NCBI GenBank assembly: GCA_036507075.1
Contig: DASXQR010000097.1
Coordinates: 29,391 to 93,390 of the forward strand
Origin: Acidobacteriota bacterium
Lineage (GTDB): Bacteria; Acidobacteriota; UBA6911; JACQSX01
Length of the DNA: 64,000 nucleotides
Direction: 5' to 3'
Part shown: positions 1-64,000 of the stretch, piece after piece
Layout of the letters: every line of letters begins with the position of its first letter
Numbering within the stretch: position 1 is the first letter of the stretch
Notes under the pieces: model-generated
Told to the model about the DNA's origin: nothing
Seen by the model: only the letters and a program-made list of their open reading frames with translations
Databases searched by the model: none
Program-made: the position numbers and the translations under genes

Positions 1-1097
1 AATTCGCATTCAATGATGTGCTGGACAAAAATAGACCACTTGCTTGCGCCCAGCGCGCGCCGCACGCCGACCTCGGGAGCCCTGCCCAGGAATTTCCCCA
101 GCAGAATACCGATCAGATTGAGGGCGCACACCACTAAAAACAGCATCGAGATTACCAGCATGCTGGTGGCTTCTTCGGGAACGACCTTCTCAATCTTCAT
201 CCATTCCATCACCGGCAGCAGCTTGTTGTTCAAGGGCCGCTGCATGCGGCCGAGTAACTTCTGGCCCTTGACATAGGAATTCAGGAAATCCATGTAGGCT
301 TCCTTCTGCTTTTCCGTGTCGAGCTGCACCCACATCTGGATCCAGATCGATTCTCCGTTCAAATGCGCTTCAAAGCCTTCGCCGTCGTCGTTCTTCCATC
401 CCGAAGTGTTCCCTGCGCTGTACAACTCGAGCGGACGGACAAAGTTGAATGGAAGATAGATCTCCTCCGGCTTTTCAAAGGCGCCGTTATGCACGTCAAA
501 AAACTTCGGGCGCGGAAACCATGGCTTCAGTACGCCGACCACTTTGAATTCGCGGTCCTCGACGCGCAGCAGCTTTCCCACGCTGTTCCGGCCTCCGAAG
601 ACCTTCTGGTTGGTTTCGTTGTCGAGCACCACAACCTGCTCAGGACCGGCATCGGCGCTTCTGGGCCAGCCCGAACCATATTGAAAAGGAACGTCGAACA
701 ACGGAAAGAAATCACTGAAGCACATCCGCGCCACCACTTTGAAAGGACGTCCCACATTGGGAGGCGGATGAACATACAGCGATGCCTTGAAACTCCCCCC
801 CTGGTAGGTGGGGATGTTGCTCTTCATGATCTCCACCGTGTCGCGGTAAGTAAGCTGGTTGGGGGTCGCTTTGGGGTTGGAATCATCCCAGCCCCGGGCC
901 GGATCCCAACTGTCCAACTCGACGTAGTAGAGCCTGTCGCTCTTATGCGGAATAGGATTTCCCGACAACAGGTGGTGCGTCGTCATGAATGTCGTGGAAA
1001 CGCCGATGCCCAGGGCTATTCCGAAGATGATCAGCGTGGAAAGAATCGGGTTGCGTCTCAGGCTCTTGAACGCGATGCGCAGGTGATAAAGCAGCAT
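1..1097 (-). CDS. MacB-family ABC transporter permease (runs off the window start)
   Basis: Not in the ORF track. Read manually from ATG 1097 with AGGAGG RBS: MLLYHLRIAFKSLRRNPILSTLIIFGIALGIGVSTT, a typical MacB N-terminus. Lies directly downstream of the ABC ATPase. Confidence 0.85.
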   Translation of the reverse strand, partial: MLLYHLRIAFKSLRRNPILSTLIIFGIALGIGVSTTFMTTHHLLSGNPIPHKSDRLYYVELDSWDPARGWDDSNPKATPNQLTYRDTVEIMKSNIPTYQGGSFKASLYVHPPPNVGRPFKVVARMCFSDFFPLFDVPFQYGSGWPRSADAGPEQVVVLDNETNQKVFGGRNSVGKLLRVEDREFKVVGVLKPWFPRPKFFDVHNGAFEKPEEIYLPFNFVRPLELYSAGNTSGWKNDDGEGFEAHLNGESIWIQMWVQLDTEKQKEAYMDFLNSYVKGQKLLGRMQRPLNNKLLPVMEWMKIEKVVPEEATSMLVISMLFLVVCALNLIGILLGKFLGRAPEVGVRRALGASKWSIFVQHIIECE

Positions 1098-1105
1098 GCA
1101 ACCTC

Positions 1106-1828
1106 CTAAGTCGTGGCTGAAGCGGGGTTGACGTGGGTATACAGAGCGGCGGGCCTTTCCGGCTGCAGGTCGATTACCTTGCCGTCGAGCAAGTGAATAG
1201 ACCGGGCCGCGCGCGCCGCCAGTTCCGGATCATGCGTCACCATGATGATGGTGGTGCCCTCCTGATTGATCTTCTCCATCAGGTCCATGATCTCGCGCGC
1301 CATCAGCGAGTCCAGGTTGCCGGTCGGTTCGTCGGCCAGGATAAGCCTCGGCCTTCCGACCAGCGCCCGGGCAATGGCCACGCGCTGCTGCTGGCCTCCG
1401 GAAAGCTGCGACGGGTAATGCTTCATGCGGGAGACAAGACCCACTATTGACAGTGCCTGTTCAATGGCACTCTTGCGCTCCGCCTTATTCTTGCGGCTGT
1501 AGCGCAGCGGAACATCGATGTTGTCGTAGACGTTCAGGTCGGGAATCAGGTTGAAGGTTTGGAAAATGAACCCGATCTTCTGGTTGCGAATGCGCGACAT
1601 CTCTCCATCGCTCAAACGCGAGACATCTGCTCCGTCCAGGTGGTAGGTCCCGTTCTCAAACGTGTCGAGCAAGCCGGCGACGTTCAAAAACGTGGTTTTG
1701 CCGCAGCCGGAAGGCCCCATGATCGAGATGAACTCTCCGGATTCGACTTCCAGATCAAACTCACTCAGGGCGTGGGTCTCGATCATGTCAGTCCGGTAGA
1801 TCTTGCTGACTTTGGCCATCTTTAACAT
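1106..1828 (-). CDS. ABC transporter ATP-binding protein (LolD/MacB type)
   Basis: Walker [10 protein letters not shown], signature [23 protein letters not shown]. Confidence 0.95.
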
Positions 1829-1882
1829 TCGAAATTCCTCCAATTAGAACTGAACAGCGAAGGCGCGAAAGCGCGAATTGTT

Positions 1883-3160
1883 TTACTTCCTGAGTAGAAG
1901 GGTCCTGGCTCCTTCAAACCGGGTGGCGTCGGATAAGATGATTTCTTCTCCTTCGTCCAGGCCCGAGACCACTTCCACTTCCGTCACGCTGATTGCTCCC
2001 ACTTGAATAGGACGCAGCCGGGCCATGTTGTCCTCGACCACGTAGGCCTGCCGGCCGCCCAGGCTCTCCAGGAACGGGCCGCGCGGAACTTTTAGAACAT
2101 TGCGCCTTCCTTCCAGGATCAGGCGCGTGCTGACTCGCTGGTTTTCTTTAAGACCGGAAGGCGAAGCGGACGAGAAAACCACAACCGCTTTTACCTGGCT
2201 GTTTTCCACTTCGGGCGAGATCGATTTCACTTGGCCGGTGTACTCCTGTCCTTCATAAAGAATGGAGGCGCCGGTTCCCGGCCGGATCTCACCGGCAAAG
2301 TTCTCGGGGATCAGGACCTCGACCTGATATTTGGAAAGATCGACCACGCTGAACAAAACCTGGTTGGGCTGGACCATGTCCTTGTCTTTCACGTCCACGC
2401 GCGCGACCATGCCACTGACCGGAGACACGAGCGCGAGTTCGGAGATTCGACGCTGCACTTCCTTTACCACCAGCCCCTGGCGCTCGACCAGCAATTCCCT
2501 GTTGCGGATTTCAAAGTCGGAGGTTTCCTTATCCAGTTTGGTCTTTTCCCTGGCGTGGGCCAGCTCGAGCGAAGAGACCTTCACGTCATCCTGCGCCTTT
2601 TCGTAATCAATCGCATTGCCCAGACCCTGCTCGGCCAGACTTTTGGCGCGCTTCATCGCCCGTTCATTTGCTTCCAGGCGCACCCCCAGCAGGTTTGCCT
2701 GCTGGACGTTCTGCAGATATGCCTGCTTGCTTGTGATCTTTTGACGTTCCAGATCGGATTTCAGGGAAAGCAGAGTAGACATTTCCTGCTTTAACTGGTT
2801 CTGCAGTTCCGGGCTTTCAATGCGCGCCAGCACCGACCCGCGGATGACGACTTCGCCCGCTTTCGAGGCTATGGAAATAATTCCCTGCGCGGGACTGACG
2901 ATGGTGGGATGGTCTGAGGCCACGATTTTGCCCTGCACGGAAACATCACGGACCAGGTCCCCTCGCGCGACGCGACCGAAATTGAGGCGCGATGCCTCCA
3001 CCGATTGTTCGGCAATCGCCCAGCGGCGCAGCGAAGGATAAAGAGACACGACAACCGCCAGAATGACAATTCCCACTCCTGCGGTCGCCGCTGCCTTCCA
3101 GCTCTTGAACCACGCCTTCTTCCGAATGACGCGGTCCATGGTTGAAGCTTCTTGAATCAT
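1883..3160 (-). CDS. Efflux periplasmic adaptor subunit (MacA/HlyD-like)
   Basis: N-terminal TM, coiled coil, SPVSG lipoyl-like motif, C-terminal VEVVSGLDEGEEII; operon with ABC genes. Confidence 0.9.
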   Translation of the reverse strand: MIQEASTMDRVIRKKAWFKSWKAAATAGVGIVILAVVVSLYPSLRRWAIAEQSVEASRLNFGRVARGDLVRDVSVQGKIVASDHPTIVSPAQGIISIASKAGEVVIRGSVLARIESPELQNQLKQEMSTLLSLKSDLERQKITSKQAYLQNVQQANLLGVRLEANERAMKRAKSLAEQGLGNAIDYEKAQDDVKVSSLELAHAREKTKLDKETSDFEIRNRELLVERQGLVVKEVQRRISELALVSPVSGMVARVDVKDKDMVQPNQVLFSVVDLSKYQVEVLIPENFAGEIRPGTGASILYEGQEYTGQVKSISPEVENSQVKAVVVFSSASPSGLKENQRVSTRLILEGRRNVLKVPRGPFLESLGGRQAYVVEDNMARLRPIQVGAISVTEVEVVSGLDEGEEIILSDATRFEGARTLLLRK

Positions 3161-3174
3161 TTGACTTTCTGCTT

Positions 3175-3190
3175 TGCAATCGATGTGCCA
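3175..3190 (-). promoter_or_regulatory. sigma-54 (-24/-12) promoter
   Basis: Minus strand TGGCAC-ATCGA-TTGCA, an exact match to TGGCAC-N5-TTGCW just upstream of the adaptor gene. Confidence 0.75.
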
Positions 3191-3272
3191 CTGACCAACT
3201 TCAGTTAGACGGTGTTACGGCACAATAGGTTGGGGGAACGATGAAGAACCCTGGCGGGGCCGGAGTTGACAT

Positions 3273-3296
3273 TTGTCCGGGGTTTTTTGCGGACAA
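3273..3296. promoter_or_regulatory. Candidate enhancer-binding-protein site
   Basis: Dyad TTGTCCG-N10-CGGACAA about 85-105 bp upstream of the sigma-54 promoter. Confidence 0.4.
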
Positions 3297-3306
3297 GTGT
3301 CCGGTC

Positions 3307-3469
3307 AAAAAGACTGAACCGCCAAGAGCACCAAGAGCGCTAAGAACGGCGAAGGGACGAGGCCATGGGGGCGCCCGACGCGCCTTTGATGCCACCTATA
3401 TTCAAGTTTTTCGCCCCGTACCGTCTGCTGTCTTGGCGCTCTTGGCGTTCCTGGCGGTCCAGTCTTTTT
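3307..3469. repeat. Intergenic palindromic element, family A (degenerate)
   Basis: Arms aaaaagactgaaccgccaagagc / cttggcgttcctggcggtccagtcttttt; remnant core ttcaagttt..gccccgt. Confidence 0.7.
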
Positions 3470-3479
3470 GAATTGTCCC

Positions 3480-3755
3480 TCAGACGGCGTGGCGGCGGTC
3501 GCCGCGACGGCGGTCGGCTACGCGTCTATCGTTGGGGTAGGGAATCGCCGAACTTGCCTGGCGCCGATCGCCCTTGCGGCGGTCGCCTCTGCGGCGCTCG
3601 GTCCAGTAAAAGTGCTCATTGACAACCGCCATCACCTGATTGCGACAATCCAGGCACTCGATAATGTGATCGATGATGACGCGTTCCTTTTGTTCCGAAT
3701 TCAACGGGCCCAGGACAAAGCGGCGAAGCTCTTCAGGACTGATGCAGGAATTCAT
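3480..3755 (-). CDS. Small protein with an anti-sigma-type zinc finger (HxxxCxxC) and Arg/Asp-rich DRR repeats
   Basis: DHIIECLDCR motif followed by ERRRGDRRKGDRR...DRRVADRRRGDRR; start uncertain (3755, 3773 or 3821). Confidence 0.6.
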   Translation of the reverse strand: MNSCISPEELRRFVLGPLNSEQKERVIIDHIIECLDCRNQVMAVVNEHFYWTERRRGDRRKGDRRQASSAIPYPNDRRVADRRRGDRRHAV

Positions 3756-3954
3756 GGAATCGGTGCCCCCCATGACAAAAGTGTAATGCTTCAAGACGGG
3801 CAATTTCAACCATTTCAGCACCTTTTTGCGAACTTGTGAATCCGGTCACCGCCGGCCGCTGCGGTCATCGATTATTTTCGCAGTGTCCTCATCGGCGGTC
3901 CGGCTAGGCGGCTCCCATCGAAAGGACCTTCAAAAATCCACAGAGGCGGGATCG

Positions 3955-4329
3955 ATGCATAAAATTCTGGTCGTAGATGATGACACCATGGTCATCCAGT
4001 TTCTTAAGAACTTCCTGGAGAAAAAAAATTATCAGGTTGTGACCGCATCCAACGGTGTGGAAGCTCTTGAAAAAGTGCAGCAGGAAAGTCCGCACATCAT
4101 TCTGATGGATGTCTACATGCCTCAGATGGGCGGCCTGGAAGCCCTCAAGAAGATAAAGCAGATTAACAAGGAGATCGGCGTCATCATGGTCACCGCAATG
4201 GAAGACGAAAAGCTTGGATCGACGGCTCTAAACCTTGGAGCCTTCGATTACATAGTCAAGCCTCTGGACCTGAATCGTCTGCAGAATTTGGTCTGGACAA
4301 AGCTGCAGATGCTGGAAAAGGCTTCCTGA
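3955..4329 (+). CDS. Single-domain response regulator (CheY-like receiver)
   Basis: ILVVDDD, ILMDVYMP, VTA, YIVKP. Confidence 0.92.
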   Translation: MHKILVVDDDTMVIQFLKNFLEKKNYQVVTASNGVEALEKVQQESPHIILMDVYMPQMGGLEALKKIKQINKEIGVIMVTAMEDEKLGSTALNLGAFDYIVKPLDLNRLQNLVWTKLQMLEKAS

Positions 4330-4330
4330 A

Positions 4331-4551
4331 GCTGCGCGTCAGTCTTCCCTGAAAATTTACCGCCAAGACCGCCAAGAACGCCGAGACGGCGCCAAGGACG
4401 GGGCTGAAACTTGAAGTATGAAGCCCATCAAAACCATGTCAGGCACCGACATGGTGGCTTCAGACTTCAAGTTTCAGCCCCGTCCTTGGCGCTGTGCTTA
4501 GCGCTCTTAGCGGTCTTGGCGGTGAATTTTTAGGGAAGACTGACGCGCAGC
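4331..4551. repeat. Palindromic element, family A, with arms extending into the 3' end of the pseudouridine synthase gene
   Basis: ggacggggctgaaacttgaag / cttcaagtttcagccccgtcc core; outer arms gctgcgcgtcagtcttccct / agggaagactgacgcgcagc. Confidence 0.85.
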
Positions 4552-5435
4552 GGCGGGGGTGGCGAGCAGGTGATCTCCATCCACTTCCCCCACTCGGGAT
4601 GTTGAAATTCGAGGCGCTCCGAGTGCAGCCAGTATCCAGTGTCACCTGGCAGGGCGCGTGTGCCTTCGATGGGACTGCCTCCCGGCGCGTAAAGCGTATC
4701 CCCTGTAAGAGGGTGCCCTGCGGCAGCAAGGTGGATACGGATCTGGTGGGGTCGCCCGGTCGCGATCACGACTTCCACCAGTGAGCTTTCCGCGCGCCGC
4801 TGCAGCACGCGCACCCGGGTGTGGGCCGGTTTTCCCTGGAAAGAGACCGCATAGACGCTGCCAAGAATCGGGTGTGGGACCGGCCCAACGGGGGCGTCGA
4901 CGGCAAAATCGTCACGATCCGGCACTCCTGAAATCAGGGCGCGGTAGACCTTCACCACTTCACTGCGCCGCCAGGCGGCGCTCAACCTGCTGCGGGACTC
5001 CGCCGTTCTGGCAAACAGCACCACGCCCGATGTGCCGCGACCTAAGCGGTGCAGCGGATCCGCCTCCGGATAGATCCGTTTGACCCGCGATAGCAGCGTG
5101 TTTTCAAGAAAACCTCCACCCGGAATTGTGGGGAGCCCGGATGGCTTGGCCAAGCCAATCAGGCACGCATCCATATAGAGAATTGCGAAGTGCAGCGGAG
5201 CCTGCGGCTCCTGCCACGGCGGCCGGCGCCAGATAAGCAGTTGGCCGGCAGAAAGGATGACCTCCGGCACAGCCGTGTTCCCTTGAAGCAACAGAAGATT
5301 CGATTCAATGCGGGCACGCCACTCCTCGCGGCTTGAGTGCCGATACTGCCGGCACAGGTAATCGAGCAACTGCAGTCCGGCCGCTTCGGCGCCAAGCTGT
5401 TCCCGATATTCAAATCCGCGATTCAGATGGGGCAT
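4530..5435 (-). CDS. RluA-family RNA pseudouridine synthase
   Basis: KPSGL, HRLGRGTSG (G in place of the usual catalytic D of HRLD), TGRPHQIRIH, GHPLTGDTLY. Confidence 0.85.
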   Translation of the reverse strand: MPHLNRGFEYREQLGAEAAGLQLLDYLCRQYRHSSREEWRARIESNLLLLQGNTAVPEVILSAGQLLIWRRPPWQEPQAPLHFAILYMDACLIGLAKPSGLPTIPGGGFLENTLLSRVKRIYPEADPLHRLGRGTSGVVLFARTAESRSRLSAAWRRSEVVKVYRALISGVPDRDDFAVDAPVGPVPHPILGSVYAVSFQGKPAHTRVRVLQRRAESSLVEVVIATGRPHQIRIHLAAAGHPLTGDTLYAPGGSPIEGTRALPGDTGYWLHSERLEFQHPEWGKWMEITCSPPPPLRVSLP

Positions 5436-5551
5436 ATGGAAATCATCCCCCGTTGACGAAAACCTGAAAACACCAGACTATAATCTGGACCTTGCGTTGC
5501 ACGGGTGACCGCACCGGCTCGCCCGGCAAGGATCTCCCCCGCGAGGAAAAT

Positions 5552-7687
5552 ATGAGAAACATATCTGCGAAATTCTCTACCCGCTTGCTGTTTATGTGCC
5601 GCATCGCTATTGCCCTGGTACTGCTTTTGGCCGTCACGGGAGGTGATACACGCAAAACCGTAAAGGCCGCCGGCAGGCGCCCTCTCGAGCTGATAGATTA
5701 CTACCGAATCGAAGCGGCGGGCAGGCCGTCAATTTCTCCAGACGGAAAATGGATTGCGTTTACGCGCACTCGGATAGCGGAGGAAGAAAATCGCCGTCAC
5801 TCCGAGATTTGGCTGGCGCCCGCAGATGGTTCCGCTGCTGCTTTCCGAATTACCCGCCCTTCGTTCAACTCTTCGAATCCCAGATGGAGTCCCGACGGCA
5901 GACTGCTGGCCTTTACTTCACGGCGCAGCGCGGTTTCGGGGGAGGAAGACACGAGTGAAAGCTCCGTCTGGTTCCTAAGAATGGATACTCCCGCAGGTGA
6001 AGCGTTCCAGATTCCGGGTGTCGGCGGCTCTCCGCTTTTCAGCCCCGACAATCAGTGGATTGCGTTTACAAAGAAAACCCCCGCGTCCGTGGTGCCGAAA
6101 GAAGTCGGATCGGAGCTGGAGCGCACGCTTGCCAAAAGATTCAAGGGGCGTATCTACGAGTGGATGAACTTTCGTTTTGACGGCCGTGGCTACCTGCCCG
6201 ATCCGCGGGATTCAAACGCCACCCCTGCAGAAGAACTCTATATTGTTCCCAGAGCAGGCGGAACGCCCCGCCAGGTGACCCGGATGGGAGTGAATGTAGA
6301 GTCCCCGGCCTGGCGGCCGGACAGCGCCGCTCTGGCCATCATCGCCAACCAATACCAGCGCGACGAATACACTTATGAGCGGGCCGATCTATGGCTGGCA
6401 GACGTCAACGGCAGTGTGCGTCGGTTGACCAATGACGGCTTCAACTACAACGCTCCCTGCTGGGCGCCGGACGGAAAATCGCTGGCTGTCCGCCGCCAGC
6501 AGGGATTAAGCGAAGTGATCTCGGCCAGGCAGAACTACGGCGGCGCCGTCGATCTGTACCGCATCTCCACTGAAGATGGAAAACTGAAAAATCTTACTGC
6601 CGAATGGGACCTGATTCCAGACGACGCCTTATGGCACCCCGATGGACGTTATGTTTATTTCACCGCCGCGGCAGGTGGAAACACACACCTCTTTCGTGTG
6701 CCTTCAGCGGCGGGCGCAGTCGAGCAGGTAACGCGCGGCGACCGCAGGCTTGGCGATCTCAGCGGCTCCGCCACGCTGGATCGGATCGCCTACACTTCCG
6801 CAGATCCGGCGCATCCCGCCGAAGTCTATTCTTCGCGGCTGGACGGTTCCGACGAGAAGAGAATCTCTTCGATCAACGCCGATTTCACTCAAGAAGTGAA
6901 TTTGAGCAAACCGGAGAGAATCACGTTTTCGAGCAAAGACGGTACGCCGGTGGAAGGATGGGTACTGCTGCCCGCCACGTATGCGGGCAATCAGAGCGCT
7001 TATCCTCTTATTGTGTGTATTCATGGAGGCCCGCACGGCGCTTACGCAAACGACTTTTCTTTTCCGTTTCAATTGCTGGCGGCGAATGGCTACGTGGTGC
7101 TGTATACCAATCCGCGCGGTTCGACCGGATATGGCGAGAAATTTCTCTGGGCCACATGGGGCGGATGGGGCGTCCTGGATTACCAGGATGTCATGGCCGG
7201 GGTCGATTTCGTCACCGATCATTATCGAATCGATACCCGCCGCATGGGCGTGACCGGCTATTCTTACGGCGGCTTTCTGACCAACTGGATCATTACCCAG
7301 ACCGACCGCTTTGCTGCGGCGGTGACCGGCGCGGGAATTTCCAACTGGATCAGCGACTACGGCACAGCCGACATTCCGCGTACAAAGGAGAGCGAGTTCT
7401 ACGGACCACCCTGGGAGTCGAGCAGCGGCGAACTGCTGTGCAGGCTCTCTCCGATTACCCACGCGGCCAAAGTACGGACGCCGACGCTCTTTGTTCATGG
7501 CGAGGCGGATTTGCGGGTCCCCATCGAGCAAGCCGAACAGATGTACACGGCCCTGAAGAAGCTGCGGATACCGGCGCGCTTCGTCCGTTATCCCGAGATG
7601 TACCACGGCGGCTGGACGCCATGGAACACCGTACACCGTTACAACCAGGAGTTGAAATGGTGGGGGAAGTACCTGGGAAATCAGTGA
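5552..7687 (+). CDS. S9-family (acylaminoacyl/dipeptidyl) peptidase, secreted
   Basis: Signal-like N-terminus, WSPDG beta-propeller repeats, IHGGPH, GYSYGG nucleophile, D(LRV) and H catalytic motifs. Confidence 0.93.
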   Translation: MRNISAKFSTRLLFMCRIAIALVLLLAVTGGDTRKTVKAAGRRPLELIDYYRIEAAGRPSISPDGKWIAFTRTRIAEEENRRHSEIWLAPADGSAAAFRITRPSFNSSNPRWSPDGRLLAFTSRRSAVSGEEDTSESSVWFLRMDTPAGEAFQIPGVGGSPLFSPDNQWIAFTKKTPASVVPKEVGSELERTLAKRFKGRIYEWMNFRFDGRGYLPDPRDSNATPAEELYIVPRAGGTPRQVTRMGVNVESPAWRPDSAALAIIANQYQRDEYTYERADLWLADVNGSVRRLTNDGFNYNAPCWAPDGKSLAVRRQQGLSEVISARQNYGGAVDLYRISTEDGKLKNLTAEWDLIPDDALWHPDGRYVYFTAAAGGNTHLFRVPSAAGAVEQVTRGDRRLGDLSGSATLDRIAYTSADPAHPAEVYSSRLDGSDEKRISSINADFTQEVNLSKPERITFSSKDGTPVEGWVLLPATYAGNQSAYPLIVCIHGGPHGAYANDFSFPFQLLAANGYVVLYTNPRGSTGYGEKFLWATWGGWGVLDYQDVMAGVDFVTDHYRIDTRRMGVTGYSYGGFLTNWIITQTDRFAAAVTGAGISNWISDYGTADIPRTKESEFYGPPWESSSGELLCRLSPITHAAKVRTPTLFVHGEADLRVPIEQAEQMYTALKKLRIPARFVRYPEMYHGGWTPWNTVHRYNQELKWWGKYLGNQ

Positions 7688-7708
7688 CCGTTAGCCTGGA
7701 GTACTAAA

Positions 7709-7882
7709 AAAAACTTCACCGCCAAGACCGTTAAGAACGCTAAGAAAAGCGCAAAGGACGGGGCTGAAACTTGAAGGATGAAGGCACCCGCCGAAATCTC
7801 ATCTGCTTTGATGATCTTCAAGTTTCAGCCCCGTCCTTTGCGCTGTCTTGGCATTCTTGGCGGTCTTAGCGGTGAAGTTTTT
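7709..7882. repeat. Palindromic element, family A
   Basis: Same core as 4331: ggacggggctgaaacttgaag / cttcaagtttcagccccgtcc; 9-bp-periodic ccgccaaga arms. Confidence 0.85.
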
Positions 7883-7910
7883 CTTGAATGCTGCAGCCTA
7901 ATGTCTGGTC

Positions 7911-9038
7911 TCAGTCCGGGAGGGAACCGCTGAGCAGAGGCTCAACGGGAATTGTTTTGGCGCCGCTTTCGGTGCATACGGCGAACATGCTTCTTTCGCC
8001 GCTGTAAAGCGCCACTCCAGCGTACTCGCCCTTCTTGTTAACGATGTAAAAGTTCACATTGAAGTTCGGGTTGCCTTTGCTGTTGAGCAACCGCCTTTCA
8101 ATGGTGTTCGCCTTGATGCGTTTCAGCGCCGCCATCCCGGCGTCTTTGGGATGCATTCCCTGGCGCATGCTCTCGACAATGAGAAAAGACGAAAGCGCAA
8201 ACAGATTCGCCTCGCCGCGGCCTGTCGAACCCGCCGCGCCTACGTCGTTGTCCACGTAGAGACCCGCTCCCAGGATGGGTGAATCTCCGACGCGACCCGG
8301 GATCTTCCACGCCAAGCCGCTGGTTGTGGTGACGCCGCAAACCTCGCCTTTGGAATTTACGCCGTTGCAGTTGATCGTGCCGTAGAGATGATCGAGATCG
8401 ATCAACCCCTCCCTGACCATCTGCAGGCCGGCTTGAAAACCAGCCTCGGCGCGCTCTTTGGGGTTCAGATAGTGCAACGGGTCGGTGCGCCGCTTCCATT
8501 CCAGCCACAAGCGTCGTGATTTTTCGGTGTTCAGATCGTCTTCGATCTTAAAACCGATGTTGCGCGCAAATCGCTGCGCGTCGTGCCCCACAAGCAGGTG
8601 GTTGTCTGTTTGTTCCATCACGCCGCGCGCTACCAGCGAAGGCGTTCGCACACCTTCCAGAGCCGCGACCGCGCCCGCCCGCTTCCTGGGCCCATGCATG
8701 CAGGAGGCGTCCAGTTGAACCACACCTTCCGCATTAGGCAAGCCACCGTATCCGACGCTGGTGTCCTCCGGATCGAGCTCGACTATGTTGACGCCTGCAA
8801 TCAGGGCGTCGAGGACGTCAGAGCCCTCCACCATCATCTGAAAGGCCCTTTCAACGCAGGTAAGGTTTCCGCCGTTCTTATGTTTGTTTCCATTGGCCGA
8901 GGAAATCACGAGCGGTTTGACGTCGCGCGAGGCGATTACTTGCGGCCCGCTCGCCAGCGCGCTCGAGGCCGTTCCGGCCAGCGCAGCGGCTCCGGCGCCT
9001 GTTCTGACAAAATCACGGCGTGTGATGCTTCTATGCAT
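7911..9038 (-). CDS. N4-(beta-N-acetylglucosaminyl)-L-asparaginase / isoaspartyl peptidase (Ntn hydrolase), Tat-exported
   Basis: TRRDFV Tat motif, SVGYGGLPN, LDASCM, GTI cleavage Thr, GRVGDSPILGAG. Confidence 0.9.
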   Translation of the reverse strand: MHRSITRRDFVRTGAGAAALAGTASSALASGPQVIASRDVKPLVISSANGNKHKNGGNLTCVERAFQMMVEGSDVLDALIAGVNIVELDPEDTSVGYGGLPNAEGVVQLDASCMHGPRKRAGAVAALEGVRTPSLVARGVMEQTDNHLLVGHDAQRFARNIGFKIEDDLNTEKSRRLWLEWKRRTDPLHYLNPKERAEAGFQAGLQMVREGLIDLDHLYGTINCNGVNSKGEVCGVTTTSGLAWKIPGRVGDSPILGAGLYVDNDVGAAGSTGRGEANLFALSSFLIVESMRQGMHPKDAGMAALKRIKANTIERRLLNSKGNPNFNVNFYIVNKKGEYAGVALYSGERSMFAVCTESGAKTIPVEPLLSGSLPD

Positions 9039-9159
9039 GAGAATGCTCCTCGGAAAAGAATTATGACATCCGGGGCGAGAGTTGCACATTTGAAAATTCA
9101 AGATCCGATTGTGGTATGCGACTGCGGGGGGAGAGCTAAGTTCAAAAATGTGGACTTTG

Positions 9160-9252
9160 GAATGTGGAATGCGGAATAGGAATTGGCTTTGATCGCGGCT
9201 TAGGAAACTTACGGTGAATATCTTCCGCATTCCGCATTCCGCAATCCGCACT
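9160..9252. repeat. GCGGAAT/ATTCCGC heptamer inverted-arm element
   Basis: ggaatgtggaatgcggaat...ttccgcattccgcattccgcaatccgca around a ~45-bp core. Confidence 0.8.
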
Positions 9253-9260
9253 CGGTTTTT

Positions 9261-9893
9261 TCAGTCGACCAAGCCTTGCTTCAGCGCGTAGCGCGTCAAC
9301 TCGGAATTGTTCTTCATCTTCATCTTGGCGAGCAAACGCGTGCGGTGAGTACTGACTGTCTTCACGCTGAGGGAGAGCTGATTTGCAATTTCCGTCAATG
9401 ACAACCCCGAAGCGATCATGCACAGGACACGAAATTCCCGGTTGGAAAGGGTGCGGTGCGGCGGCTTGGTGATGTCGCCGTCAATCTCCATGGCAAGCAG
9501 CTCGCCCAGCTCCGGACTGATGTAGCGGCCGCCGGAGTGAACTTTACGAATCGCCTGGATAAGCTGATCCGGCGCTGCATCCTTGCACAGGTATCCGGCT
9601 GCGCCTGCCATGAGGGCCCTGAGACCGTATTGATCCTCCGCATGCACGCTCAAGACAAGGACCGGCAACTTGGGCCATTCCCCCTTGATTTCTTTGAGAA
9701 GTTCGAGGCCTCCCCTGCCTGGCAGGCTGATGTCCATCAATACCACGTCGCAACCGGACTTGCGGATACTCTCCAAGGCCTCCGGTGCATTGCCGGCTTC
9801 AGCGGTTACGCGCAAGTCCGTCGTTTTTTCGGTGATGCGCTTTAACCCTTCCCGAATTGCAGGGTGATCGTCTACCAGCAGAACTCGAATCAC
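9261..9893 (-). CDS. NarL/LuxR-family response regulator
   Basis: GTG start overlapping the kinase stop; VLLVDDH receiver, LSNREFRV...IANQLSLSVKTVSTHR HTH. Confidence 0.93.
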   Translation of the reverse strand: MIRVLLVDDHPAIREGLKRITEKTTDLRVTAEAGNAPEALESIRKSGCDVVLMDISLPGRGGLELLKEIKGEWPKLPVLVLSVHAEDQYGLRALMAGAAGYLCKDAAPDQLIQAIRKVHSGGRYISPELGELLAMEIDGDITKPPHRTLSNREFRVLCMIASGLSLTEIANQLSLSVKTVSTHRTRLLAKMKMKNNSELTRYALKQGLVD

Positions 9894-10726
9894 GCAGCGC
9901 TGTACCCATTTGCCAGAGGTACTTTTACCCAGACCCAGGTGCCCCCTCCGGCAATTCCAGTAATGTTGACCCGGCCGCCCCAGGCTATGGCACGTTCCCA
10001 AATTCCGGCCAGGCCGTAGGACTTCTTTTCAAACTCGTCAGTGCGAATGCCTCGCCCGTTGTCTTTAATGATGACAATCAAGTGATCCCCTTTTCGCTCC
10101 ACGCGGACGCGAACTTCGGTGGCATCCGAATGGCGCACCACATTCGTCAGTGCCTCCTGCACAATCCGGAACAATGCGCCGGAGAGATCCGGATGCAGCG
10201 TTGAGTCTCCACCGTAGAAATCAAGCCTGCACCGGATTCCGGTCCGCTGCTGAAATGAGCGAACCTGCCACTCGAGCGCCGCTACCAGACCTTCGCTTAA
10301 GACCGCAGGGCGAAGGCTGGTGGATATTTTCCTGACCGTCTCCAGGGCTGTGTTGATGCTCTGCGCCATCAAATCCAGCCCCGAGGTGACAGATTCTTCA
10401 GGCGCTGCTCGCGACGCCAGATTTTCGCGGATGCGGGCAAGATCCAGTTTCAGCAACGTCAACATCTGTCCCAGCTCGTCGTGGATCTCTCTGGCCAACT
10501 CACACCTTTCGTCTTCTTGCAACGAGCGCCGGCCATTGGATTCAGTTGACAAAGACTTCAGCTCGCTGACTGGCAAGGATACCGCATCGCAGTAAACGAA
10601 CAGACTTGCATAACCTTTGCCGGAACGGATGACCCTGATGTTGCTGCGGCCCTGGATGACATACGCCGAGCGGCCTGCTGGATGGGTCCCTAAAGCTCCG
10701 GTGGGAGTATTACACTCTTTCAGCAT
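9890..10726 (-). CDS. Histidine kinase (HisKA_3 + HATPase), no recognisable sensor domain
   Basis: ARELAREIHDELGQ-type H box (ELAREIHDELGQ), QEALTNVVRHS, DNGRG, GLAGIWER; start uncertain. Confidence 0.85.
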   Translation of the reverse strand: MLKECNTPTGALGTHPAGRSAYVIQGRSNIRVIRSGKGYASLFVYCDAVSLPVSELKSLSTESNGRRSLQEDERCELAREIHDELGQMLTLLKLDLARIRENLASRAAPEESVTSGLDLMAQSINTALETVRKISTSLRPAVLSEGLVAALEWQVRSFQQRTGIRCRLDFYGGDSTLHPDLSGALFRIVQEALTNVVRHSDATEVRVRVERKGDHLIVIIKDNGRGIRTDEFEKKSYGLAGIWERAIAWGGRVNITGIAGGGTWVWVKVPLANGYSAA

Positions 10727-10905
10727 AAATCATCAACAGGGACTGTCCCAAAACACGACTCACAGGTCCCGGACCTTCAGTCTCACAGTTTGTAAAACGC
10801 GATAAGAGTTGTTTACACGCTAAGTTACAACATTTCGAATGGACATTTCCAGAAATTTGACGGGTGGTCGGTCTTGGCGCGATTTCGCGAAAAATAAGGA
10901 TGATC

Positions 10906-10979
10906 GGAGAGATGGCCTGAGGGCCGTCTCTACTCACAAAATGTAGAATTCCCTGAGACGGCCCTCAGGCCGTCTCTCC
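10906..10979. repeat. GTAG-type REP-like pair
   Basis: ggagagatggcctgagggccgtctctac and gagacggccctcaggccgtctctcc; each unit is itself a hairpin. Confidence 0.6.
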
Positions 10980-11067
10980 AGTCCCAAAATGTAAAAAATA
11001 GAGGCTGCGATATGTTGAGGTTTGGCTCTGACCGGGGGTGCCGCGTCGCTACGTGCCTAAAGGTCTT

Positions 11068-11532
11068 TCAGGGCCGGGATGGATTTCGCTGAACCGTTGA
11101 GGACTTCGTAACAGGCTTGAAATCAGAGTGTTCGTTTGTGACCCATTGGCGCGCCTTGAGCAGGGCGCTGGTGGCGGCATCCTTTCTGTTATGGAAAGTG
11201 CGGTTGCGGCTGGGATGAAAATGGACATGGCCGGCGGTCCCAATATACCGTTCCGCCTGCCAGGAGTCGTCCCACATCCCAACCAGTTCGCGCCCCATGA
11301 ATCGTATTGACCATCCGCCAGTCCGCTCTATTCCCAGCTCTCCAAGCTTGCTGTCCACTTCATGCTCAGCTCGCGAGAGCTTGAGTGCGATCTCCGAACC
11401 ATTCAAGCCTCGTGCAAAAAGCGTCCACAATCGGTTAACTTCATCTTCATTCCAGTCGTTCCTGATGTTCAGATGCAAACCGAACTCTCCTGGGTGCTGG
11501 ACGGAGTTTTTCCGCCCTGGGTTACGTATCAT
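11068..11532 (-). CDS. Hypothetical protein with a GcrA-like N-terminal HTH
   Basis: WNEDEVNRLWTLFARGLNGSEIALKLSR..V.SKL..LG; GGAG RBS; ATGA overlap with the upstream ORF. Confidence 0.55.
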   Translation of the reverse strand: MIRNPGRKNSVQHPGEFGLHLNIRNDWNEDEVNRLWTLFARGLNGSEIALKLSRAEHEVDSKLGELGIERTGGWSIRFMGRELVGMWDDSWQAERYIGTAGHVHFHPSRNRTFHNRKDAATSALLKARQWVTNEHSDFKPVTKSSTVQRNPSRP

Positions 11533-11885
11533 TTCTCCGAGCGTAACAAGGGTGCGCGAAGGGTGTTTGGCGGCGCTGGTGCGAGCTCTGCAGCCACGCG
11601 TGACTCCCATGTCAGCACCGTGTCGGCTTCCGGAACGCACGGCGCGCACCTTCCGTTCTGCGGAGAGAAGCTGTAAAACTGTTGAAGGAGCAGTCCCGCT
11701 TCGTCCCGCACTTCTACTTTGCAGAGCTGACCGGAGCCGGACGTAAACTTGGCAAGAATTGCCAACGCGCGGTCCAACTCACGGACTGTCGGAAGATCGC
11801 ATCTTCCGACGGAGTCGTGAATGTCCCAGCCCTGCTTGGAAGGCGTGAGGGTGTAGATAATAAGAGCTGTTATTGCCCCTTCCAT
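11529..11885 (-). CDS. Hypothetical protein, possibly DUF2188-like
   Basis: YTLTPSKQGWDI...RALAILAK...VEVRDEAG pattern; stop overlaps the next ATG. Confidence 0.4.
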   Translation of the reverse strand: MEGAITALIIYTLTPSKQGWDIHDSVGRCDLPTVRELDRALAILAKFTSGSGQLCKVEVRDEAGLLLQQFYSFSPQNGRCAPCVPEADTVLTWESRVAAELAPAPPNTLRAPLLRSEK

Positions 11886-12104
11886 TTTAAGGTCCCAAGC
11901 CCAGAGGTGAGTACTGCTGCCCCAACAGCATAGCATCCAAAACGGTCTGAATACTTCAACGTTAAGCCCTTTGTACTTATCACACAATTACGGCTCTCTG
12001 AGATTGGAGTCGGAAATACACCTATTTTTTTGTAAGAATCTCGCTATTTGCGTTTGTTGCTGATTAGGCGTACGTTAGAGCTACTCCCGGCCTCGAGTGA
12101 TGAA

Positions 12105-12710
12105 ATGAGTTTGACCAAGACTTCCCACACTTGTGGAACGTATGACGTTGTGGCTTTTGCGTCGTCGGCCGGCGGCTTGCACGCGCTCCGGACCGTGCTC
12201 TCGCAGCTCCCCGGCGATTTTCCCGCCGCGGTGGTGCTGGTGCAGCACCTGGATCCGAGGCACCCCAGCATGATGGCCGACATCCTTGGGCGGGGCAGCC
12301 CACTGAGCGTGCGGGAGGCCAGAGAAGGTGACCAACTGATCCAGTCACAGGTTTATATAGCGCCGCCCAACCGGCACCTGCTGGTGAATCCGGGCGGCGG
12401 CCTGACGCTGTCGGAATCGGCTTTGGTGAACTTTGTCAGACCCTCTGCCGACCTCCTGTTTGAGTCGGTCGCCTCGAGCTACAAAAACCGGGCTATCGCT
12501 GTCGTACTTAGCGGCGCAGGCAGTGACGGCGGCATGGGTGTGCGGGCGATCCATCGAATGGGCGGCATTGTCATCGTCCAGGACGAAAAGACTTCGCAGT
12601 TCTTCGGCATGCCGGGTACCGCCATTGGAACCGGGGCCGCAAACTTCGTTCTACCCCTGGAAACAATTGCTCCCACGCTGGTCCGGCTTGTGACGGGAAA
12701 AGTAAGTTAA
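12105..12710 (+). CDS. cheB: Stand-alone CheB-type methylesterase domain
   Basis: ASSAGG, VQHL, RPSADLLFES, LSGAGSDG, QDEKTS..FGMP; no receiver domain. Confidence 0.9.
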   Translation: MSLTKTSHTCGTYDVVAFASSAGGLHALRTVLSQLPGDFPAAVVLVQHLDPRHPSMMADILGRGSPLSVREAREGDQLIQSQVYIAPPNRHLLVNPGGGLTLSESALVNFVRPSADLLFESVASSYKNRAIAVVLSGAGSDGGMGVRAIHRMGGIVIVQDEKTSQFFGMPGTAIGTGAANFVLPLETIAPTLVRLVTGKVS

Positions 12711-12760
12711 GACTGACAGCCTGGTCCGACTTGTGACGGGAGAGGTTAATGACTGACAGC
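12678..12760 (+). repeat. Imperfect ~42-bp tandem duplication at the cheB/cheR junction
   Basis: ctggtccggcttgtgacggg..gttaagactgacagc followed by ctggtccgacttgtgacggg..gttaatgactgacagc. Confidence 0.85.
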
Positions 12761-14599
12761 GAGAAAGACGACAAGTTCGAGGCGGTGCTGGAATACCTGC
12801 GGCGCACCCGCGGCTTCGATTTTACCGGATACAAGCGTCCCAGCCTGATGCGGCGCGCCCAAAAACGGATGCAGGTTGTCGGCATCAAGGACTTCGGCGA
12901 CTATCTGGATTACCTCGAGGTCCATCCCGAGGAGTTTGTCCAGCTTTTCAATACCATCCTGATTAATGTGACCTCTTTTTTTCGGGATCCCACGGCATGG
13001 GACTTCCTGGTCCGCGAGGGGATTCCTCCTATTCTGACCGCCAAGGCAAAAGACGAGGCTGTGCGTGTCTGGAGCGCAGGTTGCGCCACGGGCGAGGAGG
13101 CCTACACTCTGGCGATCCTCATGGCTGAAACCATGGGAGTGGATGCCTTCAAACAGCGGGTGAAGATTTACGCAACCGATATGGATGAAGACGCCCTGGT
13201 GCAGGCGCGACAGGCGACCTACACGGCCAAAGAAATTGAGCCGATCCCGCCGGAGCTGCGGGATAAATACTTCGAGCAGATCGGCACGCGTTACGTATTT
13301 CGCGGCGATCTCCGGCGTTCCGTGATATTTGGACGCCACGACCTGATCCAGGACGCGCCCATCTCCCGCGTTGATATCCTCGCCTGCCGCAATACATTGA
13401 TGTATTTCAACGCTGAAACTCAGGCCCGCATTCTTGCCCGGTTCCACTTCGCGCTCAACGAGAAGGGGTGCTTGTTTCTGGGAAAGGCGGAGCTGATGCT
13501 GTCGAACGGGGAGCTTTACAACGCTCTGAATCTCAAGCAGCGCGTGTTCTCCAAAATTCCCAAAGCCAGCCTGCGCGATCGCCTGCTCGTTCTTGCGCAG
13601 GGAGGAAGTGTGGAAGCGGGGAATCAACTCGGCAACCAGGTGCAGCTGCGCGAACTCGCGTTTGACACGGCTCCTGTGGCGCAAGCGATTATCGACTTGA
13701 ACGGCAATCTGGCGATGATGAACGAGCGGGCGCGGCGGCTGTTCAACTTGAACTCGCGCGACGTGGGACGCCGCTTTCAGGATCTTGAATTCTCTTCCAA
13801 GCCGGTAGAAATTCATGCCATGATCCAACGGGCATATGCCGAACAGGAAGCCGTCGTACTGCGCGACGTTGAACGAAATTTTCCGGACGGTGAAAGCCAT
13901 TTCCTCGATGTGGTGGTTACGCCTCTGACCGAGAACAGCAGCGTCATCGGAGTCAGCGTCACATTCAACGACGCCTCACGCTACCAGCAAATCAAAGATG
14001 AGCTGCAGCGGTCCGCCGAAGAGCTGGAAACCGCCTACGAAGAACTTCAATCCAGCAATGAAGAACTCGAAACAACCAATGAAGAATTGCAGTCCACGGT
14101 CGAGGAGCTGGAAACAACCAACGAAGAGCTCCACTCCAGCAATGAGGAGCTGGAGACGATGAACGAAGAGCTCCAGTCGACCAATGAAGAGCTGAACGCC
14201 ATGAATGCGCAGCTGCGCAGCTCGACCCAAGAGTCAAAGCGCGTCAATTCCTTCCTTGAGTCGATCCTTTTCAGCATGCGCACGGGCGTTGTGGTGCTCA
14301 ACTCCGATTTTCAAACCCAGGTCTGGAACCGCAAGTCTGAAGACCTGTGGGGCATCAGGAGCGAGGAAGTTCGGGGGAAGAACTTCCTCAACCTGGATAT
14401 CGGCTTGCCGGTGCAAAAACTGACACAGCCGATCCGATCGTGCTTGAATGGAGAGGCCGAGGAAGTCGAATTGGTGCTTGATTGCACCAACCGTCGCGGC
14501 AAACCTATAAAATGCGCGGTCACCTGTATTCCTTTGACTGGCTCGGACGGAGCCCGCGGCGTGATTCTCTGCGTAGAAGAAGCGGGCGGGAGCAGGTGA
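12749..14599 (+). CDS. cheR: CheR-type methyltransferase with PAS domains and an EELQS(T/S)NEE coiled coil
   Basis: INVTSFFRD, VWSAGCATGEEAY, CRNTLMYF, then PAS, heptad repeats, PAS. Confidence 0.92.
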   Translation: MTDSEKDDKFEAVLEYLRRTRGFDFTGYKRPSLMRRAQKRMQVVGIKDFGDYLDYLEVHPEEFVQLFNTILINVTSFFRDPTAWDFLVREGIPPILTAKAKDEAVRVWSAGCATGEEAYTLAILMAETMGVDAFKQRVKIYATDMDEDALVQARQATYTAKEIEPIPPELRDKYFEQIGTRYVFRGDLRRSVIFGRHDLIQDAPISRVDILACRNTLMYFNAETQARILARFHFALNEKGCLFLGKAELMLSNGELYNALNLKQRVFSKIPKASLRDRLLVLAQGGSVEAGNQLGNQVQLRELAFDTAPVAQAIIDLNGNLAMMNERARRLFNLNSRDVGRRFQDLEFSSKPVEIHAMIQRAYAEQEAVVLRDVERNFPDGESHFLDVVVTPLTENSSVIGVSVTFNDASRYQQIKDELQRSAEELETAYEELQSSNEELETTNEELQSTVEELETTNEELHSSNEELETMNEELQSTNEELNAMNAQLRSSTQESKRVNSFLESILFSMRTGVVVLNSDFQTQVWNRKSEDLWGIRSEEVRGKNFLNLDIGLPVQKLTQPIRSCLNGEAEEVELVLDCTNRRGKPIKCAVTCIPLTGSDGARGVILCVEEAGGSR

Positions 14600-14763
<164 letters not shown>

Positions 14764-14764
14764 C

Positions 14765-15556
14765 ATGCTGAAGACCAATAAGGCAAAACAAACCCTGAAG
14801 GACGGCGGCGTCTGCTTTGGGACAATGCTGCGCCTGCTGCATTCACCGCACGCCATACCCTTGTGCGCCTCGGCTGGATGGGACTTCATCATTATTGACA
14901 CCGAGCACGGTGACTTTGACTCTGAGACACTGGCGGGAATGTGCGTGGCTGCCAAGTATGAGGAGCTGGCCCTGCTGGCGCGCGTTCCCGACAAGCTTTA
15001 TCACCAACTGGCCAAGCCGCTCGATCTGGGATTGGAAGGGCTCGTCATACCTCGCGTGGAAGAAAGCGCAGAAGTGCAGCACATTCTGCAATCCACCAAA
15101 TACCACCCGATGGGCGCGCGCGGCGCCAGCGTGTCGACAACGGCGACCCTGTTTCGAGATCACGATGCCGTGTCTTACATGGAATGGGCCAACCGCGAGA
15201 CATTGATCGTGGTTCAGGTTGAATCCCAGCGCGCCGTGGAGAATGTTGACAAGATTGTCTCGGTCTCCGGTGTAGACGCGGTGCTCATCGGACCGTTCGA
15301 TCTTTCTCAAAGCATGGGAATCCCGGGCCAGACTTCCCATCCGCGCATGGCCGATGCTTTCCGGCGCGTGATTGAGGCCTGTAAGCGCCACCATGTCGCG
15401 CCCGGCATTCACCTCTCTTCCATCGAATCGGCGGCGCAGTGGGTCAAAGCGGGCATGCGGTTTGTAACCTACAGCTACGACGCCAAGTTCCTGCTCGATT
15501 CCAGCCAGGAGGCGGTAAAGCAACTGCGTGACATAGCTCGGCACCCGAAAAACTGA
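14765..15556 (+). CDS. HpcH/HpaI aldolase family protein
   Basis: IDTEHG, RVP, PMGARG, QVES, IGPFDLS. Confidence 0.92.
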   Translation: MLKTNKAKQTLKDGGVCFGTMLRLLHSPHAIPLCASAGWDFIIIDTEHGDFDSETLAGMCVAAKYEELALLARVPDKLYHQLAKPLDLGLEGLVIPRVEESAEVQHILQSTKYHPMGARGASVSTTATLFRDHDAVSYMEWANRETLIVVQVESQRAVENVDKIVSVSGVDAVLIGPFDLSQSMGIPGQTSHPRMADAFRRVIEACKRHHVAPGIHLSSIESAAQWVKAGMRFVTYSYDAKFLLDSSQEAVKQLRDIARHPKN

Positions 15557-15700
15557 ACCGCCAAGAACGCAAAGACCGGCAAGATTCTAAAGAGCTATGA
15601 TCTGATTCCCTGCAGCAGCATCCATTCCGCAAGGTGAATTTAGAAATGCCAAGCTGAAAAAATAACCTTCGCGTTCTTGGCGTTCTTGGCGGTTTAGTTG
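15550..15700. repeat. Palindromic element with 9-bp-periodic arms between convergent genes
   Basis: aactgaaccgccaagaacgc / gcgttcttggcggtttagtt. Confidence 0.7.
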
Positions 15701-15704
15701 TTTT

Positions 15705-16634
15705 TCAGTGCATTTCGACTTCGCAGGTGCCGATACCGGGGCGATAGAAATTAAACTGGACGCTGGGATGGTCGGCCAGCAGTGACATGGGCACGGAACT
15801 GTCCATGATCTTGTGCGAAATCATCCAGGTGGTGAGCCGCTGCCCGAAAGGGGTATCGTGAGTTCCCGCGTGCCAGATGGAAACCTTATCGGCTTTCCAG
15901 GTCTCCTGCGGGCCAACCGAAAGCGCCTGGCGGGGTACGGCGGCCACGTTTCCTCCGCCCGAAGTGCGCGCATTCTGAACCAGCGTGAGCGGATGCAGGT
16001 CCACCACGCGAGCGGCAAGCTGGCGATATTCGGCCGGGCTGGGCGGCGCATCCCGATATTTTCCCTCGCGACGCACGGGATCATTGAAGGCCCAGTGTTT
16101 TGTCTCTCCCTGCCCGCCCTGCATCACTGCACAGCGCGCCCGGTCCCAGCTCGACTGGTAGGCTTGCAGGTCCGCGGTGGGAAAGTGAAGATTCTCGTCC
16201 GGCATCGCCAGCTCCGGCCGGATTCGATCAAAGCAGAGCTCCATATCGGTTCGCTTGAACGAAAGCGGGTGATCTTCGCCCACTTCTTTTCCGCCGATAA
16301 ACCATTCATCCATCGCCCAGAAGTGCGCGTGCCTCAACGGGATGGCCAGCTCATTGACCAGTCTGGCAACCAGCGGCAACTGCTCGGTAGGTCCGATCGG
16401 ACCGCAGATTCCCACCGGGACTGCGGCGGTCGCCTGCCTCCACGCCTGGATGTATTCGAGCGCTTCGGCCAGATAGAATTCCTCCAGCGTTTCATAGAAG
16501 ACCACGCGAAACCCCGGCCGGCCGAGCTTCAGCATCTCCTCGGGCGTCAAACGAGCCGTGCGTGCAAGAACGTCGTCGTCCAGCGTGGTGTAATCCCACC
16601 AGTCAAGCGCGATGGAACTAAGTTTACGGATCAT
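15705..16634 (-). CDS. NagB-like glucosamine-6-phosphate isomerase/deaminase-fold protein (divergent)
   Basis: [25 protein letters not shown] resembling NagB GIG..GHI.FNEP. Confidence 0.7.
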
Positions 16635-16663
16635 AGTTGTTTCCAAATGCCACCAAACGCCGA

Positions 16664-17461
16664 TCACCCCTCGAGCTCTGCTTCATACTCCCGGTTGACC
16701 AGGTACTTCTGGCCCAGGGCTTCCCGCAGGGGATCGGCATCGGGCGCGCAGAATCCGAAATGCAAATGGCGCCTCCAGCCCTCGGCGTGCTTGAATCTAC
16801 CGGAGATTGATCCGAGCTGCAGAGACATCTCTTCCATCGCCTGCATATACGAACTTAGTTGCTGGCTCGTGTCCAACCACTGTTGCTGGCTGCGGTGGCA
16901 CGCCAGCGCCGATCTTTTCAAATCCTGAACCGAGGTGGTGTCAACAAAGGCGCCGGGATTGATCCGCTTCCTAAGCGCGTTTCTCATGCCGTGCGGCATG
17001 GCGTGGTAAATCGTGACCTGGCGGTCAGTGTGCGCGCGGGGAGGAGTAGTTCTAAAATTTGGCATCCCACGGACAAAAGCTGCGGTCACAGCAAGCCGGC
17101 ACGCGTTTGTGTGGTCTTCCATGTAATCCTGCGGGGAGTGAATCAGCAGCACGACAGGCTCGACCTGGCGCACGATGCCGGCCAGCCTGCGCAGCAGCTT
17201 CGCTTCGTAAATAATCTCGATGTCGTTGACGAGGCTCTCGTGGAATTGAGCACCGAGGACTTGAGCCGCCTTGCGGGATTCCCGCTGCCGGGTCTTCTTT
17301 ATTTCGGCGGCACTTTGATCGGCGCTGCCGCAGGAGCCGTTGGCAAGGGTCAGATAATGCGTTTTGTATCCGGCCTGCCGCAGCAGCAGCAGCGTTCCGG
17401 CCATCATGAATTCGATGTCATCCGGATGCGCTGCGATGGCCATCGCCACCCTTTCAGCCAT
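16664..17461 (-). CDS. PIG-L/LmbE-family N-acetyl deacetylase
   Basis: AHPDDIE, R..E...AA..LG, DH motif, CHRSQ. Confidence 0.9.
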
Positions 17462-18494
17462 GCATTTCCGAGATTTTAACCGGCCGTCCTTCCGAAGCCG
17501 ACTGGTCGGCTGCAAATATGATCCGGTGCGTCTGCAGAGCATCGCCCAGGCTGGTGAGCGGCATTTCTTCGTTTCGCCTGAGAGATTCAAAAAAAGCCTG
17601 GAACTGCGTCAGGTAGGGATGGTCGGAAACATCCCCCGAATCGAGCAGCTTCATTGACAACTGGCTCCAGGAGTGGCGGTCTATGCCTGCTATCTCGCTG
17701 GAATAAAATTTGTTGTCGAGCAGGCTTCCGCGGCTGCCCACCAGATGAACGTGGAAGTAGTAAGGCTGCAGGCAATCAATCACAGAAGCAACTTTGCCTG
17801 CGCGGCCGTCCTTGAACCTCAGGATCGTGACGCTGGTAGTGGGATACTCGTAATTGGCGAACGATTCATGACCGGAAAAGGTGGAATAGCTGCAAACTGT
17901 GTCCACCTCCGCTCCCATGATCAGCAGCAGGGCGTCCATGGCGTGGCATCCTGCGGAAAGAAGACTGCTGCCCCCCGCGTTCTTCTTTGTATTCCATCGG
18001 TATTGCCCGTACCAGGGACCAATGCCATGGAAGTAGTCGACTTCGGCGTAATGAAGCTTCCCCAGCAGGCCGCGGTCGACGGTTGCCTTGGTGGCGAGAA
18101 ACTGGCTCGAGTACCGGCATTCAAAGCAGACGCAGGTCTTGACGCCGTTGTCGCGCACGGCCCGGTCCATCGAAAGACAGTCTTTCCAGGATAAAGCGAG
18201 CGGTTTTTCGATAATCAAATGCTTTCCAGCTCCGGCGGCCGCGATCGTCTGCGTTGCGTGCTCGTAAGGATAGCTGCAGATTGACACCACATCGACGCCG
18301 CTTTCATGCAGCAGTTTCGTCAGGTCCTGATAGCAGGCGATCTTGGCGCCGTGACGGGCGCTCATTTCGCCGGAATCCAGCTTTCGGGAGGAATAAACGG
18401 CAGTGACTTCGGCCTGTCCGGTGGCATTGATGGCAGCGATGTGGGCTCCTGCTACCCAGCCGTATCCTGCAATTCCGACTTTGTATTTGGTCAT
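17454..18494 (-). CDS. Gfo/Idh/MocA oxidoreductase
   Basis: GIAGYGWVA, IIEKPLA, GG..L..GCH. Confidence 0.92.
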   Translation of the reverse strand: MTKYKVGIAGYGWVAGAHIAAINATGQAEVTAVYSSRKLDSGEMSARHGAKIACYQDLTKLLHESGVDVVSICSYPYEHATQTIAAAGAGKHLIIEKPLALSWKDCLSMDRAVRDNGVKTCVCFECRYSSQFLATKATVDRGLLGKLHYAEVDYFHGIGPWYGQYRWNTKKNAGGSSLLSAGCHAMDALLLIMGAEVDTVCSYSTFSGHESFANYEYPTTSVTILRFKDGRAGKVASVIDCLQPYYFHVHLVGSRGSLLDNKFYSSEIAGIDRHSWSQLSMKLLDSGDVSDHPYLTQFQAFFESLRRNEEMPLTSLGDALQTHRIIFAADQSASEGRPVKISEMHG

Positions 18495-18587
18495 TCTCGG
18501 TTAGCGGGTTTCGGGTTTTCGGGTTACGAGTTACGAGTTTCGAATTCGCAGTTCAACAGTTTTTGGGAAATATAGCAGCATTCCATT

Positions 18588-18827
18588 GGAAAGCAAACCG
18601 CGAAGGCGCGAAGAACATCTGTCGGTCTGTTTTCCTCAGGATGATTGAGTCCATTTGCCACGAAGGCACGAAGACACGAAGGACCGGTGTTTTGTTTAGA
18701 GTGCTACTTCTCATAACTCGGTCATGGTGCTGCAGAAGTGGCACTTCTGACTAAATCATTGCACTTCGTGTCTTCGTGTCTTCGTGGCAAACCCACTCGT
18801 TCGCGTCTTCGCGGTTCAAGCTTTTCC
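18588..18827. repeat. Nested palindromic element with family B core
   Basis: Outer aaccgcgaaggcgcgaa/ttcgcgtcttcgcggtt, inner tttgccacgaag/cttcgtggcaaa, core agtgctacttct...agaagtggcact. Confidence 0.8.
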
Positions 18828-18888
18828 GGAGTTATGGAAATTCCTCACTCATCCAATTAAACTCTTCCTACCCGAGGAGAAAGAACCC

Positions 18889-19836
18889 ATGAAAACCGCC
18901 AATCGAAAGATCCTACCGGAGGCGGCCCAATCAAGGCGCGCCTTTATTCGCACCGTCACTGCAGGCCTTGGAGGCGCAGTCGCGGTCCAGAATCCAGCCC
19001 GCGCGTCCGCTGTCCTCCAGGGACCGGGAAAGTTGCCGCGCCGCTTCATCATTGACTCCCATCACCATTTTGAAGAGAAGGCCGATTATTTTGATCGGTT
19101 GATTAAAAACTACCGCCCCAGAAACGCGATGGTTTGCGTCAATACGTTCATGTCCGGATTCGAGGCCGTAAAGAAAGCCGCGGCTCAATTCCCGAACGTC
19201 GTCATTCCCTATGGCAGGATCAATGTGGACGAGCCGGGTGCGTTGTCGGAAATAGAACAATTTGCCGCAGCCGGATTCAAGGGAATAAAAATGCACAGCC
19301 CGCGGCACAACTGGGATGATCCTCAATATTTCCACCTGTATGCGCGGCTGCAGGACTTAAAGCTGGTGGCGTTGTTTCACACCGGAATTGCTTTCCATGT
19401 CGATACCCCGCAGTACACGTCAATGGCGCGTATGCGGCCCTCGTTTCTGGATACGCTCACTCGCGCATTTCCCAACCTCTACATACAGGGGGCACATCTT
19501 GGAAATCCCTGGTATGACGAGGCGGCTGAAGCGGCCCGGTGGGGCCCGAAGCTTTACTTCGATCTGACCGGATCGTCCTTAATGAAAAAGGAGAAAAACC
19601 TTGGTGTCTTCAAAGAGTATCTGTGGTGGGCAGGCCCAAGCCAGCACAGCTCTCCACATGCTGTGTACGCGTTCGAAAAGCTCGTATTTGGAACCGATGA
19701 ACCACCCGAGCAGCTAGACGGCGTTCTGACCCGTTTTGAAGCGATGCTGGACGTTTGCGACGTTCCCGAGGCCAGCCGGCGCAAGATCTATGGCGAAACC
19801 ATGGCGAAAATTCTGGGGGTCAAGGTCAGGCCCTGA
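18889..19836 (+). CDS. Amidohydrolase-2 family protein with Tat signal
   Basis: [38 protein letters not shown]. Confidence 0.88.
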
Positions 19837-19861
19837 CACCTGTCGGACCCGCGACCGTAAG

Positions 19862-20060
19862 CTGGGATTATTCATAAACTGAAAGAATTGGCGGCTGATC
19901 TACACGGAAAACACGGATTAGTATCGGGGTCGAGGGATGGGCTCCATAACAGTAGTGAGTCAGCTTCGCCGGGCATCGACGCCCATCCCTCGACCCCGAT
20001 ACCGTCAGCGTTGTCCGCGTAAATCGGCGGCTAGTTCCTGCAGTTTGTGAATAGTCCCGG
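19862..20060. mobile_element. MITE-like element with ~28-bp imperfect TIRs and a TAAG flanking duplication, containing two inner palindromes
   Basis: ctgggattattcataaactg / cagtttgtgaatagtcccgg; TAAG at 19858-19861 and 20061-20064; perfect 22-bp inner IR at 19921-19942 / 19981-20002. Confidence 0.65.
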
Positions 20061-20077
20061 TAAGGAGGTATCCCCTC

Positions 20078-21130
20078 TCAGCTTGGAGGGCGTTCGGCGT
20101 GCTTGGCGCCGCGACGGTAATTCAGGCTGGCAGTGGTCCGCTGAAGTCTGTAGTAATCGGGCATGAAGACGACCAACCCAAAGTTGCGCATGTTCTTGGA
20201 ATAGCCGGCGACCAGTTGTTGGTTGTAGTGATCAATTGAAAAATCAAAGATGTCTTTGGGCGCCTGGTCAATGATCTGCAGGTCGGCGTCAACCATAGTC
20301 AGCTTGCCGAAGCGCAGTGTTCCCCCCCGATAGTACATGTAATTGGCCGCCTTCGGATATGAAGGGTTCAGGCGTCCGGCTGATGCGCCGGAGCCGTCGG
20401 TGCCGGAACCGAATATTTGGATCACCTCGTTGCCGATAATCTGAACCGCCGTAACTTTTCCCAGAATATTCGGAGGAGGGGTCATTCGCTCGGGATCCAT
20501 GATCAAATCGTTGTCGTCGATTTTAACGCCTCGCGCCTCCCGAGCCTTGATTAACTCATCGAGTTCAACGCCAAACAGATGCATCAACCCTTTGACTGCG
20601 ATACCCCCGGCTTTGATCGATGTGGGGTGGAGTCGAATCTTGCCGTCCGCCGTGACGCTGAGATCTCCCACCATTCGGAAAGGAACGTCGATCACCTTAT
20701 GCATGGTTCCTTCCTGCTCGATCTGATTTCCATGAGTAGTGATGCGAAGGTTCTTCAGAGGCGAATGAGGATAAGCAAAGACGTAATTGTTCATCAGGTT
20801 CGTCAGGCTGTCGATCGTGATTCCAATGGTTCCCGAGTCGATTCGAACGATGAAGGATCGCTTGTCGTCGAAAACCGGCGGAGATGCTTTGTGCGCTCTG
20901 AGAAGCGCGCCGCGCAGGCTCTTAATATCAAGCGCAATATTGTCGTCGAGATGGAAGTTGACATTCCTCATTCGGACTTGAGTCACCGAATCAACAGACC
21001 TTGCCGTCGCGGAGGCCGGGCGATGCGTCTTTAGATTATTGCTGTGGTCGTTTGATCTGGAGTAACCGGACACGCTCAGAAGCAGAGCGAACGCTGCTAA
21101 GCTACACATTGCTAGTATTCTCATTCTCAT
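20078..21130 (-). CDS. Secreted hypothetical protein (beta-rich, possibly tubular lipid-binding-like)
   Basis: 350-aa ORF, signal peptide, AAGGGAG RBS; the fold suggestion is inference only. Confidence 0.75.
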   Translation of the reverse strand: MRMRILAMCSLAAFALLLSVSGYSRSNDHSNNLKTHRPASATARSVDSVTQVRMRNVNFHLDDNIALDIKSLRGALLRAHKASPPVFDDKRSFIVRIDSGTIGITIDSLTNLMNNYVFAYPHSPLKNLRITTHGNQIEQEGTMHKVIDVPFRMVGDLSVTADGKIRLHPTSIKAGGIAVKGLMHLFGVELDELIKAREARGVKIDDNDLIMDPERMTPPPNILGKVTAVQIIGNEVIQIFGSGTDGSGASAGRLNPSYPKAANYMYYRGGTLRFGKLTMVDADLQIIDQAPKDIFDFSIDHYNQQLVAGYSKNMRNFGLVVFMPDYYRLQRTTASLNYRRGAKHAERPPS

Positions 21131-21467
21131 CCCAAAGCTCCCTTCAGCCGATACTGCTTCCTCCTAATTCAGTTTAGCTTCACAACCAAACGCCGTGGGT
21201 CGTCCGGGATCAGTCCCGTTAACTCCTCCGGACATGTTGGCAATACAACTGCTACGGCTGCAAGTAACTGAATTGTTGATTCAAAAAGTTGGAGAAAGGA
21301 AAGCTGCTGCGGCTTTTCCAATGTAAATATGCCGGAAATTTCTTCCGGTAATCCTCTCTTCTTCCGAGCGCGTCAAAAATCTGAAATAGATTAATCCGGC
21401 TTTCGTATTACAGATTGTAAGTTTCGACTACTACCCGGTGAAGAGTGACTTTTGCTCTTCAATCTCG

Positions 21468-23444
21468 ATGATGCTCAAGAAACTCGTTCTCTGTTGCGCG
21501 TTCTTATTCCTTTCCCCGGCCACTGCGCTGGCGCGAACTGTCGACCTTGAGCTTGCCGGCGGCATCGATTTGCAGATTTCACTTTCGCTTCTTCCTGCCG
21601 CAGAGGAGTGGGAGGAAACCGCTCCCAACAGTTTCCAGTGCAACGGTTACACACTCGATCTGGACGAATCGAGGCAAGGAGGGAGATCGGCGCTGAAGAT
21701 AAGGCTTACGCGCATCGATCAGGCCCCTTTCTGGCTGCGGAATTTCCAGGCTCTGTGGGTTTTCAACAAACCGGATCTTTTCGCTGTTTGGACCTATGTC
21801 CAGAATCCTTCCACGCACAGGAATTATACCGCCTTGAGCAGTGAGCCTTTTGGGGCGGTCACTTCGGCCAATTCAGGCATTCCTTACGCCATGGCAGTCA
21901 CAAGCGAAGGCCGGAATCTGCTGGCCGTGGGAACTCTGACACAGAATCAAACCATGTACCTGGGAGGCGCTCCCTATGAAGACGGGGCCTACTATTTCTA
22001 CATGGGAACACAGGTTCCAATCTACCAGAAGACTTTTACCGAAAGCCTGTTCATCGACGTCACGGCCGGCAACTGGTTTGATATCACTCGCGGTTATGCC
22101 GACTGGGTCGACGCCGAGCGCAGCTACGAGCCTTTCCCTGTCTCGCCTGCGTGTTTCCACCCGATGTACGACAGTTGGTATTGGACCCTGGATGCGGTCA
22201 ATTTGGATCTCCACTGGAAAAACCTGGTTCTTGCCAGAGATCTCGGGTTCCAGTCGTATCTCTTTGACGCGGGTTGGGAGTCCAAGACAGGAGAATTAGC
22301 CAAGTGGCTGGCCGGCGCCCTGGGCAATTATTCGGCGCCACGGGATAAGCTGCCCAATTTCGACCAGTTTTTGCAAAAGGCCAAGCGCGATCTCAAGATG
22401 AACGTGATCCTGTGGATGGCTCCTTATGCGGTCGGAAGACAAAGCGTCAATTACGCCGGCACACGAGGATCGCATTCGCTGTTTCGGATTTCCAGACCAG
22501 GATACAAGGGGGGCTCAACGGAGACTCCTTACACGCTGCCGCTGAACTCTCGTTATGAAGAGAATGTCAATTTATGCCCGCGCCATCCGGACACAGCGCC
22601 GTACTTGAAAGCACTGATGGAGCAAGTATCGCAGACTTACGCGCCCGACGGCTACTGGCTCGACTTCCAGGAGAGTATTCCCTTTATTTGCGAAGCGAGA
22701 CACCGGCATTCGTCGTCGTTTGCAACAGCCTTTAATTCATCCCAGACGGGAATCAGCCGGGGAATTCTCAACCGTATCATTCAGCCCACGGTAGAGATGC
22801 GTTATCCGGCGGCAAATCTTAATAACAAGAAGTTCGCCAATCTGTGGCAAAGCATCGACTTTCCCGGGGACTTCGACGCCATGCGCCTTTGCAATCTGAT
22901 GATGCGTCCATTCAGCCGGGGTGTCGTCATGGGGACAGACGAAATGTACTGGCCCCCCACGGAAGACGATACCCGCGTGGCCAAATTTGCGGCTACGGTG
23001 ATTTTCAGCGGCGTCCCCGCCTTTGGGGCCAACTTTCTAAACGGACCGCGCTCACATTCGGAGATTGTCAAAGCCTGGCTGAAGTTTTATCGGGATAATC
23101 AGGCCGACCTCACCGGCGGCGTGTTCAAGCCGTTCGGTAGTTTTGTAACACCGGAACAGAAAATAGAATCCGAACAGAAAGCCTTCCTCTATTTGCGCAC
23201 CGGCTACACAACGGAAGCACCATTGGACGGAACACCTGAGACAATTTACATTTCCAACTGCACGGATCTGGATTATGTGGAGATCAATCTGTCCGGCGCC
23301 AAGAGCGGCAGGTATCAGCTCGAGAACTATGACAATCACCTGCGTCTTCTAGCCAGGGCGGTCCGGAACTTCGGCGAGCCTTTCTTCATCAGCGAAGAAG
23401 TGCCCCAGGGAGGATTATTGAAGCTTCGAAGATTGGAAGATTAA
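21468..23444 (+). CDS. Secreted glycoside hydrolase, clan GH-D (GH36/alpha-galactosidase-like)
   Basis: Signal peptide, YDSWY, LFDAGW, LWMAP, YWLDF nucleophile region. Confidence 0.7.
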   Translation: MMLKKLVLCCAFLFLSPATALARTVDLELAGGIDLQISLSLLPAAEEWEETAPNSFQCNGYTLDLDESRQGGRSALKIRLTRIDQAPFWLRNFQALWVFNKPDLFAVWTYVQNPSTHRNYTALSSEPFGAVTSANSGIPYAMAVTSEGRNLLAVGTLTQNQTMYLGGAPYEDGAYYFYMGTQVPIYQKTFTESLFIDVTAGNWFDITRGYADWVDAERSYEPFPVSPACFHPMYDSWYWTLDAVNLDLHWKNLVLARDLGFQSYLFDAGWESKTGELAKWLAGALGNYSAPRDKLPNFDQFLQKAKRDLKMNVILWMAPYAVGRQSVNYAGTRGSHSLFRISRPGYKGGSTETPYTLPLNSRYEENVNLCPRHPDTAPYLKALMEQVSQTYAPDGYWLDFQESIPFICEARHRHSSSFATAFNSSQTGISRGILNRIIQPTVEMRYPAANLNNKKFANLWQSIDFPGDFDAMRLCNLMMRPFSRGVVMGTDEMYWPPTEDDTRVAKFAATVIFSGVPAFGANFLNGPRSHSEIVKAWLKFYRDNQADLTGGVFKPFGSFVTPEQKIESEQKAFLYLRTGYTTEAPLDGTPETIYISNCTDLDYVEINLSGAKSGRYQLENYDNHLRLLARAVRNFGEPFFISEEVPQGGLLKLRRLED

Positions 23445-23515
23445 AAGAATTGGAAAATTAGAAAATTGCCCCGAATTTCTGATTTTTCAATCTTCCGATT
23501 ATTAATTCGATGATT

Positions 23516-25030
23516 TTACGGGCTCAGTTGGATTTGAACCACTCGTTCGAACTCCGGCCGCACACCCGAAGAGTGGAAATAAACCTTCAGATCGCGGCAG
23601 GGCCCGAACACGCGAAACAGATTGCCCGAATCTGTGTACCAGATCAGGTCGCTGTTTTCAGGGACGCCGACAAGCAGAGCAGTGCCGCAATCGAATCCAC
23701 CCGGAATTGCCGCATGGAACTCTTTCAGGAGCCTGGCTGAAGTGCGCGAACTCGTCACCGGCCAGGAATTGACGCGGTTGTTTAAGACACCTGTGAAGGT
23801 GCTGAAAACAAAGATGGCCATGGCCGGCGCCAGCACATATTTGAATTTCGTTCTGACCACTTCACTCACGAAAACACCAGCCAGGAGGGCCACTCCGAGC
23901 AAGGGGATATAAAGATTGTGCTGCATCACTTTTCCGGCCAGTGGCAGCACCGGCGCCAGCGCCAGAAGAAACCAGATCAGCCCTAGAAGTGACGCGCGAT
24001 GGAGGCGACGGATGGCTCGTCCGACGAACGCCAGAAAGACGATGATGACGGGAAACATCAAAAGAGCGGCGGCAGTCGTCAGCCGGGGATAGGCTGGTTT
24101 AATGGGAACCGAAAGGCCCGGGACGCCGGAAACAAAAAAAGACGCCATCCCGGTTCCCTGGGGCAGGTTTAGACCCCACCACAGATACTTTACCTTCATG
24201 ACGGCAGATTCGAGCGACAGCGATGCGCGGTATGGATGCGCGGCCGAATCGGGATAAAGAGCGCCGCCTCGCATGAACCAAATAGCGCCGATGAAGAGGA
24301 GCGCCAATCCCCAGAAAATCGCGGTCTGTTTCGCACTCGCCCAAAGACGCCGTGAGACTCTCTCTTCATTACTTCGCATCACCTCATAGCTTGTCAGGAT
24401 TGCCGGTAGAAACACGGCTGATTCTTTGCTCAGAACGGAAGCGATCCATGAAACGTAAGCGATGGCAATCCAGCGGTCATTCCGCTCAGATTTAAGATAC
24501 GCGAAAAACGCCGACAGTAGAAAAAAGGCGCCTGTGAAGTCGGGAATGAACGTGATGCCGTAAGTGACGAAAAAATTAACTCGATGCAGCGCGAAAACAA
24601 AAGCAACCGCCAGCGCCGCCACGGGACTCGGCAGCAGGCGGCGGGCGATCAAATATGCCAGCACTGTGTTGACAGCGTGAAACACGAGTGGGACCAGATG
24701 ATGGCCCGGTGGGTTGTATCCAAACAGCGGAAAGAACAGGTACGTGAACATTACCAGCCCCATCGGCCGATAGTGTCCGCGGTCATCGATGGCAACGAAG
24801 GCGCGGATCAGATCCGGCCAGCCGTGCAGGAACCTGCCAAAATAATAAACGGCATCCGGACCGAAGAACTCGCTGCGGTTCCACGAGAAAAGACCCGCCA
24901 TCAGTCCCAGAATGAAGATCAGTCCGACAAGGATCGGTTTGTGGCGGTTCCATGCACCAAGCAGCGCGCCCGCGCCCAGCCTGAAATACCACCGCGTGGG
25001 CCCGGCCGGAGACGTTAAGGTGTGCATCAT
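23516..25030 (-). CDS. GT-C fold membrane glycosyltransferase (ArnT/PMT-like)
   Basis: Multiple TMs, PD..Y, YRP, SKE motif, YIPL. Confidence 0.7.
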   Translation of the reverse strand: MMHTLTSPAGPTRWYFRLGAGALLGAWNRHKPILVGLIFILGLMAGLFSWNRSEFFGPDAVYYFGRFLHGWPDLIRAFVAIDDRGHYRPMGLVMFTYLFFPLFGYNPPGHHLVPLVFHAVNTVLAYLIARRLLPSPVAALAVAFVFALHRVNFFVTYGITFIPDFTGAFFLLSAFFAYLKSERNDRWIAIAYVSWIASVLSKESAVFLPAILTSYEVMRSNEERVSRRLWASAKQTAIFWGLALLFIGAIWFMRGGALYPDSAAHPYRASLSLESAVMKVKYLWWGLNLPQGTGMASFFVSGVPGLSVPIKPAYPRLTTAAALLMFPVIIVFLAFVGRAIRRLHRASLLGLIWFLLALAPVLPLAGKVMQHNLYIPLLGVALLAGVFVSEVVRTKFKYVLAPAMAIFVFSTFTGVLNNRVNSWPVTSSRTSARLLKEFHAAIPGGFDCGTALLVGVPENSDLIWYTDSGNLFRVFGPCRDLKVYFHSSGVRPEFERVVQIQLSP

Positions 25031-25272
25031 TTGCTACCAGAAGTATTGATGAAAACGACGATGGTGCCGGGATTTCACCCCCCAAGGAAATACGGCACGG
25101 CTGATATTCGATAAAGATAGCGAACAGAAAACCTGCGTGAGTGTTTTTATTTTAGCATTCACCGCCCTTAAGTTTGAACATTTTCGGAGGCGACAAGCTT
25201 CGCCATCGTCGGACCCCCATACGTCAGGGCCTGTTGTCCAAATCGAAAGGGGGCTGAGACGGACACGTTGCA

Positions 25273-25365
25273 TTCACCGCAGAGCCGCAAAGAACGCCAA
25301 GTTTCCGCGGAGATCCCATTGCCAACCTCTGCGAGGCTTAGCGTCCTCGGCGACTCTGCGGTGAA
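25273..25365. repeat. Palindromic element with 9-bp-periodic arms
   Basis: ttcaccgcagagccgc / gcgactctgcggtgaa. Confidence 0.65.
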
Positions 25366-25477
25366 AGTGATGTTCCGAATCAGTAACAGGCGCAATGGCT
25401 CTTTGACTTCGCTCGTCGCCCTGCATAAACTCGACCTCACATCGACAACACATCGCATATTGGTTAAGGAGGCAATC

Positions 25478-26722
25478 ATGGCGTCGAAATCCGATACCAT
25501 CAAACGGCCGTCTGAAGAATCGCGCACAGAATCGGGCGGGCGCAGGCTGGGAAGACGCGAATTCCTAAAGTCTGCAGCGGCCACAGGAGCCGGATGGACC
25601 ATCGTCAAACCCGGGTCGGTTTATGGCACGGAAGCAAATTCCCGGCTTGAGCTCGGAGTTATCGGAAGCGGAGGTCGCGGCAGGTTCATCGCCGGTCTCT
25701 TCGAAAAGAACTCAAACACCAAGGTGGTGGCGCTGCACGATTACTTTGCCGATCGCGTCGACCAATTGGGCGAGAGGTTGCAGGTGGAGTCCGAGCGCCG
25801 ATACACGGGCCTTGACGGATATCGCCGCCTGCTGGACGGAAAATTGGATGCAGTAGCGATCGAAAGCCCTCCCTATTTCCATCCCGAGCAGGCAATTGCC
25901 GCATTGGACGCGGGAAAACATGTCTATCTGGCCAAACCGATCGCCGTCGATGTCGTCGGCTGCCTGGCCATCCTGGATGCCGCCGGCAAGGCAAGGGGAA
26001 AGCGGAGCATTCTGGTCGATTTTCAAACCCGAAACGATCCGCTCTTCCGCGAAGCAGCTTCACGGGTTCACCAGGGAGATATCGGCACACCCGTCCTGGG
26101 CCATGTTTATTATCATGCCGGGCGCCTTAAGCCCCAGGCCCAGGGCACGAGTCAGGCGGCGCGCCTGCGCAACTGGGTTTTCGACAAGGCACTCTCGGGC
26201 GACATCATCGTAGAGCAGAATATCCACGTGATCGATGTGGCCAACTGGTACTTGCAGTCTCACCCCATCAAAGCGCAGGGATTTGGAGGCCGCAAGGCTC
26301 GAGTGGATGTCGGTGATTGCTGGGACCACTACGTTGTCACGTACTTGTATCCGAACGAAGTGGTCGTTGATTTCAGCTCCGCGCAGTTCACCAAGGGTTA
26401 CGACGATCTCTGCATCCGTCTTTATGGGGGCAGCGGCACGGTGGATTCTCATTATGACGGCGACGTGCGCATTCGCGGCGACAAACCGTGGGACGGCGGA
26501 AGCACGAAAGGGTTGTACACCAGCGGCGCGGTCAACAACATCAAGGACTTTTACGCCAGCGTCGCCGGCGGCAATTATCTTTTTGATACGGTTGCTCCCA
26601 GCGTCGAAAGCAACCTGGCAGCCATCTTGGGCCGCATGGCCGCCTACGAAGGACGCGCTGTGACATGGAATGAAATGCTGAAATCCCGCCAGCGTATCGA
26701 CGCCAGGCTGCAAGGGTTATGA
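25478..26722 (+). CDS. Gfo/Idh/MocA oxidoreductase with Tat signal
   Basis: AGGAGG RBS, GRREFLK, IGSGGRG, LAKP, EQNIH. Confidence 0.92.
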   Translation: MASKSDTIKRPSEESRTESGGRRLGRREFLKSAAATGAGWTIVKPGSVYGTEANSRLELGVIGSGGRGRFIAGLFEKNSNTKVVALHDYFADRVDQLGERLQVESERRYTGLDGYRRLLDGKLDAVAIESPPYFHPEQAIAALDAGKHVYLAKPIAVDVVGCLAILDAAGKARGKRSILVDFQTRNDPLFREAASRVHQGDIGTPVLGHVYYHAGRLKPQAQGTSQAARLRNWVFDKALSGDIIVEQNIHVIDVANWYLQSHPIKAQGFGGRKARVDVGDCWDHYVVTYLYPNEVVVDFSSAQFTKGYDDLCIRLYGGSGTVDSHYDGDVRIRGDKPWDGGSTKGLYTSGAVNNIKDFYASVAGGNYLFDTVAPSVESNLAAILGRMAAYEGRAVTWNEMLKSRQRIDARLQGL

Positions 26723-27832
26723 AGGCATGCGTCTGACCGAACCTGGCTTAAACGGGCGGTGTGATTCGGCACTGGCCACGGCGGCAAAGCAAAGCTCCAA
26801 TCCGCGCATGTGGCTGAGGGCATTGTTCTCAGGCTCGCGATCTTCCTCGATGGCGCACAGCAATTCTCCCATCGTTCCGCGAAAACCATCCGGGAACCAA
26901 TGGCCCTTCAGCTTCGGGCTCGCGACGCCCCGGTACCACTGAAGCGTGACCTTCTGACTGGCCAGATCCGGACCACCGCTAAAAACCGCCCCCGCCGACC
27001 CCACGATGTAAGTCCGATCTTCGGCCCCGATCTTGGTGTCGCCGTTGAATGCCAGCACCGCCTGGCCGTGGTCGTACTCAATCAGGGCCTGTCCCAGCAG
27101 TGGAGGGTTTGCCTTCTGGCCGCGCGAGCGCGCAAACGACGCAAACACGCGCCTTGCGCTGCGCCTTCCGAAGAAACAGGTCAGCAAGTCGAACCAGTGA
27201 ATTCCAAAATCATAAAGAATGATATGTCGCACTCGATTAAACTCGGTGCCGGCAACCCAGTTGTGGTTCCAGCTCACCGTGCACTGGACAGACAGCACAT
27301 CGCCGATCAGTCCTTTTCTGATCACATGGCGGATATAGCTGAAGTGCGGCGCCCATCGCCCGTTGGTATTGACGGCCAGCTTGACCTTCCGTTTGGCGGC
27401 CAGTTTGACCATGCGACGCCCAAACGACAGATCCGTCGTGAAAGGCTTTTGGCTGAGCACATGCTTGCCGGCCAGGATTGACGATTCAATGATTTTTTGG
27501 CGCTGGCCGGGATGCGTGGCGATGTCGACCACTTCAATATCGTCGCGCGCCAACACCTGTTTGTAGTCAGCGTAAACGGCCGCTTTCGGGTAAAACTCCT
27601 TCTGCCGTTGGAAGGCCCTTTCTACTTTGCGGTCACATACGGCGAGCACCCTGAATCCAGCCTTTTTGTAGGCCCTCAGGTGCTGCACGCTGATTCCGCC
27701 GCACCCGATCAGTCCGATGCCGGGGTTGTAGTGCCGGGGGCTGCGCGGCTCGTAGGGCAAAGATGGTGCCCTGACAGGTCTGCCGACGACTTTCGCCCCC
27801 ATGCCATAGTCGTTGGTTTTTCTCTTTGCCAT
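26717..27832 (-). CDS. Gfo/Idh/MocA oxidoreductase
   Basis: IGCGGI, SQKP, DFGIH. Confidence 0.92.
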   Translation of the reverse strand: MAKRKTNDYGMGAKVVGRPVRAPSLPYEPRSPRHYNPGIGLIGCGGISVQHLRAYKKAGFRVLAVCDRKVERAFQRQKEFYPKAAVYADYKQVLARDDIEVVDIATHPGQRQKIIESSILAGKHVLSQKPFTTDLSFGRRMVKLAAKRKVKLAVNTNGRWAPHFSYIRHVIRKGLIGDVLSVQCTVSWNHNWVAGTEFNRVRHIILYDFGIHWFDLLTCFFGRRSARRVFASFARSRGQKANPPLLGQALIEYDHGQAVLAFNGDTKIGAEDRTYIVGSAGAVFSGGPDLASQKVTLQWYRGVASPKLKGHWFPDGFRGTMGELLCAIEEDREPENNALSHMRGLELCFAAVASAESHRPFKPGSVRRMPS

Positions 27833-27845
27833 GGCTGTATTAAAG

Positions 27846-27910
27846 CTTTGTGGTTCTTTGTGTCTTGGTGGTTAAAAGGATTTCACCACCAAGACACAAA
27901 GAACACGAAG
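27846..27910. repeat. Short inverted element with CACCAAGACACAAAG arms
   Basis: ctttgtgtcttggtggt / accaccaagacacaaag. Confidence 0.7.
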
Positions 27911-27919
27911 ACACACGGA

Positions 27920-28993
27920 TCAGCGCAGCAGCGGTACCGGACGCTGCTGCGAGGAGCTGAGAAGCGCTGCGTCCACAATCTGCTGGCCGATCCGGCTTAT
28001 CGCCGGCGAAAGCGGGCCTTCAATGCGACGCCCGTTCTCGAGACAATCAATCACATACTGCACGGGATTCTTGAAGCGCAAATTGTCCACGGGCATTTCG
28101 AGACCTTCAGGATGACTGGAGGTCTGGACGCGAACTAACTTTTCATAATCGTAGCTGCTGATCGTGCCGCCTGTGCCGACGATAACAAAGCCGCATTTGG
28201 GCTGCGGCTGGCAGGTCCAGGGATCGGTAAAGGTTCCCCAGCGCGTTTCAAATTTCGACAGCGCTCCGTCGTCGTAGCGGGCTACGGTGACACTGTGCTC
28301 GTCAACCTCCAGATTGGCCGCGCCGCCGATGACTGTTGTGACCTCGACCGGTATTCGACCGTCCATGAACCAGGTTCCAAGCGTCGTACCGTAACCGAGA
28401 TAGTCCAGGAGCGATCCTCCACCCTGCTCTTTTCTGTAAAACCAGCTGCCTGGTTTTTCCCGCGCCACTTCTTCGGCAGTCTTGTTGATCTTGTCTGCCA
28501 TATGCCAGAGCGGACCGCGGTTGCCGTCATAATAGTGGACCTCCCGCACGATTCCAATCCGGCCTTCATCCACCAGGCGTTTGGCTGTGACATGGGGCGG
28601 ATACCAGGCCAGCGGCCAGTTAATGGCAAGCATCTTGCCGGATTTTTTCATCGCTTCGATCATGGCATCAGCATCCGACAGCGAAGCGCCAAACGGCTTC
28701 TCCATGATGACGTGACTCCCGAAGGGAGCGACCTTTTCAGTCCACTCGCGATGGCGGGCGGTTGCGGGACAAAGCAATACAATATCAGGCGAAGTCTTGT
28801 CGAGACACTCACGATAGTCGGTGAAAATTCGGCCGGCTGGAATGTTGAAATTCTTAGCCGACACCTGCATCCGGTCAGGTTGCTCGTCACAAATTCCGAC
28901 AATCTCCGCCTGCGGATGTTCAAAAACCATCCGCAGGTTATCGCCCATGTGCATATGGTCAAAATTGATGCCGGCGATTTTCCACTTCTTCAT
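27920..28993 (-). CDS. Gfo/Idh/MocA oxidoreductase
   Basis: GINFDHMH, MEKPF, GGGSLLDY. Confidence 0.9.
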   Translation of the reverse strand: MKKWKIAGINFDHMHMGDNLRMVFEHPQAEIVGICDEQPDRMQVSAKNFNIPAGRIFTDYRECLDKTSPDIVLLCPATARHREWTEKVAPFGSHVIMEKPFGASLSDADAMIEAMKKSGKMLAINWPLAWYPPHVTAKRLVDEGRIGIVREVHYYDGNRGPLWHMADKINKTAEEVAREKPGSWFYRKEQGGGSLLDYLGYGTTLGTWFMDGRIPVEVTTVIGGAANLEVDEHSVTVARYDDGALSKFETRWGTFTDPWTCQPQPKCGFVIVGTGGTISSYDYEKLVRVQTSSHPEGLEMPVDNLRFKNPVQYVIDCLENGRRIEGPLSPAISRIGQQIVDAALLSSSQQRPVPLLR

Positions 28994-29022
28994 ATCATGC
29001 CACGGCGTCGCTGCGCTCCTCC

Positions 29023-29078
29023 CGTAGAGACGCGACATGTCGCGTCTGAGCTCTGACGCGGCATGCCGCGTCTCTACG
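29023..29078. repeat. GTAG-type REP pair (REPIN-like)
   Basis: cgtagagacgcgacatgtcgcgtct ... gacgcggcatgccgcgtctctacg. Confidence 0.75.
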
Positions 29079-29098
29079 CCCCAGGGCAAACGCCCGGT

Positions 29099-29890
29099 TC
29101 ATTTCCTACCGGCATCTTTGTATAACTCCGCCAGCCGGCGGGCGTGCTCATCATAGGCGGACTCAAACAGTTCGGACGCGCGCTCGGGACCTACCACTGT
29201 CGCGCCGGCCAAAACCTTTGGCGGCGAACCGGCCCGCGTAAGCAGCGCAGCCACCTCCGCCTTAATGGCATTGATCAGCAGGCAACCGCCGATAGTCGAT
29301 CCAGGAGAGACAGGCGCTTCAAGTCCGGGAATGCAGACCATCGCGTCTCCAGCCGGAGCGCCGGTGTCCAGGACAAGATCGACCACGTCGGTCAGCTTCA
29401 ATCCGCCCGGATGGCGACTGGCGCTGGCCTCGCAATGGCTCCGGCTGACAATGCCGGCGGTCTTGATGCCTCTTTTGCGAAAACCTTCTGCCATTTCAAT
29501 GGGCACCAGATTGCAGCCGCTGGAGGAAATCACCAGGGCGCTGTCCCTGTCGGAAAGGCCGAAATTCCGCAGGATTCTTTCCGCGAGCCCGCCGACGTTT
29601 TCCAGGTACATCGCCTGCCGCTGACCGTTGGCTCCTACCACCTGATTGTGGAACGTGAGAGATAACTCGACGATCGGATTGAATCCGGGAAAAGATCCGT
29701 AACGAGGCCACATTTCCTCAACCACGATTCTGCTGTGGCCGCAGCCAAACAGGTGCACCATGCGTCCGGCAAGAATTGTGTCGCTGAACCAGGCCGCGAC
29801 TGTTTCGATGGCGGCCTGCTGGCGCTCCACGGCCGCGAGGATCTCTTTGCATTTATCCAAGTACTGCATCGCGGGGTTGAGACCACTCAT
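29099..29890 (-). CDS. SIS-domain sugar isomerase-like protein
   Basis: FGCGHS, ISSSG.N..PIEMA, D.G.P.GDA. Confidence 0.88.
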   Translation of the reverse strand: MSGLNPAMQYLDKCKEILAAVERQQAAIETVAAWFSDTILAGRMVHLFGCGHSRIVVEEMWPRYGSFPGFNPIVELSLTFHNQVVGANGQRQAMYLENVGGLAERILRNFGLSDRDSALVISSSGCNLVPIEMAEGFRKRGIKTAGIVSRSHCEASASRHPGGLKLTDVVDLVLDTGAPAGDAMVCIPGLEAPVSPGSTIGGCLLINAIKAEVAALLTRAGSPPKVLAGATVVGPERASELFESAYDEHARRLAELYKDAGRK

Positions 29891-29980
29891 GGTTTATCGA
29901 CCTACTCAACAATGGGTTAAGCTGGCTTGGTGTCTTGGTGGTTTCATTTTTTTGACCGCCAACGCACCAAGCTCACGAAC

Positions 29981-30898
29981 TTACTCTTCTTCCATCTGCA
30001 TCGCAAATCGCGCGGCTCCCAAAGCACCCGAAAAATCTCCCAGCGTAGCGGGCAGTAGTTTGACTCGAACACCTGACGGGCGCCACTCATACTTATCAAG
30101 AAATCGATTCAGCGGTTCAAAAAGGACTTCTCCGGCCCGCGCCACTCCGCCGCCGATGATTACCGCTTCCGGATCGAGAATGTTAATCAGGGAAGCTACT
30201 GCCGCAGCCAGGTCCTGAACTGATTTCAGCCAGATGGAAGAGGCCACGGCATCTCCGCGTTTGACATCTTCCAGCAGTTGGTGCGCGTTTGCGTATCGGC
30301 CCTGAGAACGCTGCGAGAGGCCGCATTCTCCCACCGCGGCTTCCAGACTTCCAGGCATTCCCACAATATCCTGGGAACCGTCGGGATCCAAAGTGATGTG
30401 TCCAATGTGGCCGGTGCGCCCGCATCGTCCCTGCACCAGGCTGCCCTGGATCAGAATAGCCCCACCCACTCCGGTGCCGAGCGTCAGCAGGATAACGTCC
30501 TGATAACCGTGCGCGGCGCCCAGCCAGTGTTCTCCCACAAGGGCCGCATGCGCGTCATTCAGCACCGGCACCGTGCGGGTGCGCGCCAGGAACCGGCTCC
30601 AGTCCAGACCTTCCAGGCCGGCCAGGCGTCCCGGCATGAGAGCAATGGTTCGATTATCGGGCGAAGCGAGCCCGGGGGCCGCAATTCCCAGCCAGTGTGC
30701 CGCCCCGTTGCGTTCTTCTAAATTCGCGGCCAGTCGTTTTACCGTTTCGGCCCAGATGGGAACGGAAGGCTGCCCAAGTCCGATTTTGTCTCGCGTCGGC
30801 TCCCGAATCTCATGCAAGACCGCTCCCGCTTCGGTCACTGCCACCATCTTGATGTTGGTGGCGCCCAGATCGATACCGATTCCGTAATGTTGGGCCAT
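29981..30898 (-). CDS. ROK-family sugar kinase
   Basis: GIDLGAT, NDAHAA..GE, TLGTGVGG, IIGGGV. Confidence 0.9.
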   Translation of the reverse strand: MAQHYGIGIDLGATNIKMVAVTEAGAVLHEIREPTRDKIGLGQPSVPIWAETVKRLAANLEERNGAAHWLGIAAPGLASPDNRTIALMPGRLAGLEGLDWSRFLARTRTVPVLNDAHAALVGEHWLGAAHGYQDVILLTLGTGVGGAILIQGSLVQGRCGRTGHIGHITLDPDGSQDIVGMPGSLEAAVGECGLSQRSQGRYANAHQLLEDVKRGDAVASSIWLKSVQDLAAAVASLINILDPEAVIIGGGVARAGEVLFEPLNRFLDKYEWRPSGVRVKLLPATLGDFSGALGAARFAMQMEEE

Positions 30899-30944
30899 TC
30901 TTGGTCGCCGCCGTCGCAAAAGAAACCGGGGGGCTTTGGGAAAT

Positions 30945-31733
30945 TCAGTACTGGCCTTCACTCACGTCCCAGCCGCCATCAACGGCAAGAACCTGGCCGG
31001 TGGTAAATCGAGAATCGTCGGACATGAAGTAAATCGCGGCCGCATCCAAATCGGCGGGCTTGCCAATGCGTCCCCCATCCAGCGGCTGCTTTGTCTTGAT
31101 GAATTTCATGATAACGTCGTTCTCCGCAGCGCGGCGCGACATCGGCGTTTCCACCAGAGCCGGCGCAATCACATTGAAGCGAATATTCTGAGGGGCATAA
31201 TAGGCTGCCAATGCCCGCGTCATCCCGATCGCTGCAGCTTTGGCCGCTGCGTAACCATGCGTTGCAAAGTGGCCGGGAGAAGGCGAGTACGCCAGCACTG
31301 AACTGATGTTCAGAACACTGCCACCTGTCTTTTGCTTCTGAAACTGCTTTACCGCACCCCTGTTTGAATACATCAGTGAAGTCAGATTCAGACGAATAGT
31401 TGCATCCCACCCGCTGTCACTGAGTTCGTGCAGGGGGCCATCGCCGATTTCGCGCCCGCTGCCGCCGGCCACGTGATACAGGCCGTGGAAACCGCCAAAC
31501 GTGATCAGCGCTTCCCGTATGGCGCGCTCAGCGGTGTTGGGCGACTGAGCGTCCCCGGCCAGCACGAGCGCCGCATCGCCAAGCTCGCGCGCGGCAATTT
31601 CGATCTTCTCTGACTGGCGGCCCACGATAACCACTCTGGCTCCCGCCGCGACAAAAGCTTGCGCGGCCGAATAGCCGATTCCACTGGTGCCCCCGATGAT
31701 AACCAGGGTCTTGTCAGCGAGCATCGCAGTCAT
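30945..31733 (-). CDS. SDR-family oxidoreductase
   Basis: GGTSGIG, YAAAK, VDGGW. Confidence 0.93.
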   Translation of the reverse strand: MTAMLADKTLVIIGGTSGIGYSAAQAFVAAGARVVIVGRQSEKIEIAARELGDAALVLAGDAQSPNTAERAIREALITFGGFHGLYHVAGGSGREIGDGPLHELSDSGWDATIRLNLTSLMYSNRGAVKQFQKQKTGGSVLNISSVLAYSPSPGHFATHGYAAAKAAAIGMTRALAAYYAPQNIRFNVIAPALVETPMSRRAAENDVIMKFIKTKQPLDGGRIGKPADLDAAAIYFMSDDSRFTTGQVLAVDGGWDVSEGQY

Positions 31734-31829
31734 GGGGATCTGTATTGCAATCTGGAGGAGTCTTGTCTGAGTCTAAATGGGGTGTCAAGGTCGATTTCAC
31801 CTCGGTAGCGGTCAGTTTCGCTTTTCCTG

Positions 31830-31991
31830 CCAGGTCCACGAGTTGCCACGAAGGCACGAAGACAGAAGGTTTCCCGTATTTATCCTGAAGTGATACGTTA
31901 CCAAATCCACAATAATGTTCCTGAAAGTGGCACTCTAAGATCAGGCTAGATCTTTGTGACTTCGTGACTTCGTGGCAACTCGTGGACCTGG
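31830..31991. repeat. Palindromic element, family B
   Basis: ccaggtccacgagttgccacgaag / cttcgtggcaactcgtggacctgg; core gaagtg...aagtggcact. Confidence 0.8.
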
Positions 31992-32066
31992 GCGGTTCGG
32001 TTGCCGGTGAAAACTCGTGGCCTTGGTGCTTTCGCAGCGATTTCTTTCACGCTAAGATTCACGGGC

Positions 32067-33101
32067 ATGAACCGCCCTCCCCTTCGCACCACCGTGATTG
32101 GCAGTTATCCGTTTCCTGGATGGCTTGAGTTTGCCTGCCGGCATCTTGATAAATTCGGCACGGACGACGTGGAGGAAATGATCCAAGACGCGGTGGTCGC
32201 CGCCATCCACGATCAAATGAACGCCGGCCTGGATGTAATCACCGATGGCGAGCAAACCCGCCTCGATTTCAATCTGTCCTTCTACGGCTTTCTTGAAGGG
32301 ATTGAGCGAGAAACCGAGACGGCTCGACGTTTCGGCCCTCCCGCTCACGACCAGCGGGGTAAACATCCCGTGACCGGTGAAATCCGGGCGCCGCGAGGAT
32401 TGGGCGTGGTTGATGAATTCGCACGCCTGAAAAAGCTGGCGCCTAAAGGTCCCGCATTAAAGGCCAGCGTGCCGGGTCCCTATACGCTGAGCGGGCGCCT
32501 GATTCCGAATGCGGCATATCCGGATCGATACGCGCTGACAGAGGCGCTGCTGCCGATTGTGCGTGCAGAACTGGAAGCGCTGGTACGAGCCGGCTGCACC
32601 GAGATTACGGTAGACGAGCCATCGATGAGCTGCTATGCGCACCGGGAAGATCCCGAGCGCTTCGTCGAAATCTTTAACCGCACCGTTGCGCCCGTTTCAG
32701 GAAAGTGCCGGCTCTCGATTCATCTCTGTTTCGGGAACTACAAGGGCAGAGCGGTGGGCTTGCGTCGCTACGCGCCCATGTTCCCGGCATTTCTGGAAAT
32801 GAACGTGGATGAAATTCACGTCGAAATGGCGAGCCGTGAATTTGCCGAGATTGAGCTAATCGGCCCGATCAGCGACCGAAGAGACGTGGCGGTGGGAATC
32901 GTCGATGTAAAGAGCTATTACATCGAAACCGAAGAAGACATAGCCCATCGCGTGCGGCTCTGCCTGCGTCACGCGCCGCCGCAGCGTGTCTCCTTTGCGC
33001 CTGACTGCGGCCTCAGCCAGACAGCGCGGTGGGCTGCACGGATCAAACTGAAGAACATGGTAGCCGGCGTAAGGCGGGTGCGGGAGGAATTGGGGGGCTA
33101 G
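32067..33101 (+). CDS. Cobalamin-independent methionine synthase catalytic-domain-only protein (MetE-2 'core' type)
   Basis: IGSYP, TDGEQTR, PGPYTL, DEP, Zn ligands HLC, E and PDCGL; about 344 aa, half of MetE. Confidence 0.85.
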   Translation: MNRPPLRTTVIGSYPFPGWLEFACRHLDKFGTDDVEEMIQDAVVAAIHDQMNAGLDVITDGEQTRLDFNLSFYGFLEGIERETETARRFGPPAHDQRGKHPVTGEIRAPRGLGVVDEFARLKKLAPKGPALKASVPGPYTLSGRLIPNAAYPDRYALTEALLPIVRAELEALVRAGCTEITVDEPSMSCYAHREDPERFVEIFNRTVAPVSGKCRLSIHLCFGNYKGRAVGLRRYAPMFPAFLEMNVDEIHVEMASREFAEIELIGPISDRRDVAVGIVDVKSYYIETEEDIAHRVRLCLRHAPPQRVSFAPDCGLSQTARWAARIKLKNMVAGVRRVREELGG

Positions 33102-33300
33102 CGATGGAAGGATGGAGGGATGGAGGGATGGAGGGATGGAGAGATGGAGGGATGGAGAGATGGAGAGATGGAGGGATGGAGCGATGGAGAGATGGAGAGA
33201 TGGAGAGATGGAGGGATTGCCCTCCTGTTCCTCCATCTCTCAGTCCCTCCATCCCTCTTTCCCTCAGTCCCTCCATCCCTCAATCCCTCAATCCCTCAGT
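33102..33300. repeat. GATGGAG(A/G) octamer array with an inverted CCCTC(A/C)AT-type arm
   Basis: About 14 octamer units followed by an inverted arm, between convergent genes. Confidence 0.9.
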
Positions 33301-34143
33301 CCCTTCATCTACCGTCCAGCGCTCGCCGCAGCGCAGGAGCTTGTGCGGTTGCCGCAGCCGCTCGGCTTCGGCTACGAATTCGTCAGGCGACGCGGTGTTG
33401 AACTGAAACATCTCATAGTGGCACGGGATGACCAGCCCGGCCCCCATGCTTTTGGCGAGAGCGGCGGCTTCAGGTCCGGTCAGATTTCCAGCGACCCGGC
33501 GCGCCCGGGAGCGTCCATTGATCGGAAGCAGCGCCACAGTGACGTTATAACCGCGCAGTCTTTCCGCCAATCCGTCGTAATCAACGGTGTCGCCGCTGTG
33601 ATAGACCGTCCAGCACCCGAATCGAATGACATAGCCGAGAAACCGGCAGCGCCCCTGTTCGTCGCGTTGAATTTCCTCGTGGGCGGAAGCGACGCCAATG
33701 AAACGAAATGGTCCGACGTGCACCATCAGGCTGTCATCAATGCCCAGCAGCGCGTCCGCTGAAATTCCCAGGCGCTGCGCCGCAAAATCACGGTTTGCGC
33801 TGGGGACGATCATCTGCGCAGCCGGATTTTTCCGCAAGATTGGGACCACCGTTTCTGCGTCCAGATGGTCCGAATGATTGTGGCTGGAGCTGATCACTTC
33901 GATGAAGTCCAGCCGGTCGGGGGCTACGACACGCGCCGTCATTCTCACATGCGGCTTGTCGGTGCCTGCGTATTTCCGGGTAAGTGAGTCAGAGAGGTAA
34001 GGATCAATCAGAAGGTGGTGGCACTGCCACCGGATCAAGAATCCGCTCTGGCCCAGCCACCAGAGATGAAAAACATCCTGATTCTTCTGCGCTCCCTTCA
34101 CGTCGGCCAGAAACTGATCATCCTTCAAAACGGGTTGTATCAT
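33280..34143 (-). CDS. MBL-fold metallo-hydrolase (UlaG-like lactonase family)
   Basis: WLGQSGF, DPYLS, SHNHSDHLD, YHSGDT, IPCHY. Confidence 0.9.
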   Translation of the reverse strand: MIQPVLKDDQFLADVKGAQKNQDVFHLWWLGQSGFLIRWQCHHLLIDPYLSDSLTRKYAGTDKPHVRMTARVVAPDRLDFIEVISSSHNHSDHLDAETVVPILRKNPAAQMIVPSANRDFAAQRLGISADALLGIDDSLMVHVGPFRFIGVASAHEEIQRDEQGRCRFLGYVIRFGCWTVYHSGDTVDYDGLAERLRGYNVTVALLPINGRSRARRVAGNLTGPEAAALAKSMGAGLVIPCHYEMFQFNTASPDEFVAEAERLRQPHKLLRCGERWTVDEGTEGLRD

Positions 34144-34145
34144 GG

Positions 34146-34275
34146 GAGTTGACCACGGGATTGAGCACGAATTATCACGAATTTCACGAATTTCACGAAG
34201 CTATTTGGAATTTTACGAACTTAACTCAAAAGATTCGTGAAATTCGTGTCATTCGTGCAAATTCGTGATCAACTC
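34146..34275. repeat. CACGAATT-type inverted-arm element
   Basis: gagttgaccacg..cacgaattatcacgaatttcacgaa / ttcgtgaaattcgtg..cgtgatcaactc. Confidence 0.75.
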
Positions 34276-34635
34276 AAGGAACGGCTTTCCCCACGATTTC
34301 ATTCGCGCTTCCAGCTTTTCCGTGCAGTCGCAATCGCAGCACGCCCATGGCTCTGTTCCGTTCTCATCAAGACACTGGCGGCGATCGTGGGCATCCTGGA
34401 TCTTCACCAGATCGAAATACTCCTCCCAGTACGGGCGCTCCTCCTCGAGCGGCGTCCAGCAGAAGCACACTTCCAGCCAGTGCACAGAGCCGTCATCGAG
34501 GACCCGCGCCTGAAACATGTCGCGCACATATTCATCGCCGGCGATGGAACCTTTTCCGAGCGCTCCGGATTCAATCGCATCCCGCAGAGCCTTCTCTTTG
34601 CCGGGTTTCAGCCTCGCTCGAACAAGATAACGCAT
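34249..34635 (-). CDS. Cys-rich hypothetical protein (CxC...C...CCxCxC)
   Basis: 128-aa ORF with protein-like composition; EVCFC, QC and WACCDCDC. Confidence 0.75.
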   Translation of the reverse strand: MRYLVRARLKPGKEKALRDAIESGALGKGSIAGDEYVRDMFQARVLDDGSVHWLEVCFCWTPLEEERPYWEEYFDLVKIQDAHDRRQCLDENGTEPWACCDCDCTEKLEARMKSWGKPFLELITNLHE

Positions 34636-34649
34636 CCAAATATTCTAGT

Positions 34650-34904
34650 CCCCACAGAGCCGCAACCGAAAGCCTGGATAAACCAAAAACTTCACCGCAA
34701 AGAACGCTAAGAACGCAAAGATAGCGCGGTGTAACGGCCTGGAACTTAAAGCATGAAGGCAACGCAACAAAAACAACATGCAACCTTTATTGGCCTTCAT
34801 GCTTTAAGTTCCAGGCCGTTACATCGCGCTATTCTTCGCGTTCTTGGCGCTCTTCGCGGTTAATGCTTTGAATCATCCAAGCTTCCGGTCGTGGCTCTGT
34901 GGGG
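34650..34904. repeat. Nested palindrome: family A-related element inside a second inverted repeat
   Basis: Outer ccccacagagcc..gcctggat / atccaagc..ggctctgtgggg; inner gtaacggcctggaacttaaagcatgaaggc / gccttcatgctttaagttccaggccgttac. Confidence 0.8.
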
Positions 34905-34919
34905 GCATGCACCAATTCC

Positions 34920-35978
34920 CTATTCGGCATGATTGCTTCCTGGCTCGTAGCGCCAGGCGGTTTTGTGACGGGCGCCTTCGGCAAATCGGGTGTCGACGTA
35001 TTCGTCAAATTCAATCTTGCGATTGAGCACGCCGGTTTCAATCATCAGATCGCGCACCAGATCAAAATCGGGCTTGCGCGGCGACAGCGGCGTGTACATC
35101 ACGCGATCCAGGGGGTTTGTCAATGCCCAGCGCAGCAGCGCAGGATTCTGGCGGTAATAGAACCTCCCCACAAAATCAGCGGCGTGTTCGCGGTAAGGAC
35201 GTCCCTTCTCCAGCCACAGTCCCGAGCGGGCGATCCCGTCGACAAGTACCTGCACGGCTTCCGGCCGGTGATCGATCATATCCTGGCGTACCACCAGGAC
35301 GCAGGACATGTAGTCGGGCCAATACTGCCGCGCGTGGAACAGCACTTTTCCAAAGCCCCCCATCTCGGCCTGTGACGGGAAGGGTTCGCCCATCGAGAAA
35401 GCATCAATGGCGCCGGCTGCCAACGCGCCCGCCACATCGGGCGGCGCCATTTCGACCATTTTGATGTCTCCCGGCTTCATTCCGAAATGTTTAAGCACCC
35501 GGAAAACGATCAGGCGCTCATCGGAAAAACGACTGGGAATGGCGATGGTGCGTCCCTTCAGGTCGGGGAATGTCTTGACCGGTCCGTCTTTTCGCACCAC
35601 CACGGCGCTTCCGTAACGATGTCCCAGATAGACAATGCGGATCGGCACACCCTGCGACCGCAGGGCGATGGCCATCGGCGCGACCATAAATGCCGCCTGC
35701 ATTTTATTGGAAATCAGCGCTTCCTTGATTTCAGGGAAGCCCTGAAACAATCTCGGGATAAACAAGTTTCCCGAGGCAGAATAGGCGGAGATATAGTCGG
35801 TTACCGGGCATGCCAGGTGTCAGGTTACCGGGATGTAAGCGACGTTCAGCTTTCGCCGGTCCTCAGGCAATCGGTCGTTCAACAGCACCGACCAGTTGAG
35901 ATTGAGATAAAAGTGCGTCGCTGTGATGATCACCAGCCAGGCAAAAATCCCCGCAACGATTCTTCTCGTGACGCTCAT
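34920..35978 (-). CDS. NitT/TauT (CmpA/NrtA-like) ABC substrate-binding protein with an in-frame TGA at codon 53; candidate selenoprotein
   Basis: AAGGAGG RBS, ATG 35978, TM anchor, LNVAYIPVT-TGA(35822-35820)-HLACPVTDY in frame with the 281-aa ORF (DLKGRTIAIP, GEPF); 352 codons. Confidence 0.8.
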
Positions 35979-36000
35979 AGGAAGTTCCTCCTTTTGGAAA

Positions 36001-36310
36001 GCAGTAGGCGGAAGGCAGGAGGCAGAAGGCAGGGCAAACTAGCCGAACCGCGCACGTCAGCAAGCGGACTCTCTCAGGTAACGGCGTTACTTGTAAACTC
36101 TCGGCCTCCTAGGCCAAACTTTCCGCATGCAAAGCCAGTAGTGTTACTTTGGAGTGTCCGCTTGCTGACGCGCGCGGTTCGGCTGGCACCGCCTTCTGCC
36201 TTCCGCCTTCCGCTTTCTGCCTCCTACCTCCTGCCTTCCGCTTTCTGCCTCCTGCCTCCTGCCTCCTGCCTCCTGCCTCCCACTTTCTGCCTCCTGCCTT
36301 CCGCCTTCCG
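36001..36310. repeat. AGGCAG(A/G) heptamer inverted arms enclosing a family-C inverted pair
   Basis: agccgaaccgcgcacgtcagcaagcggac / gtccgcttgctgacgcgcgcggttcggct inside ggcagaa / gcctcct arrays. Confidence 0.8.
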
Positions 36311-36316
36311 AGGCGC

Positions 36317-37090
36317 CTAGTCGGCCCGAAAGCCCCATCGCACGGCCTTAAACTTTTCGGTACGACGTATCAGAAGATCCAGGCACAACCCGATCAGGCC
36401 GATCAGCAGCATGCCTGAGACAACAAGGTCGTATCTCTTTCCGGCGTTGCGCGCATCAATGATCAGGTAACCCAGGCCTGAATCCACCGCAATCATCTCG
36501 GCAGCCACCACCACCAGCCATGCGATTCCAAGCGCAATACGCAATCCTGTCAGAATCCTGGGAAGCAAAGCCGGAAAGACGACCCGGCGAAACAGCGCCG
36601 CTGGCGAAAGCCCGAAATTACGTCCGGCGTGCAGGTACATCGGCGGAAGATTTCGAACTCCGTTCATGGTCGACACCACCACCGGAAAAAAGGCCGCAAG
36701 CAGGATCAAAAATGCAGGAGCAACGTCACTCACTCCAAACCAGATGATGGCAAGCGGCATCCATGCCAGCGGGCTGATGGGACGCATCATCTGAATTACC
36801 GGATTTACCGCGGCTGCCAGCGCCGGGTACCAGCCAAGAATAATGCCCATGGGCACACCCAGGCACACAGCCAAAGTGTAGCCGACGGCAACGCGCAGGA
36901 GAGAGTCGAGCATGTAGGACCATAACAACCCTTTGCGGGACAGCTCCAAGAGGCCGCGCAGCACCTCAGCGGGCGAAGGGAAGATTGTGGTGCCGCTCGT
37001 GCGAACCCCGTAATGCCAGACCAGAAGGAGCACTACAGTTGCCCCGACAGGCAGAGCAATCGGCTGCCAGCGTTTGTCAAAAAGCGTCAT
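36317..37090 (-). CDS. NitT/TauT ABC permease
   Basis: RPISPLAWMPL, VVVAAEMI..SGLG. Confidence 0.93.
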   Translation of the reverse strand: MTLFDKRWQPIALPVGATVVLLLVWHYGVRTSGTTIFPSPAEVLRGLLELSRKGLLWSYMLDSLLRVAVGYTLAVCLGVPMGIILGWYPALAAAVNPVIQMMRPISPLAWMPLAIIWFGVSDVAPAFLILLAAFFPVVVSTMNGVRNLPPMYLHAGRNFGLSPAALFRRVVFPALLPRILTGLRIALGIAWLVVVAAEMIAVDSGLGYLIIDARNAGKRYDLVVSGMLLIGLIGLCLDLLIRRTEKFKAVRWGFRAD

Positions 37091-37197
37091 ATAGAACTTT
37101 GCAAAAAGCCGTAAACGTCCAGGTGCACGGCTTTTTTGGTTGCCGCCTACGGGCCGGGCTGTCGTTCTGCGGTGAATGCCCTTTAGTTCGCACAGGT

Positions 37198-37989
37198 TTA
37201 AACCTGGTGCGCCAGGCCGATCTCGGAAAAAAGGCTGTCGCGCAACTCCAGGTAGCGCATCGCACTGATATCTCTCGGATGCTCAATGTCGATGTCGACA
37301 ATGCGACGAATTCGAGCCGGCCGCGCGCTCATGACCACAACGCGATCGGCAAGCTGCACGGATTCTTCAATGTCATGCGTCACAAAGAGGATGGTCTTTT
37401 TTTCCGCTTGCCAGATGCGCAAAAGCTCACCGCGCATGATCAGCCGGGTGATGGAGTCGAGCGCTCCGAAAGGTTCATCAAGATAAAGGACGTCGGGATT
37501 GACGGCCAGAGCGCGGGCCACCTCCACGCGCTGCTTCATTCCCCCGGAAAGTTCCTGCGGATAGGCATGTTCGAAACCCTGCAGGCCCACCAGCTTCACG
37601 TAATGGGCGATCCTTTGGACCTTTTCTTCGCGTGAGACATTGAACAGGCCAAAACCGATGTTCCCTTCCACAGTCAGCCAGGGGAACACTCCCCGCTCCT
37701 GAAACACAAAAATGCGGCGTGAATCCGGCTCTCGTACAACTTCGCCGTCAATTGCGACTTCGCCTTCAGTCGGAGGGATGAAACCTCCGACGATATTCAA
37801 CAGCGTCGTTTTCCCGCAGCCGGACGGTCCGAGAAGGCAAACAAACTCGCCCTCCCTAATATCCAGGTTCAAGTTCTTCAGCACGTCCACTTGCTTCCCA
37901 TCGGAAGAAAAAGTCATGCTGAGGTTTCGAATTTCAACTTTTGTCCTGACAGAGGGCATGATCAGCGCCGTCGCAGTCTTTACTGTCAT
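37198..37989 (-). CDS. NitT/TauT ABC ATP-binding protein
   Basis: [29 protein letters not shown]. Confidence 0.95.
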   Translation of the reverse strand: MTVKTATALIMPSVRTKVEIRNLSMTFSSDGKQVDVLKNLNLDIREGEFVCLLGPSGCGKTTLLNIVGGFIPPTEGEVAIDGEVVREPDSRRIFVFQERGVFPWLTVEGNIGFGLFNVSREEKVQRIAHYVKLVGLQGFEHAYPQELSGGMKQRVEVARALAVNPDVLYLDEPFGALDSITRLIMRGELLRIWQAEKKTILFVTHDIEESVQLADRVVVMSARPARIRRIVDIDIEHPRDISAMRYLELRDSLFSEIGLAHQV

Positions 37990-38738
37990 GCGTTAGTGTA
38001 GCCCCATCGAAGTATTTTCAGAGTTTCCAGCTTTCTCATCATGACATCGAGCAGCAAACCGATGAAGCCTATCAGGACCATTCCGGCAACGACCAGGTCA
38101 TAGCGGTTACCGGCGTTCCTGGAATCAATGATCAGAAAGCCGAGCCCGGAATTCACGGCAATCATCTCGGCGGCTACCACAACCAGCCACGCAATGCCGA
38201 GGGTGATGCGCAGGGCGACGATCAACTGCGGCATGACGGCGGGATAAATCACCTCTCGAATCAGCCTTGCCGGGGATAACCCGAAGTTCCGGCCGATATT
38301 AAGATGGATCGCTTCGATGCTGCGAACTGCATTCATGGCAGCCACGGTCAGCGGCAAGAACGAGGCGAGAAAAATCAGGAATATAGCGGCCACATCTCCT
38401 ACACCGAACCAGAGAATTGAAATCGGGGTCCAGGCCAGCGGTGAAATGGGCCGGAGCACCTGGATCAAGGGATTAAAGGTCCATTCGCCGCGCCGAAACC
38501 AGCCCAGAATAAGACCGAATGGAATCGCTGTGATTACGGCCAGCAGATAACCCCACGTCACGCGAAACAAGGAAGCTACCACATACTTGAAAAGCAGACC
38601 TCTCTGGACCAAATCAACCAGGCCTTTGACGACCTGCCAGGGATCAGGAATCAGCGTCGATTTTTCCCACTGCACGGCGACTTGCCAACAGATCACCAAA
38701 AGCGCCGCCCCCGAAAAAGGTATCAGACGTTTCACCAT
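37986..38738 (-). CDS. NitT/TauT ABC permease
   Basis: RPISPLAWTPI, VVVAAEMI; paralog of 36317. Confidence 0.93.
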   Translation of the reverse strand: MVKRLIPFSGAALLVICWQVAVQWEKSTLIPDPWQVVKGLVDLVQRGLLFKYVVASLFRVTWGYLLAVITAIPFGLILGWFRRGEWTFNPLIQVLRPISPLAWTPISILWFGVGDVAAIFLIFLASFLPLTVAAMNAVRSIEAIHLNIGRNFGLSPARLIREVIYPAVMPQLIVALRITLGIAWLVVVAAEMIAVNSGLGFLIIDSRNAGNRYDLVVAGMVLIGFIGLLLDVMMRKLETLKILRWGYTNA

Positions 38739-38808
38739 AGGACAGCAGGATTATAATCCGAGCACGGTGATCATCCGCGATCAATCAGCAGTGCGTTACA
38801 GGTCCCGA

Positions 38809-39087
38809 ATGGCCGGGAATAGTAAATATTCATCCGAGTTTGATGCATCACGTGAGTACGATCCCGCCCCAGCGCTGGAGAAAATCAAGGCTCCGGTGCT
38901 GGCTATCAATTCAGCAGACGACCTGATCAATCCACCGGAACTCGGTCTAATGGAGAAACTGATGCCGCGCGTACGGGGCCGATACATCCTGCTCCCAACC
39001 AGCGATCAAACCCGAGGTCACGGAACGCATTCCCTGCCGGCGATTTGGGGACGGTATTTGGCGGAGTTTTTGAAGGAGATGGAGTGA
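38809..39087 (+). pseudogene. C-terminal fragment of a MetX-like alpha/beta hydrolase
   Basis: DASREYDP...LEKIKAPVLAINSADDLINP...RGHGTH retains Asp/His but no GxSxG segment; about 92 aa. Confidence 0.6.
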
Positions 39088-39183
39088 GCGGAAGGCAGAA
39101 GGCAGGAGGCAGAAGGCAGGAGGCAGGAGGCAGGAGGCCTGCCTCCTGCCTCCTGCTTTCTGCCTTCCGCCTTCCGCCTTTCC
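39088..39183. repeat. AGGCAG(A/G) heptamer perfect-style palindrome between convergent genes
   Basis: ggaaggcagaaggcaggaggc... / ...gcctcctgctttctgccttcc. Confidence 0.85.
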
Positions 39184-39825
39184 CTAAAGCCGGCCTGTAA
39201 GACTAGCCACCAGATTCAGCAGCTTGTCAGGATCTACCGGCTTGGCAGCATGGGCCTGAAAGCCGGCTGATTGAGCCAGCACGCGGTCCTGCGGACGCGA
39301 GAACGCGGTCACGGCCACTGCGGGAACAAGTCCGCCTGCGGCCGGGGCCAGCGATCGGACTTTGCGTACCAGCGAGTAACCGTCCTCGCCCGGCATGGCA
39401 ATATCAACCAGCAACAAATCCGGTTTGTGCTGCGCAAAAAGTTTCAAAGCTTCTGAAGCTGAGGCCGCGATCTTCACGTCAGCTCCTTGATCACGCAGTA
39501 TGAAGCCGAGCAACTCCCTGCAGTCAAGTTCATCATCCACTACAACAATCCGAACACCATTGAGCCTCGGCCGAACGCGCCGTTCCTCTTCGCGGTCAGC
39601 AAACCCGCAGCGTTCCAGATCTGATTCTGCAACACTCATGTATCTCCCACTACTTAAAAGAACCAGGTAAGTCTTGTGGGTGCCGCCCGATTCGAAATGA
39701 TCAATCCAGCCTTCTTTCACCGTGCCTTGCTTCCCCCTGGAACCGGCGGTTTTCACCCGCTCACCCAGCTTAAATCTAAATCCCACCTCTGCAGGATTTT
39801 CCGACTCAGATAACCGTGCCACCAC
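39184..39825 (-). CDS. Response regulator receiver with a small N-terminal beta-barrel-like domain
   Basis: FKLGERVK..G..GTV N-terminus, ERRVRPR linker, VVVDDE, DIAMPGEDG, VTAF, KP. Confidence 0.8.
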   Translation of the reverse strand: MVARLSESENPAEVGFRFKLGERVKTAGSRGKQGTVKEGWIDHFESGGTHKTYLVLLSSGRYMSVAESDLERCGFADREEERRVRPRLNGVRIVVVDDELDCRELLGFILRDQGADVKIAASASEALKLFAQHKPDLLLVDIAMPGEDGYSLVRKVRSLAPAAGGLVPAVAVTAFSRPQDRVLAQSAGFQAHAAKPVDPDKLLNLVASLTGRL

Positions 39826-39930
39826 ACTTTCAGGATAACCTGCCGCGATGAACCCGCCAACCCTGCCAGAGTCCGGAAATCCGAATTCTCCTTTGTCAGA
39901 GGTAGGATAGGTAATTCGGGAATTCTTTCC

Positions 39931-40150
39931 AATGCGGAATGAGGAATTGGGAAAGCAGAAGGCGGAAGGCAGAAGGCGGAAGGCGGAAGGCGGAAAGCAG
40001 AAGGCGGAAGGCAGAAGGCGGAGGGCAGAAGGCGGAATCGGAGAGTGCGGAACCGGAGAGTGCGTAACCGGAGAGTGATCAGAGTCTCCAGGTTTAAGGA
40101 CTCAGCACTGGTATATTCCGCATTCCGCATTCCGCATTCCCCATTCGGAA
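39931..40150. repeat. Composite heptamer element (GCGGAAT arms containing an AGGCGGA/AGGCAGA array)
   Basis: aatgcggaatgaggaat, gaaggcg repeats, cggagagtgcg x3, attccgc x3. Confidence 0.8.
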
Positions 40151-40213
40151 AAGCTCTTGTTAAAAGCAAGAGGTGACGCCTCTGTTACAATGCGCGTCAG
40201 AGCCGAGGACGAT

Positions 40214-41338
40214 ATGTCACAGTTCATGGAGATTATTGAATGGTTCGATCAGACCGGAACCGAGATCGTGCATCGTATTCCGGAGCAGGGATCCGGCGAT
40301 ATCAAGTTCGGCGCGCAACTGATCATCCGCGAAAACCAGGCGGCCGTTTTTTTCCGCGATGGCAAAGGGCTGGATGTTTTCGGTGTAGGGCGACATACGC
40401 TGACCACCAGGAATCTTCCCATTCTCACCAAAGTGCTGGCGCTGCCGTGGGGCTTCAACAGCCCCTTCCGCGCCGAGGTCTGCTTTGTCAACATGAAGAT
40501 CTTCACAGACCTGCGCTGGGGAACCAAAGATCCGGTCGCGTTCAAAGACAAGGAACTCGGCCTGGTGAGGTTGCGCGCCTTTGGCGCCTTCACCATGCAG
40601 ATCACCCAACCGCTGCTGTTTATCAACACTCTGGTGGGCACGCAGGGCTCCTTCAGCACCGCTCAAGTGGAAGATTTTCTGCGGGAAGTGGTCGTTTCCC
40701 GGCTGAACGATTTTCTGGGCGAAAAAGTTGACAGCCTGTTCGATCTTCCGCAGCACTACGAGGAAATGGCTCTGGAGGTTAAAGAGAGGCTGGTTCGGGA
40801 TTTTCGGAAGTACGGCATCGAGCTGCTTGATTTTTTCATCAACCGCATCACTCCTCCCGAAGACGTGCAGAAAAGAATCGATGAGCGCTCGGGAATGGCC
40901 GCCGTGGGAAATCTTGACCGGTACTTCAAGTTCAAAGCGGCCACCGCGATGGGCGAGACTGCGTCGGGAAGCGGAAGTCCTGCTTCCGCGGGGATGGGAC
41001 TGGGGATGGGAGCGGGCATGGGCGCGCTCATTCCCGGGATGCTGTTTAATCTGATCGACGGATCCAAAATGACCGCCCGGGAAATCGCGGAACGTGGATT
41101 TGTAAATTGCCCCGAGTGCCACAGCGAAGTTCCTATCGACAGCCGGTTCTGCAGCCGGTGTGGCCATCAAATGGTGGTGATTCGAAAATGCCCGCGTTGT
41201 GACAAGAACGTCACCGCCGCTGCAAAGTTTTGCCCGGCGTGCGGCATCGACCTGAAAGCGGAGCTGGTTTGTCAGAAGTGCCAGACCAGGCTGCCGCCTG
41301 GCACCAGGTTTTGTGTGAATTGCGGAGAGAAAATTTGA
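40214..41338 (+). CDS. SPFH/Band-7 domain protein with C-terminal double zinc ribbons (YdjI-like)
   Basis: VHRIP..G..L..RENQ.AVF..DG, WGT, RAFG; six CxxC pairs. Confidence 0.88.
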   Translation: MSQFMEIIEWFDQTGTEIVHRIPEQGSGDIKFGAQLIIRENQAAVFFRDGKGLDVFGVGRHTLTTRNLPILTKVLALPWGFNSPFRAEVCFVNMKIFTDLRWGTKDPVAFKDKELGLVRLRAFGAFTMQITQPLLFINTLVGTQGSFSTAQVEDFLREVVVSRLNDFLGEKVDSLFDLPQHYEEMALEVKERLVRDFRKYGIELLDFFINRITPPEDVQKRIDERSGMAAVGNLDRYFKFKAATAMGETASGSGSPASAGMGLGMGAGMGALIPGMLFNLIDGSKMTAREIAERGFVNCPECHSEVPIDSRFCSRCGHQMVVIRKCPRCDKNVTAAAKFCPACGIDLKAELVCQKCQTRLPPGTRFCVNCGEKI

Positions 41339-41398
41339 CTGAAACTCATGTTGCATTTTCACCACAAGATTCGCCGCTTAGAGGACGCAGCCCGTTCT

Positions 41399-41517
41399 AA
41401 ATGCGGATTTCGGAATGCGGAATGCGGAATACAAGTGATTTGCTTTCGGCTTAGGACTCTGCGCGAACATGATCGGCATTCCGCACTCTGTACTCCGCAT
41501 TCCGCATTCCGCATTCC
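41399..41517. repeat. GCGGAAT/ATTCCGC heptamer element
   Basis: Inverted arms around a core containing gcttagga. Confidence 0.8.
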
Positions 41518-41583
41518 TTCGAGGCTGCAGTATTTCACTAAAAAGGCAAAGAGTTGCCGGCATCTGAGATGAAGTAAAAAGAG

Positions 41584-42990
41584 ATGGAGCGTCTCCTCGT
41601 TACTACCCAGTGCCCGACCTGCGGCGGGCCGCTTGACTTCAAAGAAGGCACAAACGCCCTGCAATGCGTCCATTGCCGCTCCAACCTTCTGGTAACGGGA
41701 CATCGACAAGTGCTGAGTTATATTCTCGAGTCCAGAATTGAGAAGCGCCATGCCGTGGATCTGACGCTGGCGGCTTTCGGCGAACGGGGGGTTCCCCCTC
41801 ACATTCTTCGATCGGAACTATATTTTGTTCCCTACTATCGTTTTACGGCTCAGGACTTTGCCTGGCAACTGCAAGATGCGGCCCACAACCGCGAATCCGA
41901 TGCTGACCGGTTTGGTTCTGACAAACCAGAGGCTATCCTCGCGGGCACCGGTGCGTTCGCGTCGCAGTCGCAGTGGCTGGGCGGCGATGGTCTTACCTTC
42001 ACCAACCGCAAAGTATCCCTCACTGCGGATCAGCAGGTTGTGTTTCGCGAACGATACGTGGAAAAGAACTATCTGGCCGCCGATCTTCCAGGATTGGGCG
42101 TCTATTCTCTGGGAGTAAGGCCGGCGGCGCTGAGACTCCGGCTCTTTCAAAAGGAGGCGCTCGAACCGGACGGAAAGGCGGTTCCCACAACGCTCTCAAT
42201 TGAACAGGCCCAGGTGCGTGGCATAAAAATGACCAGGGATTGCGATACCCTCTACCGCGAAGTGGCGGGAGCCGTCCTGTCGGTGATTTATTTTCCTTTT
42301 TGGATCGTCCAGGTGGAGGCTTCTCGAGTGCGGCAACTGGCCATCGTGGACGCGGTGGCCAAAACAATTATCCGGCTGGACGCGCCCAATTCACTTTATG
42401 ATCTCCTGAATCAGAGGTCGGACATGTTTGCCGAGGTAATCGGTTTGCGTCCACTGGTATGCCCCAACTGCGGATGGAACCTTCCCGTGAAGGCGGAAGA
42501 TATTCTGTTTTACTGCGCGCAATGCAAAAGGATCTGGCAGGTGGAAGGTAAGCAACTGTACGAGATTGCGTTTGATGTCGCCGAAGTTCAAGATTCATCA
42601 TTTGCAATGCATCTGCCGTTTTGGGATTTCCAGGCGGATAACGGCAATCGCCGGCGGCGGTTTTTCATTCCGGCCTTTCACTACCGCCGCCTGAAATTGC
42701 TGATTGACCTGGCCACGGCGATGTCGAGAAAGCATCCTGACTATAATCGATCCGCACCCGATGGACAGAACCTTCAAGGGGGGTATTATGATCGCGCCGA
42801 TGGCGAGCGCCTGGCTCGCTTTGTGGCCGCAGGCCTGCAGTTGAGGAATATTGAGGGGTATAACAATCTGAATTCGAGCGCTCTCGAATTTCCGAGCGCG
42901 ACTCTGACCTGGTTTCCGTTCCGGGAACAGGCCGGAACCCTGATCAATCCGCTGACATCGACTGGAATTCCCGCCGCGCTGCTGATCTGA
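41584..42990 (+). CDS. Zinc-ribbon protein (two CxxC-x-CxxC modules)
   Basis: CPTCG..CVHC, YFVPYY, YFPFW, CPNCG..CAQC, HLPFW. Confidence 0.75.
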   Translation: MERLLVTTQCPTCGGPLDFKEGTNALQCVHCRSNLLVTGHRQVLSYILESRIEKRHAVDLTLAAFGERGVPPHILRSELYFVPYYRFTAQDFAWQLQDAAHNRESDADRFGSDKPEAILAGTGAFASQSQWLGGDGLTFTNRKVSLTADQQVVFRERYVEKNYLAADLPGLGVYSLGVRPAALRLRLFQKEALEPDGKAVPTTLSIEQAQVRGIKMTRDCDTLYREVAGAVLSVIYFPFWIVQVEASRVRQLAIVDAVAKTIIRLDAPNSLYDLLNQRSDMFAEVIGLRPLVCPNCGWNLPVKAEDILFYCAQCKRIWQVEGKQLYEIAFDVAEVQDSSFAMHLPFWDFQADNGNRRRRFFIPAFHYRRLKLLIDLATAMSRKHPDYNRSAPDGQNLQGGYYDRADGERLARFVAAGLQLRNIEGYNNLNSSALEFPSATLTWFPFREQAGTLINPLTSTGIPAALLI

Positions 42991-42995
42991 AGAGG

Positions 42996-43137
42996 CACCA
43001 CAAAGACACCAAGGCACAAAGGAAGACGAGGGGTAGAGAGAGGCCGGTCAGCCATACGATTGAGCGTTCGCAGGGCATTAATGGCTGACCGGCCTCTCCC
43101 TACCCCTCGTCCTTTGTGCCTTGGTGTCTTTGTGGTG
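42996..43137. repeat. Nested palindrome: GTAG-type inverted repeat inside CACCACAAAG arms
   Basis: caccacaaagacaccaaggcacaaagg / cctttgtgccttggtgtctttgtggtg; inner ggggtagagagaggccggtcagccat / atggctgaccggcctctccctacccc. Confidence 0.85.
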
Positions 43138-43400
43138 AAGAATTCTTGGCGAACTTTTGCAATCAGATACTAGTCATTCGGATAGCCAGGCAATCTGATT
43201 GGTTTTCGCGTTCTTCGCGCCTTCGCGGTGAAATCTACTTTTTTCGGCATCTCACATGACTGAAATTGTCCAACTTCAGTAGAAAAAAGACCTTCCGGCG
43301 CTAAAAGTTCCGACCGCAGGTACCTGCACGCCTCCGACTGTCAGGATTTTCCGATGTTTGAACGGCGCAAGACTGAGCTTGGTGTCAATGGATTCAGCAA

Positions 43401-43458
43401 AATCAACAACTTAGCCGGATTTGGGAAAGATTGTCGCCTGATCGGTACAGAGCGTGCT
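43401..43458 (+). promoter_or_regulatory. IHF site plus candidate sigma-54 promoter
   Basis: AATCAACAACTTA matches WATCAANNNNTTR; cGGTAC-agagc-gTGCt has GG-N10-GC spacing. Confidence 0.5.
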
Positions 43459-43523
43459 TTCTATCCTAAGGAACGAATCCCAAGGTGAAATTTTTACCGA
43501 TGTCTCTTCACCGAGGAGGCTTT

Positions 43524-44606
43524 ATGGGAGATCCGATCACCGGTTGGAGGTCTTCGAAAACAGGCACACCGGCGCTGATTCTGTTGCTGCTGTTCCTCTG
43601 TTTTCCTTCAAACAGTTACGGCCAGCTTGTCATTCCTCACTTGGCCTACGGCGGGGAATGGAGCACGACGCTTCTGATCCGAAATGACAAGGACTTTGAG
43701 AGGCCCGCCGTCATCACGCTGTTGCTCGATTCAGGCGAGACGAAAACGTTGACTCTGACGGTGCCTGCCAAGGGCATTTCTAAACTGGAGCTGGCGAATG
43801 CCGAACTGCAACCGGTCGCCGGGGCGGCCAGTATTAACGGACCCGGACTGAGCATTGACGTCACATTGCGCAATGCAACTTCCTCGGTCGGATTTTCGCC
43901 GTCAATACTGATGAAAAAGTTCCGGATCTTCTGGGACAAAACCATCGAGTCTGACACCGGTTTTGCTTTTTACGCGCCGGCCTCTTTCGCCGGGGCAAAA
44001 TTCACGGCAAAGGCTGTCGATTCCGGCGGCCAGTTGGTGGGGAGCGTCGAACGAGCGGTCGTCGCCAGGACGCACCGCGCGGAATTGTTCAGCGACATGT
44101 TCAGTCTGTTCAACAGCGAAGCACGCACGGTTGAAGTGGAAAGTGACGTGCCGCTGTTTGTGCTGGCCTTGAGCATCTCAAAAGGGAGAGTCGCTTCTGT
44201 CCCCGTGCGCTCTCTGATCGAGCCGATCCGGGCAACATTCATATTCACGGTAAACAACCAGGAAAAGAAATTCGAAATACCCGGGTTGGCACAGAACCTT
44301 TACTCCGGATACCCCGAATTGCTGTTTCAGTTCGATTCCCAATCGGATTATGTTTATTTGCCGGGCGAAAGCGATAATTTCACGCCGGGCAAGATTAATC
44401 TCTCATATTACGGGTATCCCACTCTTGAAGCTCTGACAGGAAGGAAAAGCGCAGTCCTGCTGATAAACCTCAATAATCCGATGCTGGCAAACCCCAAAGG
44501 CTTCGCCCAGGGTTTCAAACCTGATTCCCTGGACGGAACTGTGACACTGACGACTGACGACGGATCCGTATCCTTGAAGGGTAAACTGTTAATTACTCCC
44601 CGATAG
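43524..44606 (+). CDS. Secreted beta-rich hypothetical protein
   Basis: GAGGAGG RBS, signal peptide, IPHLAYGGEWSTTLLIRN and DTGFAF motifs. Confidence 0.75.
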   Translation: MGDPITGWRSSKTGTPALILLLLFLCFPSNSYGQLVIPHLAYGGEWSTTLLIRNDKDFERPAVITLLLDSGETKTLTLTVPAKGISKLELANAELQPVAGAASINGPGLSIDVTLRNATSSVGFSPSILMKKFRIFWDKTIESDTGFAFYAPASFAGAKFTAKAVDSGGQLVGSVERAVVARTHRAELFSDMFSLFNSEARTVEVESDVPLFVLALSISKGRVASVPVRSLIEPIRATFIFTVNNQEKKFEIPGLAQNLYSGYPELLFQFDSQSDYVYLPGESDNFTPGKINLSYYGYPTLEALTGRKSAVLLINLNNPMLANPKGFAQGFKPDSLDGTVTLTTDDGSVSLKGKLLITPR

Positions 44607-45044
44607 CTACGGTTCTTCTTCGCCTGAATCCCTGTCGCTATAACCCCGGCCGCTCTCCTCAGAGCCGCGTCGCGAACTCTCATAGGTTTCTTCAGACGTG
44701 GGACTCCCAAGGCCCCTTGGCATTTCGGGTGCCTGCCTTTCCGGCGGTGCCATAGGGGCGGCCGGAGTTGCGGCAGGGCGCGGCGTTGGGGATTTCATTG
44801 GACGCGCCGCGGTAGCTTTCTTCCGCGGAGCCTTTGCGGCGCTGCGGGTGGATTTCCTTGCCGTGGCTTTCCTGGCTGCGGAGCGTTTCGTCGCTGTGCC
44901 CCGGCGAGCCGACTTCTTTTTGGCTGCCGACCTTCTAGATGCCGCAGCGCGACTGCTCTTTGCAGTCTTCCTGGCCTTCGATGAACGCTTGGATCTCCTG
45001 CTCGCGGAAGTAGAGCGCTTTTTCTTCGATTTCTTTGTAGCCAT
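44607..45044 (-). CDS. Histone H1-like basic protein
   Basis: GGAGGAG RBS; K/R/A/S-rich N-terminal two-thirds, acidic tail. Confidence 0.75.
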   Translation of the reverse strand: MATKKSKKKRSTSASRRSKRSSKARKTAKSSRAAASRRSAAKKKSARRGTATKRSAARKATARKSTRSAAKAPRKKATAARPMKSPTPRPAATPAAPMAPPERQAPEMPRGLGSPTSEETYESSRRGSEESGRGYSDRDSGEEEP

Positions 45045-45175
45045 TTGCGATGCTCCTCCAGAAATTTTGCTAATAGTATAGGACTGAATTTACAGAAGTC
45101 TGCACAAAACTAAAATAAAATACGCTAAAAAAATGGAGCTGGAGCGCTCCGTAATCTTCCCATTGGCTGAATTGT

Positions 45176-45188
45176 AAGTTGTTGATAA
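45176..45188 (-). promoter_or_regulatory. IHF consensus site between divergent genes
   Basis: Minus strand TATCAACAACTTA. Confidence 0.45.
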
Positions 45189-45246
45189 ATCGTTGCCTTA
45201 GACAGCATTTCTGGCACAATAGAGTGTTATCTACAAGGAGGTTATC

Positions 45247-45705
45247 TTGCCAAAGGCGAATCCACAGGTTCTGAAAGCGTTGACCAAGGCTTACGAAATG
45301 GAGTTGGAAACCGCAGTTAATTATCTGGCGCAGTCGATCAATCTCGATGGAGTGCGCGCCGAAGAAATTAAAAAGGCGATGGCCGCCGACATTCAAGCCG
45401 AGATCGGACATGCGCAACTAATCGGGAATCGGATCAAGCAGTTGGGTGGGACAGTTCCGGGAAGTCTCACGCTGCATTTCAACCAGAAACTGCTGCAACC
45501 CAGCCCCGATCCCACCGACGTGGTGGCAGTAATCAAAGGCGTGATTGCATCGGAAACCGAAGCCATCAAAACCTACAACACCATCATCAAACTTTCCGAC
45601 GGCAGAGATTACGTTACACAGGATATATGCATCAAGACTCTGGCCGACGAAGAAGGACATCTCAGCCTGTTCAACGGCTTCTTGAAGGAATACGAAAAAA
45701 AATAG
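45247..45705 (+). CDS. Ferritin-like (bacterioferritin-type) di-iron protein
   Basis: AGGAGG RBS + TTG; E...Y, E.GHA...RI..LGG, E..AI..Y, DEEGH. Confidence 0.88.
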   Translation: MPKANPQVLKALTKAYEMELETAVNYLAQSINLDGVRAEEIKKAMAADIQAEIGHAQLIGNRIKQLGGTVPGSLTLHFNQKLLQPSPDPTDVVAVIKGVIASETEAIKTYNTIIKLSDGRDYVTQDICIKTLADEEGHLSLFNGFLKEYEKK

Positions 45706-45922
45706 GTCCGTGGTGGTCGGTGGTCCGTGGTCCGTGGTCAGTTGTCCATGGTTAGTTGTCAGTTGTCAGTGGTAGTCAGTGGTCAATGGTCGGTTGACGG
45801 GTTTACGTAAAGGCATGTTGCCAAATCCGAACCGCGCGTAAAGGCATGTTGCCAAAATCCGCAGCGGACAACTGACAACGGACTACGACCACTGACTACG
45901 GACCACTGACTACGGACCACAA
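45706..45922. repeat. GTGGTC(C/A)/GTTGTCA heptamer inverted arms with an internal ~24-bp direct repeat
   Basis: Arms ggtccgtggtcagttgtc / gacaacggactacgacc; cgtaaaggcatgttgccaaa(a)tccg x2. Confidence 0.8.
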
Positions 45923-45923
45923 C

Positions 45924-46898
45924 TTAACTTAGCCCGTAATAATCTTCCTCGCCCGGCTCCAGATCGTATTTCTCCCACAATGTGGCATAGCCGCGCAGAT
46001 TGCGCAGGATCTCCCTTACCGCTTCGGCGTCGTGCTTGAAAATGACATTGAAATTGATGGCCGGGGCGCCGCGATCGATTAGTTCTTCGGCAATCAGCGT
46101 TGCCTGATCAACCGCAAATCGGAATAAGTCTTCCCGCGGCAGAGTCTCCAGGCGTGAGCGGATGTGTTTGGGAACCGGGACATGAATCTTATTCTCCAGA
46201 AACTCGGCGCGCCGGGGACTGTTCAAAGGAATCACGGAAGGCACCATCGGCACGTCGACTGCGGAAGACTGAGCCGCATCAAGATAAAGTGAATAGCGAA
46301 CGGGATCATTTACGATGTTGCACATAATCCCGCCTGCGCCGGCATCCGCCTTTTTTTTCTGGAAAACAAAGTGGCGGAGCAACTGATCCTCGGGAAATTC
46401 CGGATGTCCGGCAATCCAGATATCCAGCGGAATCTTCCTGCCCGTTTCAGAACCATCCAACAGCTTCCCATCACGATATTGCGCCGCAAGGCTCACCAGT
46501 TCAGGAGTAAAATATTTATACGAATCGACTGTCCTGGAAGCGCCAGGCGTTGGGTCTCCGCGCAGAACCAGCAGATCGGAGACATTGCATTTTTCCATGC
46601 TGGTCAGGTGCTCGTAGAGGCTGCGCGCAGATCCCTCGTCGCGCGCCGTCAGGTGCACGATGATGGGTTTCTGCACAACCACCTGGCGGATGTCGCGTAC
46701 GATGGCAAGCGGGTTCAGCTTAAAGCTGCCGCCCGTGTTGTTCGTGACGGCCAAACCCTGCAGGTCAAGGTCCTTGATGATGTCGAGGACTTCCATGGTC
46801 TTGCGCATTCCTTCAAAATGCACAGGAGGACTGATTTCCACGCTGAACGCCGGCTTATTCTGCTGTTGAAAATTCCTGATAACGGAGATTAGGGCCAT
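45924..46898 (-). CDS. metF: Methylenetetrahydrofolate reductase family protein
   Basis: SVEISPP, HLTAR, LVLRGDP, AGHPE, KK..AGA. Confidence 0.75.
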   Translation of the reverse strand: MALISVIRNFQQQNKPAFSVEISPPVHFEGMRKTMEVLDIIKDLDLQGLAVTNNTGGSFKLNPLAIVRDIRQVVVQKPIIVHLTARDEGSARSLYEHLTSMEKCNVSDLLVLRGDPTPGASRTVDSYKYFTPELVSLAAQYRDGKLLDGSETGRKIPLDIWIAGHPEFPEDQLLRHFVFQKKKADAGAGGIMCNIVNDPVRYSLYLDAAQSSAVDVPMVPSVIPLNSPRRAEFLENKIHVPVPKHIRSRLETLPREDLFRFAVDQATLIAEELIDRGAPAINFNVIFKHDAEAVREILRNLRGYATLWEKYDLEPGEEDYYGLS

Positions 46899-47059
46899 AA
46901 CGGCAGGTTGTCAGTTTTGCCGCGTATCGATTCGAGAAGTACCGGCGGATTTACGGGCTCCCGGCTTATAAAGCTTCCGCGTCTTCCCAGTGATGGACGA
47001 GCTGATACCTGATAATGAGAGTAACAGCATTGCCCGAGAAAGGTCAAAGGAGGGCAAGC

Positions 47060-47407
47060 GTGAAAAAAGAGAACCGCGAAGACGCGAAGCGCGCGAAGGG
47101 ATCCGGCGGCGGGACGTTTTTTATCATCCATGAAGCGATTCGCGGTATTAAGAAGGGCCGCATCCGAACGTATGGAGAAGTGGCGCAGCAGGCCGGCGTC
47201 AGCGTTCGCACCGTTGTGTGGGCGCTGAAAAGCTGCCCTGCCGGCGTTCCCTGGCACCGTGTAGTGGGAAAGGGAGGCAAAATCGTTCTGGCATCGCGCT
47301 CCCCGTTGCTCGGAGCCAGGCAGGCTCATCTACTTTCCCTTGAAGGTTGGACGGTATCCGATTGGCAAATCCACCACAAACGCGCAAAGAGAGCATCTAG
47401 TACTTAA
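47060..47407 (+). CDS. Alkyltransferase-like (ATL/YbaZ) DNA-binding protein
   Basis: TYGEVA, R.V, PWHRVV (W in place of the catalytic C), Q..LL..EG; GGAGG RBS + GTG. Confidence 0.85.
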   Translation: MKKENREDAKRAKGSGGGTFFIIHEAIRGIKKGRIRTYGEVAQQAGVSVRTVVWALKSCPAGVPWHRVVGKGGKIVLASRSPLLGARQAHLLSLEGWTVSDWQIHHKRAKRASST

Positions 47408-47665
47408 ATTCCAAGAATTCGAGCAAGAATCTTTTCGCCACAAAGCCAAACCGTTGCTAATCAATGGTTTCGAGGATTTCTGCAAAACCTTAACCGGACA
47501 GTAGTGATAATGGATACTGATGAACCAACGACCGATATCCAATAATGACCGAACACTGTTGGCAGATGACCGATAGCCTCGGCTGCATCGCGCCTTGGGC
47601 GGTTTGATTTTCTGTCCATTTCTAACTATATTCGCGAAAGGGGCGCTTATCAGTGGGGATGTAAC

Positions 47666-48982
47666 ATGATCTCGCGAATTTTCGCTGCCGCCGCTATTGT
47701 AGCCTGTCTGGTGCTCTACCCGACGCGGGTCACAGACTCGCGGGTGGTGGTCCCGCCGGAGCCCGCGCAGGTTCGCGTCCTCGCTTGCGAATCCTTCAAG
47801 ACCTCGCTGGATGAGCTGACCCGCTATGACATTGACCCGGCCCAACAGGGAGTTCTCATTGAATCGCTGGACGGGAGAATCGTCGCAGTCAGCCACAATC
47901 CCGAATTGCTTCTGAATTCGGCTTCCGTGACAAAGCTTGCCACTTCTTATTTCGCTCTTTGGAAACTCGGCCCGGACTATCAGTTTGTCACGCGAGCCGG
48001 CATTCGCGGGGAACTTGACCCGCACTCACAAACGGTTCGGGGTGATCTGGTGGTGTACAGCGAAGGTGACCCGCTTTTTCGAAACTCAGAGGCGCGGGAG
48101 CTGGCCGCCCAGATACTCAATACCGACATACGCTCGGTTACCGGTAATCTCGTGATCGTCGGGCCCGTCTGCCTGAATGGAAATTACACTACCGAAAAAT
48201 CCTCCGCGCAACTGGCGGCTCTTTTTCGCCGTGCCGGAATTCAAATCTCAGGGGAACTGGTGCTCGAAGACATTTCTCCGATGGCGCACAAGCCCGACAC
48301 CGCGCCAAGGCCGGATTCGCGGGCAGGGGCGATACAGACAGTCTGGCTTGTTGAGCACAAAGGTATTCCGCTGCACCAGTTGTTGTGGCATCAGAACGCC
48401 CATAGTGTCAACGTGATCGCCGACAGGCTGAACAGCGCGCTGGGAGGCCCCCTGGCGATGGAAGATTTCCTGACGCGCGAGGTCAGAATACCGGCCGATC
48501 AAATCCACCTCACTCGTGGCTCCGGGCTGGACGACAATGCGATGACGTCGCGCGCCACGATTCATCTGCTTAAATCGCTCCATGGCTGGCTGGTAGGACA
48601 TAAGATGACCTATCTGGACATCCTTCCCGCCGCCGGCATTGATGAGGGCACGCTGTCAGACCGTTTCCGAAGCGATGCGTATCGTGGATCTGTAATCGGC
48701 AAAACAGGAACTCAAAGCTCGTGGGACCAGGGCGTGAGCACTCTGGCCGGCGTTATAAACACGCGGCGCGGTCTCTTCTTGTTTGCCATCTACAACAGCC
48801 ACGCAGACATCCGCAATTGCCGGAAGTGGCAGGATCGGTTCCTGGAGAGTTTTGCGGATGAAATGGGAGGCGCTCTGGCATTCAAGCAGGAGCCCCGCGA
48901 AAGAGCGGATATTTATTACTCCGGAATTTGGCAATCCCTCCAAAGTCTGAGCCCCAGGTCGATGACGCAGGCCGCAGAATAG
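47666..48982 (+). CDS. dacB: D-Ala-D-Ala carboxypeptidase/endopeptidase (peptidase S13)
   Basis: ASVTK (SxxK), SVN, GSGL, KTGT. Confidence 0.88.
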   Translation: MISRIFAAAAIVACLVLYPTRVTDSRVVVPPEPAQVRVLACESFKTSLDELTRYDIDPAQQGVLIESLDGRIVAVSHNPELLLNSASVTKLATSYFALWKLGPDYQFVTRAGIRGELDPHSQTVRGDLVVYSEGDPLFRNSEARELAAQILNTDIRSVTGNLVIVGPVCLNGNYTTEKSSAQLAALFRRAGIQISGELVLEDISPMAHKPDTAPRPDSRAGAIQTVWLVEHKGIPLHQLLWHQNAHSVNVIADRLNSALGGPLAMEDFLTREVRIPADQIHLTRGSGLDDNAMTSRATIHLLKSLHGWLVGHKMTYLDILPAAGIDEGTLSDRFRSDAYRGSVIGKTGTQSSWDQGVSTLAGVINTRRGLFLFAIYNSHADIRNCRKWQDRFLESFADEMGGALAFKQEPRERADIYYSGIWQSLQSLSPRSMTQAAE

Positions 48983-48988
48983 CCCGTT

Positions 48989-49192
48989 TCCGAATGCGGA
49001 TTTCGGAATGTTTTCAAATGCGGAATTCGGAATGCGGAATGCTTTCAAGTTAAGGATTTCGAAGCTGAGACACAATTACTCACTATTCCGCATCCCGTAT
49101 TCGTAATTCCGTATCTGGAAGTATTCTGCATTTCGCATTCCAATCCCGCATTCCAATTCCGCATTCCGCATTCCGCATTCCGCATTCCGAAA
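48989..49192. repeat. GCGGAAT/ATTCCGC heptamer element
   Basis: Inverted heptamer arms; core caagttaaggatttcgaagct. Confidence 0.8.
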
Positions 49193-49228
49193 GTCCCCTT
49201 GTGATAGATTCTTCCGCCAGTACACGCT

Positions 49229-49936
49229 ATGCATCGGGAGTATGGACACTGGCAGAGTCCCAGTCTGGGCCGCAGAATGGAGTATCTGATCTTCGGTTCC
49301 GCGGGGCAGCCCTACCTGTTGTTCCCTACGTCAATGGGGCGCTTTTATCAGTACGAAGACTTTTCACTGGTGCAGGCGCTGGCTGAAAAAATTCACCAAA
49401 ACCGGATCCAGCTTTTCTGCGTAGACAGCGTTGACGCAGAAAGCTGGTACAACAAAGCCGTCAGCCCGCCGGCGCGCGCCGCTCGCCACCATCAGTACGA
49501 AGCCTATATTCTTTCCGAATTTCTCCCTTTTATACGCAGCCGGAACCGGTCGCCGCTTGCGGTTGCGGGCTGCAGTTTCGGCGCTTACCACACCGCCAAC
49601 ATTGCGTTCCGACACCCGCAACAGTTCTCGCGTGCCATTGCAATCAGCGGCAAGTACGATCTCCATAACCTGGCAGACGGCTACTTTGATCAGGACTTCT
49701 ACTTCAACAGCCCTCTGGATTTTCTGCCGAATCTCAACGATCCTTTTTACCTCGATCCAATGCGGGCCCTGGATCTTGTGCTGCTGTCGGGTGATCAGAG
49801 CGACATCTGCTTTTACAGCACACTGCAACTGGCGCGCGTTCTGAGCCAGAAAGGAATCCGGCATACGTTGGACATCTGGCCCGGCGCAGTGCATGATTGG
49901 CCAGTCTGGAAGGAGATGGCTCGGAAGCATTTTTAG
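49229..49936 (+). CDS. Alpha/beta-hydrolase esterase family protein
   Basis: FPTSMG, DSVD.ESW, GCSFGA, HDWP.W. Confidence 0.88.
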   Translation: MHREYGHWQSPSLGRRMEYLIFGSAGQPYLLFPTSMGRFYQYEDFSLVQALAEKIHQNRIQLFCVDSVDAESWYNKAVSPPARAARHHQYEAYILSEFLPFIRSRNRSPLAVAGCSFGAYHTANIAFRHPQQFSRAIAISGKYDLHNLADGYFDQDFYFNSPLDFLPNLNDPFYLDPMRALDLVLLSGDQSDICFYSTLQLARVLSQKGIRHTLDIWPGAVHDWPVWKEMARKHF

Positions 49937-49954
49937 CGCTATGACGATGCTGAT

Positions 49955-50896
49955 ATGAAACGAAAAATTGGTTTGATTGTCGGCCGCGAGGGAACTTTCC
50001 CGCAGGCCTTTATCGACCGGATCAACGAACTGAACGTGGAAGGGATCTCAGCGGAATTTGTCAAGCTGGGCGGGACGCAAATGGCGGAAGATTGTCCCTA
50101 CGGGTGTATCGTCGATCGAATTTCCCACGAAGTGAAGTACTACCGGGGATTCTTAAAAACGGCCGCGCTTTCCGGCACCTACATTATTAACAATCCATTC
50201 TGGTGGTCTGCCGACGATAAGTTCTTCAATTATTCGGTTGCGTCACGTCTGGGAGTCGCCGTGCCGCGGACGGTTCTCCTGCCAAGCAAGTCTTATCCGC
50301 CCGATATCTGGCCCGAATCGCTGCGCAACCTGGTCTACCCGTTAAACTGGGATTCCATCATTGAACATATCGGTCTGCCGGCGATTCTCAAACCGTTTGA
50401 AGGAGGCGGTTGGAAGAACGTATACAAGATCAATTCAAAACAGGAGCTGCTCAGGGCGTTTGACGAAACCGGAGAGCTTTGCATGACTCTGCAGCACTTC
50501 GTTCGCTTCGAACACTACGTGAGATGCTTTTGTTTCGGCAAAGAAAACATTATCCCGGTCAAATACGACCCCCATAACCGGCGTTATCTGGTCGAACACT
50601 CGCATCTTTCTTCGGAGCTGGGGGAGCGCGTGATGCGTGACGCGCGCACTCTTAACCAGGCGCTTGGATATGACATGAACACCGTCGAATTCGCCATCGA
50701 AGACGACATCCCCTACGCCATCGATTTTCTCAATCCCGCGCCGGATATGGATCGGCATTCAATCACCGAATTCTACTTCCGCGAGGTGGTTGAGCAGATG
50801 GCGCGGCTTGCCATCGACCGCACTCTTAACGGAGCCTTTGAGGATATGCTGCCGCGCTGGCCGCAGATGACAGGACTATTGCGCAAGGAACGGTGA
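49955..50896 (+). CDS. RimK-like ATP-grasp ligase
   Basis: INNPF..ADDKF, VPRT, LKP..GGGW, VEF..., DF.NPAPD. Confidence 0.85.
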   Translation: MKRKIGLIVGREGTFPQAFIDRINELNVEGISAEFVKLGGTQMAEDCPYGCIVDRISHEVKYYRGFLKTAALSGTYIINNPFWWSADDKFFNYSVASRLGVAVPRTVLLPSKSYPPDIWPESLRNLVYPLNWDSIIEHIGLPAILKPFEGGGWKNVYKINSKQELLRAFDETGELCMTLQHFVRFEHYVRCFCFGKENIIPVKYDPHNRRYLVEHSHLSSELGERVMRDARTLNQALGYDMNTVEFAIEDDIPYAIDFLNPAPDMDRHSITEFYFREVVEQMARLAIDRTLNGAFEDMLPRWPQMTGLLRKER

Positions 50897-50902
50897 CAAT
50901 CT

Positions 50903-51063
50903 TCACCACAAAGACACTAACGCCAAATGCGGATTTCGGAATGCGGAATGCGGAATACGACAATGATCGGTTAGTCTAGCTTCGAGGTAACTTGGATATA
51001 TTCCGCATTCCGCATTCCGCATTCCCCATTCCGCATTTGAAAACCGCCGTGCCTTTGTGGTGA
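50903..51063. repeat. Nested element: GCGGAAT heptamer element inside CACCACAAAG arms
   Basis: tcaccacaaag / ctttgtggtga enclosing aatgcggaat... / ...attccgcatt. Confidence 0.8.
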
Positions 51064-51069
51064 AGGTTG

Positions 51070-51900
51070 TCACGGGAGGGAGGAACGGCGTGTTTCGAGT
51101 TCGGGAGTCACTTCCAGCAGGCTTTGAGGTGGAACTTCGTTCCAGCAGAGATCGTCGGTGAGGGGCTCTGAAGCGACCACTACACAAGGGTTGTTTCCCT
51201 TTCTTGGCGTCAGATGGATCCCGTCCTGGTTGTCGTTGTAGTCCACGTTCTCGGCCAGAAACAGGGAGACCGCTGTTTTTGAAGGATCGGTAATGTAGCG
51301 CGCAGCAAACATCCATCTTCCGTTAGTTACCGCAATATTCAGGTATGACGGCTTTTCGAGCCCGAGGTGTGCATGCCATTGGCGCACACAGGACACCAAA
51401 TCTCGAAGGGCGGCTTCTGGACCTGCGCGTTCCAACAGCGCCAGAAACAAACCAAAGCAGGTTTCCGAATCGGTTGTTCCCTGAATCCCGCGTCGCTGCT
51501 GCGCTCCCATTTCACGCAGCATCAGCGGCTGCATCCGCGCAAATTCCGCAATCAAGCCGTTGTGCATCCACAGAATGCCCTGACGCGAAAACGGATGCGA
51601 GTTTGCGGGCGCGACTGCCATGCCCGGTGAAGCGGCGCGTATATGACCAAACCAGCAGCCGGATCGGACCCGTCCCGCCATCAGCGGCAACTCATGACTT
51701 AGCCATGCAGCATCAGATCCCACAAATCTTTCCGGAGCGGCGTGACCGTTGAACCAGCCCAGACCGAAGCCATCTTCATTCAGCGGGCCGGTGATTTTGT
51801 AACGGGAAGCGCGGCTCTGCACCCCCAGCGAATACCTGGATCGCAGAAAAAATCCGTCCGCGCTGACGGGAGCGCCTCGATATGCCAGAAAACGACACAT
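51070..51900 (-). CDS. Class II glutamine amidotransferase (EgtC-like)
   Basis: N-terminal MCR, DGFGLGW, HIRAAS, NSHPF, HNG, GTTDSE, ASEPL. Confidence 0.9.
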   Translation of the reverse strand: MCRFLAYRGAPVSADGFFLRSRYSLGVQSRASRYKITGPLNEDGFGLGWFNGHAAPERFVGSDAAWLSHELPLMAGRVRSGCWFGHIRAASPGMAVAPANSHPFSRQGILWMHNGLIAEFARMQPLMLREMGAQQRRGIQGTTDSETCFGLFLALLERAGPEAALRDLVSCVRQWHAHLGLEKPSYLNIAVTNGRWMFAARYITDPSKTAVSLFLAENVDYNDNQDGIHLTPRKGNNPCVVVASEPLTDDLCWNEVPPQSLLEVTPELETRRSSLP

Positions 51901-52046
51901 GCTAGAAAGTGGCCAATTTCAAGATTGAAAATTCAAAATTCCAACACAACCAAAATAGCATAACTGGCAGTCGAGTGGCGATTGCTGGCTCAATCGCTGT
52001 GACCCGGCTTGCCTCGGTCGAGGGTTGCTGCCAGAATAAATGTCCC

Positions 52047-53402
52047 TTGAACGATCCGGTCGCCTATTATCATTCGCTGTTGCAGGATCCGAATCTCACC
52101 TCGCCAGCGGTTTGCCGACAACTGGCCGACGAAATGCGCAGCAAGAAGCTCTGCTTCGGCGACCGGCTGCTTTGCCCCTATTTCCGCCCGCACCTGGTTT
52201 CGCGTTCTTTGTATCAGAGCCTCAAACAGGCGGTACACTCTCTGTGCAGCGCCATCGATCAGGTGAGCCTTTCTGCTCTGCAGGATGAATCCCAATTGCG
52301 GCGCCTCGGCCTGACCGAACTGGAACGCGAGCTGGTCCGTGTTGACCCGGGGTATCGGCAAATCCACATCAGCACCCGCTTTGATTCTTTTTGCTCGGAT
52401 CAATCGATCCAGTTCGTGGAATACAACGCGGAAAGCCCCGCCGGGATTGCTTATGCCGACGGGTTGGCGGATCTGTTCTCCGAACTGGAAATCAGCAAGC
52501 GCTTTGCCGCGCGCTTTCCCTATTCCATTCCCAGACCACGCGCGAAGGTTCTGCAGGTCCTGCTGGAAACGTATCGCCAGTGGGGAGGAACAACCCGCCC
52601 CGCCGTCGCCATCGTGGATTGGAAGGATGTGCCGACGCGCGCCGAGCAGGAATTATTCATGCGGGATTTTCAAGACCAGGGCTACCAGTGCGTTCTGGCA
52701 GCGCCGGATGAATTGGAATATCGACAGGGGACGCTGTATGCCTGCGGCCTGCCGGTAGATCTCGTTTACAGGAGGCTGCTGGTACACGAGTTTGCCATCC
52801 GTTATGACAGCACGCACCCGCTTGTGCGCGCTTACGCGGGCCGTTCCGTGTGCGTTGTGAATTCATTTCGCAGCAAACTGGCGCACAAGAAAATGCTCTT
52901 TGCTCTGCTCACTGATCCTGAAATACAAAGGAGTTTTTCCGGCGCGCAACGGGAGGCGATTGACAGGCACATCCCGTGGACTCGGAAACTTGAGGATGCC
53001 TTCACTGATTATTGCGGAAAAAAAGTCGATCTCCTGGGCTTCGTGTCCGCCGAGCGAAAAAAGATGATTTTGAAGCCAAACGACGACTATGGCGGCAAAG
53101 GAATCGTGATCGGCTGGGAGTGCAGCGAGTCGCAATGGCACAGCGCCCTGCAGACTGCGTTGACGAAGAACTCCGCCAACGGGGACAATACGTATGTTGT
53201 TCAGGAAAAGGTCCAGATCCGAAAAGAACAGTTTCCGCGCTGGGACCGGGATTTTCAGATGCAGGAAGTTCTGGTGGACATGGATCCTTTTGTTTTTGCA
53301 GGAGAGATTGAAGGGGCTTTGACCCGTCTATCGGAGACTTCTCTCTGCAACGTGACCAGCGGCGGAGGGCAAGTGCCGTTGTTCATTGTGGAGAATCTAT
53401 GA
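52047..53402 (+). CDS. Circularly permuted ATP-grasp (glutathionylspermidine synthase-like) ligase
   Basis: RFD...VEYNAESPAG, YRR, IPWT, LKP...YGGKG, VVQE, NVTSGGG; start uncertain (TTG 52047 or GTG 51909). Confidence 0.85.
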   Translation: MNDPVAYYHSLLQDPNLTSPAVCRQLADEMRSKKLCFGDRLLCPYFRPHLVSRSLYQSLKQAVHSLCSAIDQVSLSALQDESQLRRLGLTELERELVRVDPGYRQIHISTRFDSFCSDQSIQFVEYNAESPAGIAYADGLADLFSELEISKRFAARFPYSIPRPRAKVLQVLLETYRQWGGTTRPAVAIVDWKDVPTRAEQELFMRDFQDQGYQCVLAAPDELEYRQGTLYACGLPVDLVYRRLLVHEFAIRYDSTHPLVRAYAGRSVCVVNSFRSKLAHKKMLFALLTDPEIQRSFSGAQREAIDRHIPWTRKLEDAFTDYCGKKVDLLGFVSAERKKMILKPNDDYGGKGIVIGWECSESQWHSALQTALTKNSANGDNTYVVQEKVQIRKEQFPRWDRDFQMQEVLVDMDPFVFAGEIEGALTRLSETSLCNVTSGGGQVPLFIVENL

Positions 53403-53405
53403 GCC

Positions 53406-53591
53406 TTCGAATGCGGAATGCGGATTTGGGAATGCGGAATGCGGAATAACGGAATGCGGAATGGGGAATGCGGAATGCGGAATACTCTTAACCTTAATCT
53501 TCGAAGTCGAATCCAAACCACTCCTTATTCCGCATTCCGCATTCCAAATTCCGCATTCGGATTCCATTCCGCATTCCGAAATCCGCATTCG
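53406..53591. repeat. GCGGAAT/ATTCCGC heptamer element
   Basis: About 10 units per arm; core ccttaatcttcgaagtc. Confidence 0.85.
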
Positions 53592-53620
53592 GGTCTCCCG
53601 TTGGGCTCCGGTAAAAGGTC

Positions 53621-54763
53621 ATGAAAAGCTACACCCTCGGTATCGAAGAAGAATTCCAGATCGTCGATCCTGAAACCTGGGAGCTTCGCTCCCATATCCA
53701 GGAAATGCTTTCTCGCGGGCGCGAAGTCCTGGGAGACGCCATCAAGCCCGAACTGCACCAATCAACCGTCGAAGTCGGAACCAAAGTTTGCGAGAACATC
53801 GAGGAGGCACGGCGTGAAGTGTTTCGGCTGCGCACTGCCGTCTCACGGCTGGCGGTCGAAAAAGGCCTGCGCATCATGGCAGCCAGCACTCATCCGTTTT
53901 CCAACTGGCAGCAGCAGAGCATCACTGAACACGAACGCTATTTGAATCTGATCGAGGAAGTCCAGGTCCTGGCCCGCAGCCTGCTGGTTTTCGGCTTGCA
54001 CATCCATGTCGGCGTGGAAGAGCGGGAGCGGGCCATTCAAATCATGAATGCCGCGCGGTATTTTCTTCCTCACATGCTGGCGCTCTCGGTCAATTCCCCG
54101 TTCTGGTGCGGCATCAACACGGGACTGAAGAGCTACCGCAGCAAAGTGTTCGGAAAGTTTCCGCGCACCGGAATACCGGACTATTTCAATTCGTGGACTG
54201 ATTACTCCAGTTATCTCGACTTGCTGGTCAAGACTCATTGTGTGGACGACGGCAAGAAGATCTGGTGGGACCTGAGACCCCACCCGTATTTTCATACGCT
54301 GGAGTTCCGCGTCTGCGACATCCCGACCCGCCCCGAAGAAACAGTCGCCCTGGCGGCGCTGGCCCAGGCGATCGTCGCCAAACTGGATAAGCTGATCGAC
54401 TCCAATCTCGGTTTTCGACTGTACCGGGGAGCGCTGATCAGCGAGAACAAGTGGCGCGCCATCCGCTACGGGCTGGACGGAAAGCTGATCGATTTTGGAA
54501 AACAGAAAGAAGTCCCGACGCGGGACCTGATTCGTGAATTGCTCGACTTCGTGGCCGAAGAAATGGAAGAGCTCGGTTCGACGAAAGAGCGTGAAACGGT
54601 ATTTCAGATTCTCGAACGCGGCACCGGCGCTGACCGGCAACTGGCCGTCTATAAGAAAACCTCGGATTTCAAGGCGGTAACCGAATATCTCTGCAGCGAA
54701 ACCCTGGCCGACATCCCGAATCAAGCTCTGAAAGTCGAAGGTCGGAAAGTCGAAAGTCTCTAA
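53621..54763 (+). CDS. Carboxylate-amine ligase, glutamate-cysteine ligase family 2 (YbdK-like)
   Basis: TLGIEEEFQIVD, GLHIHVG, NSPFW, WWDLRP, EFRVCD, ENKWRA.RYG. Confidence 0.92.
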   Translation: MKSYTLGIEEEFQIVDPETWELRSHIQEMLSRGREVLGDAIKPELHQSTVEVGTKVCENIEEARREVFRLRTAVSRLAVEKGLRIMAASTHPFSNWQQQSITEHERYLNLIEEVQVLARSLLVFGLHIHVGVEERERAIQIMNAARYFLPHMLALSVNSPFWCGINTGLKSYRSKVFGKFPRTGIPDYFNSWTDYSSYLDLLVKTHCVDDGKKIWWDLRPHPYFHTLEFRVCDIPTRPEETVALAALAQAIVAKLDKLIDSNLGFRLYRGALISENKWRAIRYGLDGKLIDFGKQKEVPTRDLIRELLDFVAEEMEELGSTKERETVFQILERGTGADRQLAVYKKTSDFKAVTEYLCSETLADIPNQALKVEGRKVESL

Positions 54764-54875
54764 ACCTCAAAGTCGAAGACCTGAAACCGGAAAAAGCGGA
54801 CCCTAACTTGTCACAGTAGACAAAGGCTGGTTTAATGGTCTATCACATGGCTGTTGTGAACCTCAGGAGGCACAC

Positions 54876-56009
54876 GTGCGACGACGTTATCTTTGGGTAG
54901 TGACGTTTTTGCTTTTTTCATGCGGGGCTGCTTTTGGGCAATCGGATCTGGCGCTGACGCAGGCGGCCATCGGCCCGCCCTTTGAAACCGTGGTGCAGGT
55001 GATCAATGAGGTACAGACTAACATCACGGTGACTATTGAGGTGTTCCAGGGGGCCTCGACGGCCGGCGCCAACGGCACGCCCATGACGGTTCGCTTCGAC
55101 GGAGGCGCGGCCACTAACCAGGGTGCGGTTTTCAATCTGGGAGCATTCCAGGAGCTGACCACGGTTCTTACGGGTCCGGACGCTGTCCTTCGCAACGGCT
55201 GGATTCACGTCTTTTCCACGGGCTCGGGCGCCAAAATTTCGGCCAGCCTTTTCTTCCGCACCAAGACCGGCTCCACAGTCACCGATTCGGTCGGTGTTCC
55301 AAGCACCCAGAGGTTCCGCCACGCCGTGGTGCAGTTTGACAATCGGGACGCGGGAAGCAGAACGGGGATCGCTTTTTGCAATCCTGATTCCACGTCGGTG
55401 ACCGTGAACCTGGACGTTTTTCAGGCCAACAGCCAGGCGACATCGGCTGTGCCAATAGTCCTTCAGGCAAAGCAGCACTACGCAAAGTTTCTGGACGAGA
55501 TTCCCGAGTTCGGGCAGTTTTCGAACCGACAAGGGACGCTGGTGATTGAAGTATCGCCGGGACGCACCATTCCGATACTGGTGCTGCGAATCGACGGAAG
55601 TCAGTTGACCAGTCTTGCAACGCGCCCGCTGGGGTTCGTATTTCAGTATTCAGTTACCACCACCGCCGGCGCAAACGTGGAGACCGGATTCTGGGAATTC
55701 GATTTTCTTGGATTCGATCTGGTCGGCATCGGAAGGCGAGAAAGTATCGGCGGCGGCGCAGGCGATCCCCCCGGCCTTTTCTTTACCGTGAGCGGCAACT
55801 GGACCGGCACGAACTTTCAATTTAGATACCGCGCCGCTTTACCCGGCGGAGGTACCGGCATGGTCGTCTTTAACGGCACGAGCGCAGGACAGGAATCGAC
55901 TCTGAATGCCACTAATGCCAGCCAACCCATCACTGGTAAAGTGACAACCATTGATGCCAACGGGAATGCACTATCGGTCAACAACTTCACCGCGAACCAT
56001 AAATACTGA
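54876..56009 (+). CDS. Secreted beta-rich hypothetical protein
   Basis: AGGAGG RBS + GTG, signal peptide, TGIAFCNP, H.A.F..E. Confidence 0.78.
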   Translation: MRRRYLWVVTFLLFSCGAAFGQSDLALTQAAIGPPFETVVQVINEVQTNITVTIEVFQGASTAGANGTPMTVRFDGGAATNQGAVFNLGAFQELTTVLTGPDAVLRNGWIHVFSTGSGAKISASLFFRTKTGSTVTDSVGVPSTQRFRHAVVQFDNRDAGSRTGIAFCNPDSTSVTVNLDVFQANSQATSAVPIVLQAKQHYAKFLDEIPEFGQFSNRQGTLVIEVSPGRTIPILVLRIDGSQLTSLATRPLGFVFQYSVTTTAGANVETGFWEFDFLGFDLVGIGRRESIGGGAGDPPGLFFTVSGNWTGTNFQFRYRAALPGGGTGMVVFNGTSAGQESTLNATNASQPITGKVTTIDANGNALSVNNFTANHKY

Positions 56010-56039
56010 ACTTCGGCGCAGCAGTCCGGTAATCGAACT

Positions 56040-56501
56040 TTATCGAGGTATCGGCGGGCTGGCGAGGGTGGGAGCGGAACCGTCCGGGCTGTAGCGGATC
56101 ACACCGGTGGCGTCCGTGTAGAAGCCCCGGAATCCGGTTACTCCGAGAGTGATGGGAAGCGCCACAACAGTGTAGTCCCTGTCATCGTCGGCCGTGATGG
56201 TGAAGCTGTAACCATCTTTGCTCCCCGATCCCAGAACGGTATCCAGGATCATGGGGCTGAGCAGGTTCATTGTTGGGGCATATTTGCCGGCCCCAACGGT
56301 GCTTGAGTAGAGACGCTGCGCGGTGGAAATTGCGCGCACCGACTGAATGGCGCTTGCCTCATTGGCTGCCTTCTTGGCATCGAGCAGGCGCGGAACGGCG
56401 ATCGCAGCAATGATCCCGATGATTGCCACCGTTATCAGAAGTTCAATTAATGTAAAGCCGCTGCGTGAGGCAAACGGCCGGAAACTTCCACCGTTCTTCA
56501 T
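56040..56501 (-). CDS. Type IV pilin / prepilin-type protein
   Basis: SGFTLIELLITVAIIGIIAAIAVP N-methylation motif, ANEASA, G.R.F..D..GVIR. Confidence 0.92.
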   Translation of the reverse strand: MKNGGSFRPFASRSGFTLIELLITVAIIGIIAAIAVPRLLDAKKAANEASAIQSVRAISTAQRLYSSTVGAGKYAPTMNLLSPMILDTVLGSGSKDGYSFTITADDDRDYTVVALPITLGVTGFRGFYTDATGVIRYSPDGSAPTLASPPIPR

Positions 56502-56521
56502 AAGTGTTTGTCCAGCCGACT

Positions 56522-56537
56522 TGCAAATTTCGTTCCA
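56522..56537 (-). promoter_or_regulatory. sigma-54 promoter of the pilin gene
   Basis: Minus strand TGGAAC-GAAAT-TTGCA, 20 nt upstream of the ATG. Confidence 0.65.
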
Positions 56538-56683
56538 ACCTGCTGAAACGGCGGCTGATTAGCCTGTTGGCGCGCAATTATCGACGAAACTCGGGCTTGA
56601 AACAAAGTTGAGCAAGCTGACCGATGTGACGGAATACGTCATATGTGAGCCTTTTATGTCACTTTTCAGTCCTGACGAGATCG

Positions 56684-56954
56684 GAACCGCGAAGGCGCGA
56701 CCCCGCGAAAAATCCGAACCGCGCGCGTAAGCAAGCGGACCCTCCGCGGGTGGTTTGCCACGAAGACACGAAGAATCGCGATTCATTTTGAAGTGACAGT
56801 TCTCATAACTCGATTCAAGGTTGTCGCAGAAGTGGCACTTCTAACTCCATCATTTGCCCTTCGTGTCTTCGTGCCTTCGTGGCAAATCCCAGCGGAGGGT
56901 CCGCTTGCTTACGCGCGCGGTTCGGATAGCGGTGGCTTCGCGCCTTCGCAGTTC
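56684..56954. repeat. Multi-layer nested palindrome (families B and C)
   Basis: gaaccgcgaaggcgcga > atccgaaccgcgcgcgtaagcaagcggaccctccgc > tttgccacgaag > core gaagtgacagttct..agaagtggcacttc, each layer with a mirrored partner. Confidence 0.88.
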
Positions 56955-57199
56955 TAGTCGGAATACAAATCGCCCATCCGGATCAGAAAGCCCCGCCCAA
57001 AAAAAGCATGCATCAGCTCCCTTGCATGCCATTCATCGGCCTTGTGGACCATCAGACGCACGCGCGGAGCCTGATATATGGCGGCAATGAACTCGTTCTC
57101 GACGTAGGAATGCAACCCGTGGTTATCCAGCACCTGTTGCATCATTTTGATAAATGGAATCTCAAACGGGAAGCCTTGGGTAAGCTCGACGTAATTCAT
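56954..57199 (-). CDS. DUF2007-like small protein
   Basis: L...G..S.VENE...VRLMV...D...ARE pattern. Confidence 0.6.
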   Translation of the reverse strand: MNYVELTQGFPFEIPFIKMMQQVLDNHGLHSYVENEFIAAIYQAPRVRLMVHKADEWHARELMHAFFGRGFLIRMGDLYSD

Positions 57200-57225
57200 T
57201 GTTGCACTATTGTAACAGAGGCCTC

Positions 57226-57550
57226 CCCGGGTTGAGGTTTCCCGGGTTCCGAATTGACGAGTTGCGGGTTTCCGGGTTTCGGGTTTCCGGGCTTCGGGTT
57301 GTTGAGTTTCGGGTTGTCGGGTTGCGGGTTGTCGAGTTGGGGGTTGTCGGGTTGCAGGTTACGGGTTGTCGAGTTGCGGGTTACGGATTGTCGGGTTACG
57401 GGTTGCGGTTGCGAGATTCCGGCCGCCGAGTTGTTTGTAACATCACTTTTCGCTCTCAGTTCGTCGGCGATTAACTCGTAACCCGGAACTCGACAACCCG
57501 GAACTCAACAACCCGCAACCTTCGCAACTCGACAACCCGAAACTCGACAA
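57226..57550. repeat. GGGTTGTC/GGGTTTC 7-8-mer inverted arrays
   Basis: Long left array 57226-57415, inverted aactcgacaacccg arm 57473-57550. Confidence 0.85.
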
Positions 57551-57558
57551 CTGGAGAC

Positions 57559-58548
57559 TCACAGTTTCCTACAGCCCACTCCCGCTTCCTTGAGCAGGCG
57601 GAAGGCTGTTTCGTTGAGCGGGTACTCTTCGTTGTAAACAACTTCGGCAATACCGCTGTTGATGATCATCTTGGTGCACAGAAGACAGGGAGCAAAAGTG
57701 GTATAGAGCGTGGCTCCTTTAACGCTCACGCCGTGATACGCGGCCTGCGTGATCGCGTTCTCCTCGCCATGACTGCAGAGGCATTCTTCAAGCGCCGACC
57801 CGCTGGCGGCCGTACCGTTGCATCGGGGACAGCCTCCTTCATAGCAATTCTTGGTTCCGCGTGGAGTCCCATTGTAGCCGCTCGAAATCACCCGCCTGTC
57901 GCGCACGATTACCGCGGCAACCTTGCGTTTGATGCAGTTACTGCGCAGCGCCGTGACCTGGGCGATCTGCATAAAGTACTGGTCCCAGTCGGGACGCTTC
58001 TGCTCGCGAGCAATCGACTGTACCATCTGGTGCACATCCTGATGCAGCCGATCAACCGATTCGTTGTTCTCGATTGTCACATCAGCCATTCGCTGCACTT
58101 CGTGCAGTTGCTGCGCGCTTTCATCGCTGCTGGCTTCCCTTTCTTCTAGCTGCCGGAAGTGTTCCAGGGTCAGCGGATCATTTTCCCGTCCTCGTCCCTG
58201 CATGCGGCGAAAGCGGACTTCCGGATTTGCGGCCACGTGCAGCAAGACAAAACGCGGATCGCGGCGAAACACGCTGACTTCACTCGGGTTGCGAATGGAA
58301 TCAATTACGTAGTTCCTGTCTCCGTGGATCTTGCGCGCGATCTGCTCGGCCAGGTAACCGTGGCCATATTTCTGCCTCAATTCGGTTCCGGCGCGGATCA
58401 GATTTTCGCGCGTAATCTCCCGGCCGCTGCGCGCCAGTTCCTCGCGAATCACGTCTGAAAGCGAGAAATACTGAAACCCGCGGCGCTTCAGATAGTCGGC
58501 CACCTCGCCCTTTCCGGCGGCATTGCGCCCAGTCAGTCCGATGATCAT
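57559..58548 (-). CDS. P-loop nucleotide-kinase-like domain fused to a dCMP deaminase domain
   Basis: GLTGRNAAGKG, DSIRN..E; then RPDWDQYF, GYNGTPRG, HGEENAI, PCLLC. Confidence 0.92.
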   Translation of the reverse strand: MIIGLTGRNAAGKGEVADYLKRRGFQYFSLSDVIREELARSGREITRENLIRAGTELRQKYGHGYLAEQIARKIHGDRNYVIDSIRNPSEVSVFRRDPRFVLLHVAANPEVRFRRMQGRGRENDPLTLEHFRQLEEREASSDESAQQLHEVQRMADVTIENNESVDRLHQDVHQMVQSIAREQKRPDWDQYFMQIAQVTALRSNCIKRKVAAVIVRDRRVISSGYNGTPRGTKNCYEGGCPRCNGTAASGSALEECLCSHGEENAITQAAYHGVSVKGATLYTTFAPCLLCTKMIINSGIAEVVYNEEYPLNETAFRLLKEAGVGCRKL

Positions 58549-58559
58549 AAGCACCCTAT

Positions 58560-58619
58560 CTGTGTCCCCTGAGTCTCTGTGGTGAAAAAATCCTTTACCA
58601 CAGAGCCACAGAGGCACAG
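58560..58619. repeat. Short CACAGAG inverted element
   Basis: ctctgtggt / accacagag. Confidence 0.6.
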
Positions 58620-58624
58620 GTCAA

Positions 58625-59404
58625 TTACTTTACCAGTCTTCGTTTCATCCTATATATCGCGAGAGCCGACGCAAAGAAGGTCAGAACCAGCAGCCACGCG
58701 ACCGGCCCGAGCATCCACCATGCCAGCACGCCCTTGTTAAGTGCCCGCGCAATCAGCACCAGCGGAGTCATCGGGGAAAGATAGGCGACATATTGAAGCC
58801 ACACTGGAAACCTTTCAAGCGGAAAGAAGATGCCGGAAAGGTAGAAGGCGGGCGCGTAAAAGAGCGCGTAAAAGTAGTTTACATACTCATAAGTGGAAGC
58901 ATAGGAAGTGACAATCAGGCTGATGGCGGCCATCAATAACCCTTCCAGCAGGACCAGCGGAATGATCAGCACGGCAAGCGCCGAATGCAGCAGCCCGAAA
59001 CCGAGCACCACCAGCATCACAATCGCGGAAACAAGAAAACCCTTGCTCGCGCCCCATAGGATCTCACCCGCGATCACTTCTTCCAGGTTCAGCGGGGTGG
59101 TGATGATCGCCTGAAATGTTTTCTGTATCTCCATGCGCGTAAACGATCCATAGGTGCATTCCATACACACGGTCAGCATGGCGCTGCCGAACACGATCCC
59201 CGGCGCGATGAATTCGAGATAACTTTCGTTCTGCATCTGATTGAGGTAGCCGCCCAGCCCTACTCCGAAAATCAGTAAATAAAAAACCGGATCGATAAAG
59301 TAGGCAAGCACCGCCCCCGGCCAGTACTTGATGAACACGCGAAAATTGCGCTCCCAGACGCGCATCGCAAAACGCAGGGACGGAAAAACAATTCCGGCTT
59401 TCAT
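58625..59404 (-). CDS. ABC-2 type permease (NodJ-like)
   Basis: YLEFIAPG, TPL...E...GE, LSGIFFP, SPMT. Confidence 0.9.
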   Translation of the reverse strand: MKAGIVFPSLRFAMRVWERNFRVFIKYWPGAVLAYFIDPVFYLLIFGVGLGGYLNQMQNESYLEFIAPGIVFGSAMLTVCMECTYGSFTRMEIQKTFQAIITTPLNLEEVIAGEILWGASKGFLVSAIVMLVVLGFGLLHSALAVLIIPLVLLEGLLMAAISLIVTSYASTYEYVNYFYALFYAPAFYLSGIFFPLERFPVWLQYVAYLSPMTPLVLIARALNKGVLAWWMLGPVAWLLVLTFFASALAIYRMKRRLVK

Positions 59405-60315
59405 TCAGAAGACTCCGTCAGCCCTTTGCCGGTTAACTGCAGGAACAGGTCCTCCAAAGTGGCGCGCCGATGAAGCAGACGACGGTGCGGAAACTCTGAC
59501 GGCTTCCACTCAGCGCCCGGCGCGGGAAATATGTAGTAGGTTTCTCCAAACTTGTGAAACGGCACAGACTGCGCGCGCAGCCGGCTCCCCAGATCGCCGT
59601 CAAGGTTGGCGGCCGGTTCCATTTCATAGCATTCAGTGCCCACTCTTTCGCGAACCAGATCGATCGGGTTGCCTTGCAGGATGATTTTGCCGGCATCCAT
59701 GATGGCAACGCGATCACATAATTGCTCAGCCTCTTCCATATAGTGAGTGGTCAGTATCATCGTTGTGCCTTGTGACTTCAGGCTGCGCAGCTTCTGCCAC
59801 AGCAGCCGCCGCGCCTGGGGATCCAGGCCGGTGCTCGGTTCATCCAGAATCAGCAGCTCGGGTTGATTCAGCAGACCGCGCGCCAGTATGAGACGGCGCT
59901 TCATCCCGCCGGAGAGCGTGGGAATGCGATTGTCATTTTTCGACTCAAGCTGCACGAAATTCAGCAGAGCCAGCGACCGGCTGAGCGCCTGATCCTTCGC
60001 AATGCCGAAATATCGGGCATAGACAAGAAGGTTTTCCAGAACGGAAAGATCATCGTCGAGATTATTGTCCTGCGGAACCACCCCCAGGCGGGCCTTGATT
60101 TGGCGCGCGTGGGATGTGATGTCCAGCCCGAAAACCGTGAGGCTTCCCGAGCCGACAGGAGAGCCGCCGTGGATCATTCGTATAATGGTGGTCTTGCCAG
60201 CCCCGTTGGGCCCGAGAAAACCGAAGCATTCTCCAGGCGCAACAGAAAAGCTGATTCCTCGAACCACTTCCAACGCGTCAAACTTCTTCACCAGGTTTTC
60301 GGCGCTGACAATCAT
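59401..60315 (-). CDS. ABC ATP-binding protein (NodI-like)
   Basis: GPNGAGKTT, LSGGMKRR, DEPSTGLDP, TTHYMEEA. Confidence 0.93.
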   Translation of the reverse strand: MIVSAENLVKKFDALEVVRGISFSVAPGECFGFLGPNGAGKTTIIRMIHGGSPVGSGSLTVFGLDITSHARQIKARLGVVPQDNNLDDDLSVLENLLVYARYFGIAKDQALSRSLALLNFVQLESKNDNRIPTLSGGMKRRLILARGLLNQPELLILDEPSTGLDPQARRLLWQKLRSLKSQGTTMILTTHYMEEAEQLCDRVAIMDAGKIILQGNPIDLVRERVGTECYEMEPAANLDGDLGSRLRAQSVPFHKFGETYYIFPAPGAEWKPSEFPHRRLLHRRATLEDLFLQLTGKGLTESSE

Positions 60316-60409
60316 CGCAATATTGAGAATAACGATGCGAGCCGTGAATGTCGAGTTTTGCCGGTGCCGTCGACATTCGACTACGCTCCGTCTATGATGA
60401 AGCAACATT

Positions 60410-61123
60410 ATGAAGGTCGGCCTTTTTGTTACTTGTATCGTGGATCAGTTTTTTCCTGACGTGGCTTGGGCGACCGTCAAGGTACTAAGGAAGGCGGGCG
60501 TCGAGGTATGCTTCGATTCCCGGCAGACTTGCTGCGGACAACCGGCCTACAATTCGGGATTCTGGTCGGAGGCCCGGCGCGTCAGCGGCAATCTGTTTCC
60601 GTTATTCCCGGATGTGGATCATATTGTGGTCCCGTCCGGATCCTGCGCAGCCATGATGCGCAACCATCTTTCCGAGGTACACACGGACAGCGATCCGGGT
60701 GAGATCCAGAAATTCAGCCGCCGTGTCGTCGAATTGAGCGAATTTCTCGTCCGGGTGTGCGGCATCGAGGATCTGAGCGCTTCGTTTCGCGCGCGCGCGG
60801 CATTTCACGATTCCTGTCACGCCTTGCGGGACCTCCGGGTCGGCGATGCTCCCAGGAAGCTTTTAAGAAAAGTCAGAGATCTGGAGCTGGTGGAGTTGCC
60901 TGGAGCGGATCAGTGCTGCGGATTCGGAGGACTGTTTTCCGTCAAGTACCCGGAAATATCGGCCTCGATGGGCTCCGACAAACTGGGCTGTCTGCAACAA
61001 AGTGGGGCGAACGTCCTGGTTTCGGCTGACATGAGCTGCCTGATGCACCTGAAAGGCATGATGCAGAAACAGAAGTTCAACCTGCGTACGATGCACCTGG
61101 CCGAAGTGCTGGCATCCGGCTAG
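60410..61123 (+). CDS. lutA: Lactate utilization protein A (CCG domains)
   Basis: TCCGQPAYNSG, SGSC, HDSCH, CCGFGG.FS. Confidence 0.9.
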   Translation: MKVGLFVTCIVDQFFPDVAWATVKVLRKAGVEVCFDSRQTCCGQPAYNSGFWSEARRVSGNLFPLFPDVDHIVVPSGSCAAMMRNHLSEVHTDSDPGEIQKFSRRVVELSEFLVRVCGIEDLSASFRARAAFHDSCHALRDLRVGDAPRKLLRKVRDLELVELPGADQCCGFGGLFSVKYPEISASMGSDKLGCLQQSGANVLVSADMSCLMHLKGMMQKQKFNLRTMHLAEVLASG

Positions 61124-61163
61124 TCGCAAATTCGCGTATGGATTTCACCACGCATGCCCAACG

Positions 61164-61375
61164 AGGGCTACGGCCGCAACCGGAGAAAAAACCGTCTACG
61201 GCCACGCGCACGACCACGTCAACGACCACGAGTACGTTGACGATTGCGTCTGCCAGTCAGACTCTGGCACCCAACAGTACCGCGACTGGGCCCGGCAGGC
61301 GTAGTCGTGGTCGTTGACGTGCTCGTGCACGTGGCCGTAGACGGCCTTTCTCTTTCGGTTGTAGCCTTAAGGCCT
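61164..61375. repeat. Nested palindrome with CACGAC hexamer arms
   Basis: ccgtctacggccacg..cacgaccacgtcaacgaccacga / tcgtggtcgttgacgtg..cgtggccgtagacgg inside caaccg / cggttg outer arms. Confidence 0.75.
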
Positions 61376-61425
61376 CTATAAAGTCGTGCAAGTGGACGCT
61401 TTTTTCAGGTGGGAGAAGTCATTCC

Positions 61426-62835
61426 ATGGAAGTTCGATCTCAGGAGTTTCCCGAGGCCGCTCGCGCCGCCATCGCCAACACTCGCCTGCAGGAGGCGGTC
61501 AAGTCGGCCACTGATGGCCTGCTTCGAAAACGCGCCGCAGCAGTGGCGGATTTTTCCGGCTGGGAGGAGTTGCGTGAAAAAGGCCGGGCGATCAAGAGCC
61601 ATACCATTGCCAATCTGCCCGCCTATGTGAACCAGTTTTCGGAAAACGCCAGACGCCGCTCCGCCAGAGTGTTTTTGGCCCGTGATGCCGCGGCCGCGAA
61701 TCGGTACATTCTCGAGCTCGCCACGCGCCAGCAGGTAAAGCGCGTGGTGAAGAGCAAGTCGATGGTCACTGAAGAGATCGGACTGAACGCGGCGCTCGAG
61801 AGGGGCGGAATCGAGTCGATAGAGACGGATCTGGGCGAATACATCATCCAGCTTGCGGGAGAACGGCCGTCGCATATCGTGGCGCCGGTAATTCATCGCA
61901 CCCGTGAGGATATCTCACAGTTGTTTGCCCAAAAGCTCGGCTCCCTGCCCGGCGCCTCCGAGCAGGAGTTGACCCAGGTTGCGCGACGCACGCTGCGCGA
62001 GAAATTCCTTACAGCCGAAATGGGAATCAGCGGCGGAAACTTTGCCGTCGCCGAAACCGGCAGCGTGGTCATTGTTGAGAACGAAGGCAACGCCCGGCTC
62101 ACTACTTCAGTTCCGCGCATTCACGTAGCAGTCATCGGAATGGAAAAGTTGATCCCGAGATGGGCCGACCTGCAGGTGTTTTTGCAGCTTCTGGCGCGCA
62201 GCGGAACCGGCCAGAAAATGACCAGCTATGTCTCGATTTTGACCGGACCGAAAAGAAGCAGTGAATTGGACGGCCCGCAGGAAGCACACATCGTGATCTT
62301 GGACAATGGACGTTCGGCGATTGCGGCGGATCCAAAGATGCGGGAAAGCCTGCACTGCATTCGATGCGGCGCCTGCCTGAATACCTGTCCCGTGTACAGA
62401 CAAATGGGAGGTCATCCTTATGGGTGGGCCTATTCCGGCCCGATCGGGGCAGTGTTTACTCCGCTGATGGTCGGAATGCAGCGCGCACCCGACCTGCCGT
62501 TCGCTTCTTCGCTGTGCGGCGCGTGCGAGAGTATTTGTCCGGTGAAGATTCCCATTCCCAGCATGTTGCTGCACCTGAGACAGCGATTGATGGAAAAATC
62601 GGCTCAGGCGCCTTTGTTCCAGTCTCTGGCAATGGCGGTCTGGAGATTCTTCATGCAGAATCCGACGCGTTACCGCATGGCGGGATGGTTGCTGCGCAAA
62701 ACTTTTCCGCTGGTGGAGCGTGGACCGGGCAGCAGGCTGATGGAAAACTGGACCAAGTTTAGAGAGCTGCCCAGACCGGCCGAAAGAAGCTTTAGACAAC
62801 AGTGGCGCAAGTCTGCGCCCGGCAGCCAGGAATGA
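61426..62835 (+). CDS. lutB: Lactate utilization protein B (Fe-S)
   Basis: KSKSMVTEE, ETDLGEYI, NEGN, CIRCGACLNTCP, CGAC...CPV. Confidence 0.93.
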   Translation: MEVRSQEFPEAARAAIANTRLQEAVKSATDGLLRKRAAAVADFSGWEELREKGRAIKSHTIANLPAYVNQFSENARRRSARVFLARDAAAANRYILELATRQQVKRVVKSKSMVTEEIGLNAALERGGIESIETDLGEYIIQLAGERPSHIVAPVIHRTREDISQLFAQKLGSLPGASEQELTQVARRTLREKFLTAEMGISGGNFAVAETGSVVIVENEGNARLTTSVPRIHVAVIGMEKLIPRWADLQVFLQLLARSGTGQKMTSYVSILTGPKRSSELDGPQEAHIVILDNGRSAIAADPKMRESLHCIRCGACLNTCPVYRQMGGHPYGWAYSGPIGAVFTPLMVGMQRAPDLPFASSLCGACESICPVKIPIPSMLLHLRQRLMEKSAQAPLFQSLAMAVWRFFMQNPTRYRMAGWLLRKTFPLVERGPGSRLMENWTKFRELPRPAERSFRQQWRKSAPGSQE

Positions 62836-63464
62836 AATCTATGACGACGCATGCCAACAAAGCGCCCACGTTGCCCGACATGCCGCTGGAGCCAAAGAGA
62901 TCCTCTGCCCGGGATATCGATCGATTCGTACAGGAAGCCGTGCTTGTAGGCGCGCGCGTGCATCGCTGTCAGCAAAGCGGGATTCGCGACACTGTTCTGG
63001 AGATCCTGAAGCCGCAGCCCGACGAAGCTGCGATTCAGTTCGAAGACCGCGAGTTGATGCACCTTTCCGGCTGGGACTCGGCTGCTCAGAAACCGAGCGG
63101 CGCGCGGCTGTCCGACCTTCGGAGCCGGAATGAACTGATCACACGCGATTTTGAAGTCGCCTCAGTAGCGGTAGGAATTACAGGCGCTGATTGCGGGCTG
63201 GCCGATACCGGCACGGTAGTGATGCTTGTTGCCGGGCAGAGAGGGAGACTGCTGTCGCTGTTGCCGCCGATTCACATCGCCATTTTGCCGCAGGATCGGA
63301 TCCTGCCGGATCTGGGCAGCTTTCTGGCAACCGGTCCTACGGCTTCCAGCGCGGTCATTTTCATCACGGGACCAAGCAAAACCGCCGACATCGAGCAGCG
63401 TCTCACCACGGGCGTGCACGGGCCCGGCCAGATTCACATTGTAATTGTTCAACCCGGCGTATGA
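62832..63464 (+). CDS. lutC: Lactate utilization protein C (LUD domain)
   Basis: GLADTGT, SLLPPIH, ITGPSKTADIE...GVHGP; ATGA overlap. Confidence 0.9.
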   Translation: MKSMTTHANKAPTLPDMPLEPKRSSARDIDRFVQEAVLVGARVHRCQQSGIRDTVLEILKPQPDEAAIQFEDRELMHLSGWDSAAQKPSGARLSDLRSRNELITRDFEVASVAVGITGADCGLADTGTVVMLVAGQRGRLLSLLPPIHIAILPQDRILPDLGSFLATGPTASSAVIFITGPSKTADIEQRLTTGVHGPGQIHIVIVQPGV

Positions 63465-63473
63465 TTCAGTGCC

Positions 63474-63654
63474 AAATGTGGAACGCGGAACGCGGAATGC
63501 GGAATAATTGTCGGTGGTCAGTTGTCCGTGGTCAGTTGTCCGTGGTCAATTGTCCGTAGTCGGTTGTTCATGACATGTTAGCGTCTAACAAACAATGGAC
63601 AACGGGCAACGGACTACGGACGACGGACAGCATTCCACATTCCGAAATCCGCAT
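63474..63654. repeat. Nested heptamer element: GTGGTCA/GTTGTCC arms inside GCGGAAT arms
   Basis: aatgtggaacgcggaacgcggaatgcggaat [ttgtccgtggtca..ggactacggac] cattccacattccgaaatccgcatt. Confidence 0.8.
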
Positions 63655-63666
63655 TTTGAGGGAACT

Positions 63667-63969
63667 ATGCCGCTTAAGTCTTATATTGAGGAATATTGGG
63701 CCAGCCACAGGCATCCTGTAAACAATGCGCTGCATTTTGTGGGAATACCCCTGATCATCGTTTCAATCTTTCTTGTATTCTGGAACTGGAAGATGGCGGC
63801 AATACTGTTTGTTGGCGGCTGGATATTGCAATTGACCGGGCATTGGATCGAAGGAAATCGACCCGCTTTTCTGAAGAACCCTGCTTTTCTGATTGTGGGA
63901 CCTATCTCTTTCTTACAAAAGCTTTTCCACCGCAGCGGCGCAGCCCGGCAAAGCCGCAACCACGAATAG
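63667..63969 (+). CDS. DUF962/Mpo1-like membrane protein
   Basis: Y...H.HP.N..LHFVGIP, WILQ..GH.IEGNRPAF. Confidence 0.88.
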   Translation: MPLKSYIEEYWASHRHPVNNALHFVGIPLIIVSIFLVFWNWKMAAILFVGGWILQLTGHWIEGNRPAFLKNPAFLIVGPISFLQKLFHRSGAARQSRNHE

Positions 63970-64000
63970 GATGTTTCCGTTTGGCAGCCTGATCGTCATA

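Follow-up and report, generated by a model that had tools for sequence, protein, structure and literature searches.

An in-frame UGA that almost certainly encodes selenocysteine in an ABC substrate-binding protein of Acidobacteriota, and an RNA fold particular to the UGA forms

A gene on the minus strand of the window, by which we mean the whole analysed stretch of 64,000 nucleotides from an Acidobacteriota contig, raises the question whether a TGA within it ends translation or is read as an amino acid. The frame runs from the ATG at 35978-35976 to the TAG at 34920-34922 and comprises 352 residues, with a single internal TGA at 35822-35820, its codon 53. In the mechanical ORF list the gene is split into a 52-aa ORF starting with ATG (35820-35978) and a 281-aa ORF starting with TTG (34920-35765), and in the public protein collection the product of the window is present solely as the 281-aa fragment (P0082). 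The first-pass annotation had joined both pieces to one candidate selenocysteine (Sec)-containing ABC substrate-binding protein (SBP). On re-reading, the extended frame with its sole break is as described there, and so is the AAGGAGG ribosome-binding site ahead of the upstream ATG. The hydrophobic N-terminal anchor seen in the letters corresponds to a long helix in the AF2 model, and TGA is indeed an ordinary stop codon in this region, terminating three of nine nearby genes checked.

Our analysis leads to the conclusion that selenocysteine is almost certainly what the in-frame UGA stands for, and that it belongs to a likely site of metal binding. The best explanation of the locus overall is a 352-residue membrane-anchored SBP of a four-gene NitT/TauT-type ABC importer in which the UGA stands for Sec, a reading to which we assign a probability of about 0.88. 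The features are listed in Table 1.

Table 1. Features of the locus in window coordinates; nucleotides with a plus sign are counted from the UGA.
Feature	Position	Strand	Evidence
Proposed complete selenoprotein CDS, 352-aa NitT/TauT-type (Pfam NMT1_2) ABC SBP, ATG to TAG via one UGA	34920..35978	-	Pfam, AF2, Foldseek
UGA codon 53, almost certainly read as selenocysteine	35820..35822	-	TGA/Cys-codon alternation, Sec machinery in genome
Ribosome-binding site AAGGAGG, ATG 8 nt downstream	35987..35993	-	Direct sequence reading
N-terminal hydrophobic helix, residues 3-26, probably signal anchor	35901..35972	-	AF2 helix; in-frame conservation
Cys57 codon, second Cys of the U-x3-C motif; UGC invariant among Sec forms	35808..35810	-	Codon counts
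His120 codon, candidate metal ligand	35619..35621	-	Homolog conservation, 3un6 alignment
Cys226 codon, candidate metal ligand	35301..35303	-	Homolog conservation, 3un6 alignment
ABC permease 2 (BPD_transp_1)	36317..37090	-	Adjoins SBP in 29/30 Sec-form and 58/59 Cys-form loci
ABC ATPase	37198..37989	-	In 25/30 Sec-form and 55/59 Cys-form loci
ABC permease 1 (BPD_transp_1)	37986..38738	-	In 29/30 Sec-form and 58/59 Cys-form loci
5' strands of H1 (+14-20), H2 (+25-29) and H3 (+35-40)	35783..35809	-	Synonymous trough, pair tallies and probabilities
3' strands of H3 (+125-130), H2 (+137-141) and H1 (+144-147 and +150-152)	35671..35698	-	Second synonymous trough
Hairpin H4 (+156-175), 7-bp GC-rich stem, 6-nt loop, 3 nt past the 3' end of H1; candidate SelB-binding hairpin	35648..35667	-	Pair probability

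Codon 53 and the selenocysteine machinery

The sequence around codon 53 reads YIPVT-U-HLAC-PVTDY. Ninety-seven orthologous loci were examined, three of which lack this motif. Among the remaining 94, codon 53 is TGA in 34, TGC in 49 and TGT in 11 loci, and no other codon occurs at this place. Because TGA stands in 34 and a Cys codon in all 60 other loci, the occurrence of TGA at codon 53 is far beyond chance. As judged from these alignments, the UGA has been conserved at codon 53 as a sense codon, with Cys codons as its only alternatives. All 119 full-length database homologs have Cys in this column. The TGA form is present in the genomes of nine species (eight besides the source), spanning five family-level groups, and in at least 120 metagenome stretches; the matches to the Sec form come largely from Thermoanaerobaculia-labelled MAGs and metagenome contigs. 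The mixture of TGA and TGY codons, which the first-pass annotation had suggested to look for among homologs, is thus what we found, and the TGA is not unique to one assembly. The codon of Cys57 is TGC in all 31 genome-derived Sec forms, while the Cys forms use TGC 41 times and TGT 18 times. In a tree calculated with a quick method most Sec forms fall within one half, and eight Cys forms are nested among them.

The same genome also harbours the machinery for Sec insertion, whose presence had been left to be checked. The genes selA (529.4 bits), selB (379.7 bits) and selD (346.8 bits) score over their curated cut-offs, and a tRNA-Sec scores 71.7 bits, likewise over its cut-off, and is called by ARAGORN as tRNA-SeC with the anticodon UCA (tca). 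Two other genes of this genome, selD itself and one of the fdnG type, also contain an in-frame TGA. selA was found in nine out of nine TGA-form genomes and in five of the seven Cys-form genomes tested; in this comparison the UGA form is confined to genomes equipped with Sec machinery. Together with the codon mixture and the invariant Cys of the database homologs, this machinery supports the earlier proposal of a Sec-containing ABC SBP, and we infer that SelB and tRNA-Sec decode UGA codon 53 as selenocysteine.

Operon, protein family and a candidate metal site

The operon order permease-ATPase-permease-SBP is conserved in Acidobacteriota. In the two permeases, no Cys or His position proved to be conserved. 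There is also no conserved neighbour which would point to the substrate: the MBL hydrolase, the 128-aa ORF, the MetE-like protein and the response regulator of the window are unconserved, the neighbours at eight other loci are unrelated genes with none in common, and an Rfam search of the operon found no riboswitch hinting at a substrate.

The product matches the Pfam family NMT1_2 with 93.4 bits (cut-off 24.7), and its AF2 model (mean pLDDT 94.5) has a type II periplasmic-binding-protein fold, in which Sec53 is placed in the loop joining strand 1 and helix 1. Foldseek matches include 3un6, TauA, SsuA, NrtA and CmpA. The best of them is 3un6 (E 1.2e-26, target-normalised TM 0.90), which is the best sequence match as well (E 2.8e-24, 22% identity). 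According to its title 3un6 was crystallised with zinc; the residues that it carries in the columns of Sec53, His120 and Cys226 are His, His and Cys, a trio whose role as its zinc ligands is assumed. Residues of ligand type also prevail at these columns in 34 remote homologs: column 53 is D in 16, C in 8, H in 8 and S in 2 of them (32 of 34 being D, C or H), His120 is kept in 30 and Cys226 in 26. Both His120 and Cys226 are present in all 14 close homologs. Cys57 is kept in these 14 too, but in only 5 of the 34 remote ones.

By this homology Sec53 is probably a metal ligand. We lean slightly towards a site in which Sec53, His120 and Cys226, perhaps with His54 or Cys57, would ligate a Zn-type ion as in 3UN6. 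Such an ion could be a cofactor holding the transported solute or could itself be the cargo, and a selenolate in place of a thiolate would tune the site. The first-pass annotation had regarded U-x3-C as a selenol/thiol site for a soft metal, an organometal or a sulfur/selenium compound. The metal site is compatible with the homology to zinc-bound 3UN6 and with the C/D/H column, whereas nothing was found in favour of an organometal or a sulfur/selenium compound as ligand.

Of the known systems the 3UN6-type NitT/TauT SBPs, which comprise the zinc-bound SBP of S. aureus and the clade B CODH-associated SBPs, are most similar to the protein described here, both in sequence and fold and in the residues at the ligand-type columns. 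They differ in that no Sec form is on record and in that they are Bacillota lipoproteins, often encoded beside CODH, while the present protein has a signal anchor and is encoded with two different permeases and without a CODH neighbour. For a CODH-associated relative the available part of a recent paper (PMC13592312, 2026) describes an AlphaFold 3 model with a Cys2-His(1-2) metal site.

The first-pass annotation had pointed to Sec-containing subunits of ABC transporters in the SAO locus, and this precedent is real: according to the portion of the preprint of Haft & Gwadz available to us, SaoX and SaoB are ABC SBPs in which Sec has taken the place of Cys in a cleft presumed to bind metal. In its broad fold class SaoX agrees with our protein, and 4NMY and 2X26, used there as comparators, are also among the Foldseek matches of our model. 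However, the SAO motifs given in that portion are CU, CC or UxP and not U-x3-C, and SAO is described as restricted to anaerobes and as a nine-gene neighbourhood including a Sec-carrying permease. Here we find a stand-alone four-gene operon in Acidobacteriota, with permeases lacking conserved Cys or Sec. Membership in SAO was rejected by score (SaoX 59.6 against a cut-off of 300, SaoP 175.4 and 152.1 against 295, SaoA 257.3 against 360) and by context, with no SAO partner genes nearby and no conserved Cys or His in the permeases.

SsuA, TauA, NrtA and CmpA share the Pfam clan, the fold and the permease and ATPase families of the operon. An assignment as SsuA or TauA equivalog was rejected on the curated NCBIfam cut-offs (SsuA_fam 117.8 against 163.5, TauA models 59-62 against 304-490). 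To our knowledge these four families have no Cys/Sec-His site after strand 1. In the parts available of the preprint of Haft & Gwadz, a selenoproteome review from 2026, BSepDB (main text and one supplement) and deep-Sep, the protein family has no entry; Haft & Tolstoy 2025 (mSystems) lies outside this set and may bear on novelty.

RNA structure downstream of the UGA

The first-pass annotation had noted weak hairpins after the UGA and had left a SECIS unestablished, which was borne out. No conserved canonical local SECIS follows the UGA, since the consensus fold of nt +1 to +45, +60 or +80 in the Sec forms amounts to -0.37 kcal/mol. The local folds of single sequences (nt +1 to +45) are equally weak in Sec forms (-4.6 kcal/mol) and Cys forms (-5.4 kcal/mol) and have no consensus. 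A UGA-adjacent hairpin was rejected as SECIS because the Sec forms do no better than the Cys forms; a hairpin of the PVT repeat across the UGA and a hairpin of the window at +48-71 were also rejected, being found in Cys forms too or being unconserved. Rfam searches of this region and of the whole operon gave chance or generic long-hairpin (miRNA-like) matches and no SECIS.

A different picture emerges at larger distance. Synonymous-site entropy in the Sec forms drops to 0.22-0.33 in codons +2 to +13 and +33 to +57, the gene mean being 0.60, while in the Cys forms it stays near 0.77; in the first trough, which holds the 5' strands of H1-H3, the values are 0.27 for Sec and 0.79 for Cys forms. 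The two low-entropy blocks are complementary to each other, and their consensus fold reaches -36.4 kcal/mol in 31 Sec forms versus -0.65 kcal/mol in 59 Cys forms. The resulting long-range stem H1-H3 has 18 interrupted base pairs, encloses about 84 nt and begins 10 nt after the UGA. This is close to the spacing of 11 nt between the UGA and the minimal SECIS of E. coli. Averaged over 128 Sec forms, the pair probabilities are 0.54/0.79 for H1, 0.77 for H2, 0.66 for H3 and 0.84 for H4; over the 59 Cys forms they are 0.00 for H1-H3 and 0.10 for H4. In all eight nested Cys forms, too, H1-H3 have a pair probability of 0.00; the fold thus follows the codon and not lineage alone. For the 190 nt of the window itself the fold has a z of -3.98, and none of 200 shuffles folds as well. 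Across the Sec alignment 95.1% of the cells are paired, versus 34-49% if the partners are slid; pair 17-147 is formed in 96% of Sec and 44% of Cys forms, pair 28-138 in 98% and 12%. In one Sec form (L119) H2 and H3 are absent.

Some limits apply to these numbers. True covariation is sparse: both partners have changed in two pairs and nine cells, and 11 of 25 pairs are invariant. The case for the RNA therefore depends on conservation specific to the Sec forms, a measure that could be inflated by relatedness. Moreover, 104 of the 134 Sec sequences were retrieved by a pattern fixing most of nt -6 to +32, so that in this subset ascertainment bias affects the 5' strands of H1 and H2; the columns of the 3' strands were free of this constraint, yet they are still complementary. 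A scan for Sec-specific helices of at least three stacked pairs recovered H4 and in addition a competing pairing of 122-127 with 159-164, which was discarded for its thermodynamic probability of 0.01. Because the Sec forms vary so little, such an unbiased scan is too noisy.

The loop of H4 is CGGGCU in 47, CGUGCU in 46 and CGGUCG in 24 of the 134 Sec sequences, and 58 of the 134 have no G-U step in it. A motif of this loop type occurs once in the genome, at this locus, and no loop motif common to H4 and the hairpins after the UGA of selD and fdnG was found. The protein sequence, too, appears to have been shaped by the fold on both strands: codons +12 and +43 encode Ala/Ala versus Arg/Gly, and codon +45 encodes Met versus Ile.

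A canonical bacterial SECIS consists of one local hairpin, the loop of which lies about 16-37 nt from the UGA (the bSECISearch rule). The fold described here resembles the fdhF type in being an mRNA structure within the coding region 3' of the UGA, and is confined to UGA forms. It differs in that the conserved hairpin lies far downstream and is tied to the UGA-proximal region by the long-range stem. We know of no bacterial SECIS with a hairpin about 150 nt from the UGA. From the comparison of Sec and Cys forms, this fold looks like a new kind of Sec insertion signal. We consider it fairly probable that recoding depends on the UGA-specific structure H1-H3, which would begin at the mRNA entry of a ribosome paused at the UGA. 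That the long-range stem would bring H4 to the place normally taken by the hairpin of a canonical SECIS, and that H4 is the SelB-binding element, is possible, at somewhat less than even odds. The complete picture is more tentative still: a split long-range SECIS whose stem loops out the intervening nucleotides and brings the distal H4 to the paused ribosome, with Sec as ligand of a metal cofactor in an SBP of soil bacteria that the metagenome matches suggest to be abundant.

The protein could also be a real selenoprotein while the long-range fold is a lineage-specific mRNA element acting in stability, pausing or regulation, with insertion relying on a weak local hairpin or on a relaxed SelB. 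We regard this as rather unlikely, although several observations fit it. Covariation is sparse, as stated above, and with the Sec forms clustered largely in one half of the tree, shared ancestry accounts for part of the conservation. Individual sequences do have weak UGA-adjacent hairpins, and missing SECIS calls are common, as a canonical SECIS is found in just 87.4% of the bacterial selenoprotein genes catalogued in BSepDB, going by the available part of that paper. However, synonymous suppression is limited to two complementary blocks and not gene-wide, pairing of H1-H3 is lost in the eight Cys forms within the Sec-rich clade, and the local hairpins are no better in Sec than in Cys forms.

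Other readings of the UGA and what the locus would mean

Readthrough of the UGA without Sec machinery, by a near-cognate Trp or Cys tRNA or by other programmed readthrough, would give a full-length product free of selenium, and the failure to find a canonical SECIS would agree with it. We consider it very improbable, since alternation with Cys codons only is a signature of Sec, all TGA-form genomes have selA, the source genome has further selenoproteins (selD and the fdnG type) and a UGA-specific RNA structure is conserved.

Still less credible is a pair of products, namely a membrane peptide of 52 residues ending at the TGA and a 281-aa binding protein from the internal TTG, as the gene callers annotate them (ORF 34920-35765, entry P0082). 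Strand 1 and helix 1 of a confidently modelled fold are made up of residues ahead of this TTG, so the short form would lack both, together with the conserved C/U-H motif, and would be left without an export signal. In addition, residues 54-71, between TGA and TTG, are conserved in frame, and every Cys-form ortholog is a single protein of about 352 aa.

A nonsense mutation, a pseudogene or a sequencing error, for which nothing but the bare stop codon speaks, has a negligible chance, as the same TGA recurs in eight other species and in the many metagenome stretches, the remaining operon is intact and selection acts on either side of the TGA, with dN/dS values of 0.22 (codons -45 to -1) and 0.15 (-30 to -1) upstream and 0.13 downstream. 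By these ratios the codons 5' of the TGA are under purifying selection.

With the UGA read as Sec, the 281-aa record misses the anchor and the key motif. Because gene callers truncate the protein in this way, annotations of the family are systematically wrong in genomes of Acidobacteriota and in metagenomes from soil. The range of ABC binding proteins with Sec would no longer end with the SAO system of anaerobes but would include a stand-alone importer of Acidobacteriota. Among the 3UN6-like binding proteins, residue 53 would stand out as the centre of function; the substrate of these proteins is a question in the literature on clade B CODH. If the long-range RNA is an insertion signal, it would be an exception to the rule of local hairpins for bacterial SECIS elements, would account for some of the "SECIS-less" bacterial selenoprotein genes and would alter the prediction of Sec genes.

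Reading frame and the codon-53 split

The gene for the ABC substrate-binding protein (SBP) forms one reading frame of 352 residues with a single internal TGA, preceded by an AAGGAGG 8 nt upstream of the ATG. The mechanical ORF list cuts it into a 52-aa ORF starting with ATG and a 281-aa ORF starting with TTG, and in the public protein collection the window's SBP is present only as a 281-aa fragment (P0082); the SBP is mis-annotated as a truncated protein. Re-reading the sequence confirmed every detail of the first-pass annotation on the frame, the ATG, the AAGGAGG, the TGA at codon 53 and the split ORF calls. TGA had also been taken as a normal stop elsewhere, and indeed terminates three of nine neighbouring genes checked; therefore the genome is not recoded. 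The read-through product matches the Pfam profile NMT1_2 with 93.4 bits (cut-off 24.7) and reaches the cut-off of no named NCBIfam equivalog (SsuA_fam 117.8 vs 163.5, SaoX 59.6 vs 300).

When 61 related genomes were searched in six frames, orthologs came up in four other species (81-85% identity), each with one TGA at the same codon as in the window. In a phylum sample of 401 genomes 14 harbour an ortholog, of which six carry the TGA and eight are intact. Together with 80 named loci from a genome collection 97 loci were examined, three of them without the motif. In the 94 motif-bearing loci codon 53 is TGA (34), TGC (49) or TGT (11) and no other codon, so that the tabulation proposed in the first-pass annotation gives a mix of 34 TGA and 60 TGC/TGT. 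Removal of four duplicates left 31 Sec forms (orthologs with TGA at codon 53) and 59 Cys forms (TGC or TGT). One Cys form (L038) comes from a genome marked unpublished (G083), and no claim depends on it alone. Among the best 120 database homologs all 119 full-length sequences have Cys in this column, the remaining one being the window's own fragment. A scan of metagenomes with a TGA-form pattern found at least 120 stretches which, together with the orthologs of other species, show that the TGA is not unique to the window's assembly. One matching stretch, L172, was left out of the RNA counts, as it either diverges downstream (its pairwise identity of 0.32 is the lowest of the set) or has a stop about 30 codons on. 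In the Sec forms dN/dS amounts to 0.22 over codons -45 to -1, 0.15 over codons -30 to -1 and 0.13 downstream of the UGA; because of the low upstream values, the N-terminal part is translated in the SBP frame. This is a genuine and widespread Sec/Cys family, which record titles locate in Acidobacteriota.

The Sec machinery which the first-pass annotation suggested looking for is present: the window's genome (95.7% complete) encodes SelB, SelA and SelD, all above curated cut-offs, and a tRNA-Sec with anticodon UCA. selA was found in 9/9 TGA-form genomes and in 5/7 Cys-form genomes; the two Cys-form genomes lacking it are 99% complete. As a necessary condition the machinery discriminates only weakly. 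A second Rfam match to tRNA-Sec above threshold (L017, G000:C43:8059-8148, 52.3 bits) was rejected, as ARAGORN identifies it as tRNA-Ser with anticodon UGA. The selD gene of the same genome (L013, G000:C59:4836-5753) itself has an in-frame TGA (..SCAG-U-AAKLPP) with a tight 6-bp hairpin immediately 3′, and an fdnG-type formate dehydrogenase gene (L124, G000:C157:4914-5684) has one in ..QARV-U-HGPTV, followed after about 15 nt by a hairpin.

The codon mix, the upstream coding conservation and the Sec machinery bear out the proposed Sec-containing SBP, and we put the probability that the UGA at codon 53 encodes Sec at about 0.9.

A long-range RNA fold in Sec forms

No canonical SECIS was found at this UGA. 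The consensus fold of the Sec forms from nt +1 to +45, +60 or +80 (counted from the UGA) has -0.37 kcal/mol and no conserved local hairpin, and an Rfam search gave no relevant match. The hairpins next to the UGA, previously judged weak and not established as SECIS, are so indeed: per-sequence folding of nt +1 to +45 gives -4.6 kcal/mol for Sec forms vs -5.4 for Cys forms. The UGA-adjacent hairpin, a hairpin of the duplicated PVT codons and the stable window hairpin at +48-71 were rejected as SECIS, as they are equal in Cys forms or unconserved.

The Sec forms differ from the Cys forms at synonymous sites. Their normalised synonymous-site entropy averages 0.60 over the gene and falls to 0.27 in codons +4 to +13 and to 0.22-0.33 in codons +33 to +57, while that of the Cys forms is about 0.77 along the whole gene. 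These two blocks are mutually complementary, and the consensus fold of nt +1 to +189 has -36.4 kcal/mol in the 31 Sec forms vs -0.65 in the 59 Cys forms. It comprises three long-range helices (H1-H3) and a local hairpin (H4). Mean pair probabilities from partition functions are 0.54/0.79 (H1), 0.77 (H2), 0.66 (H3) and 0.84 (H4) in 128 Sec forms, and 0.00 (H1-H3) and 0.10 (H4) in the 59 Cys forms. The window's own 190 nt fold with -77.6 kcal/mol vs -58.6 ± 4.8 for shuffles (z = -3.98, 0/200 as good).

Features of the SBP locus (window positions unless counted from the UGA)
Feature	Position	Strand	Remark
MetE-like gene	32001-33101	+	short methyltransferase (Meth_synt_2)
MBL-fold hydrolase	33280-34143	-
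128-aa ORF	34249-34635	-	without family
SBP	ATG 35978 to TAG 34920-34922	-	binding protein
In-frame TGA, codon 53	35822-35820	-	YIPVT-U-HLAC-PVTDY
Codon +12	about 35786
Codon +43	about 35693
Codon +45	about 35687
Codons +54/+55	about 35660
Spacer, permease 2 to SBP	35979-36316	-	338 nt
Complementary heptads	35996-36033		about 5
GGAGGCA-type heptads	36191-36308		about 17, tandem
Permease	36317-37090	-	operon member
ATPase	37198-37989	-	operon member
Permease	37986-38738	-	operon member
Palindromic hairpin	about 39088-39184		near-perfect
H1	nt 14-20 with 144-147 and 150-152 from UGA		long-range helix
H2	nt 25-29 with 137-141 from UGA		long-range helix
H3	nt 35-40 with 125-130 from UGA		long-range helix
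H4	nt 156-162 with 169-175 from UGA		local hairpin

At three synonymous position pairs which vary freely in Cys forms, pairing is preserved in 134 non-redundant Sec forms: 96% vs 44% for 17-147, 98% vs 12% for 28-138, and 100% vs 36% for 162-169. Position 144, opposite U20, is a purine with one exception (G 94, A 39). In a formal count 95.1% of cells are paired vs 34-49% with the partners slid. Covariation proper is weak: both sides changed in only two pairs (nine cells), and 11 of 25 pairs are invariant. A pattern fixing most of nt -6 to +32 supplied 104 of the 134 sequences and, in this subset, biases H1 and H2 in their 5′ strands; the 3′ strands are free of this bias, and the 31 protein-retrieved Sec forms have the same invariance.

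In a quick maximum-likelihood tree all 31 Sec forms fall into one half of 39 rows, alongside eight Cys forms. The tree requires four label changes, and there may have been a single origin. All eight nested Cys forms have P = 0.00 for H1-H3, while H4 reaches P ≥ 0.5 in 16 of 17 Sec forms checked in this half, and two or more of H1-H3 do so in 16. Therefore the fold tracks the codon and not lineage alone.

A subset of Sec forms has Arg instead of Ala at codon +12 along with Gly instead of Ala at codon +43 (94 Ala/Ala, 19 Arg/Gly, 13 mixed Ala/Gly or Arg/Ala, eight with other +12 codons). In a shifted register of H3 the Arg/Gly class can form on average 4.4 of 6 pairs vs 2.0 for the Ala/Ala class, a suggestive pattern to which relatedness contributes. 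The protein sequence appears to be constrained by RNA structure. Amino acid differences between Sec and Cys forms coincide with helices at +12 (Ala vs Lys), +45 (Met vs Ile) and +54/+55 (Arg-Ala/Ser vs Lys/Val/Ala).

The minimal E. coli SECIS must sit 11 nt from the UGA. With the UGA in the A site, H1, starting 10 nt after it, would lie at about the mRNA entry of the ribosome; H4 lies 3 nt beyond the 3′ end of H1 and, once the long-range stem forms, would come to the place of the canonical SECIS hairpin. The long-range structure is probably required for Sec insertion, and H4 is tentatively a candidate SelB site. Its loops (CGGGCU 47, CGUGCU 46, CGGUCG 24 in the 134 Sec forms) are unlike those of the hairpins after the selD and fdnG UGA of the same genome, in which the H4 motif is unique. 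We know of no precedent for a SECIS with distal hairpin and long-range stem, and a literature search on long-range bacterial SECIS elements brought up none among the titles and abstracts listed.

Predicted metal site, operon and known systems

An AF2 model built from a 49-row alignment (pLDDT 94.5, pTM 0.89) has an N-terminal helix (3-26), a strand (45-48), a short turn with Sec53 and His54, and a helix from Cys57 (56-64). The best match by sequence and by fold is 3un6, according to its title crystallised with zinc; the HMMER alignment places a His, a His and a Cys of 3un6 opposite Sec53, His120 and Cys226, respectively. Across 34 remote homologs with 25-44% identity, column 53 holds D in 16, C in 8, H in 8 and S in 2; His is found at column 54 in 24 and at 120 in 30, and Cys at 226 in 26 and at 57 in only five. 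3UN6-like binding proteins are encoded beside clade B CO dehydrogenases (PMC6344411, PMC13592312), and the later paper reports an AlphaFold 3 model in which two Cys together with one or two His residues hold a metal (PMC13592312). On this comparison we lean towards Sec53 filling the ligand position that varies in a conserved, predicted Zn-type site. The binding domain also has remote homologs (26-36% identity) that form part of far longer proteins (P0179, 1416 aa; P0182, 1068 aa; P0254, 848 aa; P0197, 769 aa; P0150, 642 aa).

The SBP gene is the 3′-most of a four-gene minus-strand unit (permease, ATPase, permease, binding protein), which is kept in 25-30 of 30 Sec-form and 55-59 of 59 Cys-form loci. 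Given that the permeases of the operon have no conserved Cys or His, a metal cofactor of the binding protein fits better, though not decisively so, than a soft metal relayed along thiols. None of the window's remaining neighbours is conserved around these loci, and no common flanking gene was found in eight further loci. The MetE-like gene, the MBL-fold hydrolase and the 128-aa ORF flanking the operon are absent beside it in other genomes. Folding of the spacer before the SBP gene yields one very large hairpin (-193.1 kcal/mol, z = -12.8, 0/100 shuffles equally stable). Its arms are the tandem and the complementary heptads, the latter directly preceding the SBP ribosome-binding site, and it contains an inverted repeat further in. 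The heptad motif is scattered through the genome (36 matches of a 20-nt version on 14 contigs), and the hairpin resembles a REP- or MITE-type element with many AGGAGG units similar to Shine-Dalgarno sequences. The palindromic hairpin between the operon start and a response-regulator gene, matched on both strands by many miRNA-precursor models, all below threshold, may be a further structured-repeat copy or a bidirectional terminator.

Among ABC binding proteins, Sec is already known in BtuF and in two members of the SAO system, SaoX and the CU-motif protein SaoB (Haft & Gwadz preprint; PMC13188914), so that the precedent named in the first-pass annotation holds. As described in that preprint, SAO is found only in anaerobes, with a nine-gene neighbourhood and a Sec permease, none of which applies to the SBP operon, and with 59.6 the SBP stays far below the curated SaoX cut-off. 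Searched by terms, the 2026 review PMC13188914 did not yield the SBP family, nor is it mentioned in BSepDB (main text and one supplement) or in deep-Sep. The SBP is very probably a bacterial selenoprotein in a binding-protein family, and its interest is raised by two inferred features: a selenolate that probably ligates a metal, and a long-range mRNA fold, specific to Sec forms, that would replace the canonical SECIS.
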